A stretch of DNA of 34,145 nt from an uncultured Chloroflexota bacterium (lineage in GTDB: Bacteria; Chloroflexota; Dehalococcoidia; Lucifugimonadales; CAJWER01). This document shows, piece by piece, positions 1-34,145 of this stretch. The position numbers were made by a program, and so were the translations under genes. Every line of letters starts with the position of its first letter. Within the stretch, counting starts at the first letter, position 1. Location: contig CAJWER010000003.1 in NCBI GenBank assembly GCA_913030785.1, positions 1 to 34,145 of the forward strand, read 5' to 3'. The notes below the pieces were generated by a model. The model was not told the origin of the DNA and ran no database searches. It was given only the letters and a program-made list of their open reading frames with translations.

Positions 1-108
1 CTCTGTGCCCATGCCGAAATCGCCAAGCCGCATCACTGCGCCCTGGCCGAATTCGCGGTCGATCTGGCCCATCGCCAGCTCCAGAGCCTTCGCCTTCTGT
101 GTGCTCAT
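1..108 (-). CDS. recA: Recombinase RecA, N-terminal 36 codons (truncated by window edge)
   Basis: Manual translation from ATG at 108 gives MSTQKAKALELAMAQIDREFGQGAVMRLGDFGMGTE, the typical RecA N-terminus; GAAGGGA SD-like sequence upstream. Not in the ORF track. Confidence 0.9.
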   Translation of the reverse strand, partial: MSTQKAKALELAMGQIDREFGQGAVMRLGDFGMGTE

Positions 109-156
109 CTGGTTCCCTTCAGTATTTGCGATGTCGGATTGTGGATGAACGCGCGA

Positions 157-185
157 ATTGTAGCACGTATGTTTCTAATTTACAA
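157..185 (-). promoter_or_regulatory. Sigma70-type recA promoter with a possible degenerate LexA box in the spacer
   Basis: Minus strand reads TTGTAA-17 nt-TACAAT. The spacer contains AAAC-ATAC-GTGC, 2 mismatches from GAAC-N4-GTTC. Confidence 0.6.
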
Positions 186-326
186 CAGCATCTGTGCGTT
201 GGGCGCGTCCAACTCGCGTGCATGCTCGAAGCCCTTCCGGTTACAATTTAACAGGGTCAACCGGATAGCCCTGTCCAGCCAACGAACCGTACCAAAATCA
301 CCCGACCCGTAGAGGTAGACGACCCT

Positions 327-947
327 ATGCCAACAGGCCTCTCCGTCATCATAGCTGCCCCTTCCGAAGACACAAAGCCCCTCGCTGACGCCGTGCAGCG
401 GGCAGGCGGCTCACCACTGGCTCTATCGCAAGACTCCCTGCACTCCGATCGGAACGCCCTCGTCGGGGGCCATGCCCTCGTGCTCGCCGAAGATGGCGAC
501 CCTGGCCATGTCGCGCTGGCGAAGGCAGCACTTGAGATGGACATGCCGCTGCTGGCAATCGGTGATGGGCTCCATACCCTCAATCTTGCCCTCGGAGGCG
601 CGCCGGCTGCCCCGGTCGAGGGGCATGGTCCCGAGGGCGATAGCTCCTCCTACCACCGCATCTACATCGCCCCAGGATCGAAGCTGGCTGCGGTGGTTGG
701 CTCCGGTGGGTTCGTGAGGGTGAACAGCCGCCACGATTTGAGCGTAAACGAGATCGGTAAGTCGCCGTATCTGCTGGCGTCCGCATACTCCCTGGAAGAC
801 GGCAAGATCGAGGCCCTCGAGAGCCCCGACCACGGCTGGATAATCGGCGTGCAGTTCAGGCCGGAGCGACGCCTGGAGATACCGCCCCACTTTGACCGCC
901 TATTCCAGAGCCTAGTCGAGCGTGGCGAGCGCAACGCCGTAGACTGA
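327..947 (+). CDS. Class I glutamine amidotransferase-like protein (peptidase C26/PuuD family) lacking catalytic Cys and His
   Basis: Family-like motifs PLLAIGDGLHTLNLALGG, VNSRH, DGKIEALE and IIGVQFRPE, where the canonical forms are ICRG and QWHPE. Confidence 0.8.
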   Translation: MPTGLSVIIAAPSEDTKPLADAVQRAGGSPLALSQDSLHSDRNALVGGHALVLAEDGDPGHVALAKAALEMDMPLLAIGDGLHTLNLALGGAPAAPVEGHGPEGDSSSYHRIYIAPGSKLAAVVGSGGFVRVNSRHDLSVNEIGKSPYLLASAYSLEDGKIEALESPDHGWIIGVQFRPERRLEIPPHFDRLFQSLVERGERNAVD

Positions 948-957
948 TATCGGTCCT

Positions 958-982
958 AAAGAACCCGGGCGGGTTCCATTTT
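958..982. terminator. Possible bidirectional terminator between convergent genes
   Basis: AAA-GAACCC-gggc-GGGTTC-CATTTT; stem is only 6 bp. Confidence 0.35.
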
Positions 983-999
983 GAATCTTGCTGTCCGCG

Positions 1000-1737
1000 T
1001 CAACCGCCGCTCTGAACCGTCTCCGTCGCGTACCCCTTAGTCAGGTCGATCAGCGACAGCACAAATTTCCGGTCGCTCTCTGAGATCTGGAACAGATCGA
1101 CGGCCACACTCAGCGTAACGGTGCCGCCGCTCTCCAGGCTCACAACAGTCTGGTTCGCACTCCCCCCGGGGACGGATGCGGCAGGAGTGGCGGCGACCGG
1201 TCTAGGGTCCGTCGATGTCGCCTGAGTTCGCCTGGCCTCGACCCGGTCCTGTGGGGGTGGGGCAGGCTGGCGAGCGGGCCGTCCCTTCGCCATCTTTCGG
1301 ACTCCATTGGACATCGGCAAGTCCGCCTCTTTCGCGGCGCTCACGAAGAAAGAGATGGCCTTGCGGAGCGTGTGGCCGTCCACTGGGTAGGCTCGGAACC
1401 AGCCGCGGACCATCGCAGGTGTGGCACGTGGCAGCTCGTCGAATGGCACGGCGGTGTATGAGTCATGGAGAAGCTCGGCGAGTAGGAATCTCCACTCTGC
1501 GGTGGTTGCCTCTGCCATGCGCTCCATGCCCTGCTGCGGCTGCTCCCGATCGAGGAGGCCAAGGAAGCGGAGCGCAGCCACGAGCTGTGTGCCGGTGCTG
1601 CCACTAAACTTGGATTCCCAGAAAGATCTGTCGAATCTAAGTGGCACGCCTTCGTCGCCAAGCCATTCTCGCAGTGTCCTGAAGGTGCTAAAGCTGACGT
1701 AGGGCGGTGGCATAGCCACGTCCACTCTCTGTTCCAT
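1000..1737 (-). CDS. DUF5343-like protein of unknown function
   Basis: N-terminal PPYVS...RFDRSF...SGSTGTQLVAALRFLGL...TLRKAISFF pattern recalled for DUF5343, then a low-complexity linker and a short C-terminal domain; GGGGG SD-like sequence upstream. Confidence 0.65.
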   Translation of the reverse strand: MEQRVDVAMPPPYVSFSTFRTLREWLGDEGVPLRFDRSFWESKFSGSTGTQLVAALRFLGLLDREQPQQGMERMAEATTAEWRFLLAELLHDSYTAVPFDELPRATPAMVRGWFRAYPVDGHTLRKAISFFVSAAKEADLPMSNGVRKMAKGRPARQPAPPPQDRVEARRTQATSTDPRPVAATPAASVPGGSANQTVVSLESGGTVTLSVAVDLFQISESDRKFVLSLIDLTKGYATETVQSGG

Positions 1738-1801
1738 TCGAACCCCCGTGCACGTGGTGTTTATGCGGCCTTTGGGCCGACGCGACCGACGTCAAAGGCC
1801 G

Positions 1802-1926
1802 TGCCACAACGATTCTACCACCATGTGTTCCGTAATGCCACAAACAAATGGCACAGCGACGGACAAAACTTGAAACAGGGTTGTGGCATCTATAAACTTG
1901 TACCGTGTTGGCTGCAATGCCAATAC
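1802..1926 (-). promoter_or_regulatory. Extended -10 promoter of the DUF5343-like gene flanked by repeated TGCCA(CAA) motifs
   Basis: Minus-strand TGG-TAGAAT at 1812-1820; TGCCACAA at 1802 and 1836, inverted copy at 1881-1888, half-sites at 1849 and 1918. Confidence 0.5.
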
Positions 1927-2081
1927 CCCCCAACGGTACTCCGACACTCTGCTGAGAGGTGCTCGGAGTGCCCCCAACAGCGCCCCGGGGAGGGTCACCA
2001 AGGCCATTCCCGGGGCGGTTAACGAAAACCGCTGAATTGTGCGTACGTGTCTTGGCCAAGTATCGGAAAACAACCAGATAG

Positions 2082-2090
2082 TGATATAAT
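2082..2090 (+). promoter_or_regulatory. Extended -10 promoter of gyrA
   Basis: TGA-TATAAT matches TGnTATAAT, about 80 nt upstream of the start; AGGAG SD at 2161-2165. Confidence 0.65.
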
Positions 2091-2171
2091 ATTAGGACCA
2101 ACTACCGGTCCGCCAGGACCGGTCTGCAACGTTATTCCGCAACGCGAACAAGACACCCTCAGGAGCCATAG

Positions 2172-4691
2172 ATGGTAACGAAGACGGAGTTCGGCTTCAT
2201 ACGCCCCAAGCTGCTCGAAGAGGAGATGCGCAGTTCGTATCTCGAGTATGCGATGAGCGTCATCGTCGCAAGGGCCCTGCCGGACGTCCGTGACGGCCTG
2301 AAGCCGGTGCAGCGAAGAATCCTCTACTCGATGCATGGGCTGGGAATGAGACCCAACTCGTCGTATAAGAAGAGCGCCCGTCTCGTCGGCGAGGTCATGG
2401 GCAAGTACCACCCCCACGGCGACAGCGCGATCTACGATGCAATGGTCCGAATGGCCCAGCCATTCTCCCTGAGAGCCCCGCTCGTGGACGGCCAGGGAAA
2501 CTTCGGCAGCGTCGACAATGACCCACCCGCGGCCATGCGTTATACCGAGGCCCGGTTGAGCCGCGTTGCCGAAGAGGTCCTGGCGAATCTCGACCAGGAA
2601 ACCGTCGACTTCGTCGATAACTTTGACAGCAGCCTGCGCGAGCCCTCTGTCATGCCCGCCAGGCTCCCCAATATGCTGCTAAACGGCGCCTCGGGAATCG
2701 CCGTGGGCATGGCCACCAATATCCCTCCGCAAAACCTCTCAGAACTCTGCGACGCCATTTACTTGCTCCTCAGAAATCCCGAGGCCACCGTCGACCAGCT
2801 CATGAAGCGCATCAAGGGCCCCGACTTTCCCACCGGCGGGACCATCATGGGCACCGACGGCATCCGCAGCGCATACGAGACCGGCAGAGGCCAAATCATC
2901 GTCCGTGCCGTGGCCGGGATTGAGGAGATGAAGCGGTCCAGCAGGATGCAGATCGTGGTCACGGAGCTTCCGTACCAGGTCAATAAGGCAACCCTTATCG
3001 AGAAGATCGCCGGCCTGGTCAAGACCAAACGACTGGAAGGAATCTCGGAGCTTCGTGACGAGTCTGACCGGAAGGGCATGCGCATCGTAATGGAGTTGCG
3101 GTCCGGGGCACAGAGCCTCGTGATTCTCAACAACCTGTACAAGTTCACGGCGATGCAAAGCTCCTTCTCCGCCAATATGCTCGCCATCGTCGACGGGACG
3201 CCCAAGGTTGTCTCCCTCGCGACGGCGCTGCTGGAGTTCATCAAGTTCAGGCGCGAGGTCATCACCCGGCGTTCCCGCTTCGAGCTCAAGAAAGCCAAGG
3301 GCAGAGCCCACATCCTCGAAGGCTTGCGTATAGCCCTGGCCAACCTGGACGCCATCATCGCACTCATCCGAGGCGCCGAAGATTCGGACGCCGCCCGGAC
3401 TAGCCTGATGCAGTGGTACAGCCTGGACGAGGCCCAGGCCAAGGCGATCCTGGACATGCAGCTACGTCGCATCGCCGCCCTTGAGCGCGAGCGCATCGAG
3501 AACGAGTACAACGAGCTACAAACGCTCATTCGTGAGCTCGAGGAGTTACTGGCGAGTCCTGAGAAAATTGATGCCGAAATCAAAAAAGAAACTCAGACGC
3601 TGAAGAGGCAGCATGGCGAGGATCGGCGCACTGAAATCGGACCACCCCTCCAGGAGTTCAGGCGTGAGGAGCTTGAGCCCCACGAGCAGGTCGTCGTCAC
3701 CCTTAGCAAGGGCGGCTACATCAAGCGCATCCTGGCCAGCACATATCGCAACCAGCACCGCGGAGGCAAGGGCGTCAGCAGCATGCGGACACGCGATGAC
3801 GACCCGGTGCGCCACATCATCGTGGGTGACTCCCACGATATGCTGCTTTTCTTTACAAATACAGGGCGCGTGCTTGCCCTCAGGTCCTTTGAGCTCAGGA
3901 GCGACACGTCCAGGAACACCCGGGGTGTCCCTGTCGTGAACGTCATACCCCTCGCCGACCGAGAGCGTGTGAATGCCATCGTCGGCGTCCGCACCCTCCA
4001 CAGGGAGGATCTGTTCCTGGTCATGGCCACCCGCCAGGGCGCCGTCAAGCGTGTAGCCCTGGAGGCCATTGCCAACATCCGTCGTGCCGGGCTTATCATC
4101 ATGAACCTGAAACCCAAGGATGATCTCGTTACCGCCCGGCTCACCGGCGAAGACGACGACATCATGATGGTTACCGAGCAGGGCATGTCCATTCGATTCC
4201 CGGTCTCCGCGGTATCTCCCAGGCTCAGAGGCGCCGGAGGTGTCAGGGGAATGACGCTGCGCGAGAAAGACCGGATCGTAGGCATGGACATCGCCGTTTC
4301 CAACAGCAAGCTTCTGGTCATCAGCAGGAAGGGCTTCGGCAAGCTCACCGACCTGAAGCGGTACCGAATACAGGGCAGGGGTGGATCGGGCATCAAGACC
4401 CTCAACATCACGCGGAAGACAGGCAATGTAGCCGCCGCCCAGGTCATCGCCGACAGCGACGAGGTATACCTGGTGTCCGAAAAGGCCCAAGTGCTGCGTA
4501 CCAGCCTGTCGGAAATTCGCAGCACCGGCCGGGCGACCCAGGGCGTTACGATATTCAGGATGGATGCGGGCGACAACGTCGCTTCGATCGCGTGTGTCGA
4601 GCACTTCGAAGATACGCAGGCCACCCTCGACATTTCGCCACCCGCCGCCACCGGCACAAGCAACGGTAGCGCTCCCACCAAGGGAGCATAG
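2172..4691 (+). CDS. gyrA: DNA gyrase subunit A
   Basis: [27 protein letters not shown], active-site AAMRYTE, GyrA-box QHRGGKG and C-terminal beta-pinwheel repeats. Confidence 0.98.
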
Positions 4692-4727
4692 CCCGGAGTC
4701 AGGCGCCTAACCAGCGTAGACGAGCGG

Positions 4728-4759
4728 ACGGACAGACCTCGCGAGGTCTGTCCGTTTTT
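4728..4759 (+). terminator. Intrinsic terminator of gyrA
   Basis: ACGGACAGACCT-cgcg-AGGTCTGTCCGT 12-bp stem followed by a T run. Confidence 0.8.
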
Positions 4760-4922
4760 GCGTATGATCGCTGGAGGCCGCACCGCTCACCGACCACGGC
4801 GCACCTAACAAATGCGACACTATGCGATAAAATTAGACACTTTTCCCTGCCCCCAGGTGGGCGCGAACGTTAACCAATCCAAAAGTCCCCCACCGTCGTT
4901 CTACCCACTGAGGAGCGCCAAC

Positions 4923-6308
4923 TTGACCCTTTCCATACTACGATTAATCAGATTTCTTACTATCGCGATCCTGCCGGTGGCCATCGCCTGTGGCGGGTCT
5001 TCGGACTCGGCTGACACCCCCGCTGTGGCTTCGCAGCAGCTCACGGTCGCGGCTGTGACCCCCGAGCCGACTGCCACGGCTGTACCCGAGCCTTCGGCGA
5101 CCGCCACGGCCGAGCCCGTCCGCAGCGTACTGGATGAAGGTCCTCTAAAGGATCGGGTCGCCAGGTTCTCGGACGAAGCATGGAACTTCCTGGTCGATCT
5201 GAGCGAGAACTACAGCCCGCGTGAGACGGCGACCGACGAGGAGGCGGAAGCGGCATTCTTCATACTGGATCGTTTTGTGGATATCGGCTATCAAGCAGGC
5301 CTACAGCTCTTCGATTTCCAGCTCGTCGACGACGAAGTCGAGCCGCTGACTGTGGTGATGGATGCCCCCCCAGCGGTGCAGGGAATGCCACTGTCGCGTT
5401 CTGTCGAGGGGGTTGTTACAGGGCCACTGATCAAAGTCGGCTTTGCCCTGCCTGAGGATATCCCCGTGGACGGCCTTGCCGGAAAGGTTGCCTTCATACA
5501 ACGCGGAGAGATTACATTCGAGGAGAAGGTGATCAGGGTCCAGGAGGCGGGCGCCATCGCCGCAATTATCTACAACAACCTTCCGGGCCCCTTCCGCGGT
5601 TCCATGATTACCGAGTCCACCATACCGGCGGTAACAGCGTTGCAGGAAAGTGGCGTCTTGCTGTCGGATCTGATGGATACTGGTGAGGTCGAGGTCACCA
5701 TCTCCGTGGTGATAGAGACCTTCAGCTCTCGAAACGTGATCGCCGAAAAGCCCGGTACCGACCCCGAAGCGGGAACCGTCGTCATCGGAGCCCACTTCGA
5801 CACAGTGGCCGGTGTTCAGGGCGCCAACGACAATGGCTCGGGCGTGGCCGTCTTGATGACCCTGGCCCAGGAAATATTCGAAAGCTCATTCCCGTTCGAC
5901 CTGCAGATTGTTGCATTCGGCTCTGAGGAGGCGGGGCTGCGTGGGAGTCGCTTCTACGTAACCTCCCTATCCGTGGAGGAGCAGGACGATCTCATGGCGA
6001 TGCTCAATTTCGATGTGTCCGGCACCGGCGACTTTGTCGAGCTTCAGGGCGATCCTGGAATGTCCCTCCGGGTCCGCAACTACGGTGAGGTCAACAGAAT
6101 TCGGGTAATTCGCGGCAACCTCGACACCGGTGGGAGCGATCATGAGTCCTTCGAAGTTCACGACGTGCCTGTCCTATTCTTCTTCGGAAACGACATATCC
6201 CGCATCCACACGACTGAAGATACGACAGATTTCATCAACCCCGAACTGCTGGGGACCACAGTCGCCCTGGGCAAGTTTGCCCTGGATGACCTCGCTGCAG
6301 GGCAGTAA
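4923..6308 (+). CDS. M28-family aminopeptidase with PA domain, predicted lipoprotein
   Basis: TTG start at 4923 after GAGGAG (ORF track opens at 4812); lipobox VAIAC; PA domain IQRGEITFEEKV...GAIAAIIYNN; metal-site motifs GAHFD, GANDNGSG, SEEAG, SDH, IHT. Confidence 0.9.
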   Translation: MTLSILRLIRFLTIAILPVAIACGGSSDSADTPAVASQQLTVAAVTPEPTATAVPEPSATATAEPVRSVLDEGPLKDRVARFSDEAWNFLVDLSENYSPRETATDEEAEAAFFILDRFVDIGYQAGLQLFDFQLVDDEVEPLTVVMDAPPAVQGMPLSRSVEGVVTGPLIKVGFALPEDIPVDGLAGKVAFIQRGEITFEEKVIRVQEAGAIAAIIYNNLPGPFRGSMITESTIPAVTALQESGVLLSDLMDTGEVEVTISVVIETFSSRNVIAEKPGTDPEAGTVVIGAHFDTVAGVQGANDNGSGVAVLMTLAQEIFESSFPFDLQIVAFGSEEAGLRGSRFYVTSLSVEEQDDLMAMLNFDVSGTGDFVELQGDPGMSLRVRNYGEVNRIRVIRGNLDTGGSDHESFEVHDVPVLFFFGNDISRIHTTEDTTDFINPELLGTTVALGKFALDDLAAGQ

Positions 6309-6415
6309 TGTCTTCGGACGGACACACCTAGAGGTGCTGGCTGCCTCACAGTAGGTCGGTGGCGAGGACTAGTTCCGTCTCGTTCCTGGGTGGGTGTGCA
6401 GATGGGTGCCGCCCC

Positions 6416-6454
6416 TAGCGGGTAGTGTGAGGGTGTGCCTCACACTACCCGCTA
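6416..6454. repeat. Perfect 17-bp inverted repeat (terminator-like or REP-like hairpin)
   Basis: TAGCGGGTAGTGTGAGG-gtgtg-CCTCACACTACCCGCTA; only a broken U tract (CTGCTTGCTTT) follows. Confidence 0.75.
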
Positions 6455-6499
6455 CTGCTTGCTTTCATCAATGAGAGGGTGCAGGCGCGCCTGCCTGTC

Positions 6500-6529
6500 T
6501 TGACCCCTTCGTGGGACGGCCCATAGAAT
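6500..6529 (+). promoter_or_regulatory. Sigma70-type promoter of ffh
   Basis: TTGACC-18 nt-TAGAAT. Confidence 0.55.
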
Positions 6530-6575
6530 CATAGGTAAGCTAGGCGGTTTCAGCCCCCACGTGACGGAGGGACCT

Positions 6576-7907
6576 GTGTTCGAAAACCTGTCTGACAAGT
6601 TAAATGGCGTGTTCCGGAGCCTTGGCAACAAAGGCCGACTGACGGAAAAAGACGTCGACGCTGCACTACGCGAGATTCGACTCGCGCTGCTTGAGGCCGA
6701 TGTCAACTTCAAGGTTGCCAAGAGCTTTGTGGCGCGTATTCGTGAGCGGGCCCTGGAAGAGAACGTACTCCAGAGCCTCAGCCCGGGCCAGCAGGTCATC
6801 AAGATCACCGCCGAGGAGATGGCGACCCTCCTCGGCGGTGGTGTCCAAAAACTGACAGCCGGTCCGCAGCCGCCATCCGTGATTCTGATGATCGGCCTGA
6901 ACGGCTCAGGCAAGACGACGACGTCCGCAAAGCTCGCCCGACACCTGAAGGGGACGGGCAAGACACCATTGCTGGTCGCCGCCGATCTCCACCGCCCTGC
7001 TGCCATTCAGCAGCTAACCACCCTCGGAGGCCAGATTGATGTCGAGGTCTACTCCGAGGCGGGCGCATCTGACGTGGTGGCTGTGGCGCGGCAGGGTGTA
7101 CGTCGGGCAGCCGAAGTGGGTGCTGCCTGGGCCATCGTAGACACGGCCGGTCGATTCCAGATAGACGATGATCTGATGTCCGAGTTGGAGGAGATAAAGA
7201 AGGCAGTCTCGCCAGCCGAGACGCTGCTGGTCGTAGACGCCATGACCGGTCAGGATGCGGTGAACGCCGCCACCGATTTCGACGAGCGGATCGGTGTTAC
7301 TGGACTGGTGCTTTCAAAACTGGATGGCGACGCACGCGGTGGCGCGGCCCTATCGGTTGTATCGGTGACTGGGGTGCCCATCAAGTTCCTTGGCACGGGA
7401 GAGCGCGTCGACGCCCTGGAGGAGTTCTTTCCGGACAGGCTGGCCTCACGGATACTCGGGATGGGCGACATGCTCACCCTGATCGAAAAGGCCCAGGACA
7501 ATTTTGACGAGGACGAGGCCATCAAGCTCGAGAAGAAGGTCCGCCAGGCAACCTTCGATCTCGATGACTTTCTTGGTCAGTTGCAGCAGCTCAAGAAGAT
7601 GGGCTCTATAGGGCAAATTATGGACATGATACCGGGCATGTCATCCGTCAAGAAGAAGCTGCCCACCGGGGAGATCGACGACAATCAGATAGTGAAAATC
7701 GAGGCGGTCATCCACTCAATGACACCCTACGAGCGGAGTCGCCCAGAAATCATCGGCGGGAGCCGCAGGCGCCGCATCGCAAAGGGAAGCGGCACCACGG
7801 CTCGGGACGTAAACCAACTCCTCAACCAGTTTACTCAGACTCGCAAGCTAATGCAGAAGATGTCGACCGGTAAGGGCCTGAAGGACATCACCAGGATGTT
7901 CCAGTAG
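6576..7907 (+). CDS. ffh: Signal recognition particle protein Ffh
   Basis: GTG start after GGAGG giving MFENLSDKL; GLNGSGKTT, DTAGR, SKLDGDARGG and Met-rich M domain with SRRRRIAKGSG. Confidence 0.98.
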   Translation: MFENLSDKLNGVFRSLGNKGRLTEKDVDAALREIRLALLEADVNFKVAKSFVARIRERALEENVLQSLSPGQQVIKITAEEMATLLGGGVQKLTAGPQPPSVILMIGLNGSGKTTTSAKLARHLKGTGKTPLLVAADLHRPAAIQQLTTLGGQIDVEVYSEAGASDVVAVARQGVRRAAEVGAAWAIVDTAGRFQIDDDLMSELEEIKKAVSPAETLLVVDAMTGQDAVNAATDFDERIGVTGLVLSKLDGDARGGAALSVVSVTGVPIKFLGTGERVDALEEFFPDRLASRILGMGDMLTLIEKAQDNFDEDEAIKLEKKVRQATFDLDDFLGQLQQLKKMGSIGQIMDMIPGMSSVKKKLPTGEIDDNQIVKIEAVIHSMTPYERSRPEIIGGSRRRRIAKGSGTTARDVNQLLNQFTQTRKLMQKMSTGKGLKDITRMFQ

Positions 7908-8035
7908 GGCGCGCCGGCGGCCTACTTCGACGTCCGGAACGCTTTGAGCGCACCCTTTCCTGTTGTAGACGCTGAGGGGTCCGACCCTTTTCGAACGCAA
8001 GTAATGAGATGGATTGTGCCACGGAGGCATGAATT

Positions 8036-9073
8036 ATGAAACTGCGATTCGGTGTTACCGGCGTCGGCCATAGGGGGATGACGCTGGCGCGGACGCTGGC
8101 GCGGATGGACGACGCGGCCATAGTTGGTCTCGCTGACCTGGACGCGGGCCGCCTCGACGCGGCAGCCAGCGAGTTCGGGGTTGATCAGACTTTCTCACTG
8201 GTCAGCGAGATGGTGGACTCGATGGATCTTGATGCCGTGCTGGTGCTCACACCGGACGCGGCCCACCATCCCCAGACGATCAGGTGCCTGGAGGCAGGCG
8301 TCCACGTGCTGGTCGAAAAGCCTCCGGCTTACACGGTTGCCGAGACGAGGGAGATGGCCGCGGCTGCCGACAGTGCCGGCAAATATCTGATGGTCGGGTG
8401 GAACCGCACCTACGCCCTGCAACGGGTAAAGGAGCTTTTTGGAGATGAGCCTCCATCTGTTGTGATGGCGGACTTCGTGCGCCCTGACCCCGCATTTCTC
8501 GGGCTGATACGCAACCACCTGGTGGACCCGCTGTACTACCTCTGCGGCGTTCCGGACCAGATCGTCGCCGCTGGCAACATGGCTGACGAGGCGAGGGAGG
8601 GGAACACGGTGGCCTCGGTGCGCTTCAAGGGGGGCTCATTGGGGCAGGTGACGCTCAGTCTGGGGGCAGGTGGGCGTAGTGAAAGCCTGACCGCCTTCGG
8701 CAACGGCTATTCGGTATTCATCGACTCCACCAGTACCGGTGCCGGAACTGTTGTACGCGGCGGAAAGGTCGTTGAGACTCTTGAGACGGTGGACTCCATT
8801 GAGCTTCAGATACGCCACTTCATCGATTGCATCAGAGAGGATCGGGAACCGCTGACCTCAGGCGGTCGTGCCGTCGAGATCATGGAATTCATCCAGGGGA
8901 TCATGGACGCGGCCGGAACAACAACAACGTCGTTTGCGCCGGATTCTGGGGATGGCTGGATAACATGGTGCGGTTGCGGAGACAAGATCGTGCCCGGTCT
9001 GGACTCATGCCCAAATTGCGGCCAGGGATGGGAAGGCTGGTCTATGCCGGTCGAGCAGGTTCGCCGAGCCTGA
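8036..9073 (+). CDS. Gfo/Idh/MocA family oxidoreductase with C-terminal Cys4 zinc-ribbon-like tail
   Basis: Rossmann motif GVTGVGHRG, AGVHVLVEKP, LMVGWNR; tail WCGCG...CPNCG; GGAGG SD. Confidence 0.88.
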   Translation: MKLRFGVTGVGHRGMTLARTLARMDDAAIVGLADLDAGRLDAAASEFGVDQTFSLVSEMVDSMDLDAVLVLTPDAAHHPQTIRCLEAGVHVLVEKPPAYTVAETREMAAAADSAGKYLMVGWNRTYALQRVKELFGDEPPSVVMADFVRPDPAFLGLIRNHLVDPLYYLCGVPDQIVAAGNMADEAREGNTVASVRFKGGSLGQVTLSLGAGGRSESLTAFGNGYSVFIDSTSTGAGTVVRGGKVVETLETVDSIELQIRHFIDCIREDREPLTSGGRAVEIMEFIQGIMDAAGTTTTSFAPDSGDGWITWCGCGDKIVPGLDSCPNCGQGWEGWSMPVEQVRRA

Positions 9074-9119
9074 CCCCCGCGGGGGTTGTGTGTGGGGTGA
9101 GTTTGATGAGTGATCGAGC

Positions 9120-9146
9120 GTGGTTCGACGGGCTCACCATGAGCGG
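9120..9146. repeat. REP-like interspersed element, single copy in this window
   Basis: GTGGTTCGACGGGCTCACCATGAGCGG resembles the TTCGAC..GCTCA short palindromic intergenic repeats I recall from many bacteria; genome-wide copy number cannot be seen here. Confidence 0.4.
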
Positions 9147-9186
9147 TCCAACGACCTCTCATCGCTAGAAATTCAAAGGAGCGTCC

Positions 9187-10869
9187 GTGATGCCAAGTTA
9201 TGAAGTGGATATGCGGCTCAACGTCAAGGTGCCCATGCGGGACGGAGTCGAGCTGTCGGCTGACCTGTACCTGCCTCGTGCATCGGGCACATTTCCGACG
9301 GTCCTGATGCGCACGCCATATAGCAACAACATGGACGTGACCATCGAGAGGGCCCGCGTGCTTGCCAATGATGGTTACGCATGCGTGATCCAGGATATAC
9401 GGGGACGGTGGGACTCCGACGGCGACTACTACCCGTTCCATCCCGACGTCGATGATGGCTTCGACACCCAGGAGTGGGTCGGCCAGCAGGAGTGGAGCAA
9501 CGGCAAGATCGGCATGGCCGGCAGCTCCTACCTGGGGCTGGTGCAGTGGCTCAGCGCGCCCCTGCGCAGTCAGTATCTGACGTGCCTCGCGCCGCGGGTG
9601 ATCTGCGGCGACTTCTACAACGGTCTGGTATATCCAGGTGGCGCACTCCAACTCAACGTTGTGATGACCTGGGGTATGCGTACGAATGGACGTACGGGCC
9701 AGAGCATCGACTACCACGACTGGACCAATGCATTCCGGGCGCTTCCGGTGGGAGATGCAGACCTGTCGGCAGGTCGGGCTCTGGGCTTCTTTAAGGATTG
9801 GATCGAGCACCCTGCATACGACGACTACTGGAACGCCATCGATGTCGAAGACAAGTGGAACGAGATTGATGTCCCGGCCTTCAGCATGGGCGGCTGGTTC
9901 GACCTGTATTCGGCAGATGCCTTCACCAACTTCAACGGTATTCGGAAAAATGGTCGTACCCCGGAGGCTCGCCAGAGCCGGCTGATCGTAGGACCTTGGC
10001 CCCACGCCCTCAGCACCTCGTCCAAGACCGGTGATGTCGACTTCGGCGCGGGGTCGCTGGCGGATCTCGACGGCGAGGAGACGCGCTGGTTCGACTATTG
10101 GCTCAAGGGCATCGACAACGGGATCGTGGACGAGCCTCCGCTCCGGTTGTTCATAATGGGCATTAACGAGTGGCGTGACGAGCACGAATGGCCTCTGGCG
10201 CGAACCGACTGGCAGCGGTGGCACCTGCACTCCGACGGCGACGCCAACAGCGTTCGGGGCGGCGGACGTCTATCCATCGACACGCCCACCGATGAACCGG
10301 AGGACCGGTTTGTCTACGACCCCGAGTTCCCTGTGCAGACGGTGGGAGGCAACAACTGCTGTTCCCCTGACATCGTGCCCTGGGGGCCTTATGACCAGCG
10401 GGCGGTGGAGATGCGCTCTGACGTGCTGGTGTACACGTCCGATCCATTCGAGGAGGACATGGAGGTGACGGGACCGATCAAGGTGGTTCTCTATGCTGCC
10501 ACGGACGGCCCGGACACGGACTGGACGGCGAAGCTGGTGGACGTGTCTCCGACGGGTTACGCAATGAACCTGTGTGACGGCATCTTTCGCGCGCGGTATC
10601 GCGAGAGCAGGTCTGAGTCACGGCTCCTGGAGCCAAACCGCGTCTACGAGTACGAGATCGACGTGGCGGTTACCGGCAACGTATTCCAGAAGGGCCACTC
10701 GGTCCGCATCGAGATATCGTCGTCTAACTTCCCTCGATTCGACCGCAATCTGAACACGGGCAAGGACTACGGTAAGGACGGCGAGATGCGAGTGGCCAAC
10801 CAGGCGGTCTACCACTCGCGCGAGTACCCATCCCATGTGCTGCTGCCGGTGATCCCACTCGCTCCCTAG
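9187..10869 (+). CDS. CocE/NonD family serine hydrolase (peptidase S15-like)
   Basis: VPMRDGVELSADLY, RTPY, nucleophile GSSYLG, GGWFD, GPWPH and SSSNFPRFDRN. Confidence 0.93.
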   Translation: MMPSYEVDMRLNVKVPMRDGVELSADLYLPRASGTFPTVLMRTPYSNNMDVTIERARVLANDGYACVIQDIRGRWDSDGDYYPFHPDVDDGFDTQEWVGQQEWSNGKIGMAGSSYLGLVQWLSAPLRSQYLTCLAPRVICGDFYNGLVYPGGALQLNVVMTWGMRTNGRTGQSIDYHDWTNAFRALPVGDADLSAGRALGFFKDWIEHPAYDDYWNAIDVEDKWNEIDVPAFSMGGWFDLYSADAFTNFNGIRKNGRTPEARQSRLIVGPWPHALSTSSKTGDVDFGAGSLADLDGEETRWFDYWLKGIDNGIVDEPPLRLFIMGINEWRDEHEWPLARTDWQRWHLHSDGDANSVRGGGRLSIDTPTDEPEDRFVYDPEFPVQTVGGNNCCSPDIVPWGPYDQRAVEMRSDVLVYTSDPFEEDMEVTGPIKVVLYAATDGPDTDWTAKLVDVSPTGYAMNLCDGIFRARYRESRSESRLLEPNRVYEYEIDVAVTGNVFQKGHSVRIEISSSNFPRFDRNLNTGKDYGKDGEMRVANQAVYHSREYPSHVLLPVIPLAP

Positions 10870-10898
10870 TCGCGGAGCGGAGCCAGAGGCTTGATGAG

Positions 10899-11627
10899 AT
10901 GCCAACTTCGGCTGTGACCACGATATTCCTGGACGATGGCGGGGTGATGAATGACAACACCCTGAGGGGCCCAGAGTGGCAGCGCCTTGTCGGCGAATAC
11001 CTCTCGCCAAGGCTAGGGGGAAGTCTTCAGGCCTGGGGCGACGCCAACCAGGTCATCGCGACACGGGAGTTCAAGCTGTACAAGGACCACAATTGGGGTA
11101 CGGGTGAGCTAGACTTCCTGGCGTTTAGAGAGCAGTCTGATCGGGACTGGCTCCTGGGGATGACCGAGATGCTTGGTGTAGAAGCGCCTGAAGGAGACGC
11201 GTGCCTGAGACTCGCCCGCGAAGCCTATGGTTTCGTAACCAGGCGTGTACGCTCGGCCTTCCCGGGGGCTGTTGATGCGATACGGCAACTACACGTTACA
11301 GGCTATCCGCTTTACATCGCCTCTGGAGAGGACTCTGACCATCTCGATGGCTACCTCGAAGGGATGGGTGTTCGAGATCTCTTCCGGACACTCTACGGCC
11401 CAGATATTGTGAACACCGCGAAAGAGGTGCCAGAGTACCACTCCCGAATTCTTGATCACGCCGGGGTAGAGCCCGGTGAGGCTGTTGTCGTGGATGACTC
11501 GCCTCAAGTAGTGGCGTGGGCAAGGGACACTGGCGCGATGGGAGTGCTCGTATCGGCCGAAGGTGAGGGTGCTGGCCCGGTCATCCCAAACCTGGCTGCA
11601 CTGCCCGCCTTTCTGGCCTCGCTCTGA
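10899..11627 (+). CDS. HAD-superfamily hydrolase
   Basis: Motif I FLDDGGVM, motif II IASG, conserved Lys in NTAK, motif IV VVVDDSP. Confidence 0.85.
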   Translation: MPTSAVTTIFLDDGGVMNDNTLRGPEWQRLVGEYLSPRLGGSLQAWGDANQVIATREFKLYKDHNWGTGELDFLAFREQSDRDWLLGMTEMLGVEAPEGDACLRLAREAYGFVTRRVRSAFPGAVDAIRQLHVTGYPLYIASGEDSDHLDGYLEGMGVRDLFRTLYGPDIVNTAKEVPEYHSRILDHAGVEPGEAVVVDDSPQVVAWARDTGAMGVLVSAEGEGAGPVIPNLAALPAFLASL

Positions 11628-11663
11628 GTGTGATCAGATCAGGATTGCGTAAGGAGTGGCGGT

Positions 11664-11906
11664 ATGCTTACAGCGTTTGGCTCGGTGGCCGTCGGCATCA
11701 TGTTCCTGTCCTACTGGCTGGAGCCTCGCTCCAGGTGGTATGTAATGGTATTCGCAGTAGCCAGCGCGATGACTGCGCTATATAGCGGGCTGGCTCATGT
11801 GTACCCGATAATGGTCGTCGAGGCTCTGTGGGCGGCGGTGGCCCTGCGGCGCTTTGTGACCCGCTCGCGGGTTGAAGGGCGGAATGTTGTGGCGGGCGCT
11901 GTATGA
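11664..11906 (+). CDS. Small membrane protein, about 3 TM helices
   Basis: AAGGAG SD; 80-aa hydrophobic ORF filling the gap between genes. Confidence 0.75.
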   Translation: MLTAFGSVAVGIMFLSYWLEPRSRWYVMVFAVASAMTALYSGLAHVYPIMVVEALWAAVALRRFVTRSRVEGRNVVAGAV

Positions 11907-11914
11907 ACGGCGGA

Positions 11915-11963
11915 TTTGCTCGCGGTCGATATCGATTATACTGTTGCGAGAAAATTTTCACGA
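11915..11963 (+). promoter_or_regulatory. ctaAB promoter with degenerate Rex-like operator at the transcription start
   Basis: -10 TATACT at 11937-11942; GCGAGAAAATTTTCACGA at 11946-11963 has 4 mismatches to TTGTGAAnnnnTTCACAA. Confidence 0.4.
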
Positions 11964-11978
11964 ACGAGATCAAAGACA

Positions 11979-12974
11979 TTGCTGGCAGCGTTGAAGAGAG
12001 CATTTGGTGGTGGTGATAACGGGGGCAACACAGCCTTCCGAATTGTGATAGTGGCGGCGATTATAGCTGCGGTGGGGCAGGTAGCCCTCGGCGGGGTGGT
12101 CCGGGTGACTGACTCCGGCCTCGGATGTCCCGATTGGCCGCTCTGCCACGGCAGGCTTATCCCGCCCTTTGAGCTGCACACCCTGATCGAATATTCTCAC
12201 CGGCTTTCGGCCAGCACGCTTGGGTTTCTGGTTTTAGCCGCGACGATCATCGTGTGGCGAGACCCCTGGCGCAGTACCTTGGCTGTCGGCGCCACTACCG
12301 GCGCTCTGATTCTGGTGGGTGTGGCAGCGGTCCTTGGCGGCATCACAGTCTTGACCGAGCTTGCATGGTGGGTGGTCCTATTCCACCTCGGAATCGCCGA
12401 GGGGGTGGTCGCGAGCCTCGTAATAGCGGCAGTGGCCGGATGGAGGGGCGGACCTGTCCTGGAGCCGGCCAGGGATGATATCTTTTCCTTGCGTATGCGA
12501 TGGCTGACGGGTCTGGCGCTGGGGGGTACCCTTTTGCTGATCCTATCGGGCTCCTACATGGTGGGGCGGGGTTTTGGCTCTTCGTGCTCTACCTGGCCGA
12601 CGTGTCTGGGCAGTTTGCTGCCCTCGGGAGAGGTCTATATGGTCCACATGTCCCACCGCTACGTCGCAGGGCTCGCTGGGCTGCTGGTGCTGGCGCTGAC
12701 TGCATCAGCCTGGCTTGAGGCGGTCCGGCCCAGCGTCAGGTGGACTACACTGGCTGTCCTGGTGGTGTTTGTGGTCCAGGGTTTGGTCGGAGCCGTGACT
12801 GTGTGGTCGGAGTTTGCGGCGGGGATGAAGGCAGCCCACCTTGCGGTGGCAACCGTCTTGTGGGTCGCGCTCGTGTACGTGGCTATGCTACAAATGCCCG
12901 AGTGGCCTGTCACGAATAGGCGGGCCGAAAGGAACCCGGACCCCGTGTCTGGGCTGGAAGGTGCTAGCTCTTGA
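11979..12974 (+). CDS. ctaA: Heme A synthase (CtaA/COX15 family)
   Basis: GGVVRVTDSGLGCPDWPLCHG, IEYSHR, second Cys pair CSTWPTC, HMSHR and 8 TM segments. Start uncertain (TTG 11979 or 11991; ORF track opens at 11916). Confidence 0.9.
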   Translation: MLAALKRAFGGGDNGGNTAFRIVIVAAIIAAVGQVALGGVVRVTDSGLGCPDWPLCHGRLIPPFELHTLIEYSHRLSASTLGFLVLAATIIVWRDPWRSTLAVGATTGALILVGVAAVLGGITVLTELAWWVVLFHLGIAEGVVASLVIAAVAGWRGGPVLEPARDDIFSLRMRWLTGLALGGTLLLILSGSYMVGRGFGSSCSTWPTCLGSLLPSGEVYMVHMSHRYVAGLAGLLVLALTASAWLEAVRPSVRWTTLAVLVVFVVQGLVGAVTVWSEFAAGMKAAHLAVATVLWVALVYVAMLQMPEWPVTNRRAERNPDPVSGLEGASS

Positions 12975-13858
12975 TTGCTCAAGTGGTGGAGCCACGCGGT
13001 TTGATTCGTGACTACGTTTCACTCACCAAGCCGCGCATCCTGTCGATGCTGCTGCTCACAGCCCTTTGCGCAATGTTTCTGGCCGAGGGTGGGGTGCCGG
13101 AGCTTTCCCTGATTGCACTGGTACTCGGGGGAGGCGCTTTGGCTGCAGGAGGAGCCCACGCCCTCAACCACTACATTGAGAGAGACTCGGACTCGTTGAT
13201 GCGTAGGACCAAGAAGCGTCCTGTGGCCTCAGGGCGTGTATCGCCACAGGAGGCGATGTGGTTTGGGATTGGGCTGAATGTCATCGCGTTCGTTTTGCTG
13301 ACTGTCCTGGTCAATCCGCTGGCGGCGGCCCTGACGCTCAGTGCGACACTTTTCTACGTGTTCGTATACACCATCGCTCTGAAGCGCAAGACGCCTCAGA
13401 ATATTGTGATAGGGGGCGCTGCTGGGGCAGTGCCGCCCCTGGCTGCCTGGGCCGCTGTGACCGGCACCGTGGAGCTGCCGGCTATCTATCTGTTTGCCAT
13501 CATCTTTTTTTGGACACCTCCACACTTCTGGGCCCTGGCACTCATGATTAAGGACGACTATTTGAGCGCAGGCATCCCGATGATGCCGGTGGTGACAAGC
13601 GTTGCGGAGACCAAACGACAGATACTGCTCTACACGTTTATCTTGGTGGCGCTGACGCTGATGTTCGTCACGACATCGGCTGTCGGCTGGTTCTACTTCG
13701 CGACAGCCGCAGGATCAGGACTCGTGTACATCTACTACACGTGGCGGCTCTATAGGCTACCGGAGATCAGTGGAGCGAAGAGCGCGTATTTGTACTCGCT
13801 GTTGTACCTGGCTTTGATATTTGTTGGGGTTGTGGCAGACGTATACGTGAGATTCTAG
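12971..13858 (+). CDS. ctaB: Protoheme IX farnesyltransferase (heme O synthase)
   Basis: LTKPRI, NHYIERDSDSLMRRTKKRP, NIVIGGAAGAVPP, FFWTPPHFWAL; 4-nt overlap with ctaA. Confidence 0.96.
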   Translation: MIAQVVEPRGLIRDYVSLTKPRILSMLLLTALCAMFLAEGGVPELSLIALVLGGGALAAGGAHALNHYIERDSDSLMRRTKKRPVASGRVSPQEAMWFGIGLNVIAFVLLTVLVNPLAAALTLSATLFYVFVYTIALKRKTPQNIVIGGAAGAVPPLAAWAAVTGTVELPAIYLFAIIFFWTPPHFWALALMIKDDYLSAGIPMMPVVTSVAETKRQILLYTFILVALTLMFVTTSAVGWFYFATAAGSGLVYIYYTWRLYRLPEISGAKSAYLYSLLYLALIFVGVVADVYVRF

Positions 13859-13879
13859 CCAGACCCAACGCTGGACGCT

Positions 13880-13945
13880 TTGTGCCATTTGTCACAATCC
13901 GCCCCTCGTGGGTGCTTGACCATTCGTCGATCCGTCTGTTAAATT
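13880..13945 (+). promoter_or_regulatory. Rex-type operator and sigma70 promoter of the oxidase operon
   Basis: TTGTG-CCATTTGT-CACAA at 13880-13897 is an 18-bp TTGTG-N8-CACAA palindrome; TTGACC at 13916 with TAAATT 18 nt later. Confidence 0.65.
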
Positions 13946-14002
13946 CTTGACCGGCGCCCCAGACGTACCGATTTCCCTGGAAGGGAGACCCAGCCCCTAC
14001 CG

Positions 14003-15073
14003 ATGTCAACCACAAGCAGCCGCTCTAAGATTTATCTGGGAGTACTGCTACTACTTTCAACCATTGCCCTGCTGACTGGCTGCACTCCTGACGATCCCCA
14101 GTCGACCTTTGACACCGTAGGACCCGTGTCGCGGTCCCAACTTGTCCTGTTCTACTGGATATTCTGGGCCGCAGTCGTCGTGTTCATCGTCGTCGGCGCG
14201 GTGCTCGCATATACGAGCCTCCGTTTTCGGCGGAAGCCCTCCGACGCCATGCCTCCGCAGACGCACGGTCATACGCCGATGGAGATAGCGTGGACCATCG
14301 TTCCTGCACTGGTCCTGGCCGTCGTGGCGGTGCCGACAGTCCTGACCATTTTTGACAACGCCAACTCGCCTGAGCCCGGCGCCTTGACCGTCGAGGCCGT
14401 GGGCCGCCAGTGGTGGTTTGAGTTCAAGTACCCGCACCCTACCGATCCCGACGAGCAGGTAGTGACTGCCAACGAGCTTCACATACCGGTCGGCGAGGTC
14501 GTCAACATCAACCTCGCGTCGAGGGACGTGCTTCACAGCTTCTGGATCCCGAAAATCGCCGGCAAGGTCGACATGGTGCCCAATAATGCGAATACCATTT
14601 GGATTCAGTCGGACGAGGCAGGGGAGTTCTTTGGCCAGTGCGCGGAGTTCTGCGGCGAGGCACATGCCCTGATGAGGTTCCGGGTGATCGCCGAGCCGCG
14701 GGAGGAGTACGACGCCTGGCTTTTGGCCCAGGCCGAACCGGCGGCGGACGCGGTCGAGCCGTTGGCTGCAGAGGGTCAGGCCCTGTTCGAGGGCAACGCC
14801 GCTGGGTGCTGGGCTTGCCACACGATCTCGGGCTCGGCGAAGTCGCGAGGGTCTGTGGGGCCAAACCTTACCCACGTTGCCAGTCGAGGCCTCATCGCAG
14901 CCGGGATCATAGAGAACGACCAGGCGGGCCTCCGGACATGGCTGACAGATCCCTGCGAGGCGAAGCCAGGTAATGTGATGTGCACAGGTGCAGCGGTGTA
15001 CAACAACCCGGACAAGTCGCTCGACGAGAAGCAAATCTCGGCGCTCGTAGCGTACCTGCGGGGCCTAGATTGA
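14003..15073 (+). CDS. coxB: Cytochrome c oxidase subunit II with fused cytochrome c (caa3 type)
   Basis: Lipobox LLTGC, QWWFEF, CuA ligands HSF...CAEFCGEAHALM, heme c motif CWACH, axial Met in PGNVM. Confidence 0.96.
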   Translation: MSTTSSRSKIYLGVLLLLSTIALLTGCTPDDPQSTFDTVGPVSRSQLVLFYWIFWAAVVVFIVVGAVLAYTSLRFRRKPSDAMPPQTHGHTPMEIAWTIVPALVLAVVAVPTVLTIFDNANSPEPGALTVEAVGRQWWFEFKYPHPTDPDEQVVTANELHIPVGEVVNINLASRDVLHSFWIPKIAGKVDMVPNNANTIWIQSDEAGEFFGQCAEFCGEAHALMRFRVIAEPREEYDAWLLAQAEPAADAVEPLAAEGQALFEGNAAGCWACHTISGSAKSRGSVGPNLTHVASRGLIAAGIIENDQAGLRTWLTDPCEAKPGNVMCTGAAVYNNPDKSLDEKQISALVAYLRGLD

Positions 15074-15143
15074 TGAACTCTCTCTTCACCAAGGGCAGCC
15101 AGGTAACATCAACTATTAGCTACCGAAAAGTCGGAGGCCTAGG

Positions 15144-17012
15144 ATGACAACCATATCGCTTCCTATCCCGAAGCGTCCGGTCCATCCCACCGGTGTTTGG
15201 TCTTGGATCACCACCGTCGACCACAAGCGAATCGGGATCCTGTACGGGGTCACCGCCTTCATAATGTTCATGACCGGCGGGCTCGAGGCGATGTACATCC
15301 GCGCCCAGCTTGCCCGGCCTGGCCAGGATCTGGTTAGCCCCGAGGTCTACAACCAGCTATTCACGATGCATGGCACGACCATGATCTTCCTGGCGATTAT
15401 GCCGATGGGAGCGGCGTTCTTCAACTACATAATCCCGCTGCAGCTCGGCGCCAGGGACGTGGCGTTCCCACGGCTCAACGCCTTCAGCTACTGGACCTTT
15501 TTGGCCGGGGCGCTGATGCTCAACCTTAGCTGGGTCCTGGGCGGGGCGCCCAACGCCGGCTGGTTCGGATACGCTCCTTTGACAAGCAGCGCCTTCAATC
15601 CCGGCGCTGGCATCGACTTCTGGATACTAAGTCTCCAGATACTCGGTATCGCGTCGCTGGCTGCCGCCTTCAACTTCATCGTGACCATCATTAATATGCG
15701 GGCTCCAGGCATGTCACTCATGCGAATGCCCCTGTTCACCTGGATGACGCTGATAACCTCGTTCCTGCTGATCCTGGCGTTCCCGGTGATAACCGTTGCG
15801 CTGATACAGCTCCTATTTGACCGTCAGTTTGGGGCCAACTTCTTCGTGCCCGGGGCCGGCGCGAGCCCGGTGCTCTGGCAGCACCTGTTCTGGATATTTG
15901 GCCATCCGGAGGTGTACATTCTGATCCTGCCCGCGATGGGGATCGTCTCGGAAATTATCCCGACGTTTTCGAAGAAGCCGCTATTTGGCTATCCGGTGGT
16001 TGTCCTGTCAGGCTTGGTGATCGGATTCATGGGGTGGATGGTCTGGAGCCACCACATGTTTACGGTGGGACTGGGGCCGGTGGCGAACTCGGTCTTCGCC
16101 CTCACCACCATGGCGATAGCGGTGCCCACGGGGGTCAAGATATTCAACTGGATGGCCACTATGTGGCGGGGTTCTATCGATTTCAAGACGGCCATGCTCT
16201 TCGCGGTGGGATTCATCTGGCTGTTCATCATCGGTGGCCTAAGCGGTGTAATGCACTCGTCCGCCGCCTCCGATGCACAGCAGCAGGACACATACTTCAT
16301 CGTCGCCCACCTGCACTACGTTCTCTTCGGCGGGAGCATCATGGCGCTGCTGGGCGGAATCTACTATTGGTTCCCCAAGTTCACCGGCCGCCTCATGGAT
16401 GAGACCGTAGGGAAGATCAACTTCTGGCTTGTGTTCATCGCCATGAACATCACCTTCTTCCCAATGCACTTCACCGGACTCAACGGGATGCCCCGTCGGA
16501 TCTATACCTACGACTCGGGCATGGGTTGGGACCTATGGAACGCGGTCTCTTCTGCGGGCGCGTTTATGCTGGGTGCGGGGATACTCTTGTTCCTGTACAA
16601 CGCGATCAAGAGCGCCAGAAGCGGCGAGATCGCGTCGGCTGACCCCTGGGACGGCCGCACGCTGGAGTGGTCCATCTCCTCACCGCCGCCGGAGTACAAC
16701 TTCGAGCAGATCCCGGTGGTTCAGGGGCGTGACCCGTTCTGGGCCCAGAAGTACGAGGGCGTTGCCATGGTTCCGGTCGCGGGAGGCTCGGGTGAAGATG
16801 GTGGCCATTCGATACATCTGCCACAGCCATCCTATTGGCCGTTCGTGGCCTCCATAGGCATATTCATCGGCAGCTTTGGCGTCCTATACATCAACGCCGC
16901 GTCCTGGATCGGGGTGGCTGTTGCAGTGATCGGCGCATTAATCACGATGATCGCCGTCTATGCCTGGTCCCTGGAACCTGTCAATGACCCTGACGATGGC
17001 GCAGCATACTAA
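15144..17012 (+). CDS. ctaD: Cytochrome c oxidase subunit I, A1 type
   Basis: DHKRIG, TMHGT, FGHPEVY, WSHHM, AHLHY, GMPRR; two extra C-terminal TM helices after IHLPQPSYWP. Confidence 0.97.
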   Translation: MTTISLPIPKRPVHPTGVWSWITTVDHKRIGILYGVTAFIMFMTGGLEAMYIRAQLARPGQDLVSPEVYNQLFTMHGTTMIFLAIMPMGAAFFNYIIPLQLGARDVAFPRLNAFSYWTFLAGALMLNLSWVLGGAPNAGWFGYAPLTSSAFNPGAGIDFWILSLQILGIASLAAAFNFIVTIINMRAPGMSLMRMPLFTWMTLITSFLLILAFPVITVALIQLLFDRQFGANFFVPGAGASPVLWQHLFWIFGHPEVYILILPAMGIVSEIIPTFSKKPLFGYPVVVLSGLVIGFMGWMVWSHHMFTVGLGPVANSVFALTTMAIAVPTGVKIFNWMATMWRGSIDFKTAMLFAVGFIWLFIIGGLSGVMHSSAASDAQQQDTYFIVAHLHYVLFGGSIMALLGGIYYWFPKFTGRLMDETVGKINFWLVFIAMNITFFPMHFTGLNGMPRRIYTYDSGMGWDLWNAVSSAGAFMLGAGILLFLYNAIKSARSGEIASADPWDGRTLEWSISSPPPEYNFEQIPVVQGRDPFWAQKYEGVAMVPVAGGSGEDGGHSIHLPQPSYWPFVASIGIFIGSFGVLYINAASWIGVAVAVIGALITMIAVYAWSLEPVNDPDDGAAY

Positions 17013-17026
17013 CGGAGCCTGTTAAT

Positions 17027-17644
17027 TTGGCCGAAGCAACCGCGGCAATACACGCAGAGCACGAAGAGACCTCCACGGGTCTGAATAGCAGGAAGTTGCT
17101 CATGTGGGCCTTCCTGGGTTCAGACTGCATGTTCTTTGGCTCGCTCATCGCGACATACGTGGTCTACCAGGGAAAGAGCCTCAAGGGCCCGTTCCCTGAA
17201 GATGTATTCAGTATCCCTGTCACGTCTGTGAGCACATTCGTGCTGCTGATGAGCAGTATGAGTATGGTTCTGGCCTACGCGGCGCTCAGGCAGGGGAGTA
17301 TCAAGTCGTTCCGCATCTGGATATTCTCGACGGCGATCCTGGGCATGACCTTCCTGGGCTTTCAGGTCTTCGAGTTCCGGGACTTTGTGCACGAGGGTCT
17401 GACACTGAAGACCAACCTGTTCGGAACGACCTTCTTTACCCTGACGGGGTTCCACGGCGCCCACGTTACGCTTGGAGTGATCTGGCTGCTTTCCCTGGGA
17501 TTCCACTCCTTCAAGGGCGGAATAACACCCGATAATCACCTTGACGTCGACTTGGCAGCGCTGTACTGGCATTTTGTGGACGTTGTTTGGATCATCATAT
17601 TCACAGTGGTGTACCTGTTCGGGGTGTTCCCCGGGCTAAATTAG
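17027..17644 (+). CDS. ctaE: Cytochrome c oxidase subunit III (short 5-TM form)
   Basis: WAFLGSDCMFF, LTGFHGAHV, LYWHFVDVVW; TTG start after GGAG. Confidence 0.95.
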   Translation: MAEATAAIHAEHEETSTGLNSRKLLMWAFLGSDCMFFGSLIATYVVYQGKSLKGPFPEDVFSIPVTSVSTFVLLMSSMSMVLAYAALRQGSIKSFRIWIFSTAILGMTFLGFQVFEFRDFVHEGLTLKTNLFGTTFFTLTGFHGAHVTLGVIWLLSLGFHSFKGGITPDNHLDVDLAALYWHFVDVVWIIIFTVVYLFGVFPGLN

Positions 17645-17743
17645 TAGTGATGTACTGAGGGAGATGGTTCCGACCTGATCTCTCGATGGCGAGACCTCCG
17701 AGCAGACGGTTTCAGGACGGCAGCGTAAGGAAGCAAGCGCGAC

Positions 17744-18064
17744 ATGGCACAAGAACCAGGAACAGAAGCACAGGGAGCAGCGGTCCATACGGGGCACCCA
17801 ACGCCTTTCACCTATTTCAAGGTGGCGATGATCCTGTCGACTATTACCGCCGTTGAGGTCGGTATTTTCTACATTGAGGATCTGGGGAAAGGGATCATAC
17901 CGATCCTCGTTGTCCTCTCCGCCGCTAAGTTCGCGCTAGTCGCGATGTTCTACATGCACCTGCGGTACGACTCTCGGATATTCACTGGGCTGTTCGTCGG
18001 GGGCATCGCCCTGGCGATCTCCGTCACCCTTGCGGTTCTGGGGCTGTTCCAGTTCTTCGTATAG
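17744..18064 (+). CDS. ctaF: Cytochrome c oxidase subunit IV (caa3 type)
   Basis: ITAVEV and KFALVAMFYMHLRYD motifs, 3 TM helices, operon position. Confidence 0.88.
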   Translation: MAQEPGTEAQGAAVHTGHPTPFTYFKVAMILSTITAVEVGIFYIEDLGKGIIPILVVLSAAKFALVAMFYMHLRYDSRIFTGLFVGGIALAISVTLAVLGLFQFFV

Positions 18065-18098
18065 CGACCAACGGCGAGGTCGAGGAGGAGCGTACCAC

Positions 18099-18929
18099 GT
18101 GGCGGGGTCGATCTGGTTTCATTGGCATGCCCACCCTGACGCTCTGATCGGTCTGGCGATCGTCCAAGGCCTGTATCTCTTTGGAGTTGGTCCTTTGAGG
18201 CAGAGATACGGCCTCGCCGAGAGTGTCGAACCGCGGCAGGTTGCCACCTTTACGGTTGGCATCATGGTCATCTTCGTGGCGCTGCTTTCGCCACTTCATG
18301 TCCTGAGCGACAGCTACCTGTTCAGCGCCCATATGGTTCAGCACGTGTTGCTGACCCTGGTGGCGCCCCCGTTGCTCATACTGGGCACACCGGATTGGCT
18401 GGTGCGCCGTATCTTGCGGCCCGATCCCTTATTCATCGCCGCCCGCATCGTCACTCACCCGATTGTGGCGATCGTCCTGTTCAACATCATTTTCTCCCTC
18501 TTTCACATGCCCTCGCTGTATAACGTGTCAGTGACGAACCACCTGATCCACATTGTGGAACACCTCGTATTCATAGGCGCTGCGTTGATAATGTGGTGGC
18601 CGCTCGTTAGCACCATGCCAGAGCTACCGCGTCTCTCGTACCCACTTCAGATGGTGTACCTGTTCGGCATGTCGGTGGCCCAGATCGTGGTATTCGGGCC
18701 GGTGACTTTCTCGCAGGAGCCGTTATACCAGTGGTACGTCGATGCGCCACGGCTGTGGTCGCTTACGGCCCTGTCGGACCAGCAAATTGGCGCAGTGATC
18801 ATGAAGGTGGGTGGAGGCGTTCTGTTCATGACGCTGCTGATTGTCGCTTTCTATCGTTGGTACAAGAGTGCGGAAGAGGAGACCGAGCCGGAGCCAGATT
18901 CCCGTGAGCTCTCTCTCCAGCGACACTAG
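18099..18929 (+). CDS. ctaG: caa3-type oxidase assembly factor CtaG
   Basis: GTG start at 18099 after GAGGAGGAG; LFSAHMVQHVLL...APPLL, DQQIGAVIM. Confidence 0.9.
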   Translation: MAGSIWFHWHAHPDALIGLAIVQGLYLFGVGPLRQRYGLAESVEPRQVATFTVGIMVIFVALLSPLHVLSDSYLFSAHMVQHVLLTLVAPPLLILGTPDWLVRRILRPDPLFIAARIVTHPIVAIVLFNIIFSLFHMPSLYNVSVTNHLIHIVEHLVFIGAALIMWWPLVSTMPELPRLSYPLQMVYLFGMSVAQIVVFGPVTFSQEPLYQWYVDAPRLWSLTALSDQQIGAVIMKVGGGVLFMTLLIVAFYRWYKSAEEETEPEPDSRELSLQRH

Positions 18930-19049
18930 CGCTCGGGTCTGGGGGCGTTTAGGGAAACAAGCTATCTTGAAGCGACAGGATCACCGTTGCGCAAACGATG
19001 AACAATGATAAGGGGCCCATCAAGAGGCTCGGCGAAAGGAAAGAAATCG

Positions 19050-19247
19050 ATGAAGATGAACAATAGAGCGTTGTTATTTCCCTTGCTGTCGATACTAGTA
19101 GTGGCCGTCTTTGCTGTGGGGTTGGGTGTCATCTTCATTTTGCTCCATGAGATATCTGAGTGGGCAGTGATTGGACTAGGATCGGCGTTGGTGGTTGTAG
19201 TTCCCGCGGCCGCTGCCCTGGGGCAACGGATGGTGGAGAAGGCCTAG
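19050..19247 (+). CDS. Small 2-TM membrane protein in the oxidase cluster
   Basis: AAAGGA SD before ATG at 19050/19056; two hydrophobic helices; lies between ctaG and the Sco gene. Confidence 0.7.
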   Translation: MKMNNRALLFPLLSILVVAVFAVGLGVIFILLHEISEWAVIGLGSALVVVVPAAAALGQRMVEKA

Positions 19248-19264
19248 CCTCGGCCAGCGCCGGT

Positions 19265-19915
19265 ATGCGCCTGCTGCCCGTATTGGTTATTGTCGCCTCG
19301 CTGTTTGCTTTGGTCGCCGCTGCCTGCTCCAGTGATGAGCCGCTGCAAGGCACGGTGCTGGATGGCGACGAGGCTCCTCCCTTTAAGCTCCGGAACCATC
19401 TCGATGTGCCGAAGTCACTTGATGACTACACCGCCGACGTCGTTCTGGTGAGCTTCCTCTACACCTACTGCCCTGATCTGTGCCCGGCAATAACGGGCCA
19501 CCTGCGCACTGCCCACGAGTTGCTCCTTGACGATGCGACGCGGGTGGACTTCGTCGTCATCAGTGTCGATCCCGAGAGGGACACCGTAGAACGAGCCCAT
19601 GAGTATTCTGAGCAGTGGAGCATGCTCGACAGGTGGGACTTCCTCGTGGGCGAGGCGGATGTGCTGGCACCAATCTGGGCGAACTACTTCCTGGACCCCC
19701 AGCAGTTCGAATGGACTCGGACAGAGCCTGCAGCTCCGGCAGGGCAGTCTGAGGCTAGCGCTGACTCGCTCAGACGCCAGATCGCTACGCAATACGAGGT
19801 TGGTCACCAGGCGCCCGTCTACCTGCTGGATAAGCAGCATCGCATGCGAGTCCTGTTCACATCGCCGCTGAACCCGCGCGAAATCGTCCACGACATCCAA
19901 GCACTGCTGGACTAG
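19265..19915 (+). CDS. SCO/SenC family copper chaperone, lipoprotein
   Basis: ATG at 19265, lipobox AAAC, FLYTYCPDLCP (CxxxC), ISVDPERDT, conserved His in YEVGH. Confidence 0.93.
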   Translation: MRLLPVLVIVASLFALVAAACSSDEPLQGTVLDGDEAPPFKLRNHLDVPKSLDDYTADVVLVSFLYTYCPDLCPAITGHLRTAHELLLDDATRVDFVVISVDPERDTVERAHEYSEQWSMLDRWDFLVGEADVLAPIWANYFLDPQQFEWTRTEPAAPAGQSEASADSLRRQIATQYEVGHQAPVYLLDKQHRMRVLFTSPLNPREIVHDIQALLD

Positions 19916-20068
19916 CGCTACGACGCTGCGGCGCTGCGCGCGCTTAGGGGGGCGGGGCTGGTGCTTACGTGATCTGGGCTCGTGTCGCGTGTTGTGATTC
20001 CAATGAACTTTTTCACGATTCAGATATCTGACGGGACGGCGCTGGACGTGAATCGAAGTGAGGTGATG

Positions 20069-20710
20069 ATGACCGACCTGAGCACCACGTTGTTGCTGGT
20101 TCGGCACGGCCAGGCGAGGGCTGAGGATGGGTCATACGGGCCAGATACGCCGCTTAGTGAGCTGGGTGTGCGCCAATCAGAGGCGCTGGCGGACGCGTTG
20201 GCGGGGGATGCCGCCCTCACACATGTCTATGCAAGTCCACTTCCTCGTGCTGCGCAGACCGCAGGGCCGCTATGCGAGAGGCTTGGACTAGTTGCGCGGC
20301 TCGATGAGCGCCTGGCCGAGTTCGAGTTTGGAGTGACCACAGTGTCGGCGATGGGGCAGAGACCGGATCTGCTTTTTTGGCGTCCCGAGCAATCGGGAAC
20401 CGATGGGGGAGAGACACTCGGGGCGTTCGCCATCCGGGTAGCGGACTTCCTCGACGAGGTGGTCTCGCGGCACGCCGGAGAGTGCGTGGCAGTCGTTTCT
20501 CATGCCGGTGTAATCGACGCGAGTCTCAGGTGGGCTGTTGGCCTCGGCCCCGATACGTTATGGCAGCACGAGTTCGAGATAGACAATTGTTCCATTGCCG
20601 AGTTGCAGGTGTGGAATGGGGGCCGTATCAGCGGAGGTTCGCCACGCTATGTATCCGTGCGCCGTGTGGGCGACGTAGCGCACCTGGGTGAACTGGTCAG
20701 CGGGGTGTAG
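20069..20710 (+). CDS. Histidine phosphatase (phosphoglycerate mutase family)
   Basis: LVRHG, SPLPRAAQTA, GGET, VVSHAG; probable ATG at 20066/20069 after GAGGTG. Confidence 0.9.
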   Translation: MTDLSTTLLLVRHGQARAEDGSYGPDTPLSELGVRQSEALADALAGDAALTHVYASPLPRAAQTAGPLCERLGLVARLDERLAEFEFGVTTVSAMGQRPDLLFWRPEQSGTDGGETLGAFAIRVADFLDEVVSRHAGECVAVVSHAGVIDASLRWAVGLGPDTLWQHEFEIDNCSIAELQVWNGGRISGGSPRYVSVRRVGDVAHLGELVSGV

Positions 20711-20740
20711 CCCCCACTGGCCAGAAACGCGATGCACTTA

Positions 20741-20760
20741 TCCTAGTCAGTCGACTAGGA
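20741..20760. terminator. Hairpin between convergent genes
   Basis: TCCTAGTC-agtc-GACTAGGA 8-bp stem; no U tract. Confidence 0.3.
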
Positions 20761-20973
20761 TGGAGAAATCCCATCTGAGTCGGATGGGTAGAAGCCGCAT
20801 TGCATGCACTGCACGTAGGTTTCTTCCATGTCCGAGGCTGAGACGAGGTCGCCCCCGCAACGAGGGCAGCCCTTGAGCCAGAACGCCGCAGTTTCCCTGA
20901 TGACCGGTACGCGGGATACAAGCGTCTCTTTGGCTAGCTCTGTGTCGATTCCGATGGTTGCTGTCTCATTCAT
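20755..20973 (-). CDS. Small Cys4 zinc-ribbon protein (72 aa)
   Basis: MNETAT...FWLKGCPRCGGDL...YVQCMQCGF; the longer ORF-track version overlaps the next gene and its promoter. Confidence 0.7.
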   Translation of the reverse strand: MNETATIGIDTELAKETLVSRVPVIRETAAFWLKGCPRCGGDLVSASDMEETYVQCMQCGFYPSDSDGISPS

Positions 20974-21115
20974 GATGCGATCATATTGCACCCATGCTCG
21001 CCGGTTCGCATCACCCAATAGGGCGATTGTGAGGGGTGAGGATAGGGCTAGCCCTCCACGACGACACCTACTCTCCCGCCATTCAGCCCAGCCCTTTGGG
21101 TGAGCGCAGCACCCA

Positions 21116-21182
21116 TTGACAGCGAATTGGGCCGTCGGTATCGTTGTTTTGCTCACGAGGAGCGACTCGAAAACCTCGTGAG
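21116..21182 (+). promoter_or_regulatory. Sigma70 promoter followed by a 5' leader hairpin
   Basis: TTGACA-17 nt-TATCGT; CTCACGAGG/CCTCGTGAG 9-bp stem at 21152-21182. Confidence 0.55.
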
Positions 21183-21217
21183 ACAAACCGGCGCGGATGC
21201 CGGCCCTGAGGAATCCT

Positions 21218-23008
21218 ATGTCACGCACCTCTACCTTTGTCCTGTCAGCTACCGTGGACTTCCCCGATGACGTCGGATATGGCACTTACACACCCGAGCT
21301 GCTCAACCAGATGATGGCGCAACTCAAGGAGCTTGGCGTGACTCGGGTCTACTGGCTCTATTACGGTGACGTGGACCAGGACTCGTACGGGGCTGGGAAC
21401 CTGATCGACCACTCGATTTTTCCGTACGGCACGCAGACGCTCGCTAATATCGGTGAACCACTAAAGGCCGCCGTGCCGTTCGCCCATGCCCACGGCCTGG
21501 AGATTTACGGAGTACTCAAGCCCTATAACGGCGGTATCGCAGGCACATATCCCGAGGGCGCCAAGGAAAGCAGCGCATCGACTGTGACGCGAATAGGCGG
21601 CTCTCTATGGCAGGCGATCCCATTCGTGGAGCGGCACCCTGACACGCGAGTGCGCCGACGACCGCTGGCTGCCCCGCCTGACCTGGAGTCGACGGCGATC
21701 CGCAAGATACGGCTTCTCAAGCGTGACGACTCGCCGACCAGGGTACGAGGAGAGGACATCCAGATATGGACCAGCGAGAGCAATTTCAGATATCAGCGCA
21801 AACTGATCGATTTCAGCGTGACGGAGGCTGTGGAGCCCGCGCCTCGTGACGTGAGGGACTACTACGGCGACCTGGTCACGGCGAAAGGCGCGCCGGTGCG
21901 CACCCTTACCATCGAGGGACTGGACCTATCGGAGAGGTACGTCGCGGTCACAACGGGCCTGAAGGGCCAGGGCGATTTCGTCAACACTGCCGTGGGGATG
22001 GTGGAAGCCTACGGTCCTGGGCCAGAGCCGCTGCCGGTGGTCGTGGCAACCCGAGGAGCGATATGGGGCAGGCCCCGCGACTTTCGGGAGTACGGCCTCG
22101 ATTTCGACTGCGGACTGGGGACGCACCCGATGCCCTTCGACGACCAGAACGACGCGGGGGATGATAGCAGTCGATGGAGCTCGATGTTGACCGGGGGGCT
22201 GATAGCCTTCGCCCGTGGGAAGAATGAGTACCTGGCGTGCACCCCTTGCGAGGCCTACCCGGAAGTCAGGCGCCTGTGGTCCGGATGGGTTCAGAGCTTA
22301 ATAGACGCGGGCGTGGATGGTATCGACGTTCGAATCTCGGCCCATGGGAGCCTGACGGACGAGTCCGCCGAGTACGGGTACAATCCACCTATTGTCGAGG
22401 AGTTTACGGAGCGGTATGGCGTTGGGCCCACGGGTAGTGCCACAGACCTGGCGAGGCTGGCGGAGTTGCGCGGCGATCACTTCACTTCGTTCATCCGGGA
22501 GACGAGCGAGGCGATACGTGGTGCTGGAGGCAAGATGCAGATCCACGTTCACACCGAGGCTTTCGGCCCCGATCCTTGCCACGGGCAGATGATGGGTTTC
22601 CCTGACAACATCCGCTTTGACTGGAAATCGTGGGTAGAGGACGGACTGCTCGACGGGGTTACATATAGAATGAGTTGGTTCGAGGGCCTTGAAGACCCGC
22701 CTGAGAGCCCCCCGGAGCGGAGCCGTCTAGTCAACGCGCTGGCCGAACCCTACGCGGCGGAGTCTCTGGACGCTCTGGTGGACGCAGGGGTTCCTGCATA
22801 CCTGAATCGCTATATAGACCGGTCCGTGGGAGTCGAGGAGTACCTATCAGATCTGGAGCAGGTCTACGGCGACGAGCGGTTTAGCGGATTCGATCTGTAC
22901 GAGTTCTCGCTAATGGCACAGGCTGCGCCTGATGGAACTGCGCTGAACTCCTACAAGGGGCGCATGGAGATGATCCGTGACAAGGCAAGCGAGTTGGGGC
23001 TGGTGTAG
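21218..23008 (+). CDS. Uncharacterised glycoside hydrolase-like TIM-barrel protein (GHL10/DUF187-like)
   Basis: ELGVTRVYW, AHAHGLEIYG, YPEVR...GVDGIDVR, YGYNPPIVEEF...YG and FTSFIRE patterns; ATG at 21218 after GAGGA; no signal peptide. Confidence 0.6.
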   Translation: MSRTSTFVLSATVDFPDDVGYGTYTPELLNQMMAQLKELGVTRVYWLYYGDVDQDSYGAGNLIDHSIFPYGTQTLANIGEPLKAAVPFAHAHGLEIYGVLKPYNGGIAGTYPEGAKESSASTVTRIGGSLWQAIPFVERHPDTRVRRRPLAAPPDLESTAIRKIRLLKRDDSPTRVRGEDIQIWTSESNFRYQRKLIDFSVTEAVEPAPRDVRDYYGDLVTAKGAPVRTLTIEGLDLSERYVAVTTGLKGQGDFVNTAVGMVEAYGPGPEPLPVVVATRGAIWGRPRDFREYGLDFDCGLGTHPMPFDDQNDAGDDSSRWSSMLTGGLIAFARGKNEYLACTPCEAYPEVRRLWSGWVQSLIDAGVDGIDVRISAHGSLTDESAEYGYNPPIVEEFTERYGVGPTGSATDLARLAELRGDHFTSFIRETSEAIRGAGGKMQIHVHTEAFGPDPCHGQMMGFPDNIRFDWKSWVEDGLLDGVTYRMSWFEGLEDPPESPPERSRLVNALAEPYAAESLDALVDAGVPAYLNRYIDRSVGVEEYLSDLEQVYGDERFSGFDLYEFSLMAQAAPDGTALNSYKGRMEMIRDKASELGLV

Positions 23009-23035
23009 GCGGCTCTCAGTCGCGTGTCCAATTCG

Positions 23036-23944
23036 CTATACCACCACTACGTCGTTCTCCAGCGTGCCGATGCCCTGAATCTCGATAGTCACGATATCAC
23101 CCTCTGCCAGAGTGAAGTCGGGCGGCGGCACGACGGGCGTGCCGGTGAGGACAGCGGTCATGTTGGGGATGGTGTTGTGACGGTGGAGCCAGTCCGACAG
23201 CTCTTCGCACGTCCGCGCCATCAGCGATGTTGATGTTTCCCCGCTGAATACCTCAGCCCCGTCCCTTGACACGATGCAGCGCACCGACAGGTCGTGGGGG
23301 TCACCGATGGCCTCTGGAGTAACGAAACAGGGGCCGATGGCGCAGGATCGGTCGTACACCTTGGCCTGGGGCAGGTACAGCGGATTCTCTCCCTCGATGG
23401 ACCGACTGCTCATATCGTTGCCTATGGTATATCCGACGATCTCGCCCTTGTACGTTACGAAGGCCAGCTCCGGCTCGGGGACGTTCCATGCCGAGTCCGG
23501 GCGTATGCCGACGGACTCAAATGGGCCGAGACATCGCTCGGAGGTGGCTTTCAGGAACAACTCCGGCCGTTTGGCCGCGTAGACTTTGGAGTAGACATCG
23601 GGTGTGTCGGACTCTCGTCTCCGCTCCATCTCACTGCTCTTGTACGTGACGCCGGCGGCCCAAACCTCTGGGGGATCGAAGGGCCGGTCTAGTAGGAACT
23701 CGCCGCTTCCGTTTCGGGAGTCCTCGATGACTTGGGCAAGGTTGTGGGTCTCGGCGCTCGTCCCCTCAAGGAGTCGACCTGTCAGAGCGTCGATGCCTAG
23801 GCCTGACAGCGAAGATACGCGTACGAGCTCCTCGACATCGATTATGTCATCGTCTGCCGATGTCAGGTCGTACAGTTGGCCGTCTCCATTCTCAACGGCC
23901 AGTCTTTGTGAGCCTGCGGTGTCGATCAGCCTGTAGAATTTCAT
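23036..23944 (-). CDS. Fumarylacetoacetate hydrolase family protein (2-keto-3-deoxy-pentonate dehydratase-like)
   Basis: EVWAAGVTY, RPELFLK, WNVPEPEL, GNDMSSRSIEGENPLYLPQAKVY; GGAG SD. Confidence 0.9.
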   Translation of the reverse strand: MKFYRLIDTAGSQRLAVENGDGQLYDLTSADDDIIDVEELVRVSSLSGLGIDALTGRLLEGTSAETHNLAQVIEDSRNGSGEFLLDRPFDPPEVWAAGVTYKSSEMERRRESDTPDVYSKVYAAKRPELFLKATSERCLGPFESVGIRPDSAWNVPEPELAFVTYKGEIVGYTIGNDMSSRSIEGENPLYLPQAKVYDRSCAIGPCFVTPEAIGDPHDLSVRCIVSRDGAEVFSGETSTSLMARTCEELSDWLHRHNTIPNMTAVLTGTPVVPPPDFTLAEGDIVTIEIQGIGTLENDVVVV

Positions 23945-24209
23945 GGGTTGCTCCGCCAGATGGATGTCGTATGGGACCGTGTCTTTCCTTATGTAAAGGA
24001 GACTGGGGATGATTGGCTGCCTACAGCGGTGTTGTCAGGCTCATCGCAGGATCCGCACGCTTTTCTCAACCATCATACCAGGGCATTTGCTTATTTTTGG
24101 GTCGCGAGCTTGCTCGGCCTGGGAATTTACCGCTACAAACTCCACCAGACTGGCGGCGAGTGTTCTTGGCAGGCAGGTGTGTCCGTGTTGATCGGCGCGT
24201 GCAGCGCCG

Positions 24210-24238
24210 TTGACATTGGGTTAGTTGGGGGCTATCAT
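24210..24238 (+). promoter_or_regulatory. Sigma70 promoter of pyrG
   Basis: TTGACA-17 nt-TATCAT, near consensus, giving a leader of about 190 nt. Confidence 0.75.
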
Positions 24239-24312
24239 CTTGCCAGTATTCAAGGGGTGCTAGGGTTGTGACTTCGGTCTATTTCGCCAACTGCGCCGAG
24301 GTTTTGAGTTAG

Positions 24313-24438
24313 ATGGCTGGTGCAGCCATCGTGTGTAAGCGCCTCCCCTTCTCGGACCATCCCCAAAAGCCCTGCAGCCCCCGACCCCTTTTCCGCCCTC
24401 TCGATACTTTGGCGTGTCACGCGGTGGTTGTTCTATGA
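24313..24438 (+). other. Putative C-rich leader uORF (41 aa) overlapping the pyrG start (ATGA)
   Basis: Manual translation MAGAAIVCKRLPFSDHPQKPCSPRPLFRPLDTLACHAVVVL*; its TGA overlaps the pyrG ATG. Confidence 0.4.
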
Positions 24439-26090
24439 CAAAGTTCATCTTCGTGACCGGGGGCGTGGTTAGCTCCGTTGGCAAGGGGATCACTGTCGCC
24501 TCGATCGGTCGCCTGCTGAAGAGCCGCGGGATATCGCTGTCGGTCCTCAAACTCGACCCCTACCTGAACGTGGACCCGGGAACGATGTCCCCCTACCAGC
24601 ACGGCGAGGTTTTCGTGACGACGGACGGAAGCGAGACCGACCTGGACCTGGGCCACTATGAGCGGTTCATCGATATCGACCTGACACGGTCATCCAACGT
24701 CACAGCCGGCCAGATATACAGCGATGTTATAGCACGAGAGCGCCGTGGCGAGTATCTCGGAGGCACGATCCAGTCGGTGCCCCACGTTACGGACGCCATC
24801 AAACAGCGTATCCGCGGGCTCGCGACGGAAAGTGAGGCGGAGGTCATAGTCGTTGAGGTCGGGGGCACAGTCGGCGACATCGAGGGCCTGCCATTCCTCG
24901 AGGCCATCCGGCAAATGCGAAATGAAGTGGGGAGAGATAACGTTTTCTATGTCCACGTTACTTATCTTCCGTTCATATCTGCCACCGGGGAGCTCAAGAC
25001 TAAGCCGACACAGCACAGCGTACGGGAGTTGCGGGGAATAGGGATCCAGCCGGACTCCATCGTGTGCCGCAGCGACGAAGTCATCGACGATGGCATCAAG
25101 GATAAGATCGCCGTTCACTGCGATGTGTCCAGGAGAGGCGTGATCGGTATGCCGACCGTCTCGACCGTGTATGAGGTGCCCTTGTTGTTGGAAGAGGAGG
25201 GCCTCGGCGAGTTGATCGTGGAGAGTCTCGATCTGCCCACTACGCCGAAGGACCTGACCTGGTGGCGCGAGATGGTCGAGCGTGTCCAGAAACCGAAGAG
25301 AGTGCTATCGATCGCCATTGTCGGCAAGTACGTCGATCTGCAGGACTCATATCTGTCGGTCAAGGAGGCGCTCCATCATGCCGGGCTCGCTCATGGCTGC
25401 GAGGTGAACCTGAGTTGGGTAGCGGCCGAGGACGTGACCGAAAACGGGCCCGACGAGTACTTGAGCTCGGTGAGTGGCATAGTTGTACCTGGCGGATTTG
25501 GCGCTCGAGGTATCGAGGGCATGATAGACACGGTTCGGTATGCCAGAGCCAACGAGGTGCCATACCTCGGCCTCTGTCTCGGCATGCAGGTGATGGTGGT
25601 GGAGGCAGCCCGTACGATGTTGGGTCTGCCGGAGGCCAATTCCACGGAGTTTGACCCCGATACGCCGGATCCAGTCATAGACCTGATGCCGGACCAACGA
25701 GACATAACAGAGATGGGCGGCACGATGCGGTTGGGCGTGTACCCTTGCCGGGTAGAGGATGATAGCTTGGCGCAGCGCGCCTACGGTGAATCCCTGGTTC
25801 ACGAGCGCCATCGCCATAGGTATGAGGTTAATAATAGCTATCGCGAAGCCTTCGAGTCAGCAGGGATGTGGCCAACCGGGCTTTCGCCGGATGGCAGGCT
25901 GGTAGAGATCATGGAGTGGTCGGACCACCCGTTCATGGTGGGGGTACAGTTTCACCCAGAATTTCTGTCCAGGCCGGATAAGCCACACCCTCTGTTCCGC
26001 GAGTTCATAGGGGCTACCATCGGAACCCTGCGAGAGGGCGGCCAGCACGCATTGCCACTTGACGCGCCGAAATCAGCGCAAAAGGTATAG
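24435..26090 (+). CDS. pyrG: CTP synthase
   Basis: MTKFIFVTGGVVSSVGKG, KTKPTQHSV, GLCLGMQ, RHRHRYE, QFHPEF. Confidence 0.98.
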   Translation: MTKFIFVTGGVVSSVGKGITVASIGRLLKSRGISLSVLKLDPYLNVDPGTMSPYQHGEVFVTTDGSETDLDLGHYERFIDIDLTRSSNVTAGQIYSDVIARERRGEYLGGTIQSVPHVTDAIKQRIRGLATESEAEVIVVEVGGTVGDIEGLPFLEAIRQMRNEVGRDNVFYVHVTYLPFISATGELKTKPTQHSVRELRGIGIQPDSIVCRSDEVIDDGIKDKIAVHCDVSRRGVIGMPTVSTVYEVPLLLEEEGLGELIVESLDLPTTPKDLTWWREMVERVQKPKRVLSIAIVGKYVDLQDSYLSVKEALHHAGLAHGCEVNLSWVAAEDVTENGPDEYLSSVSGIVVPGGFGARGIEGMIDTVRYARANEVPYLGLCLGMQVMVVEAARTMLGLPEANSTEFDPDTPDPVIDLMPDQRDITEMGGTMRLGVYPCRVEDDSLAQRAYGESLVHERHRHRYEVNNSYREAFESAGMWPTGLSPDGRLVEIMEWSDHPFMVGVQFHPEFLSRPDKPHPLFREFIGATIGTLREGGQHALPLDAPKSAQKV

Positions 26091-26108
26091 ACTTGCGTTT
26101 CGGCGTTG

Positions 26109-26117
26109 TGCTATGCT
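26109..26117 (+). promoter_or_regulatory. Possible extended -10 promoter for the rho leader
   Basis: TGC-TATGCT just after the pyrG stop, followed by a C-rich, G-poor tract. Confidence 0.35.
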
Positions 26118-26569
26118 CATGATGTTCACCTCGCCCATCTTCCCTTTACGGTTGATACCCGGAGCGCATCGCTTAGCATCCAAGTCGGGCCTCCGGCACC
26201 CACCTAACATGTTAGGACGGCGTTCGCCCACGACCCCTTAATGTCAAAAGTCGTGAATGGGCCCTCCAGATAAGCACAGCTGATGACAATTCTGCAATTC
26301 CATGCGAAAGCCCCCAAGATCGTTCGATGATACTTGTCGCGGCGAGTGCGGGTTGGGCAGAGGGATTGTGGCGATGCCACCGCAGAATCTCGCGTGATAG
26401 CGTCCCAAAAGAGTCCCCAGGCACGGGGAGCACGTGTTCCTTCGCTGGGTACAGGGTTTCACAGCCTCCCGATCAGACTAGATTTTGGAGTATAAGATGA
26501 ACAGTAGCAATATGAGGGTACAAGTATCGGCGCCATCATCTGCGCGTGGCCCAGGTAAAAGGAACTGAG

Positions 26570-27736
26570 ATGACTGAGAGCAACGGGCATGTGGTATCGA
26601 GAGGCATCCTTTCCAAGACCAATGACGGCTACGGATTCTTGAAATCCGATAAGTCGGATAGGACCTCGGACCCTAACAAACAGGGTTCCAACGGGGATGT
26701 CTATGTTTCCCAGTCCCAGATCCGGAGGTTCGGCCTCAGGTCCGGAGACCAGGTGGCAGGGCAGGTTCGACCTCCAAAAGATGGTGAGCGCTATTTCAGC
26801 CTGATTCGGGTCGAGACTATCAACGACATCGATCCGGACGCTGCCAGAACCCGTCCTCACTTCGAGGAGTTGGTCCCGATCTTCCCGGAGGAGCGCATTG
26901 TTCTCGAGACCGAGCCGGATGAGCTTTCGACACGGGTAATCGACATGATTTCGCCGATAGGCCTCGGCCAGCGCGGCTTGATTGTCTCTCCGCCCAAGGC
27001 GGGCAAGACGACCCTCCTCAAGCAGATAGCCCACGGAATCTCCAAGAACTCCCCCGATATTCACTTGATGGTAGCTCTGATAGGGGAGCGTCCAGAAGAG
27101 GTCACGGACATGAGCCGGTCTGTCGCTGGCGAGGTGTTCAGCTCGACCTTTGATGAGCCAGTGGAGGACCATTGCAGGGTGGCGGAGCTAGCGCTGGAGC
27201 GTGCGAAGAGGCTTGTTGAGGCGGGACGGGACGTTGTGGTGCTCCTCGACAGCCTGACTCGTCTGACTCGAGCATACAATCTGGCGGTGCCTACCAGCGG
27301 CAGGACCCTGTCCGGCGGCATCGATCCCGTTGCTTTGTATCCGCCGAAGCGCTTCTTCGGAGCGGCCCGTAACGCCGAGAATGGCGGGAGTCTGACGATC
27401 GTCGCCGCATGCCTGATAGATACCGGCAGCCGAATGGACGACGTTATCTACGAGGAGTTCAAGGGCACCGGCAACATGGAAGTGCACCTGGACCGCAAGC
27501 TTTCGGAGAAGCGGGTATTCCCTGCGATCGACATCCCCAGAAGCGGCACACGCCGTGAGGAACTGCTACTTGATGAGTACGAGCTCAAGCAGGTGTGGCT
27601 ACTGCGCCGTATGGTGAGCATGATCAGCACCGATTCAGTCCAGAGCGCCGAGGCTACGGCCAAGGTGATTGAGCGATTGAAGAAGACCAAAACCAACAAG
27701 GACTTCCTCGACAATCTTGGCAAGGACGCTGCGTAG
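26570..27736 (+). CDS. rho: Transcription termination factor Rho
   Basis: [47 protein letters not shown]; ATG at 26570 after AAAGGA. Confidence 0.97.
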
Positions 27737-27781
27737 CGGCTCCATCGGTGTCAACCCAAGAAATAAAGGCAAAAAACCTTA

Positions 27782-27946
27782 TTGACAACGTAGGATTAGC
27801 TAAGATATAGTTGCGCTTGATTTCACAGAGCAGCGTCCCGGTGTCATTGACGTACATGGAACGCCTTAGCTGCTGAGGCGGCTAGTGGTAATTTGTGCAA
27901 GTGGCCTCTGCCGCTACTTGACAACATATGGTGCATGGTGTACAAA
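27782..27946 (+). promoter_or_regulatory. Tandem sigma70 promoters upstream of the S-layer-like gene
   Basis: TTGACA-18 nt-TATAGT at 27782-27811 and TTGACA-17 nt-TACAAA at 27918-27946. Confidence 0.55.
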
Positions 27947-27954
27947 CTAAACGG

Positions 27955-28080
27955 CTCAATCGAAGGAGAGAGTGAGGCTTTAACGGCGCCGTTAAGCGCT
28001 GCGCTGAGGGCAGGGCCTCCGGCGCTTCCTGGGAGACAAGTTCGTCCCGGGATTTTCTTTGTTGTAAACGAAATCCCAGT
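27955..28080 (+). promoter_or_regulatory. Structured 5' UTR of unknown class
   Basis: 16-nt palindrome TTAACGGCGCCGTTAA at 27980-27995, GAGGC/GCCTC pair at 27974/28015, GGGATTT/AAATCCC pair at 28049/28071. Confidence 0.45.
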
Positions 28081-28119
28081 TCAAGTTGTAGTAAGCGGAA
28101 ACACTAAGGGGGTAGGCTT

Positions 28120-30981
28120 GTGAAGTATCCATTGAGAACTCTGTCCATCGTAGTGGCTCTGGGGCTGCTGGTGGCTGCCATAGCGGCAGGCCCGGCCTTT
28201 TTAGGGTCACAGCCGGTGGAAGCCGCGACGGTAACCATCGCTGAGAACGACGTCGAGTTCGCCACGGCTGCCGGCGTTGATGTCAGCTCCGCCAAGCCGA
28301 ACTCGACGAGCACGATCTTTATCCGCGACGATGCCCTTGAGACCACCAAGAGTGGTACTGCGGTGTTCAGCGGAATCCCGACGGACTCGAAATTCTTTGA
28401 TATCGCCAACGGTGAGGCGGGTCCTACCGCGGCTAGCTCGACGGCATCAGGTGTGACTGTAGTGCTGACGGCGGCAGATTATGCCTCGTCTTCACCTAGC
28501 ACCACGCCGTTAACGGGCAACCCGACCGCCGTGGTCGGAACGGCCTCTTCTTTCGTCGTCGGCTCTGACGTGGATGCTGGAACGTTCACCGTCCTCGTGG
28601 CCGCTAACGCCACGACCACCGGTACCTTCTCGTATCACGTTCAGGACGTGTGGACCGGTACCGATTCCACTTTGCGGCGGGCCAAGATCATCAGTACCTC
28701 CGACCCCGCGGGCGAGTACGTCACCGTTACTGAGGTAGCGTCGGCCACCGACTCCACGGGCTCTGCAACGTCCAGAGTATTCAGCGGCCTCGTGTTCTTG
28801 TCCTCTGACGCGGCGACCCAGGGCACCAACAGCGACGGCGTGTGGGTACAGGACGCCGACACCCTGACGGTTCAGTACTTGGACTCTGCGGGGACGGTAG
28901 TGGACAGCGACACCGTGACCATTGACGGCGTCAAGCCCACTATCGCGGCAATCGTACCGGCGGACGGGAACGTTACCAACGTGGCGAACCCGACTGTCAC
29001 CTTTGACGTAACTGACTCGGGCTCAGGGATCTCGACGACCAACTTCGCCACCGACCTGACCTTGGCGATCAATGGGACAGCGGTCACGAACATCTCGTTC
29101 CAGGCCATCGCGGACGGGTTCCGAGCCATCTATGCCTCAGGCGTAGCTTGGACGACGGCGACTACTACTCTTGGTGGCTTTGCCATCACGGATAGCACGG
29201 AATTTAGCTTGACGATTACCGCTACAGACCAGGCGGGTAATACCCAGACGGTGGAGACCACCGCTGCTAACATCACGATTGACAAGACCGCTCCGGTCCT
29301 GTCGTCTGCCTCAACAGGCGCGGCGAATACAGCCATCGTGGTGACCTTCAGCGACACCGTGGGACTTGACGCAACGACAGTCGCTGCGTCCGACTTTACA
29401 ATCTCCGGCGGCGTGACCGTATCCGCCGCTGCGGTGGATGCCGACAACAAGAACGTGGTCAATCTGACAGTCTCCGCTATGGCTTCCGATTTGAAGCCAA
29501 CGGTTACAGTGTCGGGCGTTAGCGACACGGCCGGTAACGCGGTCGCTGCCGCCTCTGTGGTGACCGCTACTGACGGTGTGAAGGCTGTCCAGTCTTCAGT
29601 CACCGTTGACAAGAGTCTGGCCATTTTGGCCGATGTGGTGACGACCTCCCTCGGCACTGACGAGAAGATGGCCGTTGACTGGCCCATAATCACGTTCAAC
29701 GGTCCGAGTGGAGCGACCAACAACGGTGCGCTCACTGTGACGTCGCCAACGCCGAACAACTTTGAGGCCGCGGCAACGGTTGTTGCTGGCGATACGACGG
29801 GAACCTTCGGTGTAGCCATCCAGTCCAAGGATCTGGGTAACAACCTGACCGACAACTTGACGGATGTCACGGCGGAGACGCCGAGCATCAGCGGCGCGGT
29901 CCTGACGCTAGCTAACGGCCCTCTAGGTGACACAGACTTCAATGGTACCGTAGGTGCATCCGATGTCACCGTGTTCATGAACGCGACGACTACTGGCGTA
30001 CCATCGATTAGTGCCATTGACGCGAGTGCTAGGACCATCACCCTCGCGAGCCCGGCAACATCGACCGAGGCTTGGACGGTCACGTACAGCTATACGACGG
30101 ACACGGTCGAGATTGATCAGTCCGCCCCTACGGTGACCTTCGACCCCGATGGCACGGCGAGCGTGCAGAACCAGTCGCCGTTTGTCCGCCTCGTCTTTGA
30201 TGAGGATGAGTACCCCGGTGACAGCTACAAGACGGTAACGCTGACAAAGGCCTCGCTTACCGATCCGGCTGGCGTAGTCTCGGACGTCCTAGCCAGCTTC
30301 TCGACCGGTGACAACATTGAGTTCATCTGGTCGGCCACCGACTTGGCCTTGGGCGCCTACACCTTGAAGGTGAGCGCCACGGACACGGCGGGCAACGCCC
30401 TGACCGATGCTACTGGCACGTTTACCATAGCGAAGCGCACGGTTTCGCTGGCTATTAGGCCGGGCTGGAACCTCGTGTCCCTGCCCGATTCGCCGGCAGC
30501 GTCCGCAAACGGCGTGAACGACGTGTTCAGCTCCGATAAGATTGACGTGGTGCTTAGCTACGACGCGATTCGGAACAACTGGTTCAGCGCGACGCGGCAG
30601 TCAGATGGCACCCTGGGCAGGCCTGGTAGCGGCCTCGCTCTCGACACTGTGGCAACCGGCAAGGGCTACTGGGTCCATTCGACGGCGGTTGTATCGCTGA
30701 CGGTAGACGTACCTGGCCTCGCGCCGGGAGCGCCCGCACAGCCGCCGAGCTTTGCACAGACGAGGGGCTGGAACCTGGTGTCCTACACGACATCGGACCT
30801 GAGCGTGACCACGATTGATGTAGACAGCTACTTCACCGGCCTCGATTGGTCGAGGGCCTTTGGTTACGACAACGCGACGAACAAGTTTACGAGCCTGCTG
30901 CCGGATACTGCGGACACGGTGGCTCTGGGCAAGGCATACTGGGTATTCCTGAACAAGGCCGGTACGCTAGTTCCCCCGTAA
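28120..30981 (+). CDS. Large secreted Thr/Ala/Ser/Val-rich Ig-like repeat protein, probable S-layer or major surface protein
   Basis: Sec signal ending VEA|A; no Cys; acidic; three DxAGN Ig-like motifs; duplicated C-terminal GWNLVS...YWV module; own promoters and strong terminator. Confidence 0.7.
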   Translation: MKYPLRTLSIVVALGLLVAAIAAGPAFLGSQPVEAATVTIAENDVEFATAAGVDVSSAKPNSTSTIFIRDDALETTKSGTAVFSGIPTDSKFFDIANGEAGPTAASSTASGVTVVLTAADYASSSPSTTPLTGNPTAVVGTASSFVVGSDVDAGTFTVLVAANATTTGTFSYHVQDVWTGTDSTLRRAKIISTSDPAGEYVTVTEVASATDSTGSATSRVFSGLVFLSSDAATQGTNSDGVWVQDADTLTVQYLDSAGTVVDSDTVTIDGVKPTIAAIVPADGNVTNVANPTVTFDVTDSGSGISTTNFATDLTLAINGTAVTNISFQAIADGFRAIYASGVAWTTATTTLGGFAITDSTEFSLTITATDQAGNTQTVETTAANITIDKTAPVLSSASTGAANTAIVVTFSDTVGLDATTVAASDFTISGGVTVSAAAVDADNKNVVNLTVSAMASDLKPTVTVSGVSDTAGNAVAAASVVTATDGVKAVQSSVTVDKSLAILADVVTTSLGTDEKMAVDWPIITFNGPSGATNNGALTVTSPTPNNFEAAATVVAGDTTGTFGVAIQSKDLGNNLTDNLTDVTAETPSISGAVLTLANGPLGDTDFNGTVGASDVTVFMNATTTGVPSISAIDASARTITLASPATSTEAWTVTYSYTTDTVEIDQSAPTVTFDPDGTASVQNQSPFVRLVFDEDEYPGDSYKTVTLTKASLTDPAGVVSDVLASFSTGDNIEFIWSATDLALGAYTLKVSATDTAGNALTDATGTFTIAKRTVSLAIRPGWNLVSLPDSPAASANGVNDVFSSDKIDVVLSYDAIRNNWFSATRQSDGTLGRPGSGLALDTVATGKGYWVHSTAVVSLTVDVPGLAPGAPAQPPSFAQTRGWNLVSYTTSDLSVTTIDVDSYFTGLDWSRAFGYDNATNKFTSLLPDTADTVALGKAYWVFLNKAGTLVPP

Positions 30982-31027
30982 ACCGGGAGCATGATCGAAA
31001 CCGAATTAGTTAACGGGATAGGATAGT

Positions 31028-31068
31028 AAAGCCTCCCTCCTCCGTCATGGGGAGGGAGGCTTTTTTTT
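31028..31068 (+). terminator. Strong intrinsic terminator of the S-layer-like gene
   Basis: AAA-GCCTCCCTCC...GGAGGGAGGC followed by T8. Confidence 0.92.
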
Positions 31069-31078
31069 GAGGAGCAAG

Positions 31079-33010
31079 ATGAGGGGACAGATTGTGGTGC
31101 GGCCAGTAGTGGCGTTTGTTGTGGCGGCGATTGCCGTCAGTGTTCTCGTTGAGGCCGCCATTGCGCAAGTGCCACCCATCCCTGCGATCTATTCGGGCAC
31201 AGCGACTGTTGGAGGCCAACTGGTTCCCGATGGTCAGTTCATCATTGGAAGGGTCGGAAACTACGAATCCGATCCGGCTTTCGTGCGTAGTGGGGCTTTC
31301 GACCTGGTCGTGGCTCCGCAAGACTCGAGTCTGATCAACCAAAAGTTGTCGTTTTTCCTCAGTGGCCAGGTTGAAGCGGACCGAACAGTTAATTTTGTGC
31401 CAGCCTCGGTAGATTTGGACTTTGATCTGGTATTTTCGAAGCTACCTGACCCGACGCCGACCCCGACCGCGACCCCTACGGCCACGCCGCGGACGGCGCC
31501 AACCATTGTCTATTCTGGTTCGATCATCGTTGCGGGAGGTGACGTACCCCCGGGGGCAACACTGGTGGCGAATTTGGGATCCTACCAATCAACTTCAGCC
31601 TCTATTGAAGGAAACAACTACAGGGCTTTGGTCGTTGACCCGCGGGACGGAGAACTGCTCGGTGAGCTGATTGTCTTTACGCTTAATGGATTCTCGGCTA
31701 CACAGGGTGTGACTTACGAAGAGGGCGGCCTGAGCCGCACTATGGATTTGATATTTATTGGATTGTCAGCGCCGACTCCGACATCCACTCCTTCACCTGT
31801 GGCGACGCCGACCCCAACTGCGACGCCTACACCCGTGCCGACACCTCCGGGAATTTTCATTTCTCCATCTGCAATTTCCGTTAATGAGACTGGTACGGGA
31901 AATGTTGGCACATTCACAGTGGCCCTTAATAGCCAGCCGACATCGGAAGTTGTCCTAGCTTTAACGCCGTCTGATTTAAGTGAGCTAACGACTAGCCCAA
32001 ATACAGTGACGTTCACGCAGAACGACTGGGCAGATGGACGAATTATTACTGTTTCTGGGGTTTTTGATGGCGTTAGTGACGGTAATCAGCTTGCTGAGAT
32101 TGAAATTTCAGTGGCCGAGAGTTCAAGCGCAGATGAATATGACAATGTTGGTTCTTCGGTAGTCGATGTTACTATCTTCGACGTTCCATGCGAATCGTCA
32201 GAAGGGTGCTGTGCTTCGCCATCTGCCCCGACACCTACACCATCGGTAGATTTTATAATTGGAGAGGAGGTTTCGGGCGATCTTTCTGTTGTTGGCGAGA
32301 TAGATATTTGGGAGTTCTACGCTGAATCAGAATCTCCGGTCGATATTTACATGTGGACACCTTTAGATGGAGTGCATGTTGATACTCTAGTTCGTTTGAG
32401 AGACCCGAATGGTCGTGAGGTTGCGTCAAATGACGATCGGAGTAGTGCCGTGGAACAAGCATTTACAGAGGGGATACTCAGCGTAGAGCCGTTTGGTCCG
32501 TATAACTCCGCTATTCTTCGTTTTAATCCTTCAGAAACCGGGGTTTATAGTTTATATGCCGGTTCATATGCGAATAGAGACCAGGGTGATTATCTTTTCA
32601 AGGTAGTTTGCGCACTCCCCCCGCCTCCTATTGAGGTACTTCCCATTTCGGTTGGAGAGGAAGTTTCGGGTGATTTGACCAGAAGCGGTGAAACAGACGA
32701 ATGGGCTTTCGAAGCGATAGCGGGTTCATCCGTAACTATTTATATGTGGACTCCAGTAGGTGGGCGATTCGTAGACACTTATTTGAGATTGAAGAACCCT
32801 GAGGGTATGCAAGTGGTATATAACGACGATTTTAGTTCCGCGGTTAACCGTGCCTTCGAGGATGGGTTATTGGCTGTCGGTCCAACGGGTTCGTTAAACT
32901 CAGCTATTATAGAACACCCTATATTGACGACCGGTATTTATACGATTGTTGCCGATACATATAGGAACGTAGGGATCGGGGATTACCGAATTAAATTGAT
33001 AACGCCGTAG
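31079..33010 (+). CDS. Modular secreted surface protein: two N-terminal beta repeats, Pro/Thr linkers, Calx-beta/Ig-like domain, two PPC-like domains
   Basis: ATG at 31079 after GAGGAG; signal peptide AIA|Q; IYSGTATVGG and VYSGSIIVAGG repeats; (PT)n linkers; FTVALNSQPT...TFTQNDW; two GEEVSGDL...DT..RL..P.G.....NDD repeats 393 nt apart. Confidence 0.75.
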   Translation: MRGQIVVRPVVAFVVAAIAVSVLVEAAIAQVPPIPAIYSGTATVGGQLVPDGQFIIGRVGNYESDPAFVRSGAFDLVVAPQDSSLINQKLSFFLSGQVEADRTVNFVPASVDLDFDLVFSKLPDPTPTPTATPTATPRTAPTIVYSGSIIVAGGDVPPGATLVANLGSYQSTSASIEGNNYRALVVDPRDGELLGELIVFTLNGFSATQGVTYEEGGLSRTMDLIFIGLSAPTPTSTPSPVATPTPTATPTPVPTPPGIFISPSAISVNETGTGNVGTFTVALNSQPTSEVVLALTPSDLSELTTSPNTVTFTQNDWADGRIITVSGVFDGVSDGNQLAEIEISVAESSSADEYDNVGSSVVDVTIFDVPCESSEGCCASPSAPTPTPSVDFIIGEEVSGDLSVVGEIDIWEFYAESESPVDIYMWTPLDGVHVDTLVRLRDPNGREVASNDDRSSAVEQAFTEGILSVEPFGPYNSAILRFNPSETGVYSLYAGSYANRDQGDYLFKVVCALPPPPIEVLPISVGEEVSGDLTRSGETDEWAFEAIAGSSVTIYMWTPVGGRFVDTYLRLKNPEGMQVVYNDDFSSAVNRAFEDGLLAVGPTGSLNSAIIEHPILTTGIYTIVADTYRNVGIGDYRIKLITP

Positions 33011-33107
33011 GAACTAAGTAAAAGTCTGAGCCTTGTTTGGCGCGATTTCTAATGGAACTTCAATCTCTAGTTGGTGTCGATACTAGAGGTAAGAGTATCA
33101 ACGTACG

Positions 33108-33116
33108 TGATATACT
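33108..33116 (+). promoter_or_regulatory. Extended -10 bacterial promoter upstream of the archaellin gene
   Basis: TGA-TATACT inside an imperfect palindrome centred on ACGTACGT; the region is AT-rich, so a chance match is possible. Confidence 0.4.
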
Positions 33117-33243
33117 TGATAGGCTTAGTTATATTCCTATTGGCCGGCCTTTAAGCCTATATTCTGGTTCAGAAACTTTAGTAATTCTTGTTGTAATTGG
33201 TCCGAGGTTAACGCGGATGCAGATTAAGGAGAGGTTATTTTCG

Positions 33244-33891
33244 ATGGTTGACGGTTGTTTAAAAAAGACATTTTCTCGGTTTTGTAAAGATAGGTCAGGA
33301 ATCACAGGGTTGGAAACAGCCATTGTTTTAATAGCCTTCGTAGTCGTGGCGGCAGTATTTGCGTTTACTGTTCTTACGACTGGACTGTTCACATCAGAAA
33401 AAGCAAAAGAAACTGCTTTAGCTGGCGTAGCCACGACATCCTCGTCCATGACTATTAAAGGCAATATTATCGCTCGAGCAACGGCAGGGGCTAATCCAAC
33501 TGTTGAGGTCGTACGCGTGAAAGTGGCTACTGCAACAGGCGTGGAGCCAGTACTATTTGACCCTGAACAGATTTTGGTTACATATCAGGACGATAATAAC
33601 GTCGAGCAGCTTGCCTATCCTGGAGGGGCAACAGGCGTAATAACCACTGCAGCAACTGTAACAGCGTGTAAGAATAGAACTACACACACTTGGTGTTACG
33701 CTCGTGATGGAGCTGATTTATTGTTAGACCCGGGTGAAGTTAACGAACTGTATATATTCGTGGACGACCTTGCGACAAAGCTAGGGGCGAATAAGCAATT
33801 CACTGTAGAGATAATCCCACAAGATGGAGCAGTACTTAAATTTGAACGGAGGACTCCGCTTAGCTTATCTCCGGTGATGAACTTAAATTAA
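33244..33891 (+). CDS. Archaellin (archaeal-type flagellin, ArlB/FlaB family), 215 aa
   Basis: ATG at 33244 after AAGGAGAGG; class III signal peptide KDRSG|ITGLETAIVLIAFVVVAAVFAFTVLTTGLFTSEK with Glu at +5; LVTYQD, DLLLDPGE and FTVEIIPQDGA.L..ERRTP C-terminal motifs. Confidence 0.93.
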   Translation: MVDGCLKKTFSRFCKDRSGITGLETAIVLIAFVVVAAVFAFTVLTTGLFTSEKAKETALAGVATTSSSMTIKGNIIARATAGANPTVEVVRVKVATATGVEPVLFDPEQILVTYQDDNNVEQLAYPGGATGVITTAATVTACKNRTTHTWCYARDGADLLLDPGEVNELYIFVDDLATKLGANKQFTVEIIPQDGAVLKFERRTPLSLSPVMNLN

Positions 33892-33941
33892 ATATATTGG
33901 TAAGTCTGCTCGTATATTCAATTAAATAGCTGTTCGGTATT

Positions 33942-33975
33942 ATTTAGCCGGGATAAGAATCTATTCCGGCTAAAT
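33942..33975 (+). terminator. Stem-loop downstream of archaellin (attenuating terminator or mRNA stabiliser)
   Basis: ATTTAGCCGGGATA-agaatc-TATTCCGGCTAAAT, 14-bp stem with one G-U pair, then TGTTT. Confidence 0.6.
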
Positions 33976-34016
33976 TGTTTAGACAGATCAAATGGTAATT
34001 ACAACAGAGGTATGGA

Positions 34017-34145
34017 ATGGTTCGTTCAGATGGAAGGCAAGATGATCGGCTTGAATCGCTTGAGTTAGAGTTCAATCTTCTTAAAACGGAGATTAGACAA
34101 ACCTTAATTGACGTAAAAGAGTTCGTCATGAAAGGAAGGTCAGTA
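34017..34145 (+). CDS. Partial coiled-coil protein, probable archaellum accessory protein (possibly ArlC/D/E-like), truncated by window edge
   Basis: Manual translation MVRSDGRQDDRLESLELEFNLLKTEIRQTLIDVKEFVMKGRSV, open to the end; GAGGT SD; directly follows archaellin. Family assignment rests on recall and context only. Confidence 0.55.
   Translation, partial: MVRSDGRQDDRLESLELEFNLLKTEIRQTLIDVKEFVMKGRSV

What the first reader, a model, noticed from the sequence alone, without database searches (positions are those of the whole stretch)
33244..34145. Archaeal-type flagellin gene, likely the start of an archaellum operon, in a bacterial chromosome
Seen: a full archaellin with class III signal peptide (G|ITGLETAIVLIAFVVVAAVFAF) on the same DNA as bacterial gyrA, rho and recA, followed by a hairpin and a coiled-coil ORF. 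Known: archaellins form the filament of the type IV pilus-related rotary archaellum (ArlF/G/H/I/J, peptidase ArlK/PibD), and archaellum clusters have been reported in some Chloroflexota, so the phenomenon is rare but not wholly undescribed. Inference: this bacterium uses an archaellum acquired across domains, with the motor genes just beyond the window.
Basis: partly seen in the sequence, partly recalled or inferred. Interest (0 to 1): 0.9.

Follow-up and report, generated by a model that had tools for sequence, protein, structure and literature searches.

The report
Archaellin gene on doubtful contig end
A genuine archaeal-type flagellin gene, of a kind already described in marine Chloroflexota bacteria, sits at the very end of this assembled contig, but the piece that carries it was probably joined to the rest by an assembly error.

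Summary
The gene is real. 33244-33891(+) encodes a 215-aa archaellin: PF01917 scores 97.5 bits over the full length, all 7 PDB sequence matches are archaellins, and the predicted fold is an archaellin fold. 34017-34145 is the start of the conserved second gene of an archaellum operon. In 13 related marine contigs the order continues with arlF/G-like, arlH, arlI and arlJ.

The kind is already published, for SAR202 isolates in 2023 and for 244 Chloroflexota clusters plus a filament structure in 2025.

The link to the gyrA-rho backbone is doubtful.
- GC3 falls from about 0.72 to 0.39 at 31.80-31.85 kb, inside a Pro-Thr linker of ORF 31067-33010.
- That ORF is a hybrid of two protein families. Each has intact natives elsewhere, and none of 112 database relatives covers more than 60% of it.
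- Other assemblies end in this linker, or continue leftward into sequence unlike the window.
- The 93%-complete MAG holds no arlF/G/H/I/J and no cheW.
- The window's ArlB sits in a clade that contains no ArlB from the order's genomes.

My estimate is about 0.6 that the last 2.3 kb is a mis-join and about 0.3 that it is a true low-GC island. recA is not in the window.

The parts
31067..31804 (+). 5' part of a backbone-type surface-protein gene: signal peptide, domain A, Pro-Thr linker, domain A', and the start of a second Pro-Thr linker.
   Evidence: GC 0.55-0.57, GC3 0.58. It is 84% identical to P0005 (377 aa), whose own continuation is a long Pro-Thr linker plus a C-terminal membrane anchor. 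Homologues in 17 of 20 relatives: the strong matches all lie within residues ~2-284, in ORFs of roughly 340-460 aa; weaker ones (31-40% id) hit 250-390 in giant proteins.
31805..31850 (+). Pro-Thr-linker stretch (TPTPTATPTPVPTPPG) in which the two gene types meet. This is the suspected mis-join.
   Evidence: The GC step falls here. Contigs of runs X1, X5 and X10 match the window only from 31803-31805 rightwards, and carry 15-38 further letters to the left that are unlike the window. Contigs L036 and L037 begin in this linker. The same-genus contig G001:C2 ends in it.
31851..33010 (+). 3' part of a gene of the archaellum-locus lineage: one beta-rich domain followed by two PPC-like domains. Its native form starts with an archaellin/ArlG-like N-terminal domain that is missing here.
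   Evidence: GC 0.44-0.49, GC3 0.39. It is 96% identical to P0002, 79% to P0003 (568 aa, with an archaellin-like N-terminus), 84% to L036 and 79% to L037. PF04151 PPC scores 20.8 bits, below the cut-off. The related N-terminal domains match PF01917 weakly, at 26-29 bits.
33107..33135 (+). Promoter-like site GTGATA-17-TATATT upstream of arlB.
   Evidence: This is a consensus scan only: 1 site found against 2.5 expected from shuffles. It overlaps a 21-nt block (33095-33115) identical in the window, L036 and L037. Function is inferred.
33244..33891 (+). arlB, the archaellin (215 aa). Class III signal peptide with predicted cleavage G19|I20, a hydrophobic N-terminal helix and a C-terminal beta-sandwich.
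   Evidence: The closest relatives are L036 (92% identical) and L037 (88%).
33942..33975 (+). Conserved 14-bp stem-loop between arlB and the second gene. It may be an attenuator or a transcript-stabilising element.
   Evidence: It was not scored as an intrinsic terminator, because there is no T run. The role is inferred.
34017..34145 (+). First 43 codons of the second gene of the cluster (~230 aa in relatives). It has an N-terminal coiled coil and, in full-length relatives, a conserved C-terminal domain. It occupies the position that arlCDE holds in archaeal clusters.
   Evidence: It is 93% identical to L018 and 100% to L036 over the part present. No family match was found: 0 of 16 members hit PF04659 or PF05377 at E <= 1. 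The only lead is an Atlas cluster at 0.88 in which 20% of members carry PF04659.

Best explanation
The last 2.3 kb of the contig (about 31.8-34.1 kb) carries the 3' part of an accessory gene, a complete archaellin gene (arlB), and the first 43 codons of the next gene. These belong to an arl2-type archaellum locus of marine Chloroflexota (Dehalococcoidia/SAR202-like).

In its native setting this locus continues with arlF/G-like, arlH (KaiC-like regulator), arlI (motor and assembly ATPase), arlJ (membrane platform), a zinc-ribbon protein and a two-component pair. A prepilin-type A24 peptidase lies nearby.

The archaellin would be cut after Gly19 by that peptidase and polymerised through its hydrophobic N-terminal helix into a filament. 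ArlI/ArlJ assemble and rotate the filament with ATP. This mechanism is inferred from the family and was shown experimentally only in archaea and in Litorilinea aerophila.

The attachment of this piece to the 60%-GC gyrA-rho backbone is most likely an assembly artefact. Two different genes that both contain Pro-Thr-linker repeats were joined in frame at 31805-31850. The piece therefore comes from another, lower-GC population, or less likely from another place in the same genome. The MAG cannot be said to possess an archaellum on this evidence.
For: Identity of the gene:
- PF01917 at 97.5 bits over the full length.
- 7 of 7 PDB sequence matches are archaellins. The best is 9i5h_C at E 2.3e-24, and that chain starts at the residue aligned with I20.
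- The AlphaFold model has pLDDT 81.3, with helix 23-65 followed by a beta-sandwich.
- All listed Foldseek matches at E <= 0.001 (24 counted; near-duplicate chains are omitted from the list) are archaellins or the ArlF/ArlG stator proteins. The top two are the A. pernix and L. aerophila archaella.

Operon:
- In L018 the genes after arlB are the ~230-aa second gene, an ArlF-like gene, ArlH (254 bits, cut-off 194), ArlI (643 bits, cut-off 550) and ArlJ (339 bits, below the cut-off of 570).
- Among the 24 metagenome loci of 3.5 kb or more, arlB is followed by the second gene in 20. ArlH and ArlI follow in all 13 that reach that far.

Mis-join:
- GC falls from 0.53-0.64 to 0.38-0.49 at about 31.85 kb, inside ORF 31067-33010. 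GC3 is 0.62-0.79 in 22 backbone genes, 0.58 in the ORF's 5' part, 0.39 in its 3' part and 0.36 in arlB.
- The ORF is a hybrid. Residues 1-~236 match P0005-type proteins, whose natives end in a long Pro-Thr linker plus a membrane anchor. Residues from 'PTPVPTPPG' onward match P0003-type proteins, whose natives begin with an archaellin-like domain.
- None of 112 relatives in the 5.8-billion-protein collection covers more than 60% of the ORF.
- In 17 of 20 relatives the strong matches all lie within residues ~2-284; weaker matches (31-40% id) hit the 250-390 domain in giant proteins.
- Contigs of X1, X5 and X10 that carry the low-GC piece continue leftward into linker sequence unlike the window from 31803-31805. 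In X5 both the backbone and the tail are about 99-100% identical to the window.
- L036 and L037 start in this linker and G001:C2 ends in it.
- None of the other locus genes is in the MAG, and there is no CheW.
- The phylogeny is discordant. GyrA is 91/70/69/58% identical to G001/G017/G015/G037 and 54% to G041. ArlB is 68% identical to G041's and at most 48% to any of the 43 order genomes that have one.
- In the tree, the window's ArlB sits in a starred clade of 54 rows: 52 metagenome contigs, the window itself and G041's L018. None of the 16 rows from sampled genomes (15 same order, 1 same class) is in it.
Against: - No raw reads of the source sample were laid. Logan contigs break at repeats by construction, so their failure to cross the linker proves nothing.
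- The frame is kept across the join.
- Run X5 holds both parts at near-identity, so one genome could hold both.
- G000 has at least one genuine internal low-GC island: C20:3.2-5.7 kb at 0.44, flanked by 0.58-0.61 on both sides. Low GC alone is therefore not a sign of chimerism.
- A second MAG, G041, shows the same mismatch: bulk contigs at 53-57% GC (its C1 stretch reads 36%) and an archaellum contig at 46%. Lower-GC archaellum islands inside higher-GC genomes may be real.
- G000 carries an archaellin N-terminal remnant at native GC on C47 and an A24 peptidase on C6. Archaellin-type proteins are thus not alien to this lineage.
- The rest of a 45%-GC island could simply have been left out of a 60%-GC bin.
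Confidence: 0.6

Rival explanations
1. The join is real. A low-GC archaellum island, or a truncated part of one, was acquired by this 60%-GC Chloroflexota genome by recombination within Pro-Thr-linker repeats of a surface-protein gene. The motor genes lie just beyond the contig end and were not binned.
For: - The ORF stays open across the join.
- X5 holds both parts at about 99-100% identity.
- X1 and X10 contigs run about 1.6 kb past the window end.
- G000 has real internal low-GC islands.
- G041 shows the same GC mismatch between its bulk contigs and its archaellum contig.
- There is an archaellin remnant on C47 and an A24 peptidase on C6.
- ArlB relationships are discordant with GyrA, which transfer would also explain.
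Against: - The island would start in the middle of a gene. It would lack the 10 kb or more of conserved upstream locus genes seen in L040, L052, L057 and L060.
- The hybrid protein has no counterpart among 112 relatives.
- In X5 the tail's left flank differs from the window.
- No other island gene is in the bin.
Confidence: 0.3
2. The tail is archaeal contamination: a fragment of an archaeon's genome joined to, or binned with, a bacterial contig.
For: The family is archaeal in origin. Control genomes that ring for PF01917 are all archaea.
Against: - arlB is preceded by a bacterial-type Shine-Dalgarno sequence.
- The nearest genome-assigned relative is in a MAG labelled Dehalococcoidia.
- Related loci carry bacterial-style HisKA_3 kinase and response-regulator genes.
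- Same-order bacterial genomes have clusters inside megabase contigs, for example G015:C1, 1.39 Mb.
- Published work places such clusters in Chloroflexota (PMC12488501, PMC10444878).
Confidence: 0.04
3. An orphan archaellin-like pilin that works without an archaellum motor, for example as an adhesive filament assembled by a type IV pilus machine.
For: - No arlH/I/J in the MAG.
- PilB-like ATPase fragments lie on C262 and C266.
Against: - The gene and its downstream neighbour are collinear with complete arl clusters at 88-100% identity.
- The PilB-like genes look truncated, and no T2SSF platform gene was found.
Confidence: 0.03

Closest known systems
Archaellum gene clusters of marine SAR202 bacteria ('Candidatus Lucifugimonas marina'; Lim et al. 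2023, PMC10444878; I read the abstract and passages only)
   Same: Both come from marine Dehalococcoidia-type Chloroflexota. Both have arlB followed by arlG/F, H, I and J, with an A24-type peptidase candidate in the genome.
   Different: - The isolates have six tandem flaB copies plus six scattered ones. The window's lineage shows one arlB directly before the second gene, with archaellin-like accessory genes upstream.
- ArlB from the sampled genomes of the window's own order is at most 48% identical.
- I could not compare directly with the isolate sequences, which are not named in the collections I searched.
Litorilinea aerophila bacterial archaellum (Sivabalasarma et al. 2025, PMC12488501; PDB 9i5h; I read the abstract and passages only)
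   Same: - It is the best PDB sequence match (E 2.3e-24) and the second-best fold match (E 7.3e-13, 32% identity).
- It shares the class III signal peptide, with the mature end at the aligned Ile.
- The paper describes an arl2-type order with arlCDE-like genes.
   Different: - It belongs to a different class (Caldilineae).
- That filament is experimentally shown to exist and to drive swimming. Nothing is shown for the window's gene.
- The second gene here matches no ArlCDE Pfam model.
Euryarchaeal (Methanotecta) arl2-type archaellum
   Same: The families ArlB, ArlF/G, ArlH, ArlI and ArlJ are shared, as is the archaellin fold. The published phylogeny derives the Chloroflexota clusters from this group (PMC12488501, passages).
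   Different: - The host is bacterial, with bacterial ribosome-binding sites.
- The neighbouring genes differ: a zinc-ribbon protein, a kinase with a cyclic-nucleotide-binding domain, and PPC-domain fusions.
- I built no tree that includes named archaeal sequences.

Membership tests
Archaellin (ArlB/FlaB, Pfam PF01917) | Matches the family model above its curated cut-off over its full length | tested here: met
   97.5 bits against a cut-off of 29.5, profile positions 1-161 of 162. 7 of 7 PDB sequence matches are archaellins.
Archaellin (ArlB/FlaB, Pfam PF01917) | Class III signal peptide with a cleavage site before a conserved hydrophobic N-terminal helix | tested here: met
   TIGR02537 scores 29.3 bits against a cut-off of 20. 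G19-I20-T-G-L-E-T-A-I is invariant in 26 sequences. I20 aligns with residue 1 of the mature chain 9i5h_C. Cleavage itself was not tested.
Archaellin (ArlB/FlaB, Pfam PF01917) | Fold: a long N-terminal alpha-helix plus a C-terminal beta-sandwich | tested here: met
   AlphaFold2 model with pLDDT 81.3, helix 23-65 and then nine strands. Foldseek ranks 1-17 are archaellins, with TM 0.49-0.59 by query length.
Archaellin (ArlB/FlaB, Pfam PF01917) | Encoded in a genome that also has arlH, arlI and arlJ | tested here: not met
   In G000 (93.5% complete) there is no ArlI match, no T2SSF/ArlJ match, and no tblastn match to ArlF/G, ArlI or ArlJ of L018 (ArlH gave only a weak 34% hit on C10) or to ORFs of 8 related loci. 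The feature is met in related loci. The gene lies at the contig end, so this absence is weak evidence.
Archaellin (ArlB/FlaB, Pfam PF01917) | A prepilin-type (A24) signal peptidase is present | tested here: met
   PF01478 matches at G000:C6:9224-9886(-), 37.6 and 28.7 bits. Whether it is the archaeal PibD type or the bacterial PilD type was not tested.
Archaellin (ArlB/FlaB, Pfam PF01917) | Forms a rotating filament that drives swimming | not testable with these tools
   This needs microscopy and genetics.
arl2-type archaellum operon | Gene order arlB, arlCDE-like, arlG/F, arlH, arlI, arlJ in one locus | tested here: inconclusive
   The window ends 43 codons into the second gene. The order is complete in 10 related loci; in 3 more (L038, L048, L055) arlJ is cut by the contig end. 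The window is collinear with L036 and L037 up to its last base.
ArlC/D/E (Pfam PF04659, PF05377), for the second gene | Matches the family models | tested here: not met
   0 of 16 members match at E <= 1. Only an Atlas lead at 0.88 points to a cluster in which 20% of members carry PF04659. The assignment rests on gene position and on the published statement that Chloroflexota clusters hold arlCDE homologues.
Bacterial type IV pilin | Best matches are type IV pilins or the N-methylation motif family | tested here: not met
   PF01917 is the only Pfam family at E <= 0.1. No pilin appears among the PDB sequence matches or the fold matches at E <= 0.001.

The most novel reading that the evidence does not exclude
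A 20-kb or larger archaellum locus with its own lower GC (43-50%) is a mobile island. It moves between distantly related marine Dehalococcoidia: hosts with 54% GyrA identity share 68% ArlB identity. The window would then capture one real integration, made by recombination between Pro-Thr-linker repeats of surface-protein genes. That would make linker repeats the entry point for a whole motility machine.
Probability: 0.12. Interest if true: 0.55.

Novelty: new member of a known kind. Interest (0 to 1): 0.2.

Why it matters
Archaella in bacteria were a surprise when first reported, but they are now documented for SAR202 and many other Chloroflexota, and this gene adds only one more sequence.

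The practical value lies elsewhere.
- It is a caution. A striking 'cross-domain' gene at the end of a MAG contig was probably attached through a low-complexity Pro-Thr-linker repeat. Trait calls such as 'this species is motile' should not be made from it.
- It points to a diverse marine clade of archaellum loci. There are 57 metagenome loci whose composition differs from the bins they are placed in, and that difference deserves a proper linkage test.

Tried and rejected
- **Contig cover across the join.** None of the listed pieces of X1, X5, X6 or X10 spans 31804/31805, and 16 further pieces were not shown. X5 has no cover over about 31.28-31.80 kb. Logan contigs break at repeats and drop rare variants, so this is no evidence of absence. 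I do not use contig depths (X1 8.2 against 2-3; X10 12.6 against about 20; X5 3-5 on both sides) to rank the two parts.
- **Identity pattern.** The tail is 99.9% identical in X1 and X6, while the pieces on 28-31.7 kb are only 91-96% identical there. This may merely reflect a variable surface-protein gene, so I treat it as a weak hint only.
- **Search for the backbone gene's true 3' end in G000.** 5 of 844 contig ends are rich in Pro/Thr. Of the three Pro-Thr-linker ends I translated (C282, C109, C195; the two poly-Pro ends C78 and C88 were not), none shows the expected membrane anchor.
- **Search for other parts of the island in G000.** There were only hits on the C3 tail and an NHL-repeat similarity on C210.
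- **Low GC as such.** I rejected this as proof, because C20 holds an internal low-GC island and several other contig ends are low in GC.
- **Host of the tail's lineage.** The order sample (401 genomes) gave a best ArlB identity of 48%. The class sample (401 genomes) gave one other hit, at 43%. The host was not found. These are samples and do not show absence.
- **Second gene as ArlCDE.** There is no Pfam or NCBIfam match.
- **Intrinsic terminator after arlB.** The stem-loop was not scored as one.
- **Tree with named archaeal archaellins.** I did not build one, because no named archaeal sequences were available to me. I rely on the published trees, of which I saw passages only.
- **Supplementary and source-data files.** The files of PMC12488501 (list of 243 genomes) and PMC10444878 were closed, so I cannot say whether this MAG or its clade is already listed there.
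- **Taxon of G000.** It is inferred and was never read from a name. The grounds are marine runs, relatives with archaellum clusters, and 54% GyrA identity to a MAG labelled Dehalococcoidia.
Full report
**What is in the sequence**

The window is the whole contig C3 (34,145 bp) of a MAG with 422 contigs. The MAG is 3.2 Mb, 93.5% complete, 8.0% contaminated and 59.7% GC.

ORF 33244-33891(+) gives a 215-aa protein, preceded by AAGGAGAGG nine bases upstream. Several independent tests identify it as an archaellin.
- It matches Pfam Arch_flagellin at E 1.3e-27, 97.5 bits against a cut-off of 29.5, over profile positions 1-161 of 162. That is the only Pfam family at E <= 0.1.
- It matches the archaellin/pilin N-terminal model TIGR02537 above its cut-off.
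- All 7 PDB sequence matches are archaellins. The best, 9i5h_C (E 2.3e-24), begins at the residue that aligns with I20, which fits cleavage after G19.
- An AlphaFold2 model from 26 aligned relatives has pLDDT 81.3 and shows a helix at 23-65 followed by a beta-sandwich.
- All listed Foldseek matches at E <= 0.001 (24 counted; near-duplicate chains are omitted from the list) are archaellins or the related ArlF/ArlG stator proteins. The list is led by the A. pernix and L. aerophila archaella.

So the gene is an archaellin and not a type IV pilin.

**Start of an operon**

The open-ended ORF 34017-34145 is 93% identical to the start of a 230-aa gene that follows arlB in L018, a contig of a MAG labelled uncultured Dehalococcoidia. 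In L018 the next genes are:
- an ArlF-like protein;
- ArlH (254 bits, cut-off 194);
- ArlI (643 bits, cut-off 550);
- ArlJ (339 bits, below the cut-off of 570);
- then a zinc-ribbon protein, a response regulator and a kinase with a cyclic-nucleotide-binding domain.

A metagenome scan gave 57 loci with ArlB relatives at 26-92% identity. I examined the 24 loci of 3.5 kb or more and left the 33 shorter ones aside. arlB is followed by the same second gene in 20 of the 24. ArlH and ArlI follow in all 13 that reach that far. The long loci also hold an A24 peptidase (54 bits) and archaellin/ArlG-like accessory genes upstream.

The window is collinear with L036 (ArlB 92% identical) and L037 (88%) through its last base. 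This includes a 14-bp stem-loop at 33942-33975 whose stem is invariant and whose loop varies.

The second gene matches no ArlCDE model: 0 of 16 members at E <= 1. Its assignment rests on position and on an Atlas lead.

**Known or new**

The kind is published. For the first two papers below I saw the search listing, abstract and passages; for the last two, the listing and the start of the abstract only.
- Lim et al. 2023 (PMC10444878) reported archaellum clusters (flaB copies plus flaGFHIJ) in cultured SAR202, and flaB in 40 of 212 Dehalococcoidia genomes. No filaments were seen.
- Sivabalasarma et al. 2025 (PMC12488501) reported 244 complete clusters in 3,780 Chloroflexota genomes. They describe arl2-type order with arlCDE homologues, a cryo-EM structure and motility in L. 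aerophila, and a single transfer from Methanotecta-type archaea.
- A 2026 preprint and a 2026 Frontiers paper extend this work.

In my own samples, PF01917 is found in 6 of 41 relatives including G000. An ArlB relative is found in 44 of 401 genomes of the order including G000. G015 has a full cluster inside a 1.39-Mb contig at 60-66% GC.

**The join at 31.8 kb: composition and the hybrid ORF**

GC is 0.55-0.63 along the contig to 31 kb, and 0.53-0.57 from 30.8 to ~31.9 kb. It drops to 0.38-0.49 from about 31.85 kb to the end. GC3 is 0.62-0.79 in 22 backbone genes, 0.39 in 31850-33007 and 0.36 in arlB.

The step lies inside ORF 31067-33010, at its second Pro-Thr linker. The two halves of this ORF belong to different proteins.
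- Residues 1 to about 236 are 84% identical to P0005 (377 aa). They have homologues in 17 of 20 relatives whose strong matches all lie within residues ~2-284, in ORFs of roughly 340-460 aa; only weaker matches (31-40% identity) hit the 250-390 domain, in giant proteins. The complete natives read: signal peptide, domain, linker, domain, long Pro-Thr linker, C-terminal membrane anchor.
- Residues from about 259 on are 96% identical to P0002 and 79% to P0003 (568 aa). P0003 natively starts with an archaellin-like domain followed by a Pro-Thr linker. These residues are also 84% and 79% identical to the gene upstream of arlB in L036 and L037.
- Of 112 relatives found in the 5.8-billion-protein collection, none covers more than 60% of the ORF.

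**The join at 31.8 kb: other assemblies and genome content**

- L036 and L037 begin in this linker. The syntenic contig of the same-genus genome G001 ends in it; its GyrA is 91% identical and gyrA lies about 25 kb away, as in the window.
- In four public marine runs, the contigs carrying the tail match the window only from 31803-31805 rightwards. In X1, X5 and X10 they carry 15-38 further letters of linker that differ from the window. In X5 both backbone and tail pieces are otherwise about 99-100% identical to the window.
- The X1 and X10 contigs run about 1.6 kb beyond the window's end.
- The MAG holds no other gene of the locus: no ArlI, no ArlJ-type platform, no ArlF/G and no ArlH. It has no CheW.

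**Discordant relationships**

GyrA of the window is 91, 70, 69 and 58% identical to that of G001, G017, G015 and G037 (same genus or order), and 54% to that of G041, the MAG of L018. ArlB behaves the other way. It is 68% identical to G041's and at most 48% to any of the 43 other order genomes with a hit, with 0 of 14 hits in the window's own family.

I built a tree of 70 ArlB rows, after dropping rows with fewer than 170 aligned residues. The window's protein pairs with L036 and L037 inside a starred clade of 54 rows. That clade holds 52 metagenome contigs, the window itself and L018. None of the 16 rows from sampled genomes (15 same order, 1 same class) is in it (midpoint root, for drawing only).

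**What speaks for a real join**

- The frame stays open across the join.
- X5 holds both parts.
- G000 has a real internal low-GC island on C20, and several other contig ends are low in GC.
- G041's bulk contigs are 53-57% GC (one, C1, reads 36%), while its 16-kb archaellum contig is 46% throughout. The mismatch therefore recurs, and the locus may be an island with its own composition.
- G000 carries an archaellin N-terminal remnant at native GC on C47 and an A24 peptidase on C6.
- A 45%-GC continuation would easily be missed by a binner.
- I could not lay raw reads of the source sample.

**Verdict**

The archaellin and the operon start are confirmed, and they belong to a known kind. gyrA and rho are on the contig; recA is not, as it lies on C386.

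I put about 0.6 on the tail being mis-joined at the Pro-Thr linker. Within that, another population is more likely than another locus of the same genome. I put about 0.3 on a true low-GC island and a few percent on other readings. The claim that this bacterium swims with an archaellum is not established by this window.

Noticed in passing
G000:C47:12896-13087 (-), outside the window: There is a remnant of an archaellin gene at native GC (0.55). It has a class III signal-peptide motif and about 35 conserved N-terminal residues, after which similarity is lost and the frame runs into a convergent gene. Similar short or split PF01917 matches occur in the relatives G005:C4 and G002:C88. This suggests decay of archaellins in this family.
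   Followed up: partly
L052, L040, L057, L060 (10 kb either side of arlB): The archaellum locus of the marine clade is 20 kb or more and is conserved beyond arlB-arlJ. Upstream it holds several archaellin/ArlG-like genes, some fused to extra domains, an A24 peptidase, and an NDH-2-like oxidoreductase with a cyclic-nucleotide-binding domain. Downstream it holds a zinc-ribbon protein, a response regulator and a kinase with a cyclic-nucleotide-binding domain.
   Followed up: partly
L037:2987-5215, L036:3937-4983, L018:2394-3224: In these loci the ArlF-like stator gene is fused to tandem cadherin-like/Big_9 repeats. It reaches more than 740 aa in L037 and is still open at the contig end. It is only 176-192 aa in other loci of the same clade.
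   Followed up: no
G041 contigs C1 (L106) and C33 (L117): The MAG that holds L018 is compositionally mixed. Its bulk contigs are 53-57% GC, its largest contig (sampled over 20 kb) is 36% GC, and its archaellum contig is 46% GC.
   Followed up: partly
G000:C262:432-1583 and G000:C266:2275-3357: Two PilB/GspE-like ATPase genes match only the first 126-149 positions of the T2SSE model and then break off, one of them with an in-frame TGA. No T2SSF platform gene was found in the MAG.
   Followed up: partly
G000: C17:18.9-22.0 kb, C47:1-1.7 kb, C82:1-1.0 kb, C112:0.7-2.2 kb, C80:0.25-2.9 kb, C20:3.2-5.7 kb: There are further stretches of 31-47% GC in the 60%-GC MAG, most of them at contig ends. Only the one on C20 is flanked by normal composition on both sides.
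   Followed up: partly
window 28120-30981 (+): This ORF encodes a 953-aa Thr/Ser/Ala-rich secreted protein with only weak Ig-like-domain matches. Pieces of related strains in runs X1, X6 and X10 differ by 4-9% here, so the gene appears variable.
   Followed up: no
window 11916-18929 (+): A haem-copper oxidase gene set lies here: heme A synthase-like, heme O synthase, CoxB, CtaD and CtaG. It points to an aerobic lifestyle for the backbone organism.
   Followed up: no
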